64,000 bases of DNA, from contig CAWFJP010000003.1 in NCBI GenBank assembly GCA_963816145.1, positions 352,001 to 416,000 of the forward strand. The letters run 5' to 3'. Position 1 is the stretch's first letter; every line of letters starts with the position of its first letter. This document shows positions 1-64,000 of this stretch, in pieces. Under the pieces are notes generated by a model that was not told the origin of the DNA, searched no databases, and saw only the letters and a program-made list of their open reading frames with translations. This DNA is from an uncultured delta proteobacterium. GTDB taxonomy: Bacteria > Desulfobacterota > Binatia > UBA9968. Position numbers and translations under genes: made by a program.

Positions 1-558
1 TTTGACCATGATCGGCGCATGCTCGACGGTGGAGCCAGGAATTGCCCCCATGGTCAGCAGCTTGCCTTTCTCACCTCTGACATCGTCGAACTTGGTGATA
101 CCGGTGCGCTTATGGGCGATCATTAGGTAGCTCTCACTTACCGGCACGGCGAGATAGCGGAACTTGCCCATATCGTATTGTACCGCCGGATTGCCGAAGA
201 GCTGCTCCAATACGATGGGACCGGAGATGTTGCCTATGACCGTGCCGTCTTTGGGCGCGGCGTTGTACATATGATTGGCCGCGATCATGCTGCCGACGCC
301 GGCCATATTGTCGACCAACACGTTCGGATTGCCGGGTATGTAGCGCGACAGGTGGCGCGCGATCAACCGGGAATATTGATCGTAGCCGCCGCCGGCTGAA
401 AAGCCGACGACGATACGCACTGTCTTGCCGCGGTAAAAATCGGCGACGGCTTTCTCGTCAAAGCCGGCTTTCGGAGCGACCGGTTGGGCCGCCCATAGCG
501 ATTGCGTACAAATCGTGAGACTGACAATCACCGACAAAATCCAACTTGCTAAACTCAT
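1..558 (-). CDS. Tripartite tricarboxylate transporter substrate-binding protein (Bug/TctC family), runs off window start
   Basis: Manual translation from ATG 558 (RBS AGGAAGG): signal peptide then FYRGKTVRIVVGFSAGGGYD...ARHL...PGNP...DNMAGVGS...PKDG, typical of TctC. Not in the ORF track. Confidence 0.85.
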   Translation of the reverse strand, partial: MSLASWILSVIVSLTICTQSLWAAQPVAPKAGFDEKAVADFYRGKTVRIVVGFSAGGGYDQYSRLIARHLSRYIPGNPNVLVDNMAGVGSMIAANHMYNAAPKDGTVIGNISGPIVLEQLFGNPAVQYDMGKFRYLAVPVSESYLMIAHKRTGITKFDDVRGEKGKLLTMGAIPGSTVEHAPIMVK

Positions 559-669
559 CTAGTTACCTTCCTGCATGTTGCTCTTTATGGTTGCACCCAT
601 CGATCGGATCTCGTGTTGATGATTTAGACGATGGCGAAGACTGGACCTTCAGATACTTAAATTACCGCT

Positions 670-1641
670 TTAAAGGTTTTCCAGTTTCTTCAATGTCGCG
701 CCGTAATCCTCCACCGCTTTGTCGATCGGATAATCGGGCTCATAGCCGAGCTGATCCTTGGCGCGCGAGAAGTCGCTCGATAACCGGGACTCTGGATAAG
801 GCATGGGATTTTCAGCTTTGACCAGCTCGATGTTGGAGCCGGGGAATTTTTGGCGGATCGCTTGAACGATGTCCTCGCCGCTAACCATGTCGGCATTGCC
901 GATATGAAAGAGCGTATCCTTGAACTTGTCCTTACACACCGCCAGGACAGTTCCCTTGGCGGCATCCTTGCCGTAGAGAATTTCCGACGGACCATAAGGC
1001 CAATTAATCTTTGCCGCCTCGCCTTTGACTGCGGCGCGAACCATTTGTTGAATCGCGATCTCCCGCGTCGCTTTGAGCGCCGCCGGTGACGGTCCATAGA
1101 GCCCGCCGGTGTAGCGAAGGCAGATGAACTCAAAGCCGTAGCGTTTGGCGTAGGCGCGGCCCATAAATTCGCAGCTCGCCTTGGTCGCAGCGTAAACCGA
1201 CGGTGGGTTCATCGGGATATTCTCGTCGATTTGCTTGATGCCCTCGCCAAGAGAACCAAGATAGACGGTTCCGGAACTCGGGAATACCACGCGCTTGACG
1301 TTTTCCAGGCGGGCCGCCTCAAAGACATTGATGGTGCCCATGAAGTTCAGACGCACGCCGCTGTAGGGGCGGCGCTGGACCTCCTCACCGAGAAAGGCTG
1401 CCAGGTGAATGATCTGATCGCAATCGTGGTCGCGGACCGCCGAGATCAGCGCCGGCATGTCCGCCATGTCGCCGCGGATCATCGTCACCTTGCTAGTGTC
1501 GACGCCGACGGCGCCGAGCAACCGCTCGTTGAGCGCGACGTCAAAGATGACCGGGCGCTCGCCGCGTTCCATCAGCATCTGGACTGCATAGGCGCCGACC
1601 AAACCTGAACCGCCGGTAATCAGAATGCCCTTCTTAGCCAT
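670..1641 (-). CDS. NAD-dependent epimerase/dehydratase (extended SDR)
   Basis: ITGGSGLVG, HLAA and YAATK motifs. Confidence 0.9.
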   Translation of the reverse strand: MAKKGILITGGSGLVGAYAVQMLMERGERPVIFDVALNERLLGAVGVDTSKVTMIRGDMADMPALISAVRDHDCDQIIHLAAFLGEEVQRRPYSGVRLNFMGTINVFEAARLENVKRVVFPSSGTVYLGSLGEGIKQIDENIPMNPPSVYAATKASCEFMGRAYAKRYGFEFICLRYTGGLYGPSPAALKATREIAIQQMVRAAVKGEAAKINWPYGPSEILYGKDAAKGTVLAVCKDKFKDTLFHIGNADMVSGEDIVQAIRQKFPGSNIELVKAENPMPYPESRLSSDFSRAKDQLGYEPDYPIDKAVEDYGATLKKLENL

Positions 1642-1852
1642 CTTAAAGCCCCCATGACCAAAGTCGTGCTTTCAGTATATCAAACGAGATATTGAGTCAA
1701 CGTGTATTTCCAGGGATTTGCCAATAGTTGCAAATTGCAACCATCCTACAAGTTTAACTTATACAGCGAAATAACCGCCCCGGTATGTTGACCAAAGATT
1801 AAATTCCCGCATTATGTCGGCCGTAACGTCTAACGGAATGGAGGAAAGCCTG

Positions 1853-2845
1853 ATGTCCATCAAAACCACTTTATCCACGCTAGCGGTACTGATCGCGGCG
1901 CTCCTTCTAAGCCAGCAGGTCTTCGCTCAAGAAAGACTGCGCCTGGCCTGGGCCGGTTTCAGCCCGACCAATAGTCCCATCTGGGTAATTGAAGATCGAA
2001 AACTCTTACAGAAACAAGGCGTCGAACCGGAGATCATTGCGATTAGCGCCAGTCCGACGGTTCTACAAGCGCTTCTCGCCAATGAAATCGAAGCGGCGAG
2101 CATCTCGGTAACCACTCTGACAAGCTCGCGCCTAGCCGGTGCCGATACGGTAATGATCGTTGGCGTGGTGCCGACTTTTGTCGACCATATCATTTCGCTC
2201 TCGGGCATTTCTAAAGTCGAGCAACTGAAGGGCAAAATCGGCGGCGTCAATCGCCTGGGCAGCACCTCGGATTTGGGCCTTCGGCTGGCATTGAGAAAAC
2301 TCGGAGTCGATCCGGAAAAGGACGTAAAAATCATCCCCGTAGGAGGCAACCCCGAGCGCTTTGCGGCGCTTTCCAAAGGGGTGACCCAATTCACTATTAT
2401 GCCGGAGCCATTTCTGACTCAGGCGGAGCGGCTCGGCTTTCGTAATCTCTATAATGTTTCCGAACTGAAAATTCCATTTTGGTGGAACGGAATATTGACC
2501 CGTGACAGCATCGTCAAGGCTAAACGGCCGCTGATGCTAAAGCTCGCCCGCGCCATGGTCGAAGCAATCCATATTATCAAGACCGAAAAAGACTACGCCA
2601 TCAGAATCTTCAAAAAGAATCTCGGCGTATCCGACCCTGAAGGCTTGGAACGAGCCTACAAAGATTACTCGAATATTTTCCCGGAAGTTCCCTACCCAAC
2701 AGCCGATGGCGTCAAGACCATGCTCGATGACCTTGCGCCGAAAAACCCAAAAGCGGCAAGCGCCGATCCGACGGCATTTGTCGATCAGAGCCTAATCAAA
2801 GAATTAGACTCGTCAGGCTTCATCAAACAGCTGTACAAGAAGTAA
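1853..2845 (+). CDS. NMT1/SsuA-like ABC substrate-binding protein (orphan)
   Basis: Signal peptide, LKGKIGGVNRLGSTSD, C-terminal FVDQSLIKELDSSGFI; GGAGG RBS before ATG 1853. Confidence 0.85.
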   Translation: MSIKTTLSTLAVLIAALLLSQQVFAQERLRLAWAGFSPTNSPIWVIEDRKLLQKQGVEPEIIAISASPTVLQALLANEIEAASISVTTLTSSRLAGADTVMIVGVVPTFVDHIISLSGISKVEQLKGKIGGVNRLGSTSDLGLRLALRKLGVDPEKDVKIIPVGGNPERFAALSKGVTQFTIMPEPFLTQAERLGFRNLYNVSELKIPFWWNGILTRDSIVKAKRPLMLKLARAMVEAIHIIKTEKDYAIRIFKKNLGVSDPEGLERAYKDYSNIFPEVPYPTADGVKTMLDDLAPKNPKAASADPTAFVDQSLIKELDSSGFIKQLYKK

Positions 2846-3030
2846 CTTGCCCGACGCAGGGTGTGATTTGGGGAGTGAGGCGCGCAGCCTTGCTCCCCTT
2901 TTTACACCAAGTCACATGGCGCTTTGCGCAATACCGGCCGGCCGTGAGAGCTTGAACGCTTGAAATTCGTTGATCGACTGGGATAAGGAACATTGATCCG
3001 AAGCGCCAAAGTACAGGGGAGGCAGGACTC

Positions 3031-3864
3031 ATGGCGGAAATCATTTTAAAAGACGAGCACGACATGCTCCGTCCAGGACTCGGACGACTGAAGGGTAAAG
3101 TTGCGATCATCACCGGCGCCAACAGCGGCATAGGCCGCGCCACCGCGCGGTTGTTCGCGCGCGAGGGTGCGAAGGTCGTGTGCTGCGATATTCAGGAAAC
3201 CATCTCGCCGCGCATCGACATTCTGATCAAGGAAAAAGAAGCCGGCGACGCAGTGTTCGCCCATTGCGATGTCACCAAGCAGGAAGACTTGGATCGCGCC
3301 GTCAAGACTGCCGTCGACACTTTTGGCAAGGTCGATATACTTTACAACAATGCTGGCGCCGGTATTCGCAAGAAGGTCCACGAACACACCGACGAGGAAT
3401 GGAATTTTGTCGTGAATACCAACTTGAACGCCATGTACCGCGGCGCCCGCGCGGTGATGCCGCAGTTCATCAAACAAGGCAGCGGCAACATGGTGACGAC
3501 CGCGTCGACGTTCGGTCTACTCGCCTCGGCGGAATATCCGGGCTACTGCGCCACCAAGGCGGCGATCATCAATCTGACCCGGGAAATGGCCATCGATTAC
3601 GGCCCGCTGGGAATCCGCGTCAACTGCGTCTGCCCCGGCGCCATCGAAACGCCGCGCTTCAGAGGGTTTCCACCGCGGCCGACGCTCGGTGAAGGCATGA
3701 CCGACGAGCAAAGAAAGAAGATGGGCGCCAGCAATAAAGCGCTGCTGAGAATGGGCCGTCCCGAAGAGATCGCCTACGGTGTGCTCTTTTTAGTGTCTGA
3801 CGAAGCAACCTTCGTCACCGGCCACGCCCTGGTGGTCGACGGCGGACAAACCATCGCGGTGTAG
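3031..3864 (+). CDS. SDR family oxidoreductase
   Basis: TGANSGIG, NNAG, YCATK, NCVCPG. Confidence 0.92.
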   Translation: MAEIILKDEHDMLRPGLGRLKGKVAIITGANSGIGRATARLFAREGAKVVCCDIQETISPRIDILIKEKEAGDAVFAHCDVTKQEDLDRAVKTAVDTFGKVDILYNNAGAGIRKKVHEHTDEEWNFVVNTNLNAMYRGARAVMPQFIKQGSGNMVTTASTFGLLASAEYPGYCATKAAIINLTREMAIDYGPLGIRVNCVCPGAIETPRFRGFPPRPTLGEGMTDEQRKKMGASNKALLRMGRPEEIAYGVLFLVSDEATFVTGHALVVDGGQTIAV

Positions 3865-3876
3865 AGCGAAGATCCC

Positions 3877-3939
3877 GAGTAATGGAGTACTGGAGCTCTG
3901 AAGCGACGGATTGTTGCAAGAATCCGAGCTCGATACTCC
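3877..3939. repeat. 8-mer tandem-unit element (GAGTAATG GAGTACTG GAG ... GATACTCC)
   Basis: Between convergent stop codons; partial inverted arm. Confidence 0.4.
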
Positions 3940-3940
3940 T

Positions 3941-4462
3941 TTATTCCGTCTTCTTCTTGATGCATTCACAACTCTGCACCGGGCAGCTTTCACGGAACTG
4001 TTGAAACGCCAAATACGCGTCGGTGGCACTTTCGGCGTAAGGTATCTTTTCAGCCTCAACGTCGTAGATCAGATCCGTCGCGGCAATCCGGCCCCACCAG
4101 GGACGCATGAAAAGCAGTCTCTCATTGACCCACTTCACCTCTGAAAGACCGAAGAGTTCGGCAAACTCGATGCGAATCAGATAAGTCTTCTCGGCGTAGA
4201 TCGTTACCGTGCCGCTGGGCCGGCCGCCTTCGGTGATAAAGAAATAACCTTTGTTCGGCGAAAAAATACCCGGTTTAAGCAGCGTGTTGTTGAGTTTACG
4301 GATTACCGTGTTGGCTTGCCAAACGGCGTCCAAGTCGCCGCCATGAATGCTGCGCTCTTCCCGCCAGCAATCCGGTGGCGCGCCGGGCCAGAGTCTTTCA
4401 GCTGCATTGCCGACTGTAGCGCAAGCGAAACAAACGCTCAGAAGAACAATTCGAAAAAACAT
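3941..4462 (-). CDS. Hypothetical exported protein
   Basis: Signal-peptide-like N-terminus from ATG 4462; Cys-rich C-terminus; no family recognised. Confidence 0.65.
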   Translation of the reverse strand: MFFRIVLLSVCFACATVGNAAERLWPGAPPDCWREERSIHGGDLDAVWQANTVIRKLNNTLLKPGIFSPNKGYFFITEGGRPSGTVTIYAEKTYLIRIEFAELFGLSEVKWVNERLLFMRPWWGRIAATDLIYDVEAEKIPYAESATDAYLAFQQFRESCPVQSCECIKKKTE

Positions 4463-4606
4463 GGATAGCCCCGTACCGAGGATCTGCCGAAAGTAGACCA
4501 TCGATCCATCCCGTGACGGAAAGCTGCCTAGTGCAGGAATCCAACGGATTGTCATCGTTGCACTCGAGCTTGCGCTTAATCGGCAAGATCACGACGATAT
4601 TCAACG

Positions 4607-5479
4607 TCAACCAGCAGAGCCAACGGGAGGCGAAACTAGCCTCGGCGCGAGCGCCCCGGCAGATTGACCACCCAGTAGATACTCCCGAGCGAACACCTCG
4701 ATGGCGTGGGCAAGATCATTGGCCGTGCGCTCGAGGTTCGCCTGCGCGCGCAAGTTTCTCCCAAGCTCCAACTGAATGGCATCGATCTTTGTTCCCTGGT
4801 GGCTGCCATAGGTACGGGTGGTAAAACCGCCGGTGTAGCGCGTCTCGCGATCTTGGCCGGTCAAGTCCGGCAGAATTTTATAACCGATCGACGCGAGGTG
4901 TCCCAACACGCTCTTGGGTCCGCTCAGTGCAGCATTGCCAAATTGTTTTTGCAGTTGGCTAACGCTCCGACCGTTATCAGTGCCGCGGAAAATGGTCTCT
5001 GGTAGCGCCCCTTGGGCATGAATATCGAGCAACAGGCCGCCGCCCCACTGTTGTCGAATCGTCTCAGCCGATTCTTGAATCGCGCGGTGATAGCTCTCGT
5101 AATAGGGTTTGGCTTCCGGCGTTTCATAGGCTGCCCTCGGTTCGCGGTTGGCGTCGATAAATTTACGCTCGAAACGGGCGATGATCAGAAACGGTGTGAT
5201 GCCGAATTTTTCGCGCAGCTTAAGCGCTACGGTTTCAGCCAGCTCCGCCGTGTTGCCGTCTCGCTCGGCGGTGAATTGCGCCACACCGACACCCCGGCGC
5301 GGCGCGATACCCGGGATCGCCTCTCGGCCGCCATGGGGTGCCGCAAGAATGACCGGCAATGTGCCGGCCCACAAAGTTAAAAGTTTGTCGTTCTCGCCAA
5401 GATTTTGCGCGACCGCATAGGAATGCAACAGCGCGACAGCCGCAAACAACAAACAGCGGATAACTCGGACTCTAGTCAT
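4607..5479 (-). CDS. N-formylglutamate amidohydrolase-fold protein, exported
   Basis: AAPHGG, RKFIDANR, YHRAI, LLLDIH, AIQLE motifs; signal peptide. Confidence 0.75.
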   Translation of the reverse strand: MTRVRVIRCLLFAAVALLHSYAVAQNLGENDKLLTLWAGTLPVILAAPHGGREAIPGIAPRRGVGVAQFTAERDGNTAELAETVALKLREKFGITPFLIIARFERKFIDANREPRAAYETPEAKPYYESYHRAIQESAETIRQQWGGGLLLDIHAQGALPETIFRGTDNGRSVSQLQKQFGNAALSGPKSVLGHLASIGYKILPDLTGQDRETRYTGGFTTRTYGSHQGTKIDAIQLELGRNLRAQANLERTANDLAHAIEVFAREYLLGGQSAGALAPRLVSPPVGSAG

Positions 5480-5548
5480 TCGTGAGCTGTGACCTGGTGC
5501 CGGCAAGTGTCTCCAACTCCTCTGCGACTGCCCGGCTGGGCAAATCGG

Positions 5549-6274
5549 TTATTTGGGCTCCGGCATCTTGGCAGAAAGTTTCTTCACGAACTCGGGAGGA
5601 AACGGCTCGGCTTTGAGGTCACGCGCGCGCTTGGCTTTGACCCATGCTTCGGAATAGCGCTCCTGATCGTATAGCGAGATCGCCCACTCGCGCCAGCCGG
5701 ATGCAAACTTGGGATCGTTTTCCAAGCTTTCGGTGAAGCGGCTATTGGCGACGATGAAATGATGCGCCCGCTCCAATTGCTGGTCAGCGCCAAGCCGAGC
5801 GGCGTACTCCGAATGCACGTTGCCGAGATCGGCGAGCAATGCCGGTCTCTGGGTCGGATCGTCGATCAACTCTCGCGCGGTCTCAAGTTGCTCTATGGCA
5901 TCCAACAATCTGCCCCGCTCGCTCAGGATCGCGCCGAACCCCCAGAATGCGCTGTAATTTTTTGGATTGAGCAGCCAGGCATGATTGAAACGCACCATCG
6001 CCGCATCGAGTTGCTTGGCTCGCACCGCTGTCCAACCCTGCGTCGCGAAGGCCATGCTCGCCGCTTGGCGGGTCTTATAGCGCAGTGTGTTGTCACGAAT
6101 AAACGCTTCATCGGCTTGCTTCTGCTTGTCCGATCGGGCAACTTTCGGCTGGCCGAACATGGGCAGCGTGTCCGTGATGTCCGAAGTTTCCGCGGCCCGC
6201 GCCACTGCCGTCAGCGACATGACTAACCCTAAGACCAAGATCCCCAAGAAACCAAAGCCGCGCAAAGTTCTCAT
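5549..6274 (-). CDS. Exported TPR-repeat protein
   Basis: PMFG motif, AMVRFNHAWLLNPKNYSAFWGFG TPR-like helices. Confidence 0.75.
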   Translation of the reverse strand: MRTLRGFGFLGILVLGLVMSLTAVARAAETSDITDTLPMFGQPKVARSDKQKQADEAFIRDNTLRYKTRQAASMAFATQGWTAVRAKQLDAAMVRFNHAWLLNPKNYSAFWGFGAILSERGRLLDAIEQLETARELIDDPTQRPALLADLGNVHSEYAARLGADQQLERAHHFIVANSRFTESLENDPKFASGWREWAISLYDQERYSEAWVKAKRARDLKAEPFPPEFVKKLSAKMPEPK

Positions 6275-6337
6275 TCAAACGACCGCCTTTAACTGACGCA
6301 TAGTCGCTGCTTTTCTGATTAGACGCAATAACTCACC

Positions 6338-6367
6338 TTGACACCTAAAAACATCTAAGGCTATTTT
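6338..6367 (+). promoter_or_regulatory. Putative sigma70 promoter of the SDR-hydrolase-SBP operon
   Basis: TTGACA-N18-TATTTT. Confidence 0.5.
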
Positions 6368-6397
6368 GACGGCAAATCAATTTACTGGAGAAATTTT

Positions 6398-7168
6398 ATG
6401 ATTCAAGGATTGAAAGACAAAGTGGTCATCGTCACCGGCGGCGGCCATGGCATCGGGCGAGCCTATTGTCACGGCTTCGCCGAAGCGGGAGCAAAAGTCG
6501 TGGTCGCCGATATCGACGCGCCGGCCGCCGAAAAAGTCGCCGGCGAGGTGGTCAAACAGTTCGACGGCAAAGCGCTGGCGGCGAAAGTCGATGTTGCCAA
6601 CGAGCAATCGACCAAAGACATGGCCAAACTGGCGCTCGACAAGTTCAATCGCATCGACGTGCTGGTCAACAACGCGGCAATCTTCTCGACCATTCCGATG
6701 AACCGCGGCGGCATCGACACCATTGACCCAGCAGAATGGGACCGCATGATGACGGTCAATCTCAAAGGTTTATTTTTCTGCACCCGCGCCGTGTTGCCGG
6801 CCATGCGCCAACAAAAGGCCGGTAAGATCATCAACATTTCTTCCGGCACCGCGCTCAACGGCAGCGCCGGGCGCATCCATTACGTCACCTCGAAGGCAGG
6901 TGTAATCGGCTTCACCCGGACTTTAGCTCGTGAAGTCGGCGAAGACAACATCAATGTCAATGCCATCGCCCCGGGCTCGACCTTGTCGGAAGAAAATCCC
7001 ACCGAAGAAGTTCTCAAGATGCGCGGCGCCCGCTTGGCCGACCGCGCGTTGAAGCGCGTGCAGTTGCCCAAGGATCTCGTCGGCACCATGTTATTCCTCG
7101 CCTCGCCGTTGAGCGACTTCATGACCGGGCAGACCGTTGCCGTCGACGGCGGCGTCTGCTTTCTATAG
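6398..7168 (+). CDS. SDR family oxidoreductase (FabG-like)
   Basis: TGGGHGIG, NNAA, YVTSK, NAIAPG. Confidence 0.92.
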   Translation: MIQGLKDKVVIVTGGGHGIGRAYCHGFAEAGAKVVVADIDAPAAEKVAGEVVKQFDGKALAAKVDVANEQSTKDMAKLALDKFNRIDVLVNNAAIFSTIPMNRGGIDTIDPAEWDRMMTVNLKGLFFCTRAVLPAMRQQKAGKIINISSGTALNGSAGRIHYVTSKAGVIGFTRTLAREVGEDNINVNAIAPGSTLSEENPTEEVLKMRGARLADRALKRVQLPKDLVGTMLFLASPLSDFMTGQTVAVDGGVCFL

Positions 7169-7178
7169 AAGTAATCCC

Positions 7179-8015
7179 ATGGCCGGATATCAACACCGCA
7201 CGATTCACATCGGCGACATTAAAACCCATTTCCTGGAAGCCGGCAGCGGTCCCGATCTCGTTTTGCTACATGGCGGTGAATACGGCGCCTCGGCGGAGAT
7301 CACTTGGCGCCATAACATCGAAGCGTTGGCTAAAACGTTTCACGTCATTGCTCCGGATACCTTAGGTTGGGGACAGACGGACAAAGTTTACAGTTTCAGC
7401 GACCCCGCCGGCCTGCGCATCAAACATCTGCAGCGGTTCCTCGAATCGTTGGGCATCGGCAAGGCGTTCTTTGTCGGCAACTCCGCCGGCGGCGGCCTGG
7501 TGTTGCGCGCGTCGGTGCGCCAACCGGCGCCGCTGCAAATTCGCAAAATGGTCACCATCTGCGGCAATGCCAGTGTGTTTAAGACCCATTCGCAAGCGGA
7601 CTTGGAAAACTATACGCCGTCGCTGGATAACATGAAAAAGATCGTTGCACTGCTTTTCCACGATAAAAAGTGGCAGAGCGATGAAATCATTCGCGAGCGT
7701 TATGAAAGCTCGATCTTGCCCGGCGCCTGGGAAACCCTGTCGGCGGCGCGCCTGCGCAGCCCCGTGCATCAAGTCCGCTCGACCACCGACGAGTTCGTCA
7801 AGCAGTTGGCGCAGTTGACCATTCCGCTGCTGCTCATGTCCTGCGAGCATGATCCGCTCAACCAAAGCGATTGGGACCTGAACTTGCAAAAAATTATCCC
7901 CGGCTCCAAGGTGCATCGCTTTGAACATTCGGCCCATGAGCCGCAGATCGAGGAGAGCGAAGAGTTCAATCGGGTGCTGAGCGAATTTTTACTAAGCGAG
8001 GGAAACAAACCATGA
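7179..8015 (+). CDS. Alpha/beta hydrolase, meta-cleavage-product (C-C) hydrolase-like
   Basis: LLHGG, GNSAGG nucleophile elbow, HSAHEPQIE catalytic His. Confidence 0.8.
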   Translation: MAGYQHRTIHIGDIKTHFLEAGSGPDLVLLHGGEYGASAEITWRHNIEALAKTFHVIAPDTLGWGQTDKVYSFSDPAGLRIKHLQRFLESLGIGKAFFVGNSAGGGLVLRASVRQPAPLQIRKMVTICGNASVFKTHSQADLENYTPSLDNMKKIVALLFHDKKWQSDEIIRERYESSILPGAWETLSAARLRSPVHQVRSTTDEFVKQLAQLTIPLLLMSCEHDPLNQSDWDLNLQKIIPGSKVHRFEHSAHEPQIEESEEFNRVLSEFLLSEGNKP

Positions 8016-9022
8016 AGATCGGAAGGATCCGGCAGATCGGGCCGAGCGGTCTGATCGTTTGCGTCGTTGTGGGTGTTTTGGCATCGGCGAGCGCCCACGC
8101 CCAGCTCACCCGGCTCAAGACTTCCTACAGTGCCTTGACTGCGAATATGGCAGCTTACTGGCTCGCCAAAGAGGCCAAGATTTTTGAAAAACATGGTTTA
8201 AGCGTCGACGTAGTACTGATCGAAAGCGGCGTGACCACGGTGCAGGCGCTCACCGCCGGCGAAACCCAGATCGCCATGGGCGGCGGCACGGTTGCGGTAA
8301 GCAGCAATCTCGCCGGCAGCGACATCGTGTCGATATCCAGCATCGAAAGCCGTATGCCCTATGCGCTGCTCACACAAAAAGAAATTAAGACCTTCGAGCA
8401 ACTCAGAGGAAAAAAGATGGCTGTCTCGCGCTTCGGCAGCGCGTCCGATTTGGCCGCGCGCTTGATCCTGCAACGCTACGGCCTAATACCCGACAAAGAT
8501 GTGACCCTCCTCCAAACCGGCGGCACCAGCACACGGCTATCCGCGTTGAGTAAGCGTAGTATCGACTCAACGGTGCTAACCCCCGAGTTTTTCAACCTCG
8601 GCAAGAAAGCCGGCTTTACTATCCTGGTCGACCCAACTCAATACGACATCCCCTTTCCCCAGCTTGAAGTGATCACCAGTCGGGCTTTTTTGAAATCGCA
8701 ACCGGATATCGCCACACGTTACATGCGCGCCATCATTGAAGGCATCCACATGGTGAAAAATAATCCCGAACCGTCGATCAGTGCGCTCAGGAAATATTTA
8801 AAGATCGACGACCGTGAAGCCTTGGAAGAAGTCTATCGGCTGTACAAGGAACTCTATCAACCGATTCCCCACCCGTCCCCAGCCGCGATCCAAACTCAAC
8901 TTACTTGGATGGGTGAGAAAGATCCGCGCGCCAAAGCTGCCAAACCCGAACAGTTCATCGATGGCTCAATTTTGCGTGAGATCGAGAAAAGCGGTTTCGT
9001 GGCGAAACTCTACCAAAAGTAG
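8012..9022 (+). CDS. NMT1/SsuA-like ABC substrate-binding protein (orphan)
   Basis: FEKHGLSVDVV, LRGKKMAVSRFGSASD, KPEQFID. Confidence 0.88.
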   Translation: MKIGRIRQIGPSGLIVCVVVGVLASASAHAQLTRLKTSYSALTANMAAYWLAKEAKIFEKHGLSVDVVLIESGVTTVQALTAGETQIAMGGGTVAVSSNLAGSDIVSISSIESRMPYALLTQKEIKTFEQLRGKKMAVSRFGSASDLAARLILQRYGLIPDKDVTLLQTGGTSTRLSALSKRSIDSTVLTPEFFNLGKKAGFTILVDPTQYDIPFPQLEVITSRAFLKSQPDIATRYMRAIIEGIHMVKNNPEPSISALRKYLKIDDREALEEVYRLYKELYQPIPHPSPAAIQTQLTWMGEKDPRAKAAKPEQFIDGSILREIEKSGFVAKLYQK

Positions 9023-9049
9023 CACCGCCCCTGGCAGCTCACGACTAGG

Positions 9050-10000
9050 TTACTTCACCTTGATGCCAAGATCTCGCTGCGCTTCGCGTAGAATTGACAG
9101 ATCGGAGACTTCGCTGAGTGCGATTTCCCGATCGACTCTCGTCACCGACTTGATGTCTTCGATGAGTCTGCGCAGACCGTCTTCCGGCAGATTCCCGTCG
9201 TCGTTAAAACCCTTCACCAGCGAGCTATAAAGCGCGGTGGCGGCCTCTTTATCGAGCCGGTACGTGCTCATCAACACTTCGATGGTTCCATCGCGATTGG
9301 TGTGCATGTAGCGGTTGGCTTTGATGCCGGCCCTGATCAGCCGGCGAATCTCATCTGGCCGCTCCTTGATCTTCCGCGAATGAGCGATCAGGCCGCTGAT
9401 CGGGTAGGTAAATAGATCTTCCGCTCGCGCCAAAACGTTCAAACCCAACCTCCGACTACGATAATCCCACGGCACCGGCATCACCTGAGCATCGATCTGC
9501 CCCTGGCTCATTCGAACCAGCGCGGTCTCGCCGCCGGGACTACCGATAAATTTCATGTCTTTGTCGGGGTCATAGCCAAAATGCTTCATCATCAACCTTG
9601 CGACCAGATCAGGGGCGGTGCCCGGCGAAGCGCCGATGGTCTTGCCCTTGAGGTCTTTGATGGTTTTGATCTCGGCGCGACTGACCAACACGAAATGCGC
9701 CACAGGCCGAAAGCAAACCACGATCCTGGTCGGCAGCTGGCCCTGAACCATGGCGCGTATGGCCGAGCCAAAGCCCGTGAAGTAGTCGATGTCGCCGTTT
9801 GCCAGCGCCACATTTGCCACCGGTCCCGTAATCGTAATAAGCTCAGCATCGAATCCCTCGTCCCGCAAATAACCGCGCTTTTGCGCCAAGGGAAGCGTGA
9901 ATTGGCCCGCGTCGTTAGGCATGCCGATGCGAATCCTGTCCGCCGCTTGAGCTGAAGTATGCAGCACGCAAATAACCATGAAGGTGGCGAGGTACAGCAT
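9050..10000 (-). CDS. NMT1/SsuA-like ABC substrate-binding protein (orphan)
   Basis: GYLRDEGFDAEL, DLKGKTIG, signal peptide. Confidence 0.85.
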   Translation of the reverse strand: MLYLATFMVICVLHTSAQAADRIRIGMPNDAGQFTLPLAQKRGYLRDEGFDAELITITGPVANVALANGDIDYFTGFGSAIRAMVQGQLPTRIVVCFRPVAHFVLVSRAEIKTIKDLKGKTIGASPGTAPDLVARLMMKHFGYDPDKDMKFIGSPGGETALVRMSQGQIDAQVMPVPWDYRSRRLGLNVLARAEDLFTYPISGLIAHSRKIKERPDEIRRLIRAGIKANRYMHTNRDGTIEVLMSTYRLDKEAATALYSSLVKGFNDDGNLPEDGLRRLIEDIKSVTRVDREIALSEVSDLSILREAQRDLGIKVK

Positions 10001-10017
10001 CTTTCATCCCTCCAGAG

Positions 10018-11433
10018 CTAGTCAATGGCCGGCCGGGTTTTGCCAAATCCTGTCATCTGCTCAAAAGCATGAGCAAGTTGCAGCACGGCAAGATCGTCGC
10101 GGTAGCGACCGACGAGTTGAATGCCCACGGGCAAACCATCCGGTGTGAATCCCGCCGGCACGGAAATCGCCGGACAAAAGGTCGACGTGATCCAGTAAGC
10201 CGATTTCATCCAATCGAGATAGGTCTCCATCTTTACGCCGTCGATCTCATGGGGCCAATCAAGCGTGGCGTCGAAGGGCGGCACTTGGTTCACAGCGCAG
10301 ATGATAAATTGATATTTTTCCTGGAATCGGCGCATGCGCTGCAATAGTTCACCATGCAGATGCATCGCCCGGGCGATATCGTCACCGGACAATTTCTGCC
10401 CCTGCTCGATCTGCCACACCGCTTCGGGTTTCATCTTGTCGCGATGGTGTTCAAGCAGCGGCCCGAGGCTGTGCCAATAGTGCCATGCGCGCAGTGTCAA
10501 AAACACTTCATCGGCCCCGGTCAAATCCGGCACGACATCTTCCACCACACTACCGAGATCGACGAATGTCTGGCGTTGCCAATCGAGCACGTCGCGGACG
10601 TGCCGATCAAGCGGCAAGCCGCCAAGATTCGGGCACCAGGCGATTCGTATTTCCCGAAAATCGCGATCCAGCCGTTGCGCAAAGATCGCGGGCTCCGATG
10701 GGTAACAGGCAGGATCGCGCGGATCAGCACCGGCCATGACACTCAACAGGAGTGCCGTGTCCGCCACTGAACGCGCCATCGGCCCTTTAACGGTAAAGCC
10801 CAAGAACGGCAGCGCCACCGGCGCGCTCGGCACCAAGCCGACGCTTGGCCGCAGCGCCACGATATTGTTGAAGTTGGCCGGATTGCGTAGCGAGCCGCCG
10901 AGATCGCTGCCGCTGGCGAGCGACAACATCCCCGCCGCCAATGCCGCCCCCGCCCCACCGCTGGAGCCGCCGGCACTCTTGGTGCGGTCATAAGGGTTGA
11001 GGGTCATACCATAGACGTCGTTGTAGCTATGCGAGCCCATACCGAACTCGGAGATGTTCGTTTTGCCGATCGGCAAAACACCGGCGCACCGCAAGCGCTC
11101 GGCCAGCACGGAATCCTCCGACGGCATGAAGTCTTTGAAGATGAGAGAACCGCGGGTCATCGGAAAACCTACAACCGGGTCGAGTTCTTTGAAGGCGAAG
11201 GGCAGACCGTGCAGCGGCCCAACATCGTCGCCGCGAGCCAATCGACGATCGGCATCTTCAGCGAGCGCGAGGCATTGATTGTCCGGCAGCTTGGCGACGA
11301 TGGCGTTTATTTTGGGATTCAGCTTTGCGATCTGGGAAAGGAACGCCGACATGACCTCACGCGCTGATACTGTACCGGCACGTAGCAATCCCGCTAGTTC
11401 GCGGGCGCTCTTGAAGCAGAGTTCGTTGCTCAT
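10018..11433 (-). CDS. Amidase signature family protein
   Basis: GPLHGLPFAFKE, GKTN, GGSSGG, GSDLGGSLRNPA. Likely start MSNELCFKSAREL at 11433; the longer tracked ORF is read-through from the upstream pseudogene. Confidence 0.9.
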   Translation of the reverse strand: MSNELCFKSARELAGLLRAGTVSAREVMSAFLSQIAKLNPKINAIVAKLPDNQCLALAEDADRRLARGDDVGPLHGLPFAFKELDPVVGFPMTRGSLIFKDFMPSEDSVLAERLRCAGVLPIGKTNISEFGMGSHSYNDVYGMTLNPYDRTKSAGGSSGGAGAALAAGMLSLASGSDLGGSLRNPANFNNIVALRPSVGLVPSAPVALPFLGFTVKGPMARSVADTALLLSVMAGADPRDPACYPSEPAIFAQRLDRDFREIRIAWCPNLGGLPLDRHVRDVLDWQRQTFVDLGSVVEDVVPDLTGADEVFLTLRAWHYWHSLGPLLEHHRDKMKPEAVWQIEQGQKLSGDDIARAMHLHGELLQRMRRFQEKYQFIICAVNQVPPFDATLDWPHEIDGVKMETYLDWMKSAYWITSTFCPAISVPAGFTPDGLPVGIQLVGRYRDDLAVLQLAHAFEQMTGFGKTRPAID

Positions 11434-11526
11434 CAAATTGTTGAACAACCTTGTTCTGTAAGTCGAAAGAACAAAGTTTATCGGCCTTAAGTTGCGGACT
11501 CCGGAATCCGTGATTCCAACTTTGTC

Positions 11527-11598
11527 GTCACCCCGGTGAAAACCGGGGTCCATCCCCATCCCCCTTAACCTGGATACCGTTTTCCAACGGTATGACGG
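11527..11598. repeat. REP/RPE-like double-hairpin element
   Basis: CGTCACCCCGGTGAAAACCGGGGTCCA...CTGGATACCGTTTTCCAACGGTATGACGG; reverse-complement relative at about 43129-43219. Confidence 0.75.
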
Positions 11599-11719
11599 AC
11601 GCTGCCCGTCACCTGGCTGTCCACATGACTCAATCGTGAGCCATATCGATGGGCGGGCATGATGCATTTTCACTTTGCCGGAGGCCGAGAACTGCCAATT
11701 TCGCGCGAAAGCAGCCAGC

Positions 11720-12266
11720 CCGGACGCTACCGGTTCTTTTGGCGGTAATGGCGGCGCGACGATGTGCTTGGCAATCTGTTCGGTTTCCCAGAGCCTGGAG
11801 AATTTGAGCGCGCGCGGGCAGTGGCTATAGGATTCCTCGACGTCAATGAGCAAGCCCTGAAGGATCTACGCCCTAGCGTCGGCGTTAAAGATCTCCGATT
11901 GAATGTCTTTCACTCGCCTCTATCGACTACTTTTGACCGGCCGTTGATACGGACGGTGTTATCATGGCCGGGAACGAGAAAGATCAATCCAACCTTGGGG
12001 TTGGTTTCCAGATTGCCGTAACCGTGGAAAAGCTTGTTACCGGCCACATCGGGAAGTAATAACTGCCTGTCATTGCGGATCTTAACAAAACCGGGCCGGC
12101 CGCCTTTAGGCGAAGCGTCGCAATCGCCCGCGGCATTGCTGGTAGCCGTCGCGCAGAACGGTGAATGGCGAATGAAATCTTGAATCCACTCGGCCATATA
12201 TGCCCGCACCTCGCCTTTGATGCGCGCCGCGGGAAATCCGAACTTTTCTTGATACTTATTTCCCAT
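11720..12266 (-). pseudogene. Pyridoxamine 5'-phosphate oxidase-like FMN-binding protein, disrupted
   Basis: FIRHSPF, CDASPKGGRPGFV, PDVAGN, NPKVGLIF, then frameshift near 11910 and in-frame TAG at 11866-11868 before LIDVEESYSHCPRALKFSRLW. 3' end approximate. Confidence 0.8.
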
Positions 12267-12290
12267 CGCGAATCCTCATAGCCTAGTGAA

Positions 12291-12848
12291 TCATTTCTTG
12301 GGATCGAGAAAATTCAAACGCTCCGCCATCGGCGTCTCCGGAAATACGTAGCCGCAGGCCTTACACGTGCGCATTTTTACGTCGCCGTTGAATTCCCCAT
12401 AGACCGCCGACACCTGCGACGGAATATTTCCCTGGTTCACCACGCGGGAAAGCACCAGCTCATCGCAATTCTCACAAAACCAGGCGAACTCTTCTTTCTC
12501 TTCCTGACGCCGTTTGCGCTCGATCACCAAACCCCAGGTGTTTTCAAACCGGCGCGGCGAATGGGGCAAGCCGCCGGGACACACGAAGATCTCGCCTTCT
12601 TTGATCCTGACACTCTGGCGCCGCTCGCCTTCCGGCTTCACAACCAACTCCATATCGCCTTCAACTTGATAAAAGAACTCATCCCCCGGCTCGATATGAA
12701 AGTCGAGCCGCGTGTTCGGCCCGCGCAAGATCATGACAAGAAAATCCTTCTGGTGCGCCAGCAGCTGATTGGTTCGAAACGGCGGGTTGAACAAGTGCTG
12801 GTTGTCGCCAACCCACTTCTTCAAGTGGAAAGTCGAAAGCAAATCCAT
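12291..12848 (-). CDS. nbaC: 3-hydroxyanthranilate 3,4-dioxygenase
   Basis: GPNTRLDFHIEPGDEFFYQ, PHSPRR, GLVIER, rubredoxin-like CENC/CKAC. Confidence 0.88.
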   Translation of the reverse strand: MDLLSTFHLKKWVGDNQHLFNPPFRTNQLLAHQKDFLVMILRGPNTRLDFHIEPGDEFFYQVEGDMELVVKPEGERRQSVRIKEGEIFVCPGGLPHSPRRFENTWGLVIERKRRQEEKEEFAWFCENCDELVLSRVVNQGNIPSQVSAVYGEFNGDVKMRTCKACGYVFPETPMAERLNFLDPKK

Positions 12849-12849
12849 T

Positions 12850-13626
12850 TTACTTCTTCAACTTTCCGCACTCTCGCGCCACACCGTCGGTGATCGCCCA
12901 CCATATGCCCAATCCTTTGCGCAGGGCTTTCACCACGCGCACTTGCAGCTCGTTGGTGGTGGCGAACTGTTCGACCAGGTCGTAACCTATGTTGCTATGT
13001 TCGGTGTCGGCTTCGCCATGCTCGGCGAAGAACTCGATGTCGTTGGCTTTCAACCCATAGTGATCTTTGAAGGCACGGAAGAATTTGCCGCCGGTCAAAT
13101 GGTTCGAGTATTCGTTGCAGCAATTCGTCGCGGCGACTTGTTCGAGTATATGGTTGCTGCGCAGGGCGATGTCCATCCAACCGACCCGCGCCAAAACCGT
13201 GGTCGGCAGGAAGTCTTCTTCGATCTCACAGCGCTCTAGCTCCTGCGCCGGCACGCCGATGGCATCGCCAAAGCGCAGAAACAATGCGCGATGGCCGAGT
13301 ACCTTTCGCGGCGATCCCTCGAAATAGCTATAGCCAACCTCGGAGTGAATGATATCGACGAACTTCTTGTGAATCTCGGGATCGTGAATCCCTGACATCT
13401 GGCAGCGAACCAGCTTTGCCGTGTTGATCGCGACATTGCATGCAAAGATGCCCCAGGCCTCCTTGGCCCAGATGCGCACGGCTTCGACCGGCAGCTTGCC
13501 GTCGAACAGGTCGCGATAGAACGGATGATGGAGCCGCGCATGGCGGTTCTTCACCTCGTCCATTAAAAATTGGCAAAGTTCCTTGGTTGGCAAGGTTTCG
13601 CCGCTTAGGACAGCTTCGATTGACAT
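12850..13626 (-). CDS. Heme-oxygenase-like diiron oxidase (TenA/PqqC/CADD superfamily)
   Basis: HHPFY, SE...GHRALFLRF, NE, FFAEHGEADTEH: an E-H-E-H-D-H diiron ligand pattern. Confidence 0.82.
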   Translation of the reverse strand: MSIEAVLSGETLPTKELCQFLMDEVKNRHARLHHPFYRDLFDGKLPVEAVRIWAKEAWGIFACNVAINTAKLVRCQMSGIHDPEIHKKFVDIIHSEVGYSYFEGSPRKVLGHRALFLRFGDAIGVPAQELERCEIEEDFLPTTVLARVGWMDIALRSNHILEQVAATNCCNEYSNHLTGGKFFRAFKDHYGLKANDIEFFAEHGEADTEHSNIGYDLVEQFATTNELQVRVVKALRKGLGIWWAITDGVARECGKLKK

Positions 13627-13671
13627 GATTCACCTCGACAAGAATCTTGGAAGGACGGCTTTCATCCCGCC

Positions 13672-14184
13672 CTAGAATTCAGAATTGCTTTTTGCGTTCT
13701 TTGGCCCTTTGCGGTTAATTTCTCTTTCTCTTCCGTCTCTCTTGGTCGCGGCACTTGGGTTCCGACGATTATCGAACTTGAATTTGTTGGCGTTGCAGGC
13801 GATCTCGACGCGGTTGCCGTCCGGGTCGAGAAAACTCACCGAGCGGTTGCCGGCTACCACCAGGGTCTCGGGCCCGCTGACCACCGGGATCTTGCGCCGT
13901 TTCAAGATCGGATAGAGCCGATCGATGATTCCGTTCTTGTCGACGTAGATGCAGAAGTGATGCAGCTTCGCCATCCCATTGCCGCTGACATGCTTGGCGC
14001 CCTTGGGCAAAGCCTGCAGCGCGATATCGTGATGCTCGCGGCCGAAGCTCATGAACGTCATTTTGGTTTGTAAGTTGCGCGCCGACACCTTGAGACCAAG
14101 GATGGTCCGATAGAATTGTTCGGATTTTTTCAAATCCTTGACATTAAGGACGATATGACCGAGAACGCCATTGCTGATTTTCAT
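13672..14184 (-). CDS. VOC family protein (single-domain glyoxalase/extradiol dioxygenase-like)
   Basis: LGHIVLNVKDL, EHHDIAL, LHHFC, SVSFLDPDGNRVEI. Confidence 0.85.
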   Translation of the reverse strand: MKISNGVLGHIVLNVKDLKKSEQFYRTILGLKVSARNLQTKMTFMSFGREHHDIALQALPKGAKHVSGNGMAKLHHFCIYVDKNGIIDRLYPILKRRKIPVVSGPETLVVAGNRSVSFLDPDGNRVEIACNANKFKFDNRRNPSAATKRDGREREINRKGPKNAKSNSEF

Positions 14185-14194
14185 AGGAAGCCTC

Positions 14195-14286
14195 AATTAA
14201 TCTTGCACCGGCGGGACTGTCAAGATCAATGATGCGATAAATTGCTGAGAAGCGGTTTGACAAGCCTTCGACGAATACGGGATATT
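14195..14286. promoter_or_regulatory. Back-to-back sigma70-like promoters of two divergent operons
   Basis: Minus strand TTGACA(14223-14218)-N17-TTAATT; plus strand TTGACA(14257)-N18-GATATT. Confidence 0.55.
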
Positions 14287-14320
14287 CGCCAGTGTCGATA
14301 AATTCAACGAGGAGAATTCC

Positions 14321-15028
14321 ATGAAAATCATGGTCGTTATGGGCGAATACCCACCAGCGGAAGGCGAGCACCGCCGCCAAGCCGTGCTCAAGTGCGCTTC
14401 GCCTGGCACAGAGATCGGCTTTGACGTCATCAAAGCGACGTTCTTCCGCCATTCTAACTCGCAGGTGAATTCACTGTCGGCGGGACCACTGGTCGCCGAA
14501 GTCGCTATCAAGGCCGAAGCCAACGGCTACGACGCGGTCGTCCCTTTCGGCACTTTGGACGCCGGAGTGGAACTGTCGCGCAACCTCGTCAAGATCCCGG
14601 TGGTCGGCGCCGGCCAATCCGTTCTCCATTTAGGCGCACAGCTAAGCAACCGACTCGGCGTGGTCGCCTATGAAGACAAGAGCGTGCCGTTCATGCGCAA
14701 GCAGATGCACGCCTGGCGCGTCGCCGATTACGTCGTCGGCATCCGCGGTATCGGCATTCCGCTGCCCGAAAGCAGCAAAAATCGTGACGCCATGCGCGGC
14801 CGCTTCATCGAAGTCGCCCGTTACCTGATCGACCAGTGCGACGCTGAAATCATCGTGCCCATGGGCGTTACCATGGTGCCGGTGCAGTATTCGCCTCAGG
14901 AAATGGAACAAGAGCTTGGCGTGCCGGTAATGAACGCGCTTAAGACCAGCATCCAGACCGCCGAGATGCTGGTGCGCATGGGTTTAACGCATAGCAGGCG
15001 AACTTATCCGCGCCCGGCGGTGCAGTGA
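14321..15028 (+). CDS. Asp/Glu/hydantoin racemase-fold protein lacking the catalytic Cys pair
   Basis: ASPGTEI, AEANGYDAVVPFGTLDAGV, KIPVVG, IVPMGVTM, ELGVPVMN, GLTHSRRTYP. Confidence 0.8.
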   Translation: MKIMVVMGEYPPAEGEHRRQAVLKCASPGTEIGFDVIKATFFRHSNSQVNSLSAGPLVAEVAIKAEANGYDAVVPFGTLDAGVELSRNLVKIPVVGAGQSVLHLGAQLSNRLGVVAYEDKSVPFMRKQMHAWRVADYVVGIRGIGIPLPESSKNRDAMRGRFIEVARYLIDQCDAEIIVPMGVTMVPVQYSPQEMEQELGVPVMNALKTSIQTAEMLVRMGLTHSRRTYPRPAVQ

Positions 15029-15046
15029 GATTGGCAATGGCTTTCG

Positions 15047-15916
15047 ATGCGTAAGTTTGAGTTGCTTGAACCGAGATCGCTGGCGGAGGCTTGCGCGATT
15101 CTCGCTAACGACGGCGATGCCAAGGCGATCGCCGGCGGCACGGCGCTGCTGACAATTATCAAGCAGGGACTGCTGCTGCCAAAGACATTGGTCAACCTAA
15201 AGAAGATCGGCGATGCCGGCGCAATCACCTTCGATCCGGTCAACGGGTTACGCATCGGCGCCCTGGCAACGATCAACGAGATCGAAACATCGGAAACCGT
15301 TCGGCGGCACTACCCGGCGCTTGCCGAAGCCTGCCATGTCGTCGCCAACATCCGTATCCGCAACATGGCCACCATCGGCGGCAATCTTGTCCACGGTGAT
15401 TATCAATCCGATCCGCCGACAGTGCTGGCGGTTTTGAATGCTCGTGTCGAACTGATGAGTGCAGACAAAATTCGCCGGCTTGCACTGGCTGATTTTCAAC
15501 TTGGCAGCTATGATACCGCGCTTCAGCCCGGTGAACTGCTTTCCGCCGTGGTCATTCCACCGCTTCCCCAGGGAATGCGCGGTCATTACGTTAAGTTCAC
15601 CACCGGTTCTTCGGAAGAGCGCCCCTGCGCCGGTGTTGCTGCGTTGGCGCGCATCGATAGTGGTGTTTGCCATGAGCTGCGCCTCGCGGTAGGAGCAGTG
15701 TCGGCGAAGCCAGTGCGCATTGGTGCAGAATCGCTCGCCGGCGGCAAATCGCTTAACGCCGATCTAATCGCGACAATCACTATCGAAGCCGCAAGCGCTA
15801 TCGACCCCATCGACGATGTCCGCGGACCGGCGGATTACAAGCGCCATCTGGTCGGTGTTTTGACCCGGCGCGCGCTGCAAGCACTGTCGAACAGCACAAC
15901 GGAGAGCAAGTCATGA
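15047..15916 (+). CDS. Molybdenum hydroxylase FAD-binding medium subunit (CoxM-like)
   Basis: IAGGTAL, IRNMATIGGNL, DDVRGPADYKR. Confidence 0.92.
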   Translation: MRKFELLEPRSLAEACAILANDGDAKAIAGGTALLTIIKQGLLLPKTLVNLKKIGDAGAITFDPVNGLRIGALATINEIETSETVRRHYPALAEACHVVANIRIRNMATIGGNLVHGDYQSDPPTVLAVLNARVELMSADKIRRLALADFQLGSYDTALQPGELLSAVVIPPLPQGMRGHYVKFTTGSSEERPCAGVAALARIDSGVCHELRLAVGAVSAKPVRIGAESLAGGKSLNADLIATITIEAASAIDPIDDVRGPADYKRHLVGVLTRRALQALSNSTTESKS

Positions 15917-18192
15917 CTCTCGTCGGCACCAATGTCGAAATGGTCGGCGGCCGTGCCAAAGTCAGCGGTGCGGTGAGCTACGTCGCCGATATGGAATTTC
16001 CCGGCCAACTCTACGCCAAGGCGCTGCGTAGTCCCTATCCCCATGCGAAACTGCTGCGCATCGATGCCGGCAAAGCCGCAGCGCTCCCCGGCGTGCGCGC
16101 CGTGGTGACGCGCGACGATCTCACGGGACTGAATCCCTATTTCGGAACTGGCGTCGAAGACCAGCCGGTGCTGGTCATCGACAAAGTGCGCTGCGTCGGC
16201 GACATCGTCGCCGCGGTCGCTGCCGAGAGTCGCGAGATCGCTGAAGAGGCGGTGACGCTGATCGAAGCGGATTATGAAGAATTGCCGGCAGCGACCGACA
16301 TTCTCGAAGCGGCCAAGCCCAGCGCGCCGATCGTCCACGAGCAGCATGTCGACAAACGCGCCGGTGGCAACATCCACGGCGTCTACCGCGCCACCAGTGG
16401 TGATATCGAGCAAGGCTTTAAAGAATCCGACGAAATCATTGAAAATATTTATAAAATCCCGCCGGTGCAGCATGGCCACATCGAGCCCCATGTGGTCACC
16501 GCGTTGTGGGAGCCCAGCGGCAAACTCGTAGTCCACACGCCGAGCCAAACGCCATCGCCGCTGCAGGAGCAGATCGCTAAGGTTTTCCAATTGCCGCTCA
16601 ACCGCGTGCGCGTCATCGTGCCTTTTATCGGCGGCGGCTACGGCGGTAAGAACCACGCGCGCATTGAACCGGTGGTGGCGCTCTTGGCGCGCAAGGCGCG
16701 CCGGCCGGTGCAGTGGATTCTCACCCGCGACGAAGTCTTTCTCACCGGACGGCGCTTCGGCGCGGTGGTGAAAATAAAAACCGGCTTCAAGCGCGACGGT
16801 CGGCTGTGGGCGCGCAAAGTCGAGGCCTGGTACGACATGGGCGCCTACGCGCTCTCCGGTCCGGCGAACACCAAGAACGCCTGTATCATCGCCGGCGGGC
16901 CGTACAACATTCCTCATCGCGATTACACGACCTACGCCGTCTACACCAATCTGCCGCCGGCGGGCCCGTACCGCGGCGTCGGCGCGTCGCATGTCTGCTG
17001 GGCCTACGAATCGGACATCGATGACATCGCCCGGCGCTGCCATCTCGACCCGCTTGAAGTCCGGCTGAAAAATTTGCTTCGTGAAAACGACCGTTTCATT
17101 ACCGGCGAGCCGATGATTTCGGTCGGCGTGTCCGAGTGCGTCAAGCAAGTTGCCCAATCCATCCATTGGCAATCGGGAGCGGAGCAATCCTTGCGAAGCG
17201 ATGCAATAGTCCGCGGCAAAGGGGTCGCAGTGGCGATCAAGAGCACCTCGACGCCGAGCACTTCCGCTGCCAGTGTGCGGCTCAATGCCGACGGCTCGGC
17301 GATTTTGCTTACCAGCACTTCCGATATGGGCCAGGGAGCGCAAACCGCGTTGGCGCAGATCGTTGCCGATGAATTAGCATTGCCTTTCGAGCGTGTGTCC
17401 GTGACCTTCCCCGACAGTGACGTTACGCCCTACGACAAGTCAACGAGTTCGAGCCGAGCGACGTTCCATATGGGCAAAGCGGCACAAATGGCGTGCGGCA
17501 AGATCCGCGAACAACTATTTCAAGCGGGCGCGAAAAAATTGGAAGCGCGCATCGAAGACTTGGAGCTGCGCGATAGCCGATTGCAAGTCAAAGGAGTGCC
17601 GGAAAAGAATCTCACCTACCCACAGATCTTCAAAGCGATCTACGGCGAAGCCAGCGGCAGCCTGTTCGGCAGCCATACCCTGCGCACCGAAGGCGGCGTC
17701 GACGCCGTCACCGGCCAAGGCAAGGGATCGTCTTTCTGGTTCTATTCAGCCGCCGGCGCCGAAGTCGAGGTCGATACCGAGACCGGCAAAGTCCGTGTCT
17801 TACAAGTCGCTAGTGCCGTTGATGTCGGTAAGGCGGTTCATCCATTGCAATGCAGCCTGCAAAACGAAGGCTCCGCCCTGGCCGGTCTCGGCTCGGCGCT
17901 GTTCGAAGAGATGCGCTACGACAACGGCCAGCCGATCAACAGCAGTTTTCTCGACTATCTGTTGCCGTCAATGCTCGATCATCCCGGCGAATTTCAATCG
18001 CTGCTGGTGGAAACACCCCATCCCGACGGCCCTTGCGGCGCCAAAGGCATGGGCGAGGCCGCCCTGCCGCCCATGGCGCCGGCCATCGGCAACGCCATCG
18101 CCAATGCGCTGGGCGGCGCGCGCGTCCGCGACCTGCCGGTGAAGCCGCATAAAATCGTCGCCGCGTTGAACAGATCCAAGGAGCACCGCTGA
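15913..18192 (+). CDS. Xanthine dehydrogenase family molybdopterin-binding large subunit
   Basis: LRSPYPHA, QHGHIEP, GGGYGGK, YRGVG, MGQG, AKGMGE; no AYXCSFR, so not form I CO dehydrogenase. Confidence 0.92.
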   Translation: MTLVGTNVEMVGGRAKVSGAVSYVADMEFPGQLYAKALRSPYPHAKLLRIDAGKAAALPGVRAVVTRDDLTGLNPYFGTGVEDQPVLVIDKVRCVGDIVAAVAAESREIAEEAVTLIEADYEELPAATDILEAAKPSAPIVHEQHVDKRAGGNIHGVYRATSGDIEQGFKESDEIIENIYKIPPVQHGHIEPHVVTALWEPSGKLVVHTPSQTPSPLQEQIAKVFQLPLNRVRVIVPFIGGGYGGKNHARIEPVVALLARKARRPVQWILTRDEVFLTGRRFGAVVKIKTGFKRDGRLWARKVEAWYDMGAYALSGPANTKNACIIAGGPYNIPHRDYTTYAVYTNLPPAGPYRGVGASHVCWAYESDIDDIARRCHLDPLEVRLKNLLRENDRFITGEPMISVGVSECVKQVAQSIHWQSGAEQSLRSDAIVRGKGVAVAIKSTSTPSTSAASVRLNADGSAILLTSTSDMGQGAQTALAQIVADELALPFERVSVTFPDSDVTPYDKSTSSSRATFHMGKAAQMACGKIREQLFQAGAKKLEARIEDLELRDSRLQVKGVPEKNLTYPQIFKAIYGEASGSLFGSHTLRTEGGVDAVTGQGKGSSFWFYSAAGAEVEVDTETGKVRVLQVASAVDVGKAVHPLQCSLQNEGSALAGLGSALFEEMRYDNGQPINSSFLDYLLPSMLDHPGEFQSLLVETPHPDGPCGAKGMGEAALPPMAPAIGNAIANALGGARVRDLPVKPHKIVAALNRSKEHR

Positions 18193-18193
18193 G

Positions 18194-18655
18194 ATGAAGC
18201 TCGCCATCGCCGCCACGATTAACGGCCAGCGCGAAGAGTTAGCCGTCACCCCGCATCAAACGCTTTTGGAATTCCTGCGTGACGACCTGAAGCTCAAAGG
18301 CGCCGTCGAAGGTTGCAGCGTCGGCGTCTGTGGTTCCTGCACGGTGCTAATCGACGGCAAGCCGGTCAGTTCTTGCCTGACCCTCGCCGGCAACATCGAA
18401 GGCAAATCAGTCACGACCATCGAGGGGCTGTCGCAAAATGGCGAACTCGACCCGGTGCAGCGAGCGTTCTTGAAACACCAAGCCTTCCAATGCGGCTTCT
18501 GCACCACCGGCATGATCCTGGCAGTCAAGGGTTTGCTGAACGCGCACCCGCATCCGAGCGAAGCGCAGGCCCGCGATTATCTTTCCGGCAATTTATGCCG
18601 TTGCGGGACCTATAAAGAAGTATTGGCGGCGGTCAAGGAGCTGAGCGGCGAGTGA
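18194..18655 (+). CDS. Molybdenum hydroxylase 2x[2Fe-2S] small subunit (CoxS-like)
   Basis: GCSVGVCGSCTV, QCGFCT, GNLCRCG. Confidence 0.95.
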   Translation: MKLAIAATINGQREELAVTPHQTLLEFLRDDLKLKGAVEGCSVGVCGSCTVLIDGKPVSSCLTLAGNIEGKSVTTIEGLSQNGELDPVQRAFLKHQAFQCGFCTTGMILAVKGLLNAHPHPSEAQARDYLSGNLCRCGTYKEVLAAVKELSGE

Positions 18656-18714
18656 GCCGATAGGCATTACCAGTCATGTTGAGAATATCGGCCAGCGGTT
18701 AGAGCGGGGGCAAT

Positions 18715-19599
18715 TTGAAACGCTTGCTGATATTTTCTCTGTTCATAGTCGCGCTTTTGTCGTGGAAACAAATTATCCACGCCGCCGAGCCCGCTGCGGC
18801 AACTCCCGTTCGGATGAAATGGCTGGGCACCGCGGGCTGGGAGATTCAGGTCGGCTCGACGACAATCCTGATCGATCCGTTTATTACCAGACATGAAGCC
18901 GCTCCCACTGTGGAATGGAAAACCGACGAAGCGGAAGTTCTGCGCGTCCTTAACAAGGCCGATTTCATTTTTGCCGGTCACAGCCATGCCGACCATATCG
19001 CCGATATTGCCTTCATCGCCAAACGCTTCGGCGCGAAAGTTATCGGTTCGAGAACCACAACCAACATCGCCATCACCGCCGGCGTCGACAAGGCGCAAGT
19101 CACGACCATCGCCGGCGGCGAAAAACTCGAATTCAAAGACTTCACAGTCCAGGTCGTCGAAAGCAATCACGGCACGCTCACGCGCGGTGGCCGGCGCCGC
19201 CAGCCGCGGTCGGCTGAAATCTTGAAACCCTGGAATGGGCCGATTACCGGAAAGTCGTTTGTCGAAGGCGGCAGTTATCTCTATTATTTCACCTTCGGCA
19301 ACCGACGCGTCTTACACCAAAGCACCGGCAGTTTTATCGAAGCAAACTTGAAAGGGTTGCAGCCCGACGTCGCGATTCTCGCGGAAAACCGCAACTATCA
19401 ATGGTCCGAGGCGATCAAGATCCTGCAACCGAAGACGGTTATCATTCACCATTACGACCAGTGGCGCAGCGCCTTAGCCCTGGGAATTCCAGATGCCAAT
19501 CTCCGCAGGGCGCAGCGTTTTGAGCGAGATATCAAGTCCATCAACCCACAGATCAAAGTGATCATCCCGGAGCACCTGCAACAGATCACTCTTGAGTAA
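18715..19599 (+). CDS. Exported MBL-fold metallohydrolase
   Basis: WLGTAG, ILIDPF, GHSHADH, HHYD; signal peptide. Confidence 0.85.
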   Translation: MKRLLIFSLFIVALLSWKQIIHAAEPAAATPVRMKWLGTAGWEIQVGSTTILIDPFITRHEAAPTVEWKTDEAEVLRVLNKADFIFAGHSHADHIADIAFIAKRFGAKVIGSRTTTNIAITAGVDKAQVTTIAGGEKLEFKDFTVQVVESNHGTLTRGGRRRQPRSAEILKPWNGPITGKSFVEGGSYLYYFTFGNRRVLHQSTGSFIEANLKGLQPDVAILAENRNYQWSEAIKILQPKTVIIHHYDQWRSALALGIPDANLRRAQRFERDIKSINPQIKVIIPEHLQQITLE

Positions 19600-19624
19600 C
19601 AGCAATCAGGACCGCCCATCAGAC

Positions 19625-20422
19625 ATGTCTGACGACACCCTTTGTTACTGGAAACACGACATCGAACCGAACGACGCCTTCCCCTGCTACGACGGCAAGA
19701 GCAGGGTGTGCAGCAGTTGCTGCGTCGAGCGTTGCCCCAAGGAAACTCCGATGTGGTTCGCCGCCTGCGCCCGCGCCGGCCATCCGACGTGGCCGAGCGT
19801 CGACCGCGGCCGGCGCGTGCCGTCGAAGCTGGTGGTTTTGGAATCCTACTGGGACAGCCGCTTGTTTCAGACCATGACGGTCAAGGGCTTCTTCGAATCC
19901 ATGGGACCGCTGCTCGATCCGCCGCTCCAGCTCGCCCACCGCTTCGTCGAGTCGCAGCGTGGATTGGCCCATTACACCGCGGCTCCCGACGGCCTGCTCT
20001 GGCGTGATGCCGGCGCCGCCGACGCGCCGATCTGCTACCTCGCCTTTCACGGCGCGCCGAGCCAAGTGATTTCAGTATTGGATTCCATCGGCGAGCAGGA
20101 GCTGTGCGACGCTTTCAAAGGCTTCGGCGTCAAACCAAGCCTTGTCTATTTCGCCGCCTGCAGCGTTCTGCGCGATCAAAAGGGCAAGCAGTTCGCCAGA
20201 AAGTTTCTCGAGGCGTCCGGCTGCCGCGCGGTGCTTGGCTACACCACCGATGTCAATTGGATGCTCAGCCTGGTCACCGACATGCTTTTTCTGCACCGCT
20301 TCTACCGCGACGAGGACCCATGGAGAAACTTGCGCAAAATCTACGAATCGGTGCTGAACGATTTCAAACCTACCGGCGAGATCGGCTGGACGCTGATCGA
20401 GAACAAGCTCAAATCCGGCTGA
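19625..20422 (+). CDS. Cys-rich N-terminal domain fused to DUF6642/CHAT (caspase)-like domain
   Basis: Cys/His-rich N-terminus; VVLESYW, YLAFHG, YFAACS, VLGYTTDVNW. Confidence 0.65.
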   Translation: MSDDTLCYWKHDIEPNDAFPCYDGKSRVCSSCCVERCPKETPMWFAACARAGHPTWPSVDRGRRVPSKLVVLESYWDSRLFQTMTVKGFFESMGPLLDPPLQLAHRFVESQRGLAHYTAAPDGLLWRDAGAADAPICYLAFHGAPSQVISVLDSIGEQELCDAFKGFGVKPSLVYFAACSVLRDQKGKQFARKFLEASGCRAVLGYTTDVNWMLSLVTDMLFLHRFYRDEDPWRNLRKIYESVLNDFKPTGEIGWTLIENKLKSG

Positions 20423-20467
20423 TACAGCGCCGCGCGGGTCAGCTTTATGAAGTGGTTCAGTTAGACC

Positions 20468-20537
20468 GGGATCTCTCACTTCGTTCGAGATGACAAATCG
20501 ACGATATTGCTGCCATTTCGAGCGTAGCGAGAAATCG
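20468..20537. repeat. REP-like element (GATCTCTCACTTCGTTCGAGATGAC / CATTTCGAGCGTAGCGAGAAATC)
   Basis: Related copies at 56621-56647 and 62904-62961. Confidence 0.65.
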
Positions 20538-20688
20538 TTCTTGGCTCGAAGACTTGTTTCCGACGCCAACTGAAACCCGACCCAGCTTTAAGAAGCCCCG
20601 ATAACTTGCTAGAAATAGTCATAAGTCGCAGTTTTTAGAACTGCAACCTTCTACTACACAAAATCACGATCGCAAGGACTGAATCACC

Positions 20689-21792
20689 ATGCTGAGAGCT
20701 GGAATCGTCGGTCTGCCCAACGTCGGCAAGTCGACTCTATTTAACGCCATCACCCGCACCCGCAAGGCCGAGGCGGCGAACTATCCCTTTTGCACCATCG
20801 ACCCCAACGTCGGCATGGTTACCGTCCCTGATGCGCGGCTCCAAGTCTTGCAGCAGATGGTCAAGACCAACGTGGTCATTCCGGCGGTGATTGAGTTCGT
20901 CGATATCGCCGGTCTGGTCAAGGGCGCGAGCCAAGGTGAGGGACTGGGCAATAAGTTTCTCACCCATATCCGCGAAGTCGATGCCATCGTTCAGGTGGTG
21001 CGCTGTTTCGAAGACCCCGATGTGCACCATGTCTCCGGCAGTATCGATCCGGTGCGCGACATCGAGGTCATCAACACCGAGCTCATGCTCGCTGATCTTG
21101 AAACGGTGAAAAAACGCCGCGAGCGCATCGCCAAAGAGATCAAACGCGGCGACAAGAGCGCCGCCGCCGAAGACGCGCTCTTGATGAAAATCGAAACCGC
21201 CCTCGACGCCGGCAAACCCGCCCTCACCGTCGACTTCACGCCCGAAGAACACGCGCTGTCCGCCCAGTTTTTCCTGCTCTCCGACAAACGCACCATCTTT
21301 GCCTGCAACGTCAAGGAGTCCGACCTCGCCACCGCCGATCAAAATCCCTACGTCCTAAAAGTGCGCGAGTATGTCAAGACCCATCTGGCTTGCGAAGCGG
21401 TCGTCATCAGCGCCCAGATCGAGAGCGATCTCGTCGATCTCGAACCAGCCGAAGCCGAAACGTTTCTCAAAGAGCTTGGCGTGCAAGAGAGCGGCATCGG
21501 CGCGCTGATCCGCGCAACCTATCATCTGCTCGGCTTGCGAACCTTTCTCACCGCCGGCGAAAAAGAAGTGCGCGCGTGGACCATTCATGCCGGCGACACC
21601 GCTCCCAAAGCCGCCGGCGTCATCCACTCCGACTTTGAACGCGGCTTCATCAAAGCCGAGACCGTCGCCTACGACGATCTGGTCAAATGCGGCTCCGTCG
21701 CCGCCGCCCGCGCCAAGGGGCTCTACCGCATGGAAGGCAAAGAATACGTCGTCGCCGATGGCGACGTGATGCTGTTCAAGTTCAACGTCTAG
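20689..21792 (+). CDS. ychF: Redox-regulated ATPase YchF
   Basis: [48 protein letters not shown] domain. Confidence 0.98.
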
Positions 21793-21819
21793 TTGAGTTA
21801 GCAGATTCGGAAATTTCAT

Positions 21820-21896
21820 CGCAGAGGCGCAGAGGACACGGAGTAGCACGTTTCATTGGGAACATTTCTGAACTCTGCGTTCTCAGCGTCTCTGCG
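21820..21896. repeat. Palindrome of ~9-mer tandem units (CGCAGAGGCGCAGAGGACACGGAG / CTCTGCGTTCTCAGCGTCTCTGCG)
   Basis: Inverted arms immediately downstream of ychF. Confidence 0.7.
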
Positions 21897-22013
21897 TTGG
21901 CAACCTTTTCTAGCCGGAAAGTTAATCTTCACGCCATTCTCGCCCTTCGCTCTAGCTGTAGGTTATAGTATTCTCGATCGAACGTCGGACCCCGCCTAAC
22001 GAGGAGGACCAGC

Positions 22014-23729
22014 ATGTCGAGTGATTTTCAAATAACCGGAACTAACACGGCCGCCCTGTTTACCCTCAAGATCCACCGCGGCGACGGTATGGCACTGCTG
22101 GCAATGAACTGGAAAAAAGGCCAGCCGCCCAGAGATTTTGTCGGCTTCGCCATCGAATATAAAGAACCCGGCGGCAGTAAGTTCTTCGCCTTAAAGAATC
22201 GCTTGAGCTTTGCCAAGGCCAGCGGCGCGGTCGATCCGAACATCCTGTCGACCTTGCGATCACCGATCCAGAAATTTCGCTGGGTCCATTTTCCCCGCAA
22301 TGCCGAGCTCGACGGCGATTTTACCTACCGTGTCGCGCCGGTGTTCATGAATGACCATGACGAGCTCAGTTCTGGTGATACGCAAGAAGTTGCCATCGAA
22401 CTGAGGCGCGACACTTACCCCGGCAAACTCAACGTCGCGTTCACGCGCGGTTTCGTCTCGTCGCAGGCGTTTGTCGATCGATACGAATCCGTCGCGCCAA
22501 TCTCGACCTTGATCCCTGACGATGCCGATAAAGGTTTATCGTTTATCCCGACGCACCCCAAGGCAAACGAAGCGTTGGCGTGGATGGGCTTTGAGGCGCG
22601 CCACGCTATCCTTGAAGTGCTTGACCAAGCGATCGCCGATAAAAAAGCCCAGGTCAGAGCGATCGCTTACGATCTCAGCGAGCCCGACGTCGTCTCACGC
22701 CTTGAGCAGCTCGGATCCCGGCTAAAGATCCTCATCGACGACAGCGGCGACCATGGCGACGCCGGGTCGGGCGAAACCCAATCGGCGCAGCGCCTGTCGG
22801 CCTCAGCCGGACCGGCCAACGTGAAGCGCCAACATATGGGCCAACTGCAACACAACAAGACCATCGTGGTCGACGGGCCAAAGTTGAAAACCGCCGTCTG
22901 CGGCTCGACCAATTACACATGGCGCGGCTTCTTCGTTCAAGCCAACAACGCGGTCATCCTGCGCGGTAGGAATGCCATTAAACCCTTCCTTTCGGCATTC
23001 GACGATTATTGGAATAATCAAACCGCCGGCAAATTTGGTAACACTATTTCCGCGGCGTGGACGAGTCTTGGTTTAGATGGCATCAGTGCGAAGGCTACGT
23101 TCTCGCCGCACTCCGCGGCAAACGCTATCCTGCAATCGATTGCCGACGACATCGGCACCAAAACAAACTCGTGCTTGTTCTACTCCCTGGCCTTCCTGTA
23201 CCAGACACCCGGAGTCATGTTGGATGCGATAAAGAAAGTCTCCGACGATAACAAGTTGTTTGTCTATGGCATTTCCGACAGAAAAGTCGGCGGCATCGAC
23301 TTGCAAAAGCCCGACGGCAATGTGTCGCCGGTTTTTCCTTCGGCGCTGGGGAAAAAACTCCCTGAGCCTTTCAAATCCGAGCCCGTCGGCGGCAGCGGCA
23401 ACCGCATGCATCACAAGTTTTTGGTCGTCGATTTCAACAAACCGACCGCCCGCGTCTATCTGGGCTCGTACAATTTCTCCGCCACGGCGGACACCAAGAA
23501 CGGCGAGAACCTCCTGCTCGTTCGCAACCGCCGGATCGCGGTCTCCTACATGATCGAAGCCTTGCGCCTGGTCGATCACTATCACTTTCGGGTAGCACAG
23601 CAGGAAGCCAAGACCGCCAAAACCAAGCTGCAGCTTGCCAAACCACCGCGCCTGCCGGGAGAAGCGCCCTGGTGGTCCGAGTATTATTCAAATGCGATAA
23701 AGATTCGTGACCGGGTTCTATTTGCGTAG
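22014..23729 (+). CDS. Phospholipase D-like protein with two HKD motifs
   Basis: HNKTIVVD...GSTN and HHKFLVVD...GSYN; GAGGAGG RBS; no signal peptide. Confidence 0.88.
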   Translation: MSSDFQITGTNTAALFTLKIHRGDGMALLAMNWKKGQPPRDFVGFAIEYKEPGGSKFFALKNRLSFAKASGAVDPNILSTLRSPIQKFRWVHFPRNAELDGDFTYRVAPVFMNDHDELSSGDTQEVAIELRRDTYPGKLNVAFTRGFVSSQAFVDRYESVAPISTLIPDDADKGLSFIPTHPKANEALAWMGFEARHAILEVLDQAIADKKAQVRAIAYDLSEPDVVSRLEQLGSRLKILIDDSGDHGDAGSGETQSAQRLSASAGPANVKRQHMGQLQHNKTIVVDGPKLKTAVCGSTNYTWRGFFVQANNAVILRGRNAIKPFLSAFDDYWNNQTAGKFGNTISAAWTSLGLDGISAKATFSPHSAANAILQSIADDIGTKTNSCLFYSLAFLYQTPGVMLDAIKKVSDDNKLFVYGISDRKVGGIDLQKPDGNVSPVFPSALGKKLPEPFKSEPVGGSGNRMHHKFLVVDFNKPTARVYLGSYNFSATADTKNGENLLLVRNRRIAVSYMIEALRLVDHYHFRVAQQEAKTAKTKLQLAKPPRLPGEAPWWSEYYSNAIKIRDRVLFA

Positions 23730-23790
23730 AGCTGCTGCGAAAGAGCCTGTCAAAGTACTTCGAGACCTCCGCCTGATGTCCGGCTTCCCG

Positions 23791-23851
23791 AATATAAAAG
23801 CAAGAAGCGGAGTGCAACGCACCCGAGTGGTTGTTAATTTGGCGTCATAAT
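23791..23851 (+). promoter_or_regulatory. Ada box and -10 element upstream of ada
   Basis: AAT-N6-GCAA at 23791-23803 matches the A-box/B-box consensus of E. coli Ada; CATAAT at 23846. Confidence 0.6.
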
Positions 23852-23870
23852 TACTGAGAGAGGAACGCCA

Positions 23871-24950
23871 ATGAATCCAACTACTGACGATACACGTCAT
23901 AGAGCCGTCACAAAGATTGACCCACGCTGGTCGCTTCTGGCTACTCGCGATCCGGCGGCCGACGGACAATTCTTTTACTCCGTGAAATCCACCGGCGTTT
24001 ATTGCCGCCCTTCTTGCGCCGCACGGCTGCCGCGACCGGAGAACGTCCAGTTCCATGCGACTTGTGCCGATGCCGAGCAAGCCGGATTTCGTCCATGCAA
24101 GCGCTGCAAGCCGAGACAGTCATCCGTAAGCGCACAGCATGCGACAAAGATCGCTGCAGTGTGCCGGCTCATCGAAACCTCCGAGGAGCTGCCTAGTCTC
24201 GCAGAGATGGCAAAACACGCCGGACTAAGTGCCTATCACTTCCATCGCCTTTTTAAGTCGACCACGGGTGTAACACCGAAAGCCTATGGCGCGGCGAAAC
24301 GCGCAGCACGGGTTCGCGAAGAACTGAAGCGCAGCGGTTCCGTGACCGAAGCGATCTATAGCGCCGGCTACAACTCCAACGGTAGATTCTACGAAGACGC
24401 GGATCGGGTTTTGGGTATGACACCGACAAATTTTCGCGCTGGCGGCGCTGACACTAAAATTTGTTTCGCCGTCGGCGAGTGCTCGCTTGGAGCGGTCCTG
24501 GTTGCGGCGAGCGATCGCGGCGTGTGTGCGATTTTTTTGGCTGACGAACCAGAGACGCTCGTCCGCGAGCTGCAAGACCTCTTTCCGCGCGCCCAGCTAA
24601 TCGGCGGCGATGCCGAGTTTGAGGCGTCGGTTGCTAAATTAATCGGTTACGTTGACAACCCGGCGCGCGGCCTCGATCTGCCGCTCGACGTCCGTGGCAC
24701 CGCATTTCAACTGCGGGTTTGGCAAGCGCTACGGGAAATACCTGCAGGGTCGACGGCAAGCTACACGGAAGTAGCCAAGCGAATCGGTGCTCCCAAGTCC
24801 GCCCGGGCCGTGGCCCGCGCCTGCGCCGCTAACGTTCTGGCGATCGCCATCCCTTGTCACCGCGTGGTTCGCACCGACGGCAGCTGTTCCGGTTACCGTT
24901 GGGGTATCGAGCGCAAGCGGGCACTGCTCAAGAAAGAGTCTCAGGCGTAA
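23871..24950 (+). CDS. ada: Bifunctional transcriptional activator / O6-methylguanine-DNA methyltransferase Ada
   Basis: YCRPSC, RPCKRC, AraC HTH, IPCHRV. Confidence 0.96.
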   Translation: MNPTTDDTRHRAVTKIDPRWSLLATRDPAADGQFFYSVKSTGVYCRPSCAARLPRPENVQFHATCADAEQAGFRPCKRCKPRQSSVSAQHATKIAAVCRLIETSEELPSLAEMAKHAGLSAYHFHRLFKSTTGVTPKAYGAAKRAARVREELKRSGSVTEAIYSAGYNSNGRFYEDADRVLGMTPTNFRAGGADTKICFAVGECSLGAVLVAASDRGVCAIFLADEPETLVRELQDLFPRAQLIGGDAEFEASVAKLIGYVDNPARGLDLPLDVRGTAFQLRVWQALREIPAGSTASYTEVAKRIGAPKSARAVARACAANVLAIAIPCHRVVRTDGSCSGYRWGIERKRALLKKESQA

Positions 24951-24976
24951 GGAATGCTCTCACAAGACAGCATTGG

Positions 24977-26110
24977 CTATTTCGCCTCTTTCACCTTCAC
25001 AATCTGCTTGAGCAGATCGAACATCGGCGTCATGTCGGCGTACTTGGGATCGGAAACGTCGAAATATTTCCGCCCCGGCGTCATGCGCATCGACGATGCG
25101 AGCATGTCCTTGGGAATATCGAGGCGCCGTGAGTTCGGGGCATCTTCGCCGTAGAGATCCGGATATTTTTGCAAGGCGAGCTGCCCGCGCCGGGAAAGAA
25201 ACCAATTCACGAACACTTTGGCAGCATTGGGGTTTGGCGCGCCCTTGATAAAACTTATCGAGCCGCCGCCGGAGGTGACATTGAAGCCTTCTTTCCACTC
25301 GACTTGGTCCAGTTCATCGACCGGCAAGCCCTGCTGCTTGGCTCGGTTGGTATCGCGGCAACCGACGCATAGCGCGAACCGTCCTTGCGCCAACCAGTCG
25401 GTGATTTGTCTTCGATCGCGGCCGAAAGTGGGCTGCATTTCGCCGAATAATTTTTTGAGAAACTCAGGACCGAGCTCGGGCTGATAGTAGTAATGTTGCA
25501 GCGATGCGCCCAATCCGGTGCCCAACGGGTCTTGAGAGACGATCTTGCCTTTCCACTTGGGCGCGACCAAATCCCAGTAGGATTTGAACTCCTTGGGGTT
25601 TACCAGATTAGTGTTGTAATAAAATCCCGATGAGGTCGGATTGGCAATATAGACCAACACGTGGCGCTGCTCAGCGTCGGTAAAACGTATTCGCCCCTCG
25701 TACCACTTGCTCTCGTCGAGCACTTCCGGCAGGACCAGAAGCGACTTGATCGAGTCGAGAGCCTTTCCTTCGTAGAGGACTTCGTAGTTGGTATTTGCGC
25801 CGCCGCTGAACAGATCGGCAACCACGTGTCCGGCACGGATTTCGGTAATGATCCGGGTTCCCAGTGAATTGCCCGCGCCATTGACGGTAACGAGCTTGAT
25901 CTCGGGGAACTCTTTGCGGAATTCGTTGAGCAGCGGTTCGCTGCCGTAGCGGCCGACATAAAAATTCAGCCTGCCCTCTTTTTTGGCCGCGGCCACGGTC
26001 TGCTCCCAATTCGCCTGCCAGGCCGGCTTGGCATCGGCGGCGTTGCCTACCGACCTTGAACCAAGAACAATGAGGGCTAAGAGAGCAATTCGAATATGGG
26101 TCATGGTCAT
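24977..26110 (-). CDS. Extracellular solute-binding protein (Fe/thiamine/polyamine type)
   Basis: WEQTVAAAKKEG, YNTNLV, PKWKGKI, APNPNAAKVFVNWFLS. Confidence 0.88.
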   Translation of the reverse strand: MTMTHIRIALLALIVLGSRSVGNAADAKPAWQANWEQTVAAAKKEGRLNFYVGRYGSEPLLNEFRKEFPEIKLVTVNGAGNSLGTRIITEIRAGHVVADLFSGGANTNYEVLYEGKALDSIKSLLVLPEVLDESKWYEGRIRFTDAEQRHVLVYIANPTSSGFYYNTNLVNPKEFKSYWDLVAPKWKGKIVSQDPLGTGLGASLQHYYYQPELGPEFLKKLFGEMQPTFGRDRRQITDWLAQGRFALCVGCRDTNRAKQQGLPVDELDQVEWKEGFNVTSGGGSISFIKGAPNPNAAKVFVNWFLSRRGQLALQKYPDLYGEDAPNSRRLDIPKDMLASSMRMTPGRKYFDVSDPKYADMTPMFDLLKQIVKVKEAK

Positions 26111-27252
26111 TTTCCTTCACGCCCCTTCATAAATTCCTTAACCAATTGAAAAATTGGCGTCATGTCGGAATGCTTGGCATCGGAGAAGTCGAAGTAACGA
26201 CGTCCTTCGACCAGCCGGCTGGGTGTCGGTAGCATATCTTTGGGAATGTCGATGCGCCGCGAATTGGGCGGGTCTTCGCCGTAAAGATCTTCGTACCTCT
26301 GCAGCGCGATTTGGCCGCGCCGCGAAAGGAACCAATTGATGAAGACCTTGGCAGCGTTTGGATGCGGCCCGCCCTTGATCAGACCCAGAGAACCGCCGCC
26401 GGAGGAAATATGCGCGCCTTCCTTCCAATCGACCATATCCAGATCGTCCACCGGTAATCCCTGTTTGTTGGCCTTTTCGGAATCGCGACAACCCAGGCAC
26501 AGAGAAAACTTCCCTTGGGCGAGCCAGTCGGTCATCTGCCGGCGGTCTTTCGAATAGACCACTTGCTGCTCGACGAACAGTTTGCGAAGAAATTCCGGAC
26601 CGAGATCGGGATTGTAGTAGAAAAACTGCAGCGACGGTCCGATACCGGTGCCGGTGGGCTCTTGCGAGACGAATTTGCCTTTCCACTTGGGCTGGACCAG
26701 GTCCCAGTAGGATTTGAATTCGTTGGGATTGACCAGGTTGGTATTGAAATAGAGACTCGCCGAGGTCGGATTGGCGATGTAGATGAAAACATATTGCTGT
26801 TCGGGGTCGTTGTAGCGATGCTAGCCGCCATACCACTTGGACTCGTCAAGCGCTTCAGGCAGGACCAAGGCTGACTTGATCGAATCAAGCACCTTGCCTT
26901 TGTAGAGAAACTCGAAGTTGGTCACCGCCCCGCCGCTGTAAAGATCCGCCACCATACTGCCCGAGCGCGCCTCCGCGACGATGCGCGTGCCCAGCGAATT
27001 GCCGGCGCCGTTGGTTGTAATCAGTTTGATCTCGGGAAACTCCTTGCGAAATTCGTTGAGCAACTTCTCGCTGCCATAGCGACCGACATAAAAATTCAGC
27101 CTGCCTTCTTTTTTGGCCGCGGCCACGGTTTTATCCCATTGCGCTTGCCAGTTAGAGCGGTTATCCGCCGCATTGAGGGACAGCGCTGAACTGAGCCATG
27201 ATAGGATTACCAACAGGATCACGAAGCCTAACCGCATATTGAACCGCGCCAT
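26107..27252 (-). pseudogene. Solute-binding protein paralogue interrupted by a single in-frame TAG
   Basis: ORFs 26821-27252 and 26107-26562 share a frame; WYGG*HRYNDPEQQYVFIYIANPTS aligns with neighbour WYEGRIRFTDAEQRHVLVYIANPTS. Confidence 0.85.
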
Positions 27253-27265
27253 TCGCTTGCCCGCC

Positions 27266-28492
27266 CTATTTCTTCGCCGGAAGCACTTCGTCGAGCAATT
27301 TATAGAGCGGCGTCAAATCCTTGGTGTCGGGCTCATCGGTATCGAAATAGGACATTTTGTCGCGCCGCGCTTGACTTGAGGGGATATGATCCTTGGGCAC
27401 GTCGATGCGCCGCGAATTGCGCGCGTCGCCGGGTATGCTGACGATTTTCTGAAACAGCGCCTGGCCATCGCGCGACAATAGCCAATTGATGAACACCTTG
27501 GCTGCGTTGGGATGGGGCGCCCGGTTCATCAGAGCCAACGAACCAAACGCCGACGACAAGTTCACGCCTTCCTTGAAATGATTGGGCTCGAACTCTTCCA
27601 CCGGCAGCCCCTGATTCTTCGCCCTATGAATCTGCCCTCCCTGGATCGGCAAGATCACACTGAACTTGCCCGCGCCCAGCCAATCCACCGATTGGCGCAG
27701 ATCGCCGCTCATGGTCACGTCCATCTCGCTGAAAAAGCGCCGCAAGAACTTTGGCCCCAGCTCCGGACTGTAATAGAGAAATTGCCAGGGAATTCCCGCG
27801 CCGCGCACACGCCGAATATCGCTGGAGAGGATTTTGCCTTTTAGTTTTGGGTTAAACAAATCCCAGTAGCTCTTGTACTCGCGCGGATCGATGAGCTGCG
27901 TGTTATAGGCAGCGCCCGCGCCTGCCGAGACATTGCCCTCGTAAACGAAGACAAATTCCCCCTCCTTGTCGGAGAACTTAAGTTTGCCTTCCCACCATTT
28001 GCTAGTGTCCAACACTTCGGGAAGGATCAACGCCGGCTTGATCGGGTCGAGCATCTTGCCCAAATAGAGGGCTTGGTAAAGCGAGACGCCGCCGCCGTTG
28101 TAGACGTCGAGCAAATACTTGCCGGCCCGACGCTCGGCGACAATGCGCTGGGTAATATCCGTACCGGCGCCGGTGATGTAATTGACCTTGATCTTCGGGT
28201 AAGCCTTCTGAAAAGCTCCGGACTCGATGACCGCGCCGTAGCCTCCGATGGAAACGTTGACCTGCCCCTCCTGCTCCGCCGCCCGGACGGTGCGCTCCCA
28301 CTCGGCCTGCCACTTCGCCGCCTCACCGGCTTCCGCCGCAACCGAAGTCAACAACGCTACCACCACCCAAAGCCATTTTGGATTTTGGATTTTAGATTTT
28401 GGATTGGGGATACGAGAGCTGGTCGTCGCAAGACCGCTAGGGACTTTTATCCGATAACCCAAAATCCAAAATCTAAAATCCAAAATCGCCAC
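27266..28492 (-). CDS. Extracellular solute-binding protein with repeat-derived N-terminal extension
   Basis: Same family as the two downstream genes; GTG 28492 with GGAGG RBS 6 nt upstream. Confidence 0.85.
   Translation of the reverse strand: MAILDFRFWILGYRIKVPSGLATTSSRIPNPKSKIQNPKWLWVVVALLTSVAAEAGEAAKWQAEWERTVRAAEQEGQVNVSIGGYGAVIESGAFQKAYPKIKVNYITGAGTDITQRIVAERRAGKYLLDVYNGGGVSLYQALYLGKMLDPIKPALILPEVLDTSKWWEGKLKFSDKEGEFVFVYEGNVSAGAGAAYNTQLIDPREYKSYWDLFNPKLKGKILSSDIRRVRGAGIPWQFLYYSPELGPKFLRRFFSEMDVTMSGDLRQSVDWLGAGKFSVILPIQGGQIHRAKNQGLPVEEFEPNHFKEGVNLSSAFGSLALMNRAPHPNAAKVFINWLLSRDGQALFQKIVSIPGDARNSRRIDVPKDHIPSSQARRDKMSYFDTDEPDTKDLTPLYKLLDEVLPAKK
28376..28487. repeat. Heptamer palindrome (TTTTGGA TTTTGGA TTTTAGA TTTTGGA ... 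AATCCAA AATCTAA AATCCAA)
   Basis: Inverted tandem heptamer arms; a single arm recurs at 32084-32114. Confidence 0.85.
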
Positions 28493-28509
28493 TTTGGTCC
28501 TCCGCTGCG

Positions 28510-29631
28510 TCAATTGCGAATGTCCTGCAACAACCAATCCGTCGGAAATTCTCGCCCAAGCCCCTTCTTCTTGATCAGCTCTAAAGTCGCGCCGCCGACC
28601 GAGGCGAACTGAATGCCTTGTATCTGATTGCCGCCCATGCCGAGGATCGCTTCGCCATCTCGAGGGCCGTCGCCACCATCAAAAACCGCTTTGAAGCTCA
28701 CCACCTTGCGCCGGTCGAAGGCGCCCTCGCGGGCGATTTCCGGTATGCGCGCCAGATCTTCCGGTTGGCCCGCTACGTAGGCGCGATGGGTGCCCGAGAT
28801 TTTCTGCGCCTTGCTCACATTCATCGACTTGGCTTCTTCGCCAATGCTAGCGGGCGCGAAGGTATAAAACGCGCGGATTCGCTCCGCCGACGATTTATCC
28901 AGCTCCACGGAACCTTTCACGGTCGTCACAAAGGCACCGGCGGCGAGATCGCGGCCAGGAATGACCGGGATCGTCGAATCGGTGCAGGCTGCGACGATCT
29001 GCGCGCCTTTAACCGCCGCCTGCGCCGAATCCATCGGCACCACGTCGATGTTCAAACGCCGGCCAAGTTTTCCCGCAAAAGCGTCGCGATTCTTTTTGGT
29101 CGGGCTGTAGACTTGAACGCGCTTGATCCGCCGAACTGCGGCAAATGCCAACCCATGGGTCCAGGCCATGCCGCCGGAGCCGAGCATGGCGACGGTATCG
29201 GCGTCTTCAATCGCCAGATATTTCGCCGCCAGCCCCGCCGTGGCGCCGACGCGCATATGCTGCAAATGGCCGTCGTTCATCACAGCTAGGGGTTCGCCGT
29301 TGGCCGTGTTGAAGAGCAGGATCAGGCCGCAGAACAATCCCGGCTTCTGGCAATATTTTTCCTGGGTCTTGGCGCCATCGCCATGGTCGGTCCAATAGGC
29401 GATGTCGGACTTGATCCGGGTGGCAAACACGCCATAGCGCCGGCTCGTGCCTTCCATCGATCCCCACTGATAGTAGCCGCGCGGATCGGCGCAGGGCGCC
29501 CAGACGTCGATGCGCGGCCGGCAAACGGCATCGCCGCGATAATATTCTCTAACCCCTCCCTCGATGGCATCGATACAGGTCTTCATATCGAGCACCTGCT
29601 CGATGTCTTGGTTGCTGATCAGGAGAGCCAT
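28510..29631 (-). CDS. Ornithine cyclodeaminase / mu-crystallin family protein
   Basis: NGEPLAVMNDGHLQHMRVGA, LGSGGMA, VYSPT, AACTDS. Confidence 0.88.
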   Translation of the reverse strand: MALLISNQDIEQVLDMKTCIDAIEGGVREYYRGDAVCRPRIDVWAPCADPRGYYQWGSMEGTSRRYGVFATRIKSDIAYWTDHGDGAKTQEKYCQKPGLFCGLILLFNTANGEPLAVMNDGHLQHMRVGATAGLAAKYLAIEDADTVAMLGSGGMAWTHGLAFAAVRRIKRVQVYSPTKKNRDAFAGKLGRRLNIDVVPMDSAQAAVKGAQIVAACTDSTIPVIPGRDLAAGAFVTTVKGSVELDKSSAERIRAFYTFAPASIGEEAKSMNVSKAQKISGTHRAYVAGQPEDLARIPEIAREGAFDRRKVVSFKAVFDGGDGPRDGEAILGMGGNQIQGIQFASVGGATLELIKKKGLGREFPTDWLLQDIRN

Positions 29632-29694
29632 GAGTTACTTAGAACTTTCCGGCGTACTAAGCCGACATGGGGGCTCGACGCCAAAGATTTTTTT

Positions 29695-29766
29695 CACCAC
29701 GAAGGACACGAAGGTTTCCGATAATCAAGATTCCGAACTTCGTGCTCTTCGTGTCCTTCGTGGTGA
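29695..29766. repeat. 9-mer palindrome (CACCACGAAGGACACGAAG / CTTCGTGCTCTTCGTGTCCTTCGTGGTG)
   Basis: Near-identical copy at 57737-57814. Confidence 0.85.
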
Positions 29767-29818
29767 AGATCTCTTTTGCAAACTCCGCTGCGACCGAATT
29801 GGACTGCTACGCTTACTG

Positions 29819-32065
29819 TTAATCACGCTTCCGCAACGCCCAGTAAATTTTCTCCGCCGACAACGGCAGATCGAAGAGCCGCACGCCACAGGCATCGGCG
29901 ATGGCATTGGCAATGGCCGCGGCCGTCGGCACGTTGGGGTTTTCCGCGATTGCCTTGCCGCCGTAGGGAGTCGGTCCGGTTGGACTCTCGACCAAAACCG
30001 TCTTTAAAGGCGGCACATCGGCGATGCACGGCAGCTTCGCTTCGCCCAAACTGAGCGTGGCGATCTTGCCGTCGACAAGCGGATTCTCTTCCATAGTCGC
30101 AAAACCGAATCCGGTAACGATACCGCCTTCGATCTGCCCGGTTAGCGTCAGATGATTGAGCACCGTGCCGGTGTCGTGCGCCGTGGTCAGATTCAAAACC
30201 TTGACGCCGCCGGTATTTGGATCGACCTCGACCTCGGCCACCTGGGCGGCGAAACCGGTCACTTTAGGCATATCCTTGGGCACGTAATTGGTCAGGTGAA
30301 AAACCGGCCCACCGTTTTCTTTGACCGCCAGGGCGATCATCTTTTCAGTAGTTGTGAACTTCTTGTTGGGCGCGGTGAATTTGCCGCCCTGCTGTTCGAT
30401 CTCTGCGGGCTGGCAACCCAACTCGCGCGCCGCCAACGCGATCAACTTGGCGCGCACTTCTTGGGCCGACTGATTAACCGCGTGGCCGGAGGTGTTGGTT
30501 TGTTTGCTACCACCAGTGCCGGGATCGAAGGGCAAGCTGTCGGTGTCTTTGAACACCACTCCGACTTTTTCCGGCGGCAGGCCGAGCGCCTCACAAACCA
30601 TCTGCTGGCTGACCGTGTAATATCCCGGCCCGACGTCCGGCACGCCGGTGAGAATATTCACCTTGCCGTCAGCCTCCAAGGTCAATGCCGAACTCGCTTT
30701 GCCTTCCGGCGTGCCGCGATCGTAGAGCGCCATGCCCCAGCCGCGATTCTTTTTGGCCCCACCCTTTTTCCAACCGGAAGTTTTGACGATGCGCTCCAAC
30801 ACTTCGCCCATCAGAATATGGCTCCATTTTTCACCCATGGGATTGGCGTCGCCGTCGTGCAAAATATTCCTGCGCCGCAGCTCCAGCGCTTCGATGCCCA
30901 TCTCCTTGGCGATGATGTCCAGCTGCGATTCGAAGGCGAACGCGACCTGCGGACTGCCCGGCGTGCGCGTCTGCGTGCAGGGCACTTGATTGGTGTAGGA
31001 ACAAAAAGTCTGCACGTCGATGGCCGGGCAGCGGTACATGCTCGCCAAGCGCCGCCCACCGAGCACAGTCACTTGCGGATTGGCCTTTTGCGAACCATAG
31101 GCCCCGCCACTGAAGTAAATATCGCCTTTGACGGCGACTAGTGTGCCGTCGGCGGCGACACCGGTTTTTAAAGTGATCACCGACGGATGGCGATGGCCGC
31201 CGACCAAGATTTCCTCGCTGTAATCGAACACCAACTTCACCGGTTTGCCGCCGGCAGCTTTCGATAGGTAGTAGGCGATCGGCACGTCGATCAACGACGC
31301 CTTGGCGCCGAAGTCGCCGCCGACATGAACGATATGAACCTTGATCTTCTCTTGAGGCACGCCGAAGTCTTCCGCCATCTGTTCGCGCAACCCCCAGGGC
31401 CCCTTGTTCGACGCCCAGACTTCAACCCGGCCATCGTCATGCACCTGCACCGTGCAAGCGCAGGGCTCGATGTAGCCGTGGTGCGACAACGGCGTGCGAA
31501 AGGTGTGTTCGAAGACGCGTGCAGATTTGGCAAAGCCGGCTTCCATATCGCCGTTTTTCCAGCGCACGTAGGATTGCAGGTTATGGCCGGACATCCCTTC
31601 CGGCAGTTTCGGTGCGTTCTTGTATTTGGTGCGATCCTCATGTATCAACGGCGCGCTCGGCTTGAGCGCTTCCACCGGATCGTCGACATAGGGCAGCTCT
31701 TCGTATTCGAAGTCGATCAAGCCCACCGCTTCGTCGGCGATCGCCTCACTGTCCGCGGCCACCGCGGCGATCGCGTCCCCTGCCATGCGCACTTTGTCGT
31801 AGGCCAACACCGGCTGATCTTTCACCCGGGTGCCAACGAAAATATCTTTTACATCGGCTCCAATCAGCACGGCGCGCACGCCTTTCAACGCCCGCGCTTT
31901 GGTGGTGTCGACTTTGACGATGCGTGCGTGGGCCACCGAAGCACGCAAGACCTTCGCCCACAACAATCCTTCAAACGGCAAATCCGCCGCATATTTCGTC
32001 TGCCCGGTTACTTTGCCGTACCCTTCGATGCGGGGCAGCGTTTTACCAATGGTGCGATAAGCCAC
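29819..32065 (-). CDS. Xanthine dehydrogenase family molybdopterin-binding large subunit (no adjacent M/S subunits)
   Basis: GKVTGQTKYAAD, HGYIEP, GGDFGAK, GQIEGG, GGKAIAE; GTG start with GGAGG RBS. Confidence 0.9.
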   Translation of the reverse strand: MAYRTIGKTLPRIEGYGKVTGQTKYAADLPFEGLLWAKVLRASVAHARIVKVDTTKARALKGVRAVLIGADVKDIFVGTRVKDQPVLAYDKVRMAGDAIAAVAADSEAIADEAVGLIDFEYEELPYVDDPVEALKPSAPLIHEDRTKYKNAPKLPEGMSGHNLQSYVRWKNGDMEAGFAKSARVFEHTFRTPLSHHGYIEPCACTVQVHDDGRVEVWASNKGPWGLREQMAEDFGVPQEKIKVHIVHVGGDFGAKASLIDVPIAYYLSKAAGGKPVKLVFDYSEEILVGGHRHPSVITLKTGVAADGTLVAVKGDIYFSGGAYGSQKANPQVTVLGGRRLASMYRCPAIDVQTFCSYTNQVPCTQTRTPGSPQVAFAFESQLDIIAKEMGIEALELRRRNILHDGDANPMGEKWSHILMGEVLERIVKTSGWKKGGAKKNRGWGMALYDRGTPEGKASSALTLEADGKVNILTGVPDVGPGYYTVSQQMVCEALGLPPEKVGVVFKDTDSLPFDPGTGGSKQTNTSGHAVNQSAQEVRAKLIALAARELGCQPAEIEQQGGKFTAPNKKFTTTEKMIALAVKENGGPVFHLTNYVPKDMPKVTGFAAQVAEVEVDPNTGGVKVLNLTTAHDTGTVLNHLTLTGQIEGGIVTGFGFATMEENPLVDGKIATLSLGEAKLPCIADVPPLKTVLVESPTGPTPYGGKAIAENPNVPTAAAIANAIADACGVRLFDLPLSAEKIYWALRKRD

Positions 32066-32083
32066 GATGACCTCCCAATACAA

Positions 32084-32217
32084 TTTTGGATTTTAGATTG
32101 CCGATTTTGGATTGCCGAAACAAGAATCGGAGACTTACTTCGAAGAAATTACTGTCATACGTCTTTTCCCGATCTGAAATTCTTACTAATGCCTATTGCC
32201 TCGTGCCTCTCGCCTAC
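32084..32217. repeat. Two unpaired heptamer-repeat arms (TTTTGGA/TTTTAGA type; GCCTATT/GCCTCGT/GCCTCTC type)
   Basis: Tandem 7-nt units with no local inverted partner. Confidence 0.6.
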
Positions 32218-33203
32218 TTAATCACATTATTCGCCCGCGAGAGAAACTCCGGCGAAAATGTGAGTCCGATCTGTTTTGCTGCCTTCAAGTTGATCACAAA
32301 CTCAAACTTCGTTGCCTGTTGCACCGGCAGATCGGCGGGTTTAGTGCCCTTCAGAATCTTGTCCACGTAGCCAGCCGCACGCCGAAAGAGGTCATCAAAG
32401 TCCACACCATAAGACATGAGACCACCCTCGTCGACAAACTCCTTCTGGAAGTAAATAGCCGGCAAACGGTACTTGCCGGCAAGCTCGACGATCCGCTTTC
32501 TTTCGGCAAGAAATGGGCGAGTGGCGGTCGTTATAATCGCTTTGACCTGTTTCTCATTTGCGATTTTAAACGCGCTCTCCAAAGCTTGGGCATCGGATTG
32601 CGTGTCGATTTCTACCAATTTTACCTTCAGTGCCACAGCCGCAGGCCTGACTTCTTGCAGTTGAACATCTTGCGCAATGAAAGCTCCCGTCAACCAGATA
32701 AGGCCAAGATGAGTGAGCTTCGGGATCGCATCTTTGATTATTTCCAGTCGTTTGGTAATTAGCTCGGCCCCTAGACCCGAGAACCCTGTAAGATTGCCTC
32801 CTGGCCGCGCCAGACTCGCTACCAAACCCTCGCGCACCGGATCGACCGCGGTCGTCATAACGATGGGAATGGTAGTCGTTGATCCTTTTGCCATCAACGC
32901 CGAGGGTCCCGCTGTAACCACAATCAGATCAACCTTAAGGCGAATCAGTTCCGCTATAAGCTCAGGCAGGCGCTCGTTTTTCCCCTCTCCAAAGCGGTAG
33001 TCGATGGTGATATTTTTTCCTTCTACCCAGCCATGCTTGCTCAATTCCTGGCGGAAGGCACTCACGAGGCCGGCCAGACCCGAAGCAGTGCCCCCATCAA
33101 GGAAACCGATCCGAAATATTTTTCCCGCCTGCTGCGCGTGAACCGCTCCGCAAACCGCAAAGCTCAAAGCGTAAAAAACAACAGCCATGATTTTTCTGTT
33201 CAT
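32214..33203 (-). CDS. ABC transporter substrate-binding protein (ABC_sub_bind family)
   Basis: GWVEGKNITIDYR, LVASLARPGGNLTG, GGLMSYG, KPADLPVQQATKFEFVINLKAAKQIG. Confidence 0.92.
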   Translation of the reverse strand: MNRKIMAVVFYALSFAVCGAVHAQQAGKIFRIGFLDGGTASGLAGLVSAFRQELSKHGWVEGKNITIDYRFGEGKNERLPELIAELIRLKVDLIVVTAGPSALMAKGSTTTIPIVMTTAVDPVREGLVASLARPGGNLTGFSGLGAELITKRLEIIKDAIPKLTHLGLIWLTGAFIAQDVQLQEVRPAAVALKVKLVEIDTQSDAQALESAFKIANEKQVKAIITTATRPFLAERKRIVELAGKYRLPAIYFQKEFVDEGGLMSYGVDFDDLFRRAAGYVDKILKGTKPADLPVQQATKFEFVINLKAAKQIGLTFSPEFLSRANNVIK

Positions 33204-33229
33204 GATGTTTTTCCAACTAAATCGCTCTG

Positions 33230-33508
33230 TCACTGGGGTTTGACTTTTCTCAGTGCCTTACTGAGCTCGATGGCGGCGCGCTCATAGATGTCGACGCGGG
33301 GTCCGAGAGCGACGATCTGTACCATGGAACCGACAATCCGGTAAATGACACGGGGTCTGCCAATCCGGTAGCTTCGCAAGCCCGCCAATTCATCCCGCAA
33401 CCCCTTGGCATGATACGGATCGTCAGCAATCGATCGAAAGCCGATTTTGACTTAGGATTTCAGCTCCGGCGGAAGCTGGCGGATAAGACTCCGCACCGCC
33501 TGCGGCAT
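33230..33508 (-). pseudogene. RelE/ParE-family toxin with premature TAA
   Basis: Manual translation MPQAVRSLIRQLPPELKS*VKIGFRSIADDPYHAKGLRDELAGLRSYRIGRPRVIYRI...IVALGPRVDIYE; stop at 33452-33454. Confidence 0.82.
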
Positions 33509-33523
33509 CTCGATGCGATCGGA

Positions 33524-33811
33524 TCATTTCGCATGCTTACTCGGTCTCAAGGGCTCGCCAAACACTTCTTCAAACGTAAACCGCCGGCCTTTTTCGAGCT
33601 GCCGCAGACCTTGCCTAATTTCCTTCATCAATGAGCGGTTGCGCATGATTTCCCGGCTTTCGCGCCAACCCTCATATTCGTCAGCGCTCATCAGCACAGC
33701 AGCCGGACGGCCGTTTCGGGTAATGACAAGTTCTTCTTCGTCGCTCTCGCAATCGGCGACTAACTGACTCAGATGGGCGTTGGCTTCCGACAAGCTTAGA
33801 ACACGTGCCAT
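33524..33811 (-). CDS. Phd/YefM family antitoxin
   Basis: LSLSEANAHLSQLV, VITRNGRPAAVLMSADEYE. Confidence 0.92.
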   Translation of the reverse strand: MARVLSLSEANAHLSQLVADCESDEEELVITRNGRPAAVLMSADEYEGWRESREIMRNRSLMKEIRQGLRQLEKGRRFTFEEVFGEPLRPSKHAK

Positions 33812-33824
33812 AAAATCTCCTCAC

Positions 33825-33869
33825 ATTCGGACTAGAATTCAGACTAAGGCGGTCCGCCGAGGATGTCAA
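33825..33869 (-). promoter_or_regulatory. TA promoter with probable operator repeats
   Basis: TTGACA-N17-TAGTCT; direct repeats TAGTCTGAAT / TAGTCCGAAT overlapping the -10. Confidence 0.6.
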
Positions 33870-33886
33870 ATTAACACCGTAACTGT

Positions 33887-34996
33887 CTATGACAATGCGT
33901 AAAGCTCAGCGCAATTATCCCAGAGAATTTTCTTCTGGCTTTCTTTCGAGACATTTTTCATTTTGACGAATTCTTCCACGCCCTCGGGAAAATCCGAATC
34001 GCCATGGGGATAATCGGTCGAAAACACGATACGGTCGTCGCCGATCAGGTCGATGATCATCGGCAATTCCTTTTCGTGCTCGGTGGAAATCCAGCATTGC
34101 CGTTTGAAATACTCGCTCGGTTTCAATTTCCCGGCGGTCGGGAATCGCCCCTTCGCCATGGCGTTGTCCATGCGATGCAGCAGGAACGACACCCAGCCGC
34201 AGTAGCATTCGAGAAAAGCCAGCTTCAACTTGGGATGACGATCGCAGACGCCGCCGCCGATGGTATCGACCATGGCGACCATGTTTTCCAACGGGTGCGA
34301 CACGATATGACGCAGCAAAAGATTATCGCCGAAGCGATCGCCGATCTGCGCCACTTCGCCGGCGGCTGTGGCGGAATGAAAACCGATCGGCACGCCCAAC
34401 TCTTCCAGGCATGACCAGACCGTATCGAAGTAGCGCGAGTGCCAGGGCAGATCGTGCAACGGCTCAGGGCGCGCGAAGACGCCGACAAAGCCAAGTTTGC
34501 CGACCGCGCGCTGAGCTTCCTTTGCCGCTTCGTTGGGATCTTGCAGCGGCAGCATGGCGACGCCCTTCAAGCGCTTGGGATCAATCTGGCAAAAATCGTA
34601 AAGCCAATTGTTGTATGCGCGCGCGATGGCGGCGGCCAGCTTAGGGTCCATCTCGCTGCGCATCATGATACCGAGGCCGATGGACGGATAGAGCGCCGCA
34701 ACGTCCAACCCTTCACGGTCCATCGCTTTAAGTTGCGTCCTGGCGTCGAATCCCTGAGCACGGTATTCGGCGATTTCCTTGTCGATCCTTGTGGCGTCGT
34801 AGATGCCGCCGCGATATGCCGGCTTATAACCCTGCAGTATCTTGCCCTCGATCATCACCATCGCCGAGCTGCGCGCCGTCGAGCTCAAAATCTTCGGCGC
34901 CCGTTCGCGCCATTCCGGCTCCATGTACTTGTCCCATAAATCGGCAGGCTCACGCAGATGCATATCGGAATCGAGGATCTTGAAACCGTCTCTCAT
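33887..34996 (-). CDS. Amidohydrolase_2 family protein
   Basis: DSDMHLREP, YPSIGL, AYNNWL, PIGFH, FLECYCGW, FSTDYPH. Confidence 0.9.
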   Translation of the reverse strand: MRDGFKILDSDMHLREPADLWDKYMEPEWRERAPKILSSTARSSAMVMIEGKILQGYKPAYRGGIYDATRIDKEIAEYRAQGFDARTQLKAMDREGLDVAALYPSIGLGIMMRSEMDPKLAAAIARAYNNWLYDFCQIDPKRLKGVAMLPLQDPNEAAKEAQRAVGKLGFVGVFARPEPLHDLPWHSRYFDTVWSCLEELGVPIGFHSATAAGEVAQIGDRFGDNLLLRHIVSHPLENMVAMVDTIGGGVCDRHPKLKLAFLECYCGWVSFLLHRMDNAMAKGRFPTAGKLKPSEYFKRQCWISTEHEKELPMIIDLIGDDRIVFSTDYPHGDSDFPEGVEEFVKMKNVSKESQKKILWDNCAELYALS

Positions 34997-35025
34997 TGAT
35001 AACACTCCCGTTTTTTTGATTCAGG

Positions 35026-35054
35026 AGTATCACGATACCGCGGCGGGATGTCAA
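35026..35054 (-). promoter_or_regulatory. Putative sigma70 promoter
   Basis: TTGACA-N17-GATACT. Confidence 0.5.
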
Positions 35055-35084
35055 CACAACCACCGGACGCCGGGCTTGGATATT

Positions 35085-35256
35085 TCCCGCAAAGACGCGA
35101 AGTAAAAAATTAAGATGCAGAAATAACAGTCGAGAGACTTAATCGAACAGAAACAAAATTAGTAATGGCGCAGAGAAAACTCGGATCAGCTCACGCAACG
35201 GCACAAAGGTAATAAATACAATTACGAACTTGGCGTCTTTGCGCCTTTGCGGGAGA
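35085..35256. repeat. 9-mer palindrome (CCCGCAAAGACGCGAAG / CTTGGCGTCTTTGCGCCTTTGCGGGAG)
   Basis: Same family as 62865-63006 and the arm at 49198-49216. Confidence 0.7.
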
Positions 35257-35283
35257 ATTGCCCTCCGGACGATTAGCTTGCGC

Positions 35284-36216
35284 TTACATCAGCTCACGGA
35301 TCAACGATTGCGCCACATCAGGCGCGATCCCGAGCCGCCGCCGCGCCAGCGGGCCGCCCTCGTCGAGCACCGGCTCGAGCTGATCCAGGGCGGGCAGGTC
35401 ATCCCGCTTCCAAAACAATCCGATGGCGATCTCATCGCCCCATTCGTAGCCATACTTCATGGCGGCGGCGAAGTCGGTCGGATCATGCTTCTTGTCTTCC
35501 AACTTGAACGTCCGCTGTTTGAAGAAGTCATGCGTGTTTTCAAGATTGAAGGTCACGCAGGGACTGAAGGCGTCGATTAGCGCAAAGCCGCGGTGCTGAA
35601 TGCCGCCCTTGATGAGCTCGACCAAATGCTTCACCTGCCCGGTATAGCCGCGCGCCACATAGGTCGCGCCTGCGGCGATCGCCAGCGGGATCGGATTGAT
35701 CGGATTTTCCACGCTGCCGGCCGGCGTGCTCTTGGTTTTCATGCCCTTGGCGCTGGTCGGCGAAAGCTGGCCGGTGGTGAGGCCGTAAATCTGATTGTTC
35801 ATCACAATGTAAGTCAGGTCGACGTTGCGCCGCATCGAGTGGACGAAATGATTGCCACCGATGCCGTACCCGTCGCCGTCGCCGCCGGTGACAATGATCT
35901 TCAGCTCATGGTTGGCCATCTGCGCGCCGGTGGCCACCGACAGCGCGCGGCCGTGCAGTGTGTGCATGCCGTAGGTGCTGATGTAGCCGGGCAGGTTCGA
36001 CGAGCAGCCGATGCCGCTGATGACCATCGCTTGGTGCGGCGGCACGCCGAGTTCCACCAGCGCCTGTTTGATGGCGGTGAGGACGCCAAAATCGCCGCAG
36101 CCTGGGCACCAGTCCGGTTCGGCCTTGCCTTTGAAATCCTTGACCGTCAAGGGCAATTTGGTGCGCGGCGGCACAGAAGATTTAGTTTCAATTTCTCCCG
36201 TAGTCAATGACATCAT
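35284..36216 (-). CDS. korB: 2-oxoacid:ferredoxin oxidoreductase beta subunit
   Basis: WCPGCGD, SGIGCS, HGRAL, GGDGD TPP motif, YGLTTGQ, SPCVTFN; substrate specificity not determinable. Confidence 0.92.
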   Translation of the reverse strand: MMSLTTGEIETKSSVPPRTKLPLTVKDFKGKAEPDWCPGCGDFGVLTAIKQALVELGVPPHQAMVISGIGCSSNLPGYISTYGMHTLHGRALSVATGAQMANHELKIIVTGGDGDGYGIGGNHFVHSMRRNVDLTYIVMNNQIYGLTTGQLSPTSAKGMKTKSTPAGSVENPINPIPLAIAAGATYVARGYTGQVKHLVELIKGGIQHRGFALIDAFSPCVTFNLENTHDFFKQRTFKLEDKKHDPTDFAAAMKYGYEWGDEIAIGLFWKRDDLPALDQLEPVLDEGGPLARRRLGIAPDVAQSLIRELM

Positions 36217-36227
36217 TCGCTCCTTAG

Positions 36228-36288
36228 ATTTCGTTTCGCGTTACGAGATTCACGTTGCGAGTTTAACCCGCAACCCGAAACTCGAAAC
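36228..36288. repeat. Heptamer palindrome between OFOR subunit genes
   Basis: GTTTCGC GTTACGA...GTTGCGA / AACCCGC AACCCGA AACTCGA AAC. Confidence 0.55.
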
Positions 36289-36293
36289 ATTGT

Positions 36294-38081
36294 TTAGACC
36301 ATTATTTCATGAACCGGCACATATTGCTTTTTGCCGGTCAAAATCGCCTTCACGCCGTCGACGATATGATGCGGCATGAACGGCTCGCCGTCATACTTGC
36401 GAATATGACCGTCGGCGACGATACCGGTCTCCGACCGCAGATAACGCGCGAACTGGCCGCTGTAATTGTTTTCGACGATGATGGTTTTACGACTCTTTAC
36501 CAAAGTCGAAACGATCGCTTCACCATGCAGCGGCACGAGCCATTTGATCTGCAGCTGATTGGCCGCGATGCCTTCCTCGTCCGCCAGCTTCTGTATCGCT
36601 TCTTGGACCACCCCTTCAGTGGATCCCCAGCCGACCAGCGTTACTTGAGCGTCACCGGCACCCCAGAGTTTGGGCGCATCGAGTAACGGCAAAATAGCTT
36701 CCATCTTGCGCATACGTTTCTCATGCATCGCCTGGCGTTTATGCGGATTGGTATATTCATCACTGATCAACACGCCGTCCTCGTCATGGTCGTCGGTGGC
36801 GACCACATGTTCGTAACCGAGTGTGCCAGGTAACGCGCGCGGCGAGACGCCGCTGTCGTTGATCTCGTAGCGTTTGTAGCCGCCGTTGAGCGGCGGCGTG
36901 GCGCCGTTCAAACCAATCACCTCACCGCGTTCGATGGGAACCTTGAAGTCCAGCTCCGCCGGATCGACGCTCGATCGTCCTTCGGACAGCAACAAATCTG
37001 AAAGGATGATGCCAGGGCACTGAAACTTGTCGACTAAATTAAAAAGTTTCGGCACGGTCTTGAAACAATCCGGGATCGTCGTTGGCGCGACAATGATACG
37101 GGGATAGTCACCCTGTCCCGCGCCCATCGCTTGCCACAAATCGCCCTGCTCGGTTTTCGTCGGCACACCGGTGGCCGGCCCAGCGCGCTGGACATTGATG
37201 CAGACCACGGGGATTTCCATCATCGCCGCGGCGCCCAGTCCCTCGGTCATCAACGCGAAACCGCCGCCGGAAGTCGCGCACATGGCGCGGCAACCGGCGT
37301 GGGCCGCGCCGATCGCCATATTGATAACACCGATCTCGTCTTCCACTTGGCGCACCATGATATCCAACTGGCGCGCGTGGCGCGCCATCCAGTGGAGCAC
37401 GCCGGAGGAGGGGCTCATCGGGTAGGCGCAATAAAATCGCACTCCAGCCGCTGCGCCGCCCATCGCCAACGCTTGATTGCCTTCGAAAAACGCCAGTTTC
37501 TTCCCGGTATCTGGCAGCGTGATCGGAAGCGCTTTGAGCTGCGAGGCGGCATAATCATAACCGGCCCGGGCGACGCCGACATTTTCCTTGACCACCGCAT
37601 CGCCTTTCCGTTTGAACTGCAAAGTGAGTATGTCTTCGAGAATTTTGAAGTCGACGCCGATCAGCCGCAACACCGCGGCCAAGGCAATCGTGTTCTGCAC
37701 TAAGTCGCCTCTGACGGATGGCGCCAATTCCTTCACCGAGAAACCACAGAGCTGGACGCCGGTCGCGGCGCCGTCAGGCTTAATCTTGTCCTTATTGAAA
37801 AGTATGGAGGATCCCGGCTTCATCAAGTTTAGATGACGATTCATGGTATCTTGATTGAGCGCGATCAAGACATCGAGGCTGTCACCGAAACTCAGCACCG
37901 GCGCTTCGCTCGTGCGCAGGGTCAAAAAAATGTGACCACCGCGCACGATCGACTGATAGGCGTTATAGGCGTTTAGATGCAGCCCGCGGCGCACGAAGAT
38001 GCGCGCTAGGATATCGCCCGGCGTGGCGATGCCCTGGCCGGCTGCGCCGCCGATTGCGATTGAAAGATCCACTTTCGCCAT
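36294..38081 (-). CDS. korA: 2-oxoacid:acceptor oxidoreductase alpha subunit (gamma-alpha fusion)
   Basis: GGAAGQGI, YPMSPSS, QVEDEI, ATSGGGF, QRAGPATGVPTKTEQGD. Confidence 0.92.
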   Translation of the reverse strand: MAKVDLSIAIGGAAGQGIATPGDILARIFVRRGLHLNAYNAYQSIVRGGHIFLTLRTSEAPVLSFGDSLDVLIALNQDTMNRHLNLMKPGSSILFNKDKIKPDGAATGVQLCGFSVKELAPSVRGDLVQNTIALAAVLRLIGVDFKILEDILTLQFKRKGDAVVKENVGVARAGYDYAASQLKALPITLPDTGKKLAFFEGNQALAMGGAAAGVRFYCAYPMSPSSGVLHWMARHARQLDIMVRQVEDEIGVINMAIGAAHAGCRAMCATSGGGFALMTEGLGAAAMMEIPVVCINVQRAGPATGVPTKTEQGDLWQAMGAGQGDYPRIIVAPTTIPDCFKTVPKLFNLVDKFQCPGIILSDLLLSEGRSSVDPAELDFKVPIERGEVIGLNGATPPLNGGYKRYEINDSGVSPRALPGTLGYEHVVATDDHDEDGVLISDEYTNPHKRQAMHEKRMRKMEAILPLLDAPKLWGAGDAQVTLVGWGSTEGVVQEAIQKLADEEGIAANQLQIKWLVPLHGEAIVSTLVKSRKTIIVENNYSGQFARYLRSETGIVADGHIRKYDGEPFMPHHIVDGVKAILTGKKQYVPVHEIMV

Positions 38082-38114
38082 ACCCGATTCCTCCTCTGTC
38101 GTCGCGCCGAGCCG

Positions 38115-38432
38115 CTATTTAGTCGCCGTCACTTCCGCGGTCGGAAGCATGGCCACGATTTTGTTCATTTCACCGGCCGAAAAGGCTCTCAACGTCTGAG
38201 TGCGGATATTACCGAGAGACGCCATGCTCATGGCAAACGCCGTCATCGTCTCATCGTCCGGCGCATCGGCGGTAAAGACGGCGTCAAATGCGCCCATAGT
38301 CCAGTAAATATCTTTGACTTTGATACCGAGATTAGCCGCCGCATTGATTAACCCTTTGGCGCGTTCGGTGGTGTGGCGGATGTGACGGGCGCCTTCTTCG
38401 GTAAAGTTTACCAGCGTGACGTAAGTCGCCAT
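38115..38432 (-). CDS. GYD domain-containing protein
   Basis: MATYVTLVNFTEEG, YWTMGAFD, GNIRTQTLRAF. Confidence 0.85.
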   Translation of the reverse strand: MATYVTLVNFTEEGARHIRHTTERAKGLINAAANLGIKVKDIYWTMGAFDAVFTADAPDDETMTAFAMSMASLGNIRTQTLRAFSAGEMNKIVAMLPTAEVTATK

Positions 38433-38459
38433 GGCACTCTCCAAGTCCGTGGGCCGAAT

Positions 38460-38503
38460 AAAAAAAACCGGCAGCTCCCGCGAAATTCGCAAAAGCAACC
38501 GGC
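38460..38503 (-). terminator. Intrinsic terminator-like hairpin plus U8 tract upstream of the GYD gene
   Basis: CCGGTTGCTTTTGCGAA-T-TTCGCGGGAGCTGCCGG-TTTTTTTT on the minus strand, with G-U pairs. Confidence 0.6.
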
Positions 38504-38819
38504 TTTACCCCACCGAATACACCTCTGAAGATCAAACCGCGCTCCTTGCACTGCTGCTCTGAATCGCGTGATTCTGTCAAAGTTGAGAAAATCTCGTTGC
38601 ACCTAAAACGCTACCAACGCTCACCGCGGCTGTCAAGCAATTCTTTTTCTCCGTGTAAAACATCCCACGGCGAACACATCTTAGCCGCGCAACCAGATCA
38701 TCCGATGCACCATAAAGACTTTCATTGTCCGATAAAATCTGCAGCTATTCGTAGCCCCCAGACACATCGGCGAGCGATCGCCCTTTTTCCAATTCGACGC
38801 CTATGTTAAAAGGCTTCCC

Positions 38820-39353
38820 ATGGCCATTCTTAAAGTCACTCGTTTGGGGCATCCGGTGCTGCGCAAAGTCACCGAGAATATATCCGTCAAAGAACTCAAG
38901 ACGGCGGCGATGCAAAGATTCATCGACGACATGGTCGAGACCATGAAGGAATACGACGGCGTCGGCTTGGCGGCGGATCAGGTATTCACGTCGAAACAAC
39001 TCGCCGTTCTCGAGGTCGCCGACAACCCGCGCTATCCTGATAAGGGCAAAGTCCCGCTGACCGTCTTGGTCAATCCTAAAATCACCCCGCTATCCGATGA
39101 AATGGAAGAAGACTGGGAAGGCTGTCTTAGCATCCCCGACCTGCGCGGCAGCGTGCCGCGTTACAAACGCATCCATGTCAGCGCGCTCGATCGCGACGGC
39201 AGCAAACTCGACTTTACCGCCAAAGATTTCCACGCCCGGGTGATCCAGCATGAGTATGACCACCTGAACGGCAAGGTCTATCTCGACCGCATGCGCGATC
39301 TTTCAACGCTGACGTTTCTGCAAGAATTCTCGCGCTATTGGCTGAACAAGTGA
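38820..39353 (+). CDS. def: Peptide deformylase
   Basis: GVGLAADQ, EGCLS, QHEYDHLNG. Confidence 0.97.
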   Translation: MAILKVTRLGHPVLRKVTENISVKELKTAAMQRFIDDMVETMKEYDGVGLAADQVFTSKQLAVLEVADNPRYPDKGKVPLTVLVNPKITPLSDEMEEDWEGCLSIPDLRGSVPRYKRIHVSALDRDGSKLDFTAKDFHARVIQHEYDHLNGKVYLDRMRDLSTLTFLQEFSRYWLNK

Positions 39354-39417
39354 GCTGCGGAGCCGGCACCAATCACGGCGAAGTTACTCTTCATCCGCGT
39401 CGGACCCGTCTAACTAT

Positions 39418-39564
39418 AACGAGCCGGAGAAAAGGTCAGAGCTCGATGATCTACGATCGAGTGCGCAGCACGGCGGACCATTCGGTAGCGAAGATTGGAT
39501 CATCGACATCGCGAAGCAACTTGGGCTTGAAGCGACAACGCATACCCGCGGTCGGCCGAAGTGA
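39418..39564 (+). pseudogene. C-terminal remnant of a Y1/RAYT-like (IS200-fold) transposase
   Basis: Manual translation NEPEKRSELDDLRSSAQHGGPFGSEDWIIDIAKQLGLEATTHTRGRPK*, resembling RAYT tails (G.PFG...W......LGL.......RGRP). Confidence 0.65.
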
Positions 39565-39637
39565 GACTGCAAAGACTTCGGATCTCCCCTTTTACTCTAG
39601 TGGAGTAACGCACGGTGTCTATTAATTTAACAGTCTG

Positions 39638-40615
39638 TTAATTCCGGGGCAGCTCAGTCTGTCCCCTCTTCAGGAAAGCACGCGCCTCACATTCCAAGAC
39701 CGACTCGCCTGATCCGCTGACGATGTCGTCGATGGGCTGCACGGCAGCCGATGTGCGCCGAATGAGGACGAAGTCCCCCTGCATTAACCGGTCGGGCTCG
39801 AGGAGGCCGACGATCTCAAAGTCCGACCGGTTCCGCTGCTTCTGCTTAAAAAACTCGTGGAGCAACTGACCCCCTCTCGTCGTGAGCAGGTCATGGATGA
39901 CCAGGAGGCCGCCGTTCGGGTTCAGGCGGTTCCAGTGAGAGCCATCTACTAGACTGTGAGCGTCCTTCAAACGGGTGTGGAGGTCGACCCACATCAGATC
40001 GATCGGTAAGTGCTCTGCCGGAATGTTATCGAGATCGTAACTCCAGAAATCTCCGTGGTGGAATGTGACCAAGTCGGAAAATCCGAGACTCTCGATAATC
40101 GATTGCGCCTTCAGCGCGTAACTTCGCGGGCTTGAGAGGTTGTCGATGCAAATGAGTCTTGGTGTGTAGCTCCGTTCCATTCTGGCCGGCCGCGCGAATC
40201 CTGGAGTTTCAACGAGCCACTCGAGCCTCCGTTTCGCAACCGGGCTCGTTGGATTGTAAAGCGCAAGCAGGCCTGAGGCCACCTGCGTGCCCGGCTCAAC
40301 CGCTGCCGGCGTATCTTGCATCGCGTCGAGGTCGGCGATGTATCGCGCGGTCTTCTCCTGCATCGCTCGCCGCTCCTCCTCGACGGCATACGCGTTGTCT
40401 GCGAGGGCCTTAGCCAGAAACGGCGTTGTGTACCCTGATCCTCCTTCGAGCACTGTGCGCGCGCGTGTGAACCGGGCCAGCGAGTAGAGGAGCGGAGCCA
40501 TCAGTTCGGTGCCGGTCCACGGCGACAGCAACGATTTCACTGCTTCCAGGAATGACGGATCAAGCATCTTTGCACCCTGCCTTTGTTTCCAATCTCTTCT
40601 GTAAATGGTCTCCAC
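39638..40615 (-). CDS. Class I SAM-dependent methyltransferase (Methyltransf_24-like) with internal insertion
   Basis: LYSLARFTRARTVLEGGSGYTT, ICIDN, IDLMWVD, LNPNGGLLVIHD. Confidence 0.75.
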   Translation of the reverse strand: METIYRRDWKQRQGAKMLDPSFLEAVKSLLSPWTGTELMAPLLYSLARFTRARTVLEGGSGYTTPFLAKALADNAYAVEEERRAMQEKTARYIADLDAMQDTPAAVEPGTQVASGLLALYNPTSPVAKRRLEWLVETPGFARPARMERSYTPRLICIDNLSSPRSYALKAQSIIESLGFSDLVTFHHGDFWSYDLDNIPAEHLPIDLMWVDLHTRLKDAHSLVDGSHWNRLNPNGGLLVIHDLLTTRGGQLLHEFFKQKQRNRSDFEIVGLLEPDRLMQGDFVLIRRTSAAVQPIDDIVSGSGESVLECEARAFLKRGQTELPRN

Positions 40616-40792
40616 ATTACGGGAGGAGGGGCGCAGAACGCAAGTAACAGGAATGCTAACTTGGCAACATCAAGCACGCGGTCAGTGCAAGGCAAGATCC
40701 GGATTTTTGGAGCCGGCACCAATCACGGCGAAATCGAACCCCGCCGCGAGCAGTGGGGTATCGGAAAGTCTCGAGGAGACTTTTCACAAAGG

Positions 40793-40870
40793 CGTCACCC
40801 CCGAATGTTTTTATCGGGGGTCCAGTTCCGGACTCACTTGGATTACCGCTAAAGACATTCGGGAATGACG
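40793..40870. repeat. REP/RPE-like double-hairpin element
   Basis: CGTCACCCCCGAATGTTTTTATCGGGGGTCCAG...TGGATTACCGCTAAAGACATTCGGGAATGACG. Confidence 0.7.
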
Positions 40871-40937
40871 GACTTGTGAATGCGAATGAGTGTAATGCAG
40901 CGAACTGCGGCGAATCGACCCCTAGAAACGGAAAACA

Positions 40938-42968
40938 CTATTCGCGAATTCCCGCTAAATCCAAGAGAAATACATAACTGAACGCGGTTTCTTGATGGCG
41001 CCGGAACCGTCCCGAAGCACCGCCGTGGCCGGCTTCCATGTTAGTCTTGAGCAGCACAGGATTAGTGCCGATCTTGAGCTCGCGCAGTTTGGCCACCCAC
41101 TTGGCCGGCTCCCAGTACTGCACCTGGGAGTCGTGTAAGCCGCCGGTGATCAGCATCGCAGGGTAGTTTTTTCTAGCGACATTATCGTAAGGAGAATAGG
41201 ACAACATGTAGTCATAATACTCTTTCTTATTGGGGTCACCCCACTCGTCATATTCGCCGGTGGTCAGCGGGATCGAAGCATCGAGCATGGTCGTCACGAC
41301 ATCGACGAACGGCACTTCGGCGACGATGCCCTTGAACAAATCGGGGCGCAGGTTACTCACCGCCCCCATCAACAAACCGCCGGCGCTTCTGCCCATGGCG
41401 AAGAGTTTGTCGGGACAGGTAAACCCCTGTTGGATCAAATACTCGGCGCAGGCGATGAAATCGCTGAAGGTGTTTTTCTTTTTTAACAGCTTGCCATCGT
41501 CGTACCACCGCCGTCCGAGTTCCTGGCCGCCGCGAATATGGGCGATGGCGAAGACAAAACCGCGATCGACCAGACTCAAGCGCGGCGATGCGAAGGCAGC
41601 GTCGATGCTCGCGCCGTAGGAGCCGTAGCCGTAGAGCAGCGTCGGATTCATCCCATCTTTCTTCAGACCTTTGCGATAGAGCAGCGACAGCGGAATCTCC
41701 GTGCCATCGCTTGCCGCCGCATAGAGCCGCTCGGTGACATAGTCGTCCGGGTTGAATCCGCCCAGCACTTCTTCTTGCTTTAATAATGTGCGCTGGCGCG
41801 TCGCCATATCGTAGTCGTAAATCGACTGCGGCGTCTTCATCGAGGTATATCCGAAGCGGACGATCTTGGTGTCGAGCTCCAAGTTGACGCCGAGATCGGC
41901 CCGGTACGCCGGCTCGGCGAACTCCAAGTAATGCGCGCCGCTCCCCGACCAGGGCACGACGCGGATCTGCGTCAGGCCGCGCGCTCGTTCCTCCATAACC
42001 AGATAATCGATGAAAAGATCGAAATCACCGAGATAGACATCGTCGCGGTGTGGAATCAATTCGCGCCAGTGCTCGCGCTCCGGCTGGCTCACTTGTGTCG
42101 CCATCAAGCGAAAGTTCTTGGCTTGATCGTTGGTGCGGATGATGAAGCGGTCATCGATATGATCGACCTGATATTCATGACCGCGCGCCCGCGGCAGAAA
42201 CATTGTGAACTCACCGCGCGGCTGATCCGCGTCGAGGTAACGATACTCGTGCGAGATCGTCTGCGCCGACACCAGCATCAAATACTTCTTCGACTTGGTC
42301 TTGGATATGTAAACGCTGAAGGTTTCGTCGTCTTCCTGATAGACCAGCTGGTCGGTCGCCGGATCGCTGCCGACAATGTGCCGCCAGATCTGATGTTGGC
42401 GCAGCGTGGTCTCGTCCTGTTTGCCGTAGAAAAGCGTTCGGTTGTCGTTACCCCAAACGAGATTTTCCGTCACGGTCGGGATCACATCCGGCAGCAAAAC
42501 CCCGGTCGCAAGATTCTTAAAATAAGCCGTATGGATCCGCCGCCCCTGGGTATCGATCGCGTAAGCTAGCAGATCTTGTCCCGAACTCACCGCCGAACCG
42601 CCGATGGAGAAAAACTCGTGGCCCTGGGCTAATATATTGCCGTCGAGCATCACCTGCTCGGCCTCGTCCAATGAACCCTGCTTACGGCAATAGATCGGAT
42701 ATTCTTTGCCCGCCTCGAAACGGGTGTAATAGAAGTAATCGTCGCGCTTGTACGGCACCGACAAGTCCGTCTGCTTGATCCGGGCTTTAATTTCTTCGAA
42801 AAGTTTCTTCTCGAACTCCTGGGTATGAACCATCGCCTTGGCGGCAAAATCGTTTTCCTGGCTCAAATAGCGGATGACCTCGGGGTTGTCGCGCTCGCGT
42901 AGCCAATAGTAGTCGTCCACGCGCACATGGCCATGGGTTTCGAGCCTGGTTGGGATTTTTTTGACCAT
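40938..42968 (-). CDS. ptrB: Oligopeptidase B (S9A)
   Basis: HGHVRVDDYYWLR, YGYGSYG, GRSAGGLL, LHDSQVQYWEPAKWVAKLR, AGHGG. Confidence 0.95.
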   Translation of the reverse strand: MVKKIPTRLETHGHVRVDDYYWLRERDNPEVIRYLSQENDFAAKAMVHTQEFEKKLFEEIKARIKQTDLSVPYKRDDYFYYTRFEAGKEYPIYCRKQGSLDEAEQVMLDGNILAQGHEFFSIGGSAVSSGQDLLAYAIDTQGRRIHTAYFKNLATGVLLPDVIPTVTENLVWGNDNRTLFYGKQDETTLRQHQIWRHIVGSDPATDQLVYQEDDETFSVYISKTKSKKYLMLVSAQTISHEYRYLDADQPRGEFTMFLPRARGHEYQVDHIDDRFIIRTNDQAKNFRLMATQVSQPEREHWRELIPHRDDVYLGDFDLFIDYLVMEERARGLTQIRVVPWSGSGAHYLEFAEPAYRADLGVNLELDTKIVRFGYTSMKTPQSIYDYDMATRQRTLLKQEEVLGGFNPDDYVTERLYAAASDGTEIPLSLLYRKGLKKDGMNPTLLYGYGSYGASIDAAFASPRLSLVDRGFVFAIAHIRGGQELGRRWYDDGKLLKKKNTFSDFIACAEYLIQQGFTCPDKLFAMGRSAGGLLMGAVSNLRPDLFKGIVAEVPFVDVVTTMLDASIPLTTGEYDEWGDPNKKEYYDYMLSYSPYDNVARKNYPAMLITGGLHDSQVQYWEPAKWVAKLRELKIGTNPVLLKTNMEAGHGGASGRFRRHQETAFSYVFLLDLAGIRE

Positions 42969-43064
42969 TAATCAACGCCTCCGTTGTACCCTCGAATGAT
43001 GCAAGAGAATCTTAAGGAATTTCCCTCAACAGCGCCAGTCGCCGGGAATTGGTTCGTATCCTCA

Positions 43065-43219
43065 TCATTCCCGCGCAGGGCCTGCCCCGGACTCGATCCG
43101 CGGCGGGAATCCGGGTGACGGTCAGCGTCCGTCATACCGTTGAAAAACGGTATCCAGTTGGGTGCTAGCGGAAAGCTTCTCCCGGTCAAAGATGGATGCC
43201 GGTTTCCACCGGCATGACG
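43065..43219. repeat. Cluster of nested REP/RPE-like elements
   Basis: TCATTCCCGCG[CAGGGCCTGCCCCGGACTCGATCC]GCGGCGGGAATCC followed by CCGTCATACCGTTGAAAAACGGTATCCAG...GGATGCCGGTTTCCACCGGCATGACG. Confidence 0.7.
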
Positions 43220-43358
43220 ACGTGAAGATCGCCGACTCAATCCCCGAACTAAGGGGCCAAAAGTTCGGTAATCAAGCGTAACTTTCGTTTGACAGCTTGC
43301 CGTCGGCGGCTTTACAAGAATTCCAGCGATGCCCGAACCGACGAGGAGGCAAATCACA

Positions 43359-44426
43359 ATGGCTATTATCGACGCCGACGCTCATGTCATCGAAACCGAG
43401 CAGACCTGGGAGTTCATGTTGGACGAAGAGCGGCGCTTCGCCCCGGAAGTCTTGATATCTAAAAAGAACGGCATCCAATTCTGGCGCGTCGACGACCGGG
43501 TCATCGCCAACTCCAACTTAGGGCTCAACGTCCCCGAAGATTCCCGCGACATGACCGATGTCGCCGCTCGCCTGGCACATATGGACGCGCTCAAAATCGA
43601 CATCCAGGTGCTCTACCCGACCCTTTTTCTTCGTCCGGTGACGGCGCGCACCGAAGTGGAACTGGCGCTCTATCGCGGCTACAACCGCTGGCTCGCGCAT
43701 ATTTGGAAGCTCGGCAACAACCGCCTGCGCTGGATCGTCCTGCCGCCGCTGCGTTCCATGGACAAAGCGCTCGAAGAAATAAACTTCGCCAAAGCCCACG
43801 GCGCCTGCGGCGTCTTCATGCGCGGCCACGAGGGCGAGTGGCTGCTCTCCGACCCGGCGCTGTTTCCGCTCTACCGCGAAGCCGAGAGGCTCGACCTGCC
43901 GATCTGCGTCCACGCCGGCACCGGAAGTTTCGGCTACTACGATCAGTATGGCCAGGATGTCTTCTCGCGCTTTAAGCTGCCGTCCGTCGGCGCGTTCAAT
44001 AATTTGATCTATCAAGGCGTGCCGGCCAGGTTTCCCCAACTGCGCTGGTCCTTTGTCGAGACCACCGCTCAGTGGTTGCCCTATGCGGTTAACGATCTCG
44101 TCATTCGGACCCAAGCCGAGCGCGAGTTCCAGCGTAATTACGCCGGCCATGTGCTCACCCAGGCGCGCCCCAAGGAGCGAACCATCGACACCGGCACCGT
44201 CCTGCGCGACAACCGCGTCTACGTCGCCTGCCAGACCACCGACGATCTGCCTTACGTCGCCGATTGCGTCGGTGAAGACCATATCACTGTCGGCACCGAC
44301 TACGGTCACGCCGACTATTCCAACGACATCGCAGCGATCCAAACTTTGGCGGAGGGCGGCAAGATCGGCGCATCGTTTGCCCGTAAGATTCTCGACGACA
44401 ATCCGAGGAAACTTTACGCCCTGTGA
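43359..44426 (+). CDS. Amidohydrolase_2 family protein
   Basis: IIDADAHVIE, LYPTLFL, YNRWL, PICVH, VGTDYGH. Confidence 0.9.
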   Translation: MAIIDADAHVIETEQTWEFMLDEERRFAPEVLISKKNGIQFWRVDDRVIANSNLGLNVPEDSRDMTDVAARLAHMDALKIDIQVLYPTLFLRPVTARTEVELALYRGYNRWLAHIWKLGNNRLRWIVLPPLRSMDKALEEINFAKAHGACGVFMRGHEGEWLLSDPALFPLYREAERLDLPICVHAGTGSFGYYDQYGQDVFSRFKLPSVGAFNNLIYQGVPARFPQLRWSFVETTAQWLPYAVNDLVIRTQAEREFQRNYAGHVLTQARPKERTIDTGTVLRDNRVYVACQTTDDLPYVADCVGEDHITVGTDYGHADYSNDIAAIQTLAEGGKIGASFARKILDDNPRKLYAL

Positions 44427-44503
44427 GACAAGCCTGAAGTGCCGGCCTGCGCGCCAGCCCTTGCCGGGAATTTGGGAATTCCGTGATCGCCCCTTCGCGC
44501 GCA

Positions 44504-45289
44504 CTAAAAGAGTTCGCCCTCGTCCTTGCGTTCATCGCGCGGTCGCCAGCGCAACAGGTAGGATTCGGCCCTGGTGATCACTTCGTTGCACAAGACCACC
44601 ACCATAGCGAGGACGAAGATGCCGCCCAAAGCGCCGGAAGTGGAAAATAGCGACGTGTTGTAATTGATCAAATAACCCAAGCCCTTGCTGGCGGCGATGA
44701 ACTCGCCAACCACGGCAGCGACGATGGCGTAGGGCAAACTGATCTTCAGCCCGGTCGTGATCCAAGGCACGATCGACGGCAATGTCACTTTCATCAAAAT
44801 CTGCCGCTCGCTGGCGCCCATGATGCGCAAAATGTTTTTGAGTTCGGCGTCGACGCCTTTGACGCCGGCGAAGGTGTTAAAAAAAGTCAGAAAGAACACC
44901 ACGCTGATGACCAGTATCACCTTGGACATCGGCCCGATGCCGAACCAGATGATGAACAGCGGCGCCAGCGCGATGCGCGGAATACCGTTGAAGGCGACCA
45001 CGTAGGGATCGAGGATCTGCGCCAGCACTTCGCGCCGGCCCAGCGCAAAGCCAAAGCCGATGCCAAAAATCGCCCCGATGAAAAAACCGCTGAAGGTTTC
45101 GTACAGGGTGATCGCGAGATGGCCGTAAATCGAGCCGTCGGCGAACACGCCGTAGAGATATTTGAACACCGCCGACGGACTCGACACCCAGAAGGGATCG
45201 ATCAGTCTGCCGGCACTAAATTCCCAAAAAGCCAACAGCGCCAAGCCAAACACCACACGATAGAGAAACAGTCGGCCGCGGCTGATCAT
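44504..45289 (-). CDS. NitT/TauT family ABC permease
   Basis: IPRIALAPLFIIWFGIG, AAVVGEFIAASKGLG; ATG 45289 overlaps the SBP stop. Confidence 0.92.
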   Translation of the reverse strand: MISRGRLFLYRVVFGLALLAFWEFSAGRLIDPFWVSSPSAVFKYLYGVFADGSIYGHLAITLYETFSGFFIGAIFGIGFGFALGRREVLAQILDPYVVAFNGIPRIALAPLFIIWFGIGPMSKVILVISVVFFLTFFNTFAGVKGVDAELKNILRIMGASERQILMKVTLPSIVPWITTGLKISLPYAIVAAVVGEFIAASKGLGYLINYNTSLFSTSGALGGIFVLAMVVVLCNEVITRAESYLLRWRPRDERKDEGELF

Positions 45290-46299
45290 TTCGTCAAGAA
45301 GTCGTTGTTGACCAGTTCGGCGTAGGGCGCGCGCTTCTTGAGAATGCCTGCCTGTTCGAGAATATCCTGGGTGATCTGGAAGCTTTTTTCGCTGGTCCTC
45401 CCGTCGCTGCTCAATGTCGGCAGCACCGCCTTGACCCCCGCCAGGAGGAGATCGGGAGCGATCGCCGCCATCGATGGCTTGAGCGCCTCGGCCACTTGCT
45501 CCGGTGTGCTCTTGAGCGCCCACTGATTCGCGCGCGTCAACGCGCGCACCGTGCGGCGCACGGTGTCTTGATCCTTCGCTGCGGTCTCCGGCCGCACGAT
45601 CAAGTTCTCCATCAAAAACTCCGCGATCGACGGATCTTCGCCTTTGGCGTTGTTGATGAAAAGTATCGCGTAGCCGCGGGCAATTGCCGTGTCAGGCGTC
45701 GGTGGCGCTGTCAGTGCCACATCCACCTTGCGATTTTCCAACGCCGCGAGCCAGGTCGGGCCGGAACCGATGGCGATGGTCTGGGCATCGCTCTGCGGAT
45801 TGAGCCCGGCCTTGCGCACGACGAAGCTTGCCAGATGCGCCGTCAGCGCGCCAGCGTTGGTCACGCCGATGGTCGTGCCCTTGAGCGCCTTGATTTTCTC
45901 CGCCAGTGGCGTCGCTTCGGTGATGCCTTTGGACTTCGCCGCGTCCTTGTGCATCGCCCAATTGATGAAGAGCTTATTCAGCCCGCTCATCACCATGGTC
46001 AGCCGTTTGCCTTCCTGGTGCGCCAGGATGACATTGTCGCCGGTGGTAAAACTAAAATCGACGTCGCCGGCGATCAGCGCGCGAATATCCGGCCCGCCGC
46101 CGTTGGTCGAATTGACTTCGACATCGAGTTTTTCATCGGCAAAATAATTGCGGTTCTGCGCCAAGAAAACCGGCAGCATCGAGTGGGCGATGACCGGAAT
46201 CGTCATTTTGATCTTCTTGAGGGACTGAGCCTCGGCCATGCCATAAACGCCGACGAGGCCGACAAGCAGGACGAGAGCGCTATTCACTAACCGTTTCAT
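45286..46299 (-). CDS. NitT/TauT family ABC substrate-binding protein
   Basis: Signal peptide, YFADEKLDVE, LKGTTIGVT; between ATPase and permease. Confidence 0.9.
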   Translation of the reverse strand: MKRLVNSALVLLVGLVGVYGMAEAQSLKKIKMTIPVIAHSMLPVFLAQNRNYFADEKLDVEVNSTNGGGPDIRALIAGDVDFSFTTGDNVILAHQEGKRLTMVMSGLNKLFINWAMHKDAAKSKGITEATPLAEKIKALKGTTIGVTNAGALTAHLASFVVRKAGLNPQSDAQTIAIGSGPTWLAALENRKVDVALTAPPTPDTAIARGYAILFINNAKGEDPSIAEFLMENLIVRPETAAKDQDTVRRTVRALTRANQWALKSTPEQVAEALKPSMAAIAPDLLLAGVKAVLPTLSSDGRTSEKSFQITQDILEQAGILKKRAPYAELVNNDFLTK

Positions 46300-46321
46300 A
46301 GGCGAGTCTCCTTATCTAAAT

Positions 46322-47098
46322 CTACGCTTCGGTCAATATTACTTCCGGGCGCAATTGTTGCCATAGCCGTTCGTAGACCGCGCGAAACTGTTCGCTTTCG
46401 TGGATTTTGAAAACATCGCGCGGTCGCGGGATCATCACGCTCTCGATCAACTTGATCCGGCCTGGACGAGACGACATCAATACCACACGGTCGGCCAGGG
46501 TAATCGCTTCGATCAGATCATGGGTGATAAATACGATCGTCTTCTTCGATGCCGACCAGAGCTGGAGCAACTGATCCTGCAAGACGATGCGCGTCTGCGC
46601 GTCGAGCGGACCGAACGGCTCGTCCATGAGAATCAACTCCGGATCGTAAATCAGCGTGCGGATGATATTGGCGCGCTGGCGCATGCCGCCGGAAAGTTCG
46701 TGGGGATAATGCGTTTCGAAGCCGGCCAGGCCGACTTGCTCGATAAAATCTTGAGCTCTCGTCCTGCGTGCATTGGCGTCGACACCACGAATTTCCAGTG
46801 CGATTTCGACGTTTTCCATCAACGTGCGCCAAGGGAGTAAATTGTCTTTTTGCGTGACGTAACCGATCTTGGTGCAGATCCCGTCGATACGCGCGCCGTT
46901 GAAGTTAATCTGTCCGCTACTCGAGCGCATCAAACCGACGATCAAATTGAGCAAGGTGGATTTGCCACAGCCTGACGGCCCGACGATGGTGACAAACTCC
47001 CCCTCGGCGATGTTCAAGTCGATGCCTTCGAGAGCGACGACTTGTTTGCCCCGCGAGCGGTATTCTTTGCTGACACCTTCGATAGCCAAGAACGACAT
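46322..47098 (-). CDS. NitT/TauT family ABC ATP-binding protein
   Basis: GPSGCGKST, LSGGMRQR, LMDEPFG, FITHD. Confidence 0.95.
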   Translation of the reverse strand: MSFLAIEGVSKEYRSRGKQVVALEGIDLNIAEGEFVTIVGPSGCGKSTLLNLIVGLMRSSSGQINFNGARIDGICTKIGYVTQKDNLLPWRTLMENVEIALEIRGVDANARRTRAQDFIEQVGLAGFETHYPHELSGGMRQRANIIRTLIYDPELILMDEPFGPLDAQTRIVLQDQLLQLWSASKKTIVFITHDLIEAITLADRVVLMSSRPGRIKLIESVMIPRPRDVFKIHESEQFRAVYERLWQQLRPEVILTEA

Positions 47099-47106
47099 TT
47101 TGATTG

Positions 47107-48102
47107 TTACGGCGTGATCTGCGCGACGGCGGCGCCGATGCCATCTAAAGAAGTCTTGCCATTGGTGTCCAGATTATCTCCGCGGGGGGTGTCGTTATTA
47201 CTGATGTACGCTGTGCCACCCGCAAACACGATGGCGGTGGGAAATTCCAGCGGCCCCTTGTTGGCGTTCTTCGCGATTTCCTGGACCTTGCCGTCGGGCG
47301 TTACCATGACAAGCGCATTCCTTTCATTGGCTGTAATGCAAAGCCGGCCGTTCCGATCGAATTCCAAACCATCGGCCCCTTCCAGCAGAGAACTCTGCGT
47401 TAGCAGAATCGGATTACCGGCGCGTCCGTCGTCAGCGAACGCGACTTTCCAGATCGCGCCGCGAGCGGTGTCGGTAATATAAAGTATCCCGCTAGCATCG
47501 AACACTATGCCATTCGCGACTATGGGCTGTTGGGTTTTACCATCGGGCAAGATTCGCGTATGGAGCTCGACTTGGAGCACAACGTCAGCTCGGCCGCCAG
47601 CAGGCCCGACGCGGTAGATTCGTCCATTTCTGGCGCCGGTTGCGTAGAGATTTCCCTTGCGGTCGAAGGCGATTCCGTTAGCCCCTTCGGTATCGGTTGC
47701 AAACGTTTCGCCAATCCCAGGTTTCTCGGGATTGATATCTGCTCTCTTGAGCCGCACAACCTCACTGAAGGGGTCACAGGCAACGAACAGATCACCCTGC
47801 GAGTTAAACGCGATGCCTCGGCCTTCGCCGCGGACACTTTTCCCCGCGATCTGACGGTTTGCAATGCGACCGACGACAACCGGCTTCGTCGCCCTTGGGT
47901 CCACGCGTAGGATATTTCCCGTGACCCAATCAGCCAGGTAAAGCTGTCCCTGTTGATCGGCCGTGATACTCTCGACGATCACCGTGCGGTCCGTGCTCGC
48001 CGGATCGAGATCGACGAGTATCGAAACCGCCGGGCTCCCCATCTGCATGGTCGCACAGCCGCATAAACCGAACGCCAATGCCCACGCCCACATCGCTCGC
48101 AT
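47107..48102 (-). CDS. SMP-30/gluconolactonase beta-propeller lipoprotein
   Basis: Lipobox-like LCGC; ANGIAFD, ANGIVFD, GADGLEFD blades. Confidence 0.82.
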   Translation of the reverse strand: MRAMWAWALAFGLCGCATMQMGSPAVSILVDLDPASTDRTVIVESITADQQGQLYLADWVTGNILRVDPRATKPVVVGRIANRQIAGKSVRGEGRGIAFNSQGDLFVACDPFSEVVRLKRADINPEKPGIGETFATDTEGANGIAFDRKGNLYATGARNGRIYRVGPAGGRADVVLQVELHTRILPDGKTQQPIVANGIVFDASGILYITDTARGAIWKVAFADDGRAGNPILLTQSSLLEGADGLEFDRNGRLCITANERNALVMVTPDGKVQEIAKNANKGPLEFPTAIVFAGGTAYISNNDTPRGDNLDTNGKTSLDGIGAAVAQITP

Positions 48103-48187
48103 GACAATCCCCCATTTTGGGTTCACGGGATTTTGAATTATTCGCTCACCAATGAGCAACAAGCCCGGTTGAATTACCGCGTCATTG

Positions 48188-49168
48188 CTAAACTTGCAAG
48201 GCTTTTTTCGCATTGGCGCCGAGAATGTCCGCGCGTGCGGCGTCGCCGATATCCAGCTGCATGACTTTATTTACCGAATCGAAGTCACCCATCGCCATCG
48301 GATAGTCAGTGCCGATCACCACCCGGTCAGCGCCGACCACGCGAACTAGATAATCCAGCGCCGCCACCGAATGCACGATCGTGTCGAAGTACAGCCGCTT
48401 CAAGTACTCGGAAGGTTTCCGCGGCAACCGCTTTTGCAGATCTGCCCGCAAACCATAGGAATGATCCAAGCGCCAGATATTGAACGCCAACAGACCGCCG
48501 CCATGGGACAAGCACAAGCGCAGATTGGGATACTTCTCGAACATGCCCTTGAGAATAATCCGCTCGACCATCATCGTCGTGCGAAAGGTGAATTGGAGAA
48601 CGTTGCCAAGAATCGGTGACAGCGGATCGTCGGCATCGAGCCCGCCTTCGAGGGGATGGACAAACAGCAACAGCTCCAATTCCTGCGCGGCTTGAAAGAA
48701 CGGCTCGAAGTTCGGATCGTCGAGCGGTTTGTCCCCCACCGCATTGCCGATCTCCAGCCCCTTGAGGCCCATGCTCTTGGCTTCCTTGGCGATGGCGATG
48801 GATTCGGGAACGCTTTGCAGCGGCACACTACCGAAGCCAATGAACCGATCTGGATGCTTCTTTACGACCGCTTGAATCGCTTCATTCTGCCGCCGTGAGA
48901 AATGCGCCGCCACCGCGGCGTCTTCCCAGTAGAATAAAAGTATCGGCGAAGGGGAAATCGCCTGCATGTCGATTTTCATGTCGTCGAGCGCTTTGATCCG
49001 CGCCGCAGGATCGTAAGCCCCGGCCCCCAGCCCCGGCCGCGAGCCGATCTGCGAGGTCACCGACAGCTTGCCGTCATTTAGAACTAATTTCGGCGCGCGG
49101 TTTTCGAACTTGCCGGGATTCTGCAGTGCATCGACCGGAAAGAAATGAGAATGCAAATCGATGTTCAT
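48188..49168 (-). CDS. ACMSD-like amidohydrolase (aminocarboxymuconate-semialdehyde decarboxylase family)
   Basis: IDLHSH, VPLQ, FVHP, SHGGG, YFDTIVH, GTDYPMAMGD. Confidence 0.8.
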   Translation of the reverse strand: MNIDLHSHFFPVDALQNPGKFENRAPKLVLNDGKLSVTSQIGSRPGLGAGAYDPAARIKALDDMKIDMQAISPSPILLFYWEDAAVAAHFSRRQNEAIQAVVKKHPDRFIGFGSVPLQSVPESIAIAKEAKSMGLKGLEIGNAVGDKPLDDPNFEPFFQAAQELELLLFVHPLEGGLDADDPLSPILGNVLQFTFRTTMMVERIILKGMFEKYPNLRLCLSHGGGLLAFNIWRLDHSYGLRADLQKRLPRKPSEYLKRLYFDTIVHSVAALDYLVRVVGADRVVIGTDYPMAMGDFDSVNKVMQLDIGDAARADILGANAKKALQV

Positions 49169-49232
49169 TTTGATTTCAACTCTTTCTTTGATCCGACCTT
49201 TGCACCTTTGCGAGAGATATTCCGTGTTCGGA

Positions 49233-50204
49233 TCATCGCAACCCGATCTCCTTCAACGCCTGGCGCAGATAACTCTGATCGACATACTTCTCCGGACTGG
49301 GAATCGGCCCTTTTAAATTATTCTGTTCGGCATAGATGTCGACCACAGTTTTTAGGCCGTCCATCTCGACTTCTAATTCCGGATGCCAAGCCGGCGCGGC
49401 GAGATAATAATCCAAACCTTTCTCCGCCAAAGCCGGTGTCAGTTGGAACTCTTTCGCCAAGTACTCGATCGCCGCTTTGCGGTCCTGCTCGAACCATTTT
49501 TTCGCCCGCACCACTCCCTTGAGGAAACGCACGACCAAGGGGCGATTCTTTTCCGCCCAGCTGCGCCGCACCGAAAAAGCCGACAGCAAGTAATTGGGAA
49601 AGACATCGACCATGCGGCCGATCAAGTTGAAGCCCAGATCCTGCGCTTGAAAAGAATAGGGCACCGCCATCATCGACGCCGCGGTTTGGCCCGCGTTCAT
49701 GGCCAGAAACGCCGGGGTGGTGCCGCCGACGCTCAAGAGTTTGTAATCGCGCGGATACTCGAGCCCCTTGAGCTTGAGCGCCCGGCGCAGCACAAAGGTT
49801 GTTCCCGAGGTCAGAGTCGACGACCCGATGGTCGAGCCGCGCAGGTCTTCGTAGGTCCGGTAATTCTTCGCCCCTATCAGCATATGGGTGAGCTTGCTGC
49901 CGCTGGCGACCATGACCAGATCGGCGCCCTGCTCCACCGCCGTGATCGGCCCGTCGTTGGCGAGCAACGCCGCCGAAATCGAGTTGGCGATCAACGCCTG
50001 CACCGCCGGCGCCGTGCCGCGCATGAGCACGACGTCGACGTCGAGTCCTTCCCTCTCAAAATAGCCGCGCCGCCAGGCCGCCCAAAGCGTGCCGTAACCA
50101 AGCACTTTGGACGAAACCCCAACCGGAAATTTGACCCGCTCCTGGGCAAACCCCGAGGACGCCAAGAACATTCCAATCAAGACCAGCCAGCAAGCTCGCT
50201 TCAT
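49233..50204 (-). CDS. NMT1/SsuA-like ABC substrate-binding protein (orphan)
   Basis: GYFEREGLDVDVV, DLRGSTIG, PEKYVDQSYL. Confidence 0.87.
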   Translation of the reverse strand: MKRACWLVLIGMFLASSGFAQERVKFPVGVSSKVLGYGTLWAAWRRGYFEREGLDVDVVLMRGTAPAVQALIANSISAALLANDGPITAVEQGADLVMVASGSKLTHMLIGAKNYRTYEDLRGSTIGSSTLTSGTTFVLRRALKLKGLEYPRDYKLLSVGGTTPAFLAMNAGQTAASMMAVPYSFQAQDLGFNLIGRMVDVFPNYLLSAFSVRRSWAEKNRPLVVRFLKGVVRAKKWFEQDRKAAIEYLAKEFQLTPALAEKGLDYYLAAPAWHPELEVEMDGLKTVVDIYAEQNNLKGPIPSPEKYVDQSYLRQALKEIGLR

Positions 50205-50396
50205 CGAAGCCCCCTTGATCCACAACGATAGACGGGAATCGAGACAGATCAACAAACCGGCTGCCTTGTAACATGTTCAAATCGAGTTGGAAACTGAAAT
50301 TTGTGCCGCATACTTACACTGCGGAGTTCGTAACCGCCGCGGAATCTTGATACAAGAAAGAAAGCGGGAGCAAAGCCAACTCTTTCCTAAAGCCCA

Positions 50397-51668
50397 ATGG
50401 ACGAAGAAGTCATAGAACCAACCGCAGCGCCAATCACTGATAAGCCCGATACGGCCCGCTTCCGCACCTTCGCCTCGCTGCGCCATGCAGACTTTCGCTA
50501 TCTCTGGACCGGCACGGTGATGATGAGCGCCGGCCAGTGGGTGCAGCAGGTAACGCTCGGCTGGCTGATCTACGACCTCACCGGCAATTCCGTGCTGCTC
50601 GGCGCCCTCAACGGTCTGCGCGCGCTGCCGTTCTTGGTAACTGGACCGATGGCGGGTGTCGCCGCCGATCGCATGGATCGGCGCAAACTTCTAATCGGCA
50701 CCCAATGGGTGCTGATCGCTACTGCGATCTTATTTGGTGCCCTGGTTGCGTCGCCCTATTTGCAGGTCTGGCATATCTTTGCGTTCACTTTGGTCACCGG
50801 CGTTGCCTGGACGATCACCGAACCCGTGCGCATGAGCCTGATACCGAGCTCCGTGCCGAAGGACGAATTGGCCAACGCCGTAGCGCTCAACTCCGGCGGC
50901 TTTAACATGATGAAGGTGATGGGGCCGGCGCTCGGCGGCGCGCTGATCGCATGGGCCGGCGCGGCGGAAAATTTTTTCGTCCAAGGGGTCGCCTACGCCG
51001 GCGTCCTGACGATGATTTACAAAATGTATGTGCCGCCGCAGCGCGCCGAGGCGAAGCACACGTCGGCCATGGCAAATCTCAAAGAAGGCTTCGCCTACGT
51101 CTGGTCGACTCCGGCGGTCCTGGCGTTGATGACGTTGGCCTACATCCCGCGGATTTTCGCCGTACCGTATCAAACGCTGATGCCGGTGTTCCAAAAAGAC
51201 GTGCTCAAGATCGGTCCGGAAGGTTTGGGTATGCTAATGGCGGCGCCTGGCGTCGGCGCGGTGATCGCGATTCTCGTTATCGCGTCGATGAGCCATCGGA
51301 TCAAGCGTCAAGGCCGATTTCTGATCGCGTGCGTCATCGGCCTCGGTACATTCATCATGATTTTTTCGCAAATCACTTGGTTCCCGCTAGCCTTGGCGAC
51401 TTTAGTCGTGGTCGGCATGTTTCAAATGTTTTATCTCGCCAGCACCGCCACCATGCTGCAATTGATTGTCCCCGATGAACTGCGCGGCCGGGTGCTCAGC
51501 CTGTACATGCTCGACCGCGGCTTCATGCCCCTGGGCGCGCTGTTCGCCGGCACATCCGCTCACTTCCTCGGCGCGCCAACGACCGTCGCCATCATGGGCG
51601 CCACCGTCATCACCCTCGCCGCCTTGGTCGCCTGGCGCATCCCGGCGATCCGGAAGTTGAAATCGTAA
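50397..51668 (+). CDS. MFS transporter (MFS_3/DHA3-like)
   Basis: FASLRHADFRYLW, GVAADRMDRRK, VPDELRGRV; about 12 hydrophobic segments. Confidence 0.92.
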   Translation: MDEEVIEPTAAPITDKPDTARFRTFASLRHADFRYLWTGTVMMSAGQWVQQVTLGWLIYDLTGNSVLLGALNGLRALPFLVTGPMAGVAADRMDRRKLLIGTQWVLIATAILFGALVASPYLQVWHIFAFTLVTGVAWTITEPVRMSLIPSSVPKDELANAVALNSGGFNMMKVMGPALGGALIAWAGAAENFFVQGVAYAGVLTMIYKMYVPPQRAEAKHTSAMANLKEGFAYVWSTPAVLALMTLAYIPRIFAVPYQTLMPVFQKDVLKIGPEGLGMLMAAPGVGAVIAILVIASMSHRIKRQGRFLIACVIGLGTFIMIFSQITWFPLALATLVVVGMFQMFYLASTATMLQLIVPDELRGRVLSLYMLDRGFMPLGALFAGTSAHFLGAPTTVAIMGATVITLAALVAWRIPAIRKLKS

Positions 51669-51677
51669 TTGAACGGG

Positions 51678-51800
51678 TTCAAGCCTTTCAAACAGTTCAA
51701 ATCGTTCAAGCCGTTTTTGCGGTTCCGGTCGGTTCCCGGCCCGACTCCGGAAACGTTTTGAACGGCTTGAACGAAGCGAAGCGATTGAACGATTTGAACG
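51678..51800. repeat. 9-mer palindrome (GTTCAAGCC TTTCAAACA GTTCAAATC GTTCAAGCC / TTGAACGGC TTGAACG...ATTGAACGA TTTGAAC)
   Basis: Between convergent genes. Confidence 0.75.
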
Positions 51801-51807
51801 CGTTAAG

Positions 51808-53865
51808 TTAATTAAGGTTACCCAGCTGCATGACGAGATGTCCATATTGATTCACTGTAACTAAATCCCCCGGCTCCACCACGGTTGTCGACGCCGCTTC
51901 TTCGATGATCGCCGGGCCGGCGATGACGTTGCCTTGCAGCAGCTCGGCCCGGTCGTAAACAGGTACGATCACGGTGCCGGCGGCATCGAAGTTCACCATC
52001 CTTTCACCCCGCCGCGCCGCAGTCGGAGGGGTTGCGTCACCTTTCGGAATCTGCCGAAACAGCGGCTTGGTTAAACAACCGATCGCCGAGACCCGCAGAC
52101 TGACGATGTCGGCGGATTCTTCCGGCGCGCTATGGCTATAGCGCAGTTCATGGGCCACGTCGAAGCGCCGTTTCACCTCGGCACGCGCCGATTCGTCGGC
52201 GACGTTGGCTGGCATGCCGACCGCCACCGCATGCTCCTGTCCGACATAGCGCATATCGGCGGCACGCTCGAAGACGATGCGATCAAGGGCGATACCCGAT
52301 TCGAGGAGAGCCTTGCGTCCTTGGTCTTCCAACGCATTGAACTGCGCTTCCAACTCGCTCATCGCCAGATCGTCCAGGCGCTCGAACAGCGTCTGCACAT
52401 AGTCCCGGCGCAGGTCGGCCATGAGCATGCCGAGGGCGGAGAAATGGCCCGGCGCATTGGGAATGATGATCTTGGCGATGGATAATTCTTTGGCGACCGA
52501 TGCCGAATGGAGCGGCCCGCCACCGCCGTAAGCAACCAAGGTGAAGTCGCGCGGATCGAGTCCCCGCTCCAGCGTCACATGGCGCACCGTATTGGCCATC
52601 GCCGAAGTCGCCACTTGCAACATTCCGGCGGCCGCCCGCTCCAATGAGACGTTCAGCGGCCGCGCCAATTTTTCATGCAAAATCGCTTCTGCCATGGCGC
52701 GATCCAAACGCATTTCGCCGCCGAGAAACCGTTCCGGCGACAAGCGGCCAAGCACCACGTTGGCGTCGGTCACCGTCGGCTCAGTGCCGCCGCGGCCATA
52801 GCTTGCCGGTCCCGGCTCCGCCCCCGCGCTCTTGGGCCCGACATGAAGGCCGCCACCTTCGTCGAGAAATGCTATGCTGCCGCCGCCGGTGCCGACCTCG
52901 ACGATATCGAGGACGGGAATGCGGATCGCCAAACCTTCGTTGTAGCCGCCGATAAAATAATCCGGCGACAAGCTCGGTTCGCCGCGCCGAATCACGCAGG
53001 CTTTGGCGGTCGTGCCGCCCATGTCGAAAGCGATGGCCGCTTCGAGATCGAGCATCTCGCACAGCGCCATGGTGCCAACCACGCCGCCGGCCGGGCCGGA
53101 CTCCATCATCTGAATGCACTGGCGGCGCGCCATCTCGACATCCGATAGCCCGCCGTTGGACTGCATGATCATCAGATTGCCGGCGAATCTGTTTTGCTTT
53201 AAACGACGTTCGAGATCGCCGAGATATTGGCTGACCTTCGGACCGACATAGGCATTGGCCGCTACTGTCGAGGTGCGCTCGTACTCGCGATACTCGCGTG
53301 ACAGCTCGTGCGACACGCTGACGAAGAGTTTGGGCTCGGCTTCAAGTAAGATTTCGCGCATGCGCAGCTCATGTTCCGGCGCGCGATAGGAGTGGAGAAA
53401 CAGGACCGCCACGGCTTCGAAGCCTTCTTCTTTGATGATCCGTGCGACATCATGCGCTTCGTTTTCGTCGAACGGCGTGCGCAGCGAACCGTCGGCGAGC
53501 CGCCGCTCGCTCACTTCGAAGATATCTTCCCGCGGCACCAGGGGCCGATGCTTGCGGAAGCGTGGATTGAACGACTCCGGCCGGTTGATCCGGCCGATCT
53601 CGTAAACATCGCGAAAGCCCTTGGTAGTGACCAACGCCGTCTTCGCCCCCTTGCGCTCGATGACCGCGTTGACCACCACGGTGGAGCCGTGAATCAAAGT
53701 CTCGCTGTCCTCGAAGCGCACCGCCGCCTTGATCAAACCGTCCAGCACGCCGCGCGCCAACTCCGCTGGCGTCGACAACGTTTTCGCAAACGATAAATCA
53801 CCCCGCGCCTCGTCGAACACGACGACGTCGGTAAAGGTACCGCCAATGTCGACCGCCACCCTCAA
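51808..53865 (-). CDS. Hydantoinase/oxoprolinase subunit A (HyuA-like)
   Basis: VDIGGTFTD, EYERTST, MESGPAGG, DMGGTT, GPKSAGAEPGP, YGGGGPLH. Confidence 0.93.
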   Translation of the reverse strand: MRVAVDIGGTFTDVVVFDEARGDLSFAKTLSTPAELARGVLDGLIKAAVRFEDSETLIHGSTVVVNAVIERKGAKTALVTTKGFRDVYEIGRINRPESFNPRFRKHRPLVPREDIFEVSERRLADGSLRTPFDENEAHDVARIIKEEGFEAVAVLFLHSYRAPEHELRMREILLEAEPKLFVSVSHELSREYREYERTSTVAANAYVGPKVSQYLGDLERRLKQNRFAGNLMIMQSNGGLSDVEMARRQCIQMMESGPAGGVVGTMALCEMLDLEAAIAFDMGGTTAKACVIRRGEPSLSPDYFIGGYNEGLAIRIPVLDIVEVGTGGGSIAFLDEGGGLHVGPKSAGAEPGPASYGRGGTEPTVTDANVVLGRLSPERFLGGEMRLDRAMAEAILHEKLARPLNVSLERAAAGMLQVATSAMANTVRHVTLERGLDPRDFTLVAYGGGGPLHSASVAKELSIAKIIIPNAPGHFSALGMLMADLRRDYVQTLFERLDDLAMSELEAQFNALEDQGRKALLESGIALDRIVFERAADMRYVGQEHAVAVGMPANVADESARAEVKRRFDVAHELRYSHSAPEESADIVSLRVSAIGCLTKPLFRQIPKGDATPPTAARRGERMVNFDAAGTVIVPVYDRAELLQGNVIAGPAIIEEAASTTVVEPGDLVTVNQYGHLVMQLGNLN

Positions 53866-53898
53866 TTCAAGAACCTCCCGTTAACTCCGCCTCACCGG

Positions 53899-54009
53899 GT
53901 TCCAATAGTTCCAAAGGTTCCAGTCGTTCCACGTAGTCAGAAAAACGAACACAATCCCCTAATCTCCGAATACACTTGGAACACCTGGAACCGCTGGAAC
54001 ATTTGGAAC
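53899..54009. repeat. 9-mer palindrome (GTTCCAATA GTTCCAAAG GTTCCAGTC GTTCC / TGGAACACC TGGAACCGC TGGAACATT TGGAAC)
   Basis: Inverted tandem arms. Confidence 0.78.
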
Positions 54010-54028
54010 GCGCAGCGTTAACGCCGCG

Positions 54029-54382
54029 CTAGCCGCATCGATGGTTCGCCAAATATTCGCCGAGCCACTTATTCCATGCCAGGTCGATCTCACGCAGCAC
54101 CGCGGCATGCGCCTGATCGCCGAGCGCCGGTTCAACCAGAGCGACGATGCGCAGATCGACCTCGGCGAGATGCGGATCGGCGCAAAAGTGATTGCGCAGA
54201 ACCACCACACCTTCGGCCTCCAACTCGCCGAGCGCCTGATCCATCTCGGTCTTGCCGATGTTAGATCGCCGCAGCCCGGCCAAAACCTCGGTGGCAAAGC
54301 GTGCCTTCTTGCCGCGGCCGCTCAGAACCTCGAGCACGGCGTTCTTCGCGCTGCCCAAGTTAATGCTCGCGTGCTCCGACAT
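54029..54382 (-). CDS. Small hypothetical protein with NHFCADPH and C-terminal HRCG motifs
   Basis: 117 aa, co-oriented within the SBP-SBP-X-hyuA run, plausible codon usage. Confidence 0.7.
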   Translation of the reverse strand: MSEHASINLGSAKNAVLEVLSGRGKKARFATEVLAGLRRSNIGKTEMDQALGELEAEGVVVLRNHFCADPHLAEVDLRIVALVEPALGDQAHAAVLREIDLAWNKWLGEYLANHRCG

Positions 54383-54387
54383 CGTTC

Positions 54388-54472
54388 AATTCCAGATTCC
54401 AAATTCCATATTACAAATCGACGCAAAACCAGATTGCCGTCCAAACAATTTGGAATCTGTAATCTGGAATTT
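54388..54472. repeat. Heptamer palindrome (ATTCCAG ATTCCAA ATTCCA / TTGGAAT CTGTAAT CTGGAAT)
   Basis: Inverted tandem arms. Confidence 0.7.
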
Positions 54473-54477
54473 GTCAT

Positions 54478-55455
54478 TCATTGAATCTTATATCCGAGCT
54501 CGCGCGCCACTTCCTTGGCGATGCGGTCGTCGGCGATCTCGTCGAAGGCGACTTTGCGGTCGGTGAATTGTCCACTGGCTTGGAGCGACTTCATGATCAA
54601 ATCCATGCCGTCATGGGTAGGCACGCCGCTGCCGCTGACAGTTTTCTTGTAAACCGCATAGGTGTCCTCGGCCGCTTCTTTGTCGACTTGGAGATATTTC
54701 AGGATCAGCGCCACCGCCTTCTCGCGCGACCGGAGAATTTCCTGCTTGGCGAGCTGCATGCCGCGCAGCACCCGCTTCACTTCGTCCGGACGGTTGCGGA
54801 TTGTCGCCTGCATGGTGGTCAGGCCGCCGAGCGGCATCTTCACGCGCGAGCCGACGTCGAGCACTTCTCTGAACTTTTTCTTCTTGGCGTAGAAATCGAA
54901 CGGCGGGCTGAACATCGCGGCGTCAACGGTGCCGGTATCCAGCGCCGGCAGCAACTGCGGCGCGCCGAGAACCACGTATGCAAAATTCTTGGGATTCTCG
55001 CCGGCGGCTTCCAAGGCGATTTGCAGCGCCACATGCTGCGTGCCGCCGAGCCCGGTGACGCCGATCTTCTTACCACGCAGTTCGCGCAGGTTTTGAAACT
55101 CCGAGCGCGCCATCAGCGAGTAGATCAACTGGTCCGAGGCGAACCAGACGCCACGCGATGGCATGCCGCGCAAGGTCGCGCTTACCGAAGCCGGCCCGAC
55201 GCCGGAGAAATATTGGATCTCATTGGCCATCAACGCCATATTGCCAACTTGGGATCGAATCTGCACGATCTCGACGTGCAAACCATTCTCCTCGAAGATC
55301 TTCCACTGAATGCCGCCGTACAACGCCAGACAGCAAATCCCACCGCTAGGATAAGCGATGCGCACCCGAGTCAGCTTGTCCTGCGCCAGCACCGGTCGGC
55401 TGGCCATTGCTAGAACGAAAAAGAGCGCAACTCTAAGCCATAACTTGTTCATCAT
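54478..55455 (-). CDS. NMT1/SsuA-like ABC substrate-binding protein (orphan)
   Basis: IFEENGLHVEIV, LRGKKIGVTGLGG. Confidence 0.87.
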   Translation of the reverse strand: MMNKLWLRVALFFVLAMASRPVLAQDKLTRVRIAYPSGGICCLALYGGIQWKIFEENGLHVEIVQIRSQVGNMALMANEIQYFSGVGPASVSATLRGMPSRGVWFASDQLIYSLMARSEFQNLRELRGKKIGVTGLGGTQHVALQIALEAAGENPKNFAYVVLGAPQLLPALDTGTVDAAMFSPPFDFYAKKKKFREVLDVGSRVKMPLGGLTTMQATIRNRPDEVKRVLRGMQLAKQEILRSREKAVALILKYLQVDKEAAEDTYAVYKKTVSGSGVPTHDGMDLIMKSLQASGQFTDRKVAFDEIADDRIAKEVARELGYKIQ

Positions 55456-55481
55456 ACAGCGGCTCTCCCATATCCCTTCCG

Positions 55482-55518
55482 CACTCCATTCTCCATTCTC
55501 AATTGTCCATTATCAATT
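55482..55518. repeat. Single heptamer-repeat arm (CTCCATT CTCCATT CTCAATT GTCCATT ATCAATT)
   Basis: Five tandem 7-nt units between two SBP genes. Confidence 0.7.
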
Positions 55519-56516
55519 TATTGACGATAGCGTTTCGCCATCTCATCGAAGAACTTCTCGTTCTCCAGCTCTTGCAGCAAGCTCAGATCGACGAACTGCT
55601 CCGGCTTGGCCGTCTTGGCCTGCGGCACTCCCGGCCCGGACATGTCTACCAAGTTCTGAATCCCTTTCATGGTCGGATAGGGCTTCTTGGGTGTGCGCTT
55701 CAAATAATGCTGGTAGGAATAGTCGAGCACCTCGCTGTCGTTGGTGCGCATATACTTGGCCAGACTTTTAACCGTTGCTGGTTTATTGACGAAGGCAAAA
55801 TAGATCCCTTCGACGTAAGCCTTGAGCGCCGATTTGACGGTGTCGCGATTGCTTTTGATGTAGCTGCGCGCGGTCGCCAGGCCGCTGCCTTGGACTTCAA
55901 AGCCGATGTCGGCCATCTGAATCACCTCGACAAGTCCCGCCTTCACCGCCTGAGGCACCTCGGACGGATTGAAAAACGTTGCATCGACCCGGCCCGCGCT
56001 CATGGCGGCAAGGCGTTCCGGTCCGGTGCCTGTGGAGACGAAGGCGACATCCTTGCCTGGATCGAGATTGTATCGTTTGAAAAGTATCAACGCCGCATTA
56101 TGGGTTGCTGAGCCGAAACCGCTGATGCCGAATCTTTTGCCCTTCAACTGCTCGACCCGGCTGGCAACGCCGGGGCGGGCGAAGACACTTTGATCGTAAG
56201 AATTCTCCACCGAGCCGACCAATACGATGTCATGTCCTTGCAGATTGGCGATAATCACATTGCCGATGGTGACGATCGGCGGGTCGCCGCCGGTGAGCGC
56301 CTGGATAGCCACCTGACCGCCGCGTAAAAAGATCAGCTCGACATCGAGGCCATATTTTTTGAAAAGCCCCTCATCCTTGGCAATCCAGAGCTGCGCCTGG
56401 CGCGAGCTGATCGATGGATAGCCGATACGGATCTTTTGCAGCGGCTGCGCGGGCGCTCGTGTCGAAACGCTAAGCACCAATACGGCAACCAACCCTAGCG
56501 CAAGAAGAAACCTCAT
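55518..56516 (-). CDS. NMT1/SsuA-like ABC substrate-binding protein (orphan)
   Basis: GLFKKYGLDVELI, LKGKRFGISGFGS, KPEQFVD. Confidence 0.88.
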   Translation of the reverse strand: MRFLLALGLVAVLVLSVSTRAPAQPLQKIRIGYPSISSRQAQLWIAKDEGLFKKYGLDVELIFLRGGQVAIQALTGGDPPIVTIGNVIIANLQGHDIVLVGSVENSYDQSVFARPGVASRVEQLKGKRFGISGFGSATHNAALILFKRYNLDPGKDVAFVSTGTGPERLAAMSAGRVDATFFNPSEVPQAVKAGLVEVIQMADIGFEVQGSGLATARSYIKSNRDTVKSALKAYVEGIYFAFVNKPATVKSLAKYMRTNDSEVLDYSYQHYLKRTPKKPYPTMKGIQNLVDMSGPGVPQAKTAKPEQFVDLSLLQELENEKFFDEMAKRYRQ

Positions 56517-56727
56517 AGATTACCCTCTGATGTATGCCATCACTCGTAAACGGTCAAATGTTCACCTGATCCTCAATCAATAATTTGAGCACCGCCCATC
56601 TGATATACATCATCGGAGTGTGTCATTTCGAGTAAAGCGAGAAATCTCTCCCACTCACCGCCCAATGACTGGATACTCAACGCCGCGACTGTCGCTCGGT
56701 TGACAGGGTTATTTCCTGCATGTTTAC

Positions 56728-57687
56728 ATGCCGGTCATGCGGATCAAACTCATTATCCTCGCGTTCGTCCTGTTCGCTAACGTCTCAACGGCGTTTAGCC
56801 AATTGAAAAAGGTTCGCTTCTCAGTCGCGGCTCCCTCCATCGCCGAGATGCCGTTCCGCATCGCCCAGATCAAGGGCTTTTACCGCGAAGAAGGGCTCGA
56901 CGTCGAGGTCATCTTCATCCGCGGTGCCGTCGGCATGCAAGCCTTGCTCGGCGGCTCTGTGGATTTCTCCTCGGCATCGGGTTCGACCATCGCCGCCGCT
57001 GTGCGCGGCATTCCGGTCAAACTGGTCTTCATCGCTTCGGCCAAGCCGCAGTTCGACATGGTCGCGCTTAAAGACATTCGTTCCATCGCCGACTTGAAAG
57101 GCAAATTTGTCGGTATCTCGTCGCGCGGCGGCGCCGTCGATCTGCTAACCCAACTCATGGTGCAAAAAAATGGCTTGGTGCCGAACAAAGATGTCACCAG
57201 CCTGGTCATCGGCGGCCAGGAAGACACCGTGTTGGCGCTGCGCACCGGACGGATCGCCGCGGCGTTGTTGACGCCGCCGCGCCCGCTCATGCTGGCGCGT
57301 GAAGGTTTCAACCGCATCGGCTATTCGGGCGACTACATGCCGACCTACCCGAGCGGCGGCATCGGCGTCACCGACGATATCATTAGGAACAAGCCCAACG
57401 AACTGTACGCCTTCGTCAAGGGCAGCGTGCGCGGCCTGCAGTTCGCCCGCCAGAACCGCGCCGAGGCGAAAAAACTCCTAGCCGATTACTTTGCCCTCAA
57501 GGACGCCGCCCTCGCCGATCAATTTTTCGAACTGTACCTTAGCCGCCTGCCGGTGAACGGCTCGGCTGACGACGCCTGGATGAAAGGCGCCATCGAATTT
57601 ACCCAGAAGAGCTTGGGCGACGCCGCTAAGGAGGCGACTCCCAGTCAAGTTTTCGATTTCAGTTTCGTGAACAAAGCAGCGCGCTAA
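56728..57687 (+). CDS. NMT1/SsuA-like ABC substrate-binding protein (orphan)
   Basis: GFYREEGLDVEVI, DLKGKFVGISSRGG, VFDFSF. Confidence 0.88.
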   Translation: MPVMRIKLIILAFVLFANVSTAFSQLKKVRFSVAAPSIAEMPFRIAQIKGFYREEGLDVEVIFIRGAVGMQALLGGSVDFSSASGSTIAAAVRGIPVKLVFIASAKPQFDMVALKDIRSIADLKGKFVGISSRGGAVDLLTQLMVQKNGLVPNKDVTSLVIGGQEDTVLALRTGRIAAALLTPPRPLMLAREGFNRIGYSGDYMPTYPSGGIGVTDDIIRNKPNELYAFVKGSVRGLQFARQNRAEAKKLLADYFALKDAALADQFFELYLSRLPVNGSADDAWMKGAIEFTQKSLGDAAKEATPSQVFDFSFVNKAAR

Positions 57688-57736
57688 TCGCTCGCATTAT
57701 CTTCCGCAAAGAACACCAAGTACGCAAAGTCATGTT

Positions 57737-57814
57737 CACCACGAAGACACGAAGGACACGAAGTTTTCGGAATATTAATCTCCGACCTTCGTGCTCTTCG
57801 TGCCCTTCGTGGTG
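57737..57814. repeat. 9-mer palindrome (CACCACGAAGACACGAAGGACACGAAG / CTTCGTGCTCTTCGTGCCCTTCGTGGTG)
   Basis: Copy of the 29695-29766 family. Confidence 0.85.
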
Positions 57815-57833
57815 AGTACTGTCCGGCAAACCA

Positions 57834-59448
57834 ATGAACCAAAAACACACACCCGTTCTCATCGCCGGCGCCGGCCCGGTCGGCTTGGCCCTCGCCATCG
57901 AGCTTTCCTATCGCGGCATTCGCTGCCTGGTCGTCGAGCAGAGCGACGGCTCGGTAGATTTTCCCACGACCAACCTCGCCAATACCCGCACCTGCGAGCA
58001 CCTGCGCCGCTGGGGTTTCGCCGATCGCATGCGCTTCGAGTCGGGCTACCCAACCGACTATCCGCGCAACTATCTGTTCGTCTCGCGCATGGACGGTTTC
58101 GAGATCGCCCGCTTCGACCATCCAGCCAACGGCGCGCCCGACTCGCGCTCGCCTTACAGCCCCGAAGGACGGTTGTGGATTTCCAAACCCTACTTCGATC
58201 CGGTCCTGCGCAACCATGTCGCGACCCTGCCGCAAGTCGAACTGCGTTATCGCACCGAGTTCAGATCCTTCGAGCAAAGCTCCGACAAGGTGATCGCGAC
58301 GATCGTCGACGTCAAATCCGGGAACGAAGAATTTATCGAGGCTGACTATCTGGTCGGCTGCGACGGCGGCCGCAGCAATATCAGGCGCGCCCTTGGGATC
58401 AAGTACGAGGGGGTTTTTTCTCAAGGCATGAACGTCGCCGTGCTGTTTCGCTCGCCATTTCTCAGCTTAATCAAGCATGGCCCGGCGGTGCAGTATCAGA
58501 TCATCAATGCCCAGATCAACGGTGCCATCGCCGCAGTCGACGGCAAAGAGTTGTGGCGTTTGAATGTGCGCAATGTGTTGCAGGAGCAGATCGACAGTAT
58601 GAACGCGCCAGAGAAACTGCGCGCTGCACTCGGCCCCGACATTCCTTTCGAGTTACTCGCCGTTCGCCCGTGGACCGGCCACTGCGTGGTTGCCGACAGC
58701 TACCAGCAAGGTCGCGTCTTTCTCGCCGGCGATGCCGCCCACTTGAACTGGCCCGCGGGCGGCTTCGGCATGAACACCGGGGTCGGCGACGCCGTCGACA
58801 TCGGCTGGAAGCTTGCCGCTGTCTTGCAAGGCTGGGGCGGAAAGAATCTGTTGAATAGCTACACCGCCGAGAGAAAACCCATCGCCATGATCAACGTCAA
58901 CGAAGCCGCGGAGATGCGCGCCAACTTCGACAACCAAACGCCCTTCTCGCCAAAGATCAGCGAAGACAGCGACGACGGCAAAACGCTACGCGAAAAAGCG
59001 CACGCCGCGATCATGCGCACCCGCGCCAAAGAATTTCAGCATGACTCCGCCGGCATCGAGTTGGGCTATCGCTACGAGAACTCGCCCATCTGTGTCGCCG
59101 ACGGCACGTCGGCACCGGAACTCGATCACGGCCTCTACGTCCCGTCCACCTGGCCCGGCGCCCGCGCGCCGCACATCTGGCTGAAAGACGGACGCTCGAC
59201 GCTCGATCTCTTACGGCAAGAGTTTCGTCTTGGTGAATTTCTCCGGCACGAACACGAAAACGATCGCCGATGCAGCCCAGCGCATAGGCGTGCCATTGGA
59301 CGTTGTGAATATCAACGAAGCGAAGGTGCGCGAGATTTACGAACGTGATTTAGTCTTAGTCCGTCCCGACGGCCATGTCGCATGGCGCGGCAACTCGGTG
59401 CCGGCTAATTCGAGCGCGATATTGAACAAAGTGCGCGGAGCGGCCTAG
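57834..59448 (+). pseudogene. FAD-dependent aromatic monooxygenase (PheA/TfdB family) with +1 frameshift near 59211 (may be a sequencing error)
   Basis: GAGPVG, GCDG, GDAAH...GGFGMNTG, PGARAPHIWL; after STLDL the conserved tail (YGKSFVLV...LVRPDGHVAWRG) continues in another frame. Confidence 0.82.
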
Positions 59449-59480
59449 CAGAATAATTGATCCAATCCGATCTTACTTCC

Positions 59481-59577
59481 TCTCCCTTGACGGGAGAGGA
59501 CAGAGGTGAGGGTGCCCATCAAATTCAATGACGAGCGAAGCACTCCTATCCTAGCCTTTCGCCGTCGAGGGGAAAGG
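59481..59577. repeat. CTCCC...GGGAGAGG...GGTGAGGG-type palindromic repeat
   Basis: TCTCCCTTGACGGGAGAGGACAGAGGTGAGGGTG with degenerate inverted arm CACTCCTATCCTAGCCTTTCGCCGTCGAGGGGAAAGG. Confidence 0.6.
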
Positions 59578-59583
59578 AATGAA

Positions 59584-60594
59584 ATGCAAAATACTATGAA
59601 CAGAAACATCAAAAGACTATTACTGACCGGATTGCTGGCACTAACCTTCGCTTCCCCCGCCCAAGCCGCCACTAAAGTTTCCTTTCCATATACGCCCATC
59701 GGCGTCGCCAGTTGGCCCTGGTGGATCGCCAAGGATGCTGGCTACTTCGAAAAGCAGGGACTCGATGTCGACATGATCTACGTCGGCGCTTCCCCGGTGA
59801 TCGTCCAAGCCATGCTCGGCGGCCAAGCTGGAGTGGGTGCCGGCGGCGGCACGCCCTTGGTCACTAACGTCCTGCAAGGCGGCGATGTCGTTCAAGTCGC
59901 CACCATGGTCCCCTACGCTATCCAATCCTTGATAGTCCGTTCCGATATCAAGACGACAAAAGAGCTGTCCGGTAAAAAGATTGGCGTCAGCCGCTTGGGC
60001 GCGATCCCGCACTTCACCTTGCAGGCGATCACCAAGCTCTACAACGTCCAAGGCGTCAACGTCGTTCAGACCGGAACGACGGCTCAAGGCGTGGCGAGCC
60101 TGTCCCAAGGTTTGATCGACGGCGTCATCACCTCCGCGCCGAATACGTTTAGATTGATTAAAGACGGCTACCGCGAGCTAGTCAGCCCGAAGGATTTCAG
60201 GAAACTAAACTTTGAATTCTTGATCAACGGCCTGGTCGCCCGCCGCTCTTTCGGCGCCAAGAACCGCGAGATCGTCATCGGAATGATTAAAGCGACCATG
60301 GAAGGCACGAAGAGAATGTTTACGGACGAGAAGTATTCGAAAGCGATCCTCGCCAAATACACCCGCCAATCCGAAGCCGAAGTGCTCGAACAAAGCTACC
60401 GCTTCGCCCTCGACATCTACGTCAAAGACCCGACGGTTACGGCAAGTTCAATCCAACCCATCGTCCAACAAGCCGCCGAGTGGCAGCAGATCGATGCCAA
60501 ACTTGCGGCGTCGACGCCGACTAGCGCGTACTACGACAACAGCTACATCGAAGAGATCAAGAAGTCGGGGTTCTTTGCGCAGCTGTGGCGATAG
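59584..60594 (+). CDS. NMT1/SsuA-like ABC substrate-binding protein (orphan)
   Basis: GYFEKQGLDVDMI, LSGKKIGVSRLG, YYDNSYIEEIKKSGFF. Confidence 0.88.
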   Translation: MQNTMNRNIKRLLLTGLLALTFASPAQAATKVSFPYTPIGVASWPWWIAKDAGYFEKQGLDVDMIYVGASPVIVQAMLGGQAGVGAGGGTPLVTNVLQGGDVVQVATMVPYAIQSLIVRSDIKTTKELSGKKIGVSRLGAIPHFTLQAITKLYNVQGVNVVQTGTTAQGVASLSQGLIDGVITSAPNTFRLIKDGYRELVSPKDFRKLNFEFLINGLVARRSFGAKNREIVIGMIKATMEGTKRMFTDEKYSKAILAKYTRQSEAEVLEQSYRFALDIYVKDPTVTASSIQPIVQQAAEWQQIDAKLAASTPTSAYYDNSYIEEIKKSGFFAQLWR

Positions 60595-60640
60595 GGCGTT
60601 TGCAACTTGGTGATCAGCCCGTTCGACAGGAGGAACCGCG

Positions 60641-61084
60641 ATGTTGCCGGCCTTCAACGAAGCAGGAGATTTGCCACCTGGCGTGTATACCGCCTCATTG
60701 GGAGAAGTGCTGGAACGCTTTGGTTCTGGGTCCGCTCAGCGGAGCATGGTCGCAGATCGCCTGACCCGTATCTATCAACTCGCGGTATAGACCGGCCATT
60801 TAGCGCGATTTATCGTTTTTGGTTCGTTCATTACTGCCAAATCCCAGCCAAACGACGTTGACGTCGTCCTGCTGATGGAGGATCGGTTCGACCTGGCTGC
60901 CGTAACCGATGAGGCAACGCTACTGTTTCAACACTTGGAAGCACAGGCCCGCTTTGGAGCGAGCGTGTTCTGGGTCCGCCGCACTGGAACTTTGGGAGGA
61001 GAGTCGGCCATGATAGAATACTGGCAAACTCGCCGTGAGGGCGGGCAACGTGGTATTGTTGAGATCCGAACGGAGGACATATGA
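60641..61084 (+). pseudogene. DUF6932-like nucleotidyltransferase (Pol-beta fold) with in-frame TAG
   Basis: AGGAGG RBS; MLPAFNEAGDLPPGVY...YQLAV*TGHLARFIVFGSFITAKSQPNDVDVV...RGIVEI; stop at 60788-60790. Confidence 0.8.
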
Positions 61085-61287
61085 TTGCCAACGATCAACA
61101 ACTTAAAAAAACCTTGGAACGCATTGCATGGTTTCAAGATCAAGTAACCCATCTACGTAGAACGGAAACCAATCCGACAAACTATCGTGCAGCAGTATCC
61201 GGCTTCCTAACCGAAATCGACCGCATGCAGCTAGAGGTTCGTGAATATCTCAGTGTTCTGCCAGCTGAGAAAGGACGGGCAGCCTGA
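61081..61287 (+). CDS. 68-aa helical protein, translationally coupled partner of the nucleotidyltransferase
   Basis: GGAGG RBS, ATGA overlap, amphipathic helices. Confidence 0.75.
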   Translation: MIANDQQLKKTLERIAWFQDQVTHLRRTETNPTNYRAAVSGFLTEIDRMQLEVREYLSVLPAEKGRAA

Positions 61288-61650
61288 CTGGGCGCTCACC
61301 GTTCCTTCTCCTCGAAAAACCGCGAGATCGTCATCGAAATGATTAAAGCGCCCATGGAATGCACGAAGAGAATGTTTACGGATGAGAAGTATTCGAAAGC
61401 GATCCTCGCCAAATACACCCGTCAATCCGAAGCCGAAGTGCTCGACCAAAGCGACCGCTTCGCCCTCGACATCTACGTCAAAGACCCGACCGTAACGGCA
61501 AGTTCAATCCAACCCATCGTCCAGCAAGCCGCCGATTGGCAGCAGATCGATGCTAAACTCGCGGCGTCGACACCGACCAGCGCGTACTATGACAACAGCT
61601 ATATAGAAGAGATTAAAAAGTCAGGTTTTTTTCCCCAGATTTGGCGATGA
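61288..61650 (+). pseudogene. Duplicated 3' end of the upstream SBP gene
   Basis: Gap-free alignment to 60232-60594; roughly 90% identical over the last 333 nt by eye. Confidence 0.9.
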
Positions 61651-61699
61651 AGCAGCGGTTTAATTCCTGCGGATTTAGTTTTGTCCTGCCAACCCCAAC

Positions 61700-62851
61700 A
61701 TGTCCTCGATAACAACAGAACGCTCCCGTTTCGATCAGGTAGGGAGCCTCCTTCGTCCGCAAGCACTCAAAGACGCTTACGCCAGCGATGGAAAGGGCGA
61801 ACTCGGCGACAGCGAATTGGCGCATGTCCAAGATGAATCGGTCAAAGAACTCGTCGCCAAACAAGAAGCTCACGGCGTATCGATTCTCACCGACGGCGAG
61901 TATCGCCGGTTGAACTTTCAAGACAGCTTCGTCGAATCGGTCGCCGGATTCGTTCCCAAGAAACAAACCATGCAGTTTCAAGAAAGCCGCACGGTCGGCG
62001 GCGAAGCATTGCAGCGCTGGGTGCCGGACTCGGGCAAGACCGATCCGGCGTTGCAATATTGGCGACCGATATCTGAGCGACTGCGGCTTGCCCACAATGT
62101 GCCGCTGAATGAATGGCGCTTTGCCTCGGCGTTGACCAAGAAACCGGTCAAGGTGACGCTGATCGCTACGGACCGTATCTGTGAAAACTTTCAACGGCAG
62201 AACGTCGCCGGGGTCTATTCCAGCGCCAACGAGTATCGCGCCGACGTGATCGCCATCGAGCGCGAGATCGTCAAACAACTCGCCATCGCCGGTTGTCCGT
62301 ACGTCCAGCACGACGCGCCGAGCTACACCGCCTACGTCGACGCCAAGTCACTGGAGCGCATGCGCGGCTTGAGGATCGATCCAATGCTGCAGATGACCCA
62401 ATCGATCGACGCGGACAATGACGTCATCGACGGAATTCCCGGCGTCACTTTCGGCATCCATCTTTGCCGCGGCAACGTGCGCAGCATGTGGCACCGCGAG
62501 GGCGCCTACGACGCGATCGCCGAGAAGCTGTTCAACAGCCTGCACCACGATCGCTTTCTTTTGGAATATGACACCGAGCGCGCCGGCACCTTCGAACCGC
62601 TGCGATTCGTCCCGAAGGATAAGATCGTCGTACTGGGTTTAGTCAGCAGCAAGGTTCCGGAGTTGGAATCGGCCGACGCGTTGAAGCGGCGCATTGACGA
62701 GGCCAGCCGCTACATCCCGCTGGAGCAGCTCGCCCTCAGCCCGCAGTGCGGTTTTTCGTCGAACATCGTCGGCAACTTGATCACCGAAGACGACCAGTGG
62801 CGCAAGCTGGAGTTGATTCAACAAGTCGCGGCGGACGTTTGGGGAAACTAG
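61700..62851 (+). CDS. Cobalamin-independent methionine synthase II family protein (single-barrel MetE-like)
   Basis: VGSLLRP, TDGEYRR, IHLCRGN, LEYD, LSPQCGF Zn ligands. Confidence 0.9.
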   Translation: MSSITTERSRFDQVGSLLRPQALKDAYASDGKGELGDSELAHVQDESVKELVAKQEAHGVSILTDGEYRRLNFQDSFVESVAGFVPKKQTMQFQESRTVGGEALQRWVPDSGKTDPALQYWRPISERLRLAHNVPLNEWRFASALTKKPVKVTLIATDRICENFQRQNVAGVYSSANEYRADVIAIEREIVKQLAIAGCPYVQHDAPSYTAYVDAKSLERMRGLRIDPMLQMTQSIDADNDVIDGIPGVTFGIHLCRGNVRSMWHREGAYDAIAEKLFNSLHHDRFLLEYDTERAGTFEPLRFVPKDKIVVLGLVSSKVPELESADALKRRIDEASRYIPLEQLALSPQCGFSSNIVGNLITEDDQWRKLELIQQVAADVWGN

Positions 62852-62864
62852 AAGATTAGGATTT

Positions 62865-63006
62865 CTCCCGCAAAGGCGCTAAGGCGCAAAGGCCGGTGAA
62901 GAATGTCATTTCGACCAAGGGGAAAAATCTGCCTTAGATCCCTCGCATTCGCCCGGGATGACGGGCTTTGCCCGTCACTTAGCGTCTTTGCGCCTTTGCG
63001 GGAGAA
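62865..63006. repeat. 9-mer palindrome with a REP-like element nested in its loop
   Basis: CTCCCGCAAAGGCGCTAAGGCGCAAAG [TGTCATTTCGACC...AGATCCCTCGCATTCGCCCGGGATGAC] CTTAGCGTCTTTGCGCCTTTGCGGGAG. Confidence 0.8.
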
Positions 63007-63041
63007 TATCTTGTCCGAGTATTCCGAAATACCTAATCAAA

Positions 63042-63070
63042 TTGACACCCGCCGGCCCCTTTGTTATTCG
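63042..63070 (+). promoter_or_regulatory. Putative sigma70 promoter
   Basis: TTGACA-N17-TATTCG with extended TG. Confidence 0.45.
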
Positions 63071-63103
63071 ATGGACTACGCCTGAATTTTCTAGGAGCAA
63101 ATC

Positions 63104-64000
63104 ATGAAGAACGGTTTCAAAGCGATGGATTCGGATATGCATGTCATGGAGCCCTGCGATCTGTGGCAGAAGTATATCGACAAAAAATATCTCGACCGCG
63201 CGCCCATCGGTTTGAACCGCCACAAACGCGACCTGGGTGTGGAGGTTGACGGCAAGGTGATGCCGCGGCCGACACCGAAGCCGAATCCCGAGCTGCGCCC
63301 GCTGCGTGAGAAAATCTTGAACGAACGCTACCAGGAAGAAGAAGCGCGCGACTTCGACAACGTGGCGCAAGTGCGCGCCATGGACAAAGAAGGGCTCGAC
63401 GTCGCGATCCTGTACCCGAGCCGCGGATTGTTCGTTCTCGCCGTCGACGGCCTCGATCCCGATCTCGCCGCCGCCATCGCCAAAGCCTACAACGACTGGA
63501 TGCACGACTTCTGCAAGGTCGCTCCTGAGCGCATGTTCGGCGCCGGCATCGTCGCGCCGCACAACATCTCGGCGGCGGTCGAGGAAACCCGCCGCTGCGC
63601 CAAGGAACTGGGCTTTAAAAGCGTCCTGATGCGCCCCAATCATGTCAACGGCAAGATGTGGAGCGATCCCTACTACGATCCGCTCTGGGAGGAGTGTCAG
63701 AAGTTGAATATCCCCATCGGCTTCCACGAAGCCGGACGGGTTTACTTGCCGCAGCCGGCGCTGTCGGAATTCATCCCGAGCTTCACCATGTTCAACACTT
63801 TGTCGTTTCCCATGGCCAACATGTTCGCCTGCACCGACATGATCTACGGCGGCGTGATGGAGCGCTTCCCGAAACTTAAAGTCGCGTACCTCGAAGGCAA
63901 CTGCTCCTGGCTGCCCTGGTTGCTCTGGCGCATGGAGGAATATGGCGAGCTCACAGGTGTAGCCGAGCATCCGCAAATGAAACTGACGCCGCTGGAATAT
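63104..64000 (+). CDS. Amidohydrolase_2 family protein, runs off window end
   Basis: Manual translation MKNGFKAMDSDMHVMEPCDLW...YPSRGL...AYNDW...PIGFH...YLEGNCSW; paralogue of 33887-34996; AGGAG RBS. Confidence 0.9.
   Translation, partial: MKNGFKAMDSDMHVMEPCDLWQKYIDKKYLDRAPIGLNRHKRDLGVEVDGKVMPRPTPKPNPELRPLREKILNERYQEEEARDFDNVAQVRAMDKEGLDVAILYPSRGLFVLAVDGLDPDLAAAIAKAYNDWMHDFCKVAPERMFGAGIVAPHNISAAVEETRRCAKELGFKSVLMRPNHVNGKMWSDPYYDPLWEECQKLNIPIGFHEAGRVYLPQPALSEFIPSFTMFNTLSFPMANMFACTDMIYGGVMERFPKLKVAYLEGNCSWLPWLLWRMEEYGELTGVAEHPQMKLTPLEY

Follow-up and report, generated by a model that had tools for sequence, protein, structure and literature searches.

A heme-oxygenase-like diiron oxidase gene found as an optional insert between VOC and 3-hydroxyanthranilate dioxygenase genes in a Binatia-type bacterium: a possible feeder of aminoaromatic ring cleavage

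Analysis of a gene cluster from an uncultured soil/wetland bacterium of Binatia type (genome 99.5% complete) revealed that the gene for a heme-oxygenase-like diiron oxidase/oxygenase (HDO) depends on its neighbour, a 3-hydroxyanthranilate dioxygenase (3-HAO) gene, in one direction only: it is an optional insert between the VOC and 3-HAO genes. We regard the cluster as an accessory catabolic island with VOC and 3-HAO at its core and a meta-cleavage-product hydrolase and a short-chain dehydrogenase alongside. Tentatively, we suggest that the HDO is a peripheral oxygenase feeding an arylamine into the 3-hydroxyanthranilate cleavage module.

On the minus strand of the stretch analyzed (64,000 nucleotides, hereafter the window), the genes run in the order VOC, HDO (HDO1), 3-HAO, a broken PNPOx-like gene and amidase, all five as described in the first-pass annotation, with a single base (12849) between the HDO stop and the 3-HAO start (Table 1). 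The VOC end given in that annotation, 14184, is the ATG of MKISNG and the probable VOC start. The amidase lies within an ORF spanning 10018-11853, with its likely start at 11433.

Table 1. Features of the cluster and its flanks, in window positions
Feature	Position	Strand	Size and basis
Short-chain dehydrogenase	6398..7168	+	PF00106, E 1e-58; conserved neighbour
Meta-cleavage-product C-C hydrolase, alpha/beta fold	7137..8015	+	CumD, HsaD, BphD, CarC matches; conserved 3-HAO neighbour
NMT1/SsuA-type solute-binding protein	8012..9022	+	PF09084; frequent cluster neighbour
NMT1/SsuA-type periplasmic solute-binding protein	9050..10000	-	PF09084; conserved in L003 and L087
Amidase-signature amidase	10018..11433	-	PF01425, E 8e-90; NF005686
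Short dispersed repeat, spacer ahead of amidase	11525..11616	.	read depth, blastn copies
PNPOx-type FMN flavoprotein pseudogene, MSMEG_1061 family	11740..12266	-	TIGR04025; limits of C-terminal remnant approximate
PNPOx-like N-terminal part	11910-12266	-	TIGR04025 positions 5-113 of 197
3-HAO, NbaC type, rubredoxin-like Cys4 site	12291-12848	-	185 aa; PF06052, E 5e-42; TIGR03037
HDO1, heme-oxygenase-like diiron oxidase/oxygenase, narrow clade	12850-13626	-	258 aa; PF14518, E 3e-16
VOC, small glyoxalase/dioxygenase-fold metalloprotein	13672-14196	-	174 aa; PF00903, E 2e-17
Hydantoin/allantoin-racemase-like protein, divergent from VOC gene	14321..15028	+	PF01177; 5lfd
Three-subunit molybdenum hydroxylase, xanthine-dehydrogenase family (FAD, Mo, 2Fe-2S subunits)	15047..18655	+	Pfam

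Judged by its sequence, the window 3-HAO is a genuine 3-hydroxyanthranilate 3,4-dioxygenase. It scores 179 bits on the nbaC model TIGR03037 (cut-off 146), matches solved 3-HAOs at E 1e-29 to 1e-33, and is identical to the solved Cupriavidus enzyme at R47, H51, E57, H95, R99, E110 and the four cysteines. These ten functional residues, which make up the iron, substrate and rubredoxin sites, are kept in 39/39 orthologues, in agreement with the earlier claim that the Fe and rubredoxin ligands are intact, and the genome encodes three 3-HAO copies, each with the complete set. The VOC protein, for which fold searches returned generic small VOC proteins only, has an orthologue in 43 of the 61 family genomes; H14, E54-H55-H56-D57, H79-H80, E110 and E131 are invariant among 23 orthologues.

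HDO1 carries the full diiron ligand set ascribed to it: a 41-sequence alignment shows E96, H112, E172, H203, D207 and H210 to be either invariant or no less than 90% conserved. Its structure model (pLDDT 94.3) has the CADD/PqqC fold, as anticipated, with Foldseek TM scores of 0.81 to PqqC, the best structural match, and 0.75/0.89 to CADD; the N-oxygenase HrmI is a weaker structural match than either. Fold and ligands together are consistent with the proposed oxygenase role. The clade is narrow: among 1.84 billion sequences, a single full-length representative exceeds 50% identity. Its relatives are labelled PQQ synthase in JGI annotation.

The linkage of HDO and 3-HAO, whose absence from relatives would by the first-pass annotation's own criterion have refuted its idea, is conserved in relatives. 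Of 29 genome loci with HDO1, 26 have 3-HAO after it, and at two of the remaining three the contig ends in the HDO gene; the two genes share a contig in 23 of the 26 HDO1 genomes in a 61-genome family sample. A second lineage, HDO2, lies immediately before 3-HAO in 6/7 metagenome loci and in three further loci (L087, L088, L089). The two lineages form separate clades (support 100/100 for HDO1 and 97/89 for HDO2; 0/200 bootstrap trees unite them), so this slot has received or retained an HDO in two lineages. Both fill one slot between the VOC and 3-HAO genes, at about 40 loci with differing outer contexts (molybdenum hydroxylase or UbiD), and both are found only there. Since related genomes are not independent samples, these co-occurrence counts overstate the support.

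The reverse dependence does not hold. Sixteen of 42 related genomes with a 3-HAO orthologue carry neither HDO lineage, and all seven loci without HDO that were examined show VOC-(SBP)-3-HAO; the invariant core is thus VOC plus 3-HAO, with HDO as an accessory. The proposed coupling of the two enzymes stands from the HDO side, where HDO1 sits by 3-HAO, but not from that of 3-HAO. In those 16 genomes 3-hydroxyanthranilate must come from another source, which counts against the feeding role. So does the finding that selfish or unrelated genes intervene between HDO and 3-HAO in relatives, and the tight one-nucleotide coupling is therefore not conserved. The module is limited to one family, where 8/25 other genomes carry it, against 0/275 genomes across 19 other families, with HDO1 in 26/61 family genomes and in 4/7 of its own genus, this genome included. 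Such patchiness within a genus is typical of accessory catabolic genes and agrees with our reading.

Kynureninase (TIGR01814) and tryptophan dioxygenase (TDO, PF03301) were not found in the 99.5%-complete genome, in line with the first-pass remark that the window has no kynureninase gene; the kynurenine route, the usual source of 3-hydroxyanthranilate, is missing. We infer the substrate, reaction type and electron donor of the HDO, and its action ahead of 3-HAO, in conditional terms. The amidase could free an arylamine, with anthranilate our best guess, from an N-acyl or amide precursor. The diiron HDO would act on this free small molecule rather than on its own residues, by ring hydroxylation or by N-hydroxylation followed by rearrangement, yielding an o-aminophenol that 3-HAO could cleave and so widening the intake of the module. 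The amidase scores 491 bits on NF005686 (cut-off 465) and matches aryl acylamidase 4yj6 at E 4e-47 and GatA at E 2e-52; its resemblance to aryl acylamidase, one of its best solved relatives, favours this scheme. It is present at 15/25 HDO-bearing loci versus 0/7 without HDO, and the PNPOx-like gene is likewise confined to HDO-bearing loci. In three runs, RNA-library contigs map to the HDO, VOC and amidase genes, which lends further support; these weak traces are short contigs, and DNA carry-over in the libraries cannot be excluded.

Two further observations point the other way. The flavoprotein had been proposed as the reductant of the HDO, but it is missing from many HDO-bearing loci, and in the window it is indeed broken. 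Compared with intact relatives of 181 aa, the window gene has three defects: a single-nucleotide deletion near 11914, a GAG to TAG change at 11868-11866, and loss of the native stop. In addition, the HDO reaction classes listed in section 4 of a 2026 review (PMC13108848), as far as that section goes, include no aromatic ring hydroxylase. The spacer between the pseudogene and the amidase holds the dispersed repeat, which has 13 blastn matches in the genome and, in a DNA run, read depth up to 705 with loose ends on both sides.

The flanking genes are those of a catabolic region. The C-C hydrolase matches CumD (7e-37), HsaD and BphD (both near 1e-26) and CarC (1e-22), and the short-chain dehydrogenase is 73-98% identical across many loci; at one locus (L101), SDR-ABH and a convergent HAO-HDO-VOC are contiguous. 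The racemase-like protein matches allantoin racemase 5lfd at E 4e-11. The molybdenum hydroxylase, which passes no NCBIfam model, is conserved next to the cluster in contexts of type A.

The one-way dependence on 3-HAO is equally compatible with an HDO that acts after or beside 3-HAO, on the unstable ring-fission product 2-amino-3-carboxymuconate semialdehyde (ACMS) or an enamine or aldehyde related to it, by oxidation or by PqqC-like cyclization with oxidation, as an optional substitute for the hydrolase branch. We consider this unlikely, though several features fit it: the best structural match is to a ring-closing oxidase, neither an ACMS decarboxylase nor an aminomuconate dehydrogenase was recognized in the cluster, and the conserved hydrolase neighbour suggests that the fission product may be handled differently from locus to locus. 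However, PqqC has no metal site while HDO1 has all six diiron ligands, and HDO1 reaches only 44 bits on the PqqC model (cut-off 240). Cyclization of ACMS to quinolinate, moreover, requires no redox step. The co-occurrence of amidase and PNPOx genes with HDO also looks more like an upstream feeding branch.

We attach a similarly low probability to the view that the HDO shares no pathway with 3-HAO and oxidizes an imported nitrogen heterocycle or amine, the genes lying together because this genome has many HDO paralogues and catabolic genes crowded into islands that also encode NMT1-type binding proteins. The genome does contain 29 PF14518 matches, 25 of them above cut-off, and many of these paralogues have genes for NMT1-type binding proteins, Amidohydro_2, UbiD or cupins as neighbours. 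In some relatives a binding-protein gene separates VOC from HDO, and one locus (L002) encodes a 94%-identical HDO with no 3-HAO within 2.4 kb downstream, which also speaks against the feeding role. Chance co-location, however, would not persist for two HDO lineages in one slot by 3-HAO across so many loci and outer contexts.

A kynurenine-independent biosynthetic route through HDO and 3-HAO to quinolinate for NAD, raised in the first-pass annotation, is improbable. The missing kynureninase and TDO would suit it, as would the VOC-3-HAO pair found amid housekeeping genes in a sister family (f3) and at locus L026, and the presence of nadC; the recommended genome check found nadA but no nadB match over cut-off, the best candidate being an ambiguous 591-aa FrdA/NadB-like protein (322 bits versus 453). 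Against this, the module is patchy while nadA and nadC are both present, nadA also occurs in 3/3 sister-family genomes carrying 3-HAO, and the extra 3-HAO copies and catabolic flanks do not suggest NAD synthesis.

Least probable of all, and rejected here, is a CADD/PabS-type self-sacrificing synthase that would draw on its own Tyr and Lys to make p-aminobenzoate or a different aminobenzoate. In its favour, HDO1 has 4-aminobenzoate synthase 9pj4 as its best PDB sequence match (E 3e-10), its Y37 and K183 fall at the positions of the Tyr and Lys that NePabS sacrifices according to PMC11965152, and the genome has a single chorismate-binding enzyme and hence no pabB. Across the clade, however, K, R or Q occupies the Lys position, P0107 has Val in place of the Tyr, and the residue equivalent to the essential Tyr41 is Trp, so the earlier analogy with CADD chemistry fails. 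HDO1 also scores 46 bits on the CADD model (cut-off 200), ranks 13th of 22 paralogues on it, is patchily distributed and has no adjoining folate genes.

Among the closest known systems are CADD (C. trachomatis CT610) and NePabS, members of the HDO superfamily that make p-aminobenzoate by sacrificing residues of their own. They share with HDO1 the fold, three-His three-carboxylate ligands and the closest solved sequence. They differ from it in the sacrificial residues, which the HDO1 clade does not conserve, and in gene neighbourhood, and HDO1 has an insertion of about nine residues between the first Glu and first His ligand. PqqC (pyrroloquinoline-quinone synthase) is closest in structure and in database name, but is metal-free, and Pfam scans of the window ORFs detected no pqq families, as first reported. 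The window 3-HAO resembles NbaC/3-HAO of the 2-nitrobenzoate and kynurenine pathways in model and residues, whereas its partners are VOC, HDO and a meta-cleavage-product hydrolase. In Geobacillus thermodenitrificans, a flavin-dependent, two-component anthranilate 3-hydroxylase yields 3-hydroxyanthranilate, which 3-HAO cleaves. The same logic would apply here if the HDO feeds 3-HAO, with a diiron HDO as the candidate instead of a flavin enzyme. RohS, an HDO N-oxygenase outlined in PMC13133933, converts 2-aminoimidazole to 2-nitroimidazole; acting on a ring-attached amino group, it offers a precedent within the superfamily for arylamine chemistry, although RohS-type enzymes are biosynthetic and the context of HDO1 is catabolic. 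Finally, Aspergillus terreus has a 3-hydroxyanthranilate catabolic cluster that is reported to work together with nicotinate catabolism (PMC7842363). Its 3-HAO serves catabolism rather than NAD, as proposed here, but the fungal cluster has ACMSD and AMSDH beside 3-HAO and includes neither HDO nor VOC. A link to pyridine-ring catabolism such as that proposed for A. terreus would provide a role for the neighbouring molybdenum hydroxylase.

The cluster comprises five successive reading frames on the minus strand, running from 14196 down to 10018 in the order given by the first-pass annotation, and the HDO stop and the 3-HAO start are separated by a single base. Measured against intact 181-aa relatives, the PNPOx-type flavoprotein gene has lost one nucleotide near 11914, has TAG in place of GAG at 11868-11866 and lacks the native stop. 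With these three lesions it is a genuine pseudogene and not the product of a single sequencing slip, and its earlier description as broken was correct. The spacer between this pseudogene and the amidase gene contains a repeat of about 90 nt, which gave 13 blastn matches in the own genome; in a DNA run from a wetland its depth rose to 705, and loose ends flanked it on either side. Consensus scans revealed no excess of promoters (4 matches vs 2.4 expected by chance) or terminators (3 vs 5.7).

Features of the cluster, of corresponding loci in relatives and of the own genome (L, collected locus; G000, own genome; C, contig; window coordinates where no locus is named)
Feature	Location	Length	Strand	Family match
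VOC/glyoxalase-fold protein, first of five	13672-14196	174 aa	-	PF00903, E 2e-17
Heme-oxygenase-like protein (HDO)	12850-13626	258 aa	-	PF14518, E 3e-16; TENA/PqqC, E 4e-8
3-HAO	12291-12848	185 aa	-	PF06052, E 5e-42
PNPOx-type flavoprotein, N-terminal piece		118 aa	-	
Amidase-signature amidase		within long ORF	-	
Repeat in spacer	11525-11616	about 90 nt		
Isochorismatase-family gene in VOC/3-HAO slot	L026:5844-6509			
Isochorismatase-family gene in VOC/3-HAO slot	L095:9003-9629			
Isochorismatase-family gene in VOC/3-HAO slot	L103:8305-8933			
Isochorismatase-family gene in VOC/3-HAO slot	L104:8528-9166			
23S-rRNA-intervening-sequence-type insert	L003:6850-7287			PF05635
Full-residue 3-HAO paralogue locus L060	G000:C3:259800-271500			
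Closest own-genome HDO paralogue	L065:3298-4738 (G000:C15)			
HDO/enolase-superfamily fusion	L066:3173-4681 (G000:C5)	502 aa		
Chorismate-binding enzyme (L105)	G000:C5:229512-230273			

On one side the cluster is flanked by genes for two NMT1-type binding proteins, a meta-cleavage-product hydrolase and a short-chain dehydrogenase; on the other, in divergent orientation, lie a hydantoin/allantoin-racemase-like gene, a three-subunit molybdenum hydroxylase and a metallo-beta-lactamase-fold gene. We considered a maleamate pathway, in which the racemase-like protein would be a maleate isomerase and the hydrolase a formylmaleamate deformylase, and rejected it: the former matches allantoin and hydantoin racemases, and the latter matches the C-C hydrolases CumD (E 7e-37), HsaD, BphD and CarC. 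The VOC protein was compared with type I extradiol dioxygenases, whose site consists of two histidines and one carboxylate. Its H14, H80 and E131 are invariant among orthologues; its best NCBIfam match is the catalytic half of catechol 2,3-dioxygenase (51 bits vs a cut-off of 320), and a fold search led to generic small VOC proteins.

Near-identical DNA was found in 16 soil and wetland runs from 15 studies. Metatranscriptome contigs from three libraries aligned to HDO (12875-13108 without mismatch, and 13181-13376), to the VOC gene (13840-14061) and to the amidase gene (10867-11017, 11201-11419 and 11296-11485). Being short, and coming from RNA libraries in which DNA carry-over is possible, these contigs give a weak hint that the three genes are transcribed; uncovered parts of the stretch were not counted as evidence of silence.

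3-HAO passes the nbaC equivalog model TIGR03037 (179 bits vs a cut-off of 145.95) and scores below the cut-off of NF009763 (193.5 vs 220). Compared with the Cupriavidus structure 1yfu, R47, H51, E57, H95, R99, E110 and four cysteines are identical, and these ten functional positions are kept in all 39 orthologues from the collected loci. By their known roles, His51, Glu57 and His95 are the iron ligands, Arg47, Arg99 and Glu110 are substrate residues, and the cysteines form the rubredoxin-like Cys4 site; the first-pass assignment of a 3-HAO with both ligand sets intact stands. The protein is predicted to cleave 3-hydroxyanthranilate to 2-amino-3-carboxymuconate semialdehyde.

The predicted structure of HDO (pLDDT 94.3) has the seven-helix heme-oxygenase-like fold. 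A comparison with CADD and PqqC had been suggested, and the model superposes on both, with Foldseek TM scores of 0.81 to PqqC and 0.75/0.89 to CADD; UndA, BesC, HrmI and FlcD were weaker matches. A primary ligand set of three histidines and three carboxylates is present on the core helices; it consists of E96, H112, E172, H203, D207 and H210, each of them either invariant or kept in at least 90% of 41 aligned sequences. The H-x3-D-x2-H motif aligns with the same motif in the closest solved relative by sequence, the 4-aminobenzoate synthase 9pj4 (E 3e-10). Judged by these residues, HDO is a candidate diiron protein that would bind two metals and activate O2.

A word-indexed search gave 143 HDO relatives, and the 120 listed of these share 65-92% identity; their source labels were Binatia, Deltaproteobacteria and similar MAGs, often under the JGI name PQQ synthase. 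An exhaustive search of 1.84 billion representatives found one full-length relative above 50% identity, the next full-length ones lying at 33-37%, and an ESM Atlas search gave generic family names only. In a 301-genome sample of the class, the orthologue is confined to the window's family, where it occurs in 8 of 25 other genomes; none was detected in 275 genomes of 19 other families. Conservation of the linkage between HDO and 3-HAO had been set beforehand as the test of the pairing, and it held: 3-HAO lies directly downstream in 26 of 29 HDO genome loci, and the VOC gene lies upstream in 27 of the 29. Of the three loci lacking 3-HAO there, two (L013 and L028) lie on contigs that break off in HDO. 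In the third, L002, the 2.4 kb downstream contain a 23S-rRNA-IVS-type gene remnant, two ORFs and no 3-HAO. Similarly, 26 genomes of a 61-genome family sample carry the window's HDO lineage (HDO1), and in 23 it shares a contig with 3-HAO at a distance of no more than about 1 kb; the remaining three assemblies (G310, G323 and G324) are fragmented.

The spacing between HDO and 3-HAO varies, and depending on the locus a 23S-rRNA-IVS four-helix-bundle gene, a second HDO or an isochorismatase-like gene lies between them. The PF05635 insert of L003 has counterparts, often truncated, in L005, L006, L007, L011, L023, L025 and L120, and L002 is rearranged at its PF05635-type remnant. Separately, in L009, L022, L023, L024 and L027 an inserted gene for a DUF1003 membrane protein parts 3-HAO from the PNPOx-like gene.

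A second HDO lineage (HDO2) occupies the same slot. In L004 it is a protein of 282 aa encoded between HDO1 and 3-HAO, 29% identical to HDO1 and with all six ligands kept. Two loci from the window's own genus, L087 and L088, have HDO2 in place of HDO1 in an otherwise window-like context (racemase-like gene, VOC, HDO2, 3-HAO, PNPOx, amidase), with a molybdenum hydroxylase beyond the racemase-like gene in L087 and a UbiD gene in L088, and in L089 remnants of HDO1 adjoin HDO2. Among metagenome contigs, HDO2 precedes 3-HAO in six of seven loci, the seventh contig ending at HDO2, and two metagenome loci have the order VOC-HDO1-HDO2. We built a maximum-likelihood tree of 47 HDOs chosen from search matches and own-genome paralogues, with fragments left out. 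HDO1 (100/100) and HDO2 (97/89) formed separate clades with different nearest neighbours, both within a loosely supported subgroup (86/82), and were joined in none of 200 bootstrap trees.

The dependence between the two enzymes runs one way. Near full-length 3-HAO orthologues (at least 64% identity) were found in 42 of the 61 family genomes, with fragments in three more, the VOC orthologue in 43 and HDO2 in four. Of those 42 genomes, 23 have HDO1, three have HDO2 only and 16 have neither. Seven loci from genomes with neither HDO (L090-L096) all contain VOC and 3-HAO together: the two are adjacent, or have a binding-protein gene between them, alone or with an isochorismatase-like gene. In the sister family, all three genomes have a 3-HAO orthologue without HDO; the genes there run VOC-(isochorismatase-like)-3-HAO, with glucose-6-phosphate dehydrogenase next to them. 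VOC and 3-HAO thus make up the invariant core. This core often has the hydrolase and the short-chain dehydrogenase for neighbours, and in L101 an SDR-hydrolase pair is contiguous with a convergent 3-HAO-HDO-VOC array. The amidase occurs in 15 of 25 HDO-bearing loci with at least 2.5 kb of downstream sequence (a fragment only in L029) and in none of seven loci without HDO. Since related genomes are non-independent samples, these counts are descriptive and carry no statistical proof; they include three genomes flagged as unpublished (G303, G306, the source of L093, and G326), and every conclusion stands without them. The isochorismatase-family gene in the VOC-to-3-HAO slot is found in some relatives as well as in the sister family, and in L104 and L026 its product has Gly in place of the nucleophilic Cys of cysteine hydrolases (TDGGV vs TDVCV).

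These observations are consistent with a central ring-cleavage module of VOC and 3-HAO with the hydrolase and dehydrogenase, to which some lineages have added a peripheral branch consisting of HDO, often with the aryl-acylamidase-like amidase and the PNPOx-type flavoprotein. Such add-on branches most commonly serve for funnelling, turning an additional substrate into the central intermediate. For this reason we tentatively favour the reading that HDO may convert an arylamine to an o-aminophenol. A more specific form is rather doubtful: the superfamily would gain its first catabolic members in HDO1 and HDO2, arylamine or arene oxygenases that turn amidase-freed anthranilate into 3-hydroxyanthranilate, directly or via the hydroxylamine. 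If true, meta-cleavage of 3-hydroxyanthranilate would have an entry that depends on neither flavin nor kynurenine, and the HDO paralogues, approximately 25 in each genome and with one clade paired with bicupin dioxygenases, would mark a lineage-wide use of HDOs as hydroxylating partners of ring-cleaving dioxygenases.

The same one-way asymmetry would arise if HDO acted on the product of 3-HAO, which we consider unlikely, and also if HDO merely shared regulation with the module, to which we give an equally low weight. A fungal catabolic 3-hydroxyanthranilate cluster is reported to act jointly with nicotinate catabolism (PMC7842363). By analogy, it is possible that the neighbouring molybdenum hydroxylase acts on quinolinate or picolinate derived from the fission product.

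The own genome comprises 7.8 Mb and is 99.5% complete. At this completeness, no match was found to kynureninase (TIGR01814) or to tryptophan 2,3-dioxygenase (PF03301). Five full-length 3-HAO-family genes are present, three of them with the full residue set, and there are at least 14 CoxL paralogues among the matches listed. With no usual kynurenine-pathway source and yet three full-residue copies, the origin of the substrate becomes a concrete, testable question. A chorismate route via isochorismatase and dehydrogenase found no support here, as the genome has one chorismate-binding enzyme, and so no pabB, entC or phzE, and the cluster has no isochorismatase. A search of the genome for kynU and nadAB had been called for: kynureninase gave no match, nadA is present, and no nadB match is over the cut-off; the best nadB match is an ambiguous stand-alone FrdA/NadB-like protein. 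That HDO and 3-HAO form an NAD route through quinolinate, as the first-pass annotation had suggested, is very unlikely because the module is patchy and both nadA (291 bits) and nadC (334 bits) are present. nadA is also found in all three sister-family genomes with 3-HAO. Two high-quality relatives without a 3-HAO orthologue, G002 and G029, gave no nadA match, a sample too small to interpret.

The HDO family is expanded in the own genome, with 29 PF14518 matches, 25 of them over the cut-off. One paralogue clade (100/98) has five members (L064b, L070, L075, L077 and L078), and those of L070, L075 and L077 lie directly beside cupin or bicupin genes; other paralogues among L063-L078 adjoin NMT1 binding proteins, UbiD or Amidohydro_2. 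The paralogue closest to the window HDO (L065, 28.5% identity) has a PF04199 cyclase/kynurenine-formamidase-family gene immediately downstream. In L066, an HDO domain is fused to an enolase-superfamily C-terminal domain, next to a GH3-family protein and an MFS/acyltransferase/AMP-binding fusion. At L060, a full-residue 3-HAO paralogue lies beside two adenylation-thiolation didomain proteins, a CoxL-type hydroxylase and a UbiD decarboxylase, possibly a secondary-metabolite context.

A 2026 review (PMC13108848) counts about a dozen HDOs with a validated function, and the examples it gives come from natural-product or cofactor biosynthesis. With a member linked to the breakdown of aromatic amines, the superfamily would gain both a reaction class and a physiological role, and the presence of HDO1, HDO2 or no HDO in one slot across relatives offers ready-made natural comparisons. 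Our literature search returned no paper pairing "heme oxygenase-like" with "3-hydroxyanthranilate"; queries on NbaB/mutase gave unrelated matter only, those on anthranilate 3-hydroxylase nothing useful, and those on Binatia and anthranilate no mention of Binatia or Binatota among the results listed. To guard against over-reading, we stress that the pairing is unlikely to define a new NAD route and that HDO is unlikely to be a CADD-like self-sacrificing enzyme.

The window HDO differs from both of the known systems that it resembles in fold. On the CADD/PabS model TIGR04305 it scores 46 bits against a cut-off of 200, ranking 13th of 22 own-genome paralogues, none of which passes (97 bits for the top two, at C15:50063 and C29:359690). 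Peptides of 9pj4 are almost the same as those published for Nitrosomonas NePabS, in which Tyr25 and Lys159 are reported to be self-sacrificed and Tyr41 to be essential (PMC11965152), the sacrificial residues of CADD being K152 and Y27. In the window HDO, the positions aligned to NePabS Tyr25, Lys159 and Tyr41 are Y37, K183 and W53; within its clade the sacrificial-Lys position is K, R or Q, and the Tyr position is Val in P0107. As the clade varies at these positions, a self-sacrificing p-aminobenzoate synthase mechanism of the CADD type is most improbable. The protein likewise differs from PqqC, scoring 43.6 bits on TIGR02111 against a cut-off of 240, and Pfam scans found no pqq families among the window's ORFs. 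The 3-HAO is of the classical kind, and the HDO clade attached to it is uncharacterised.
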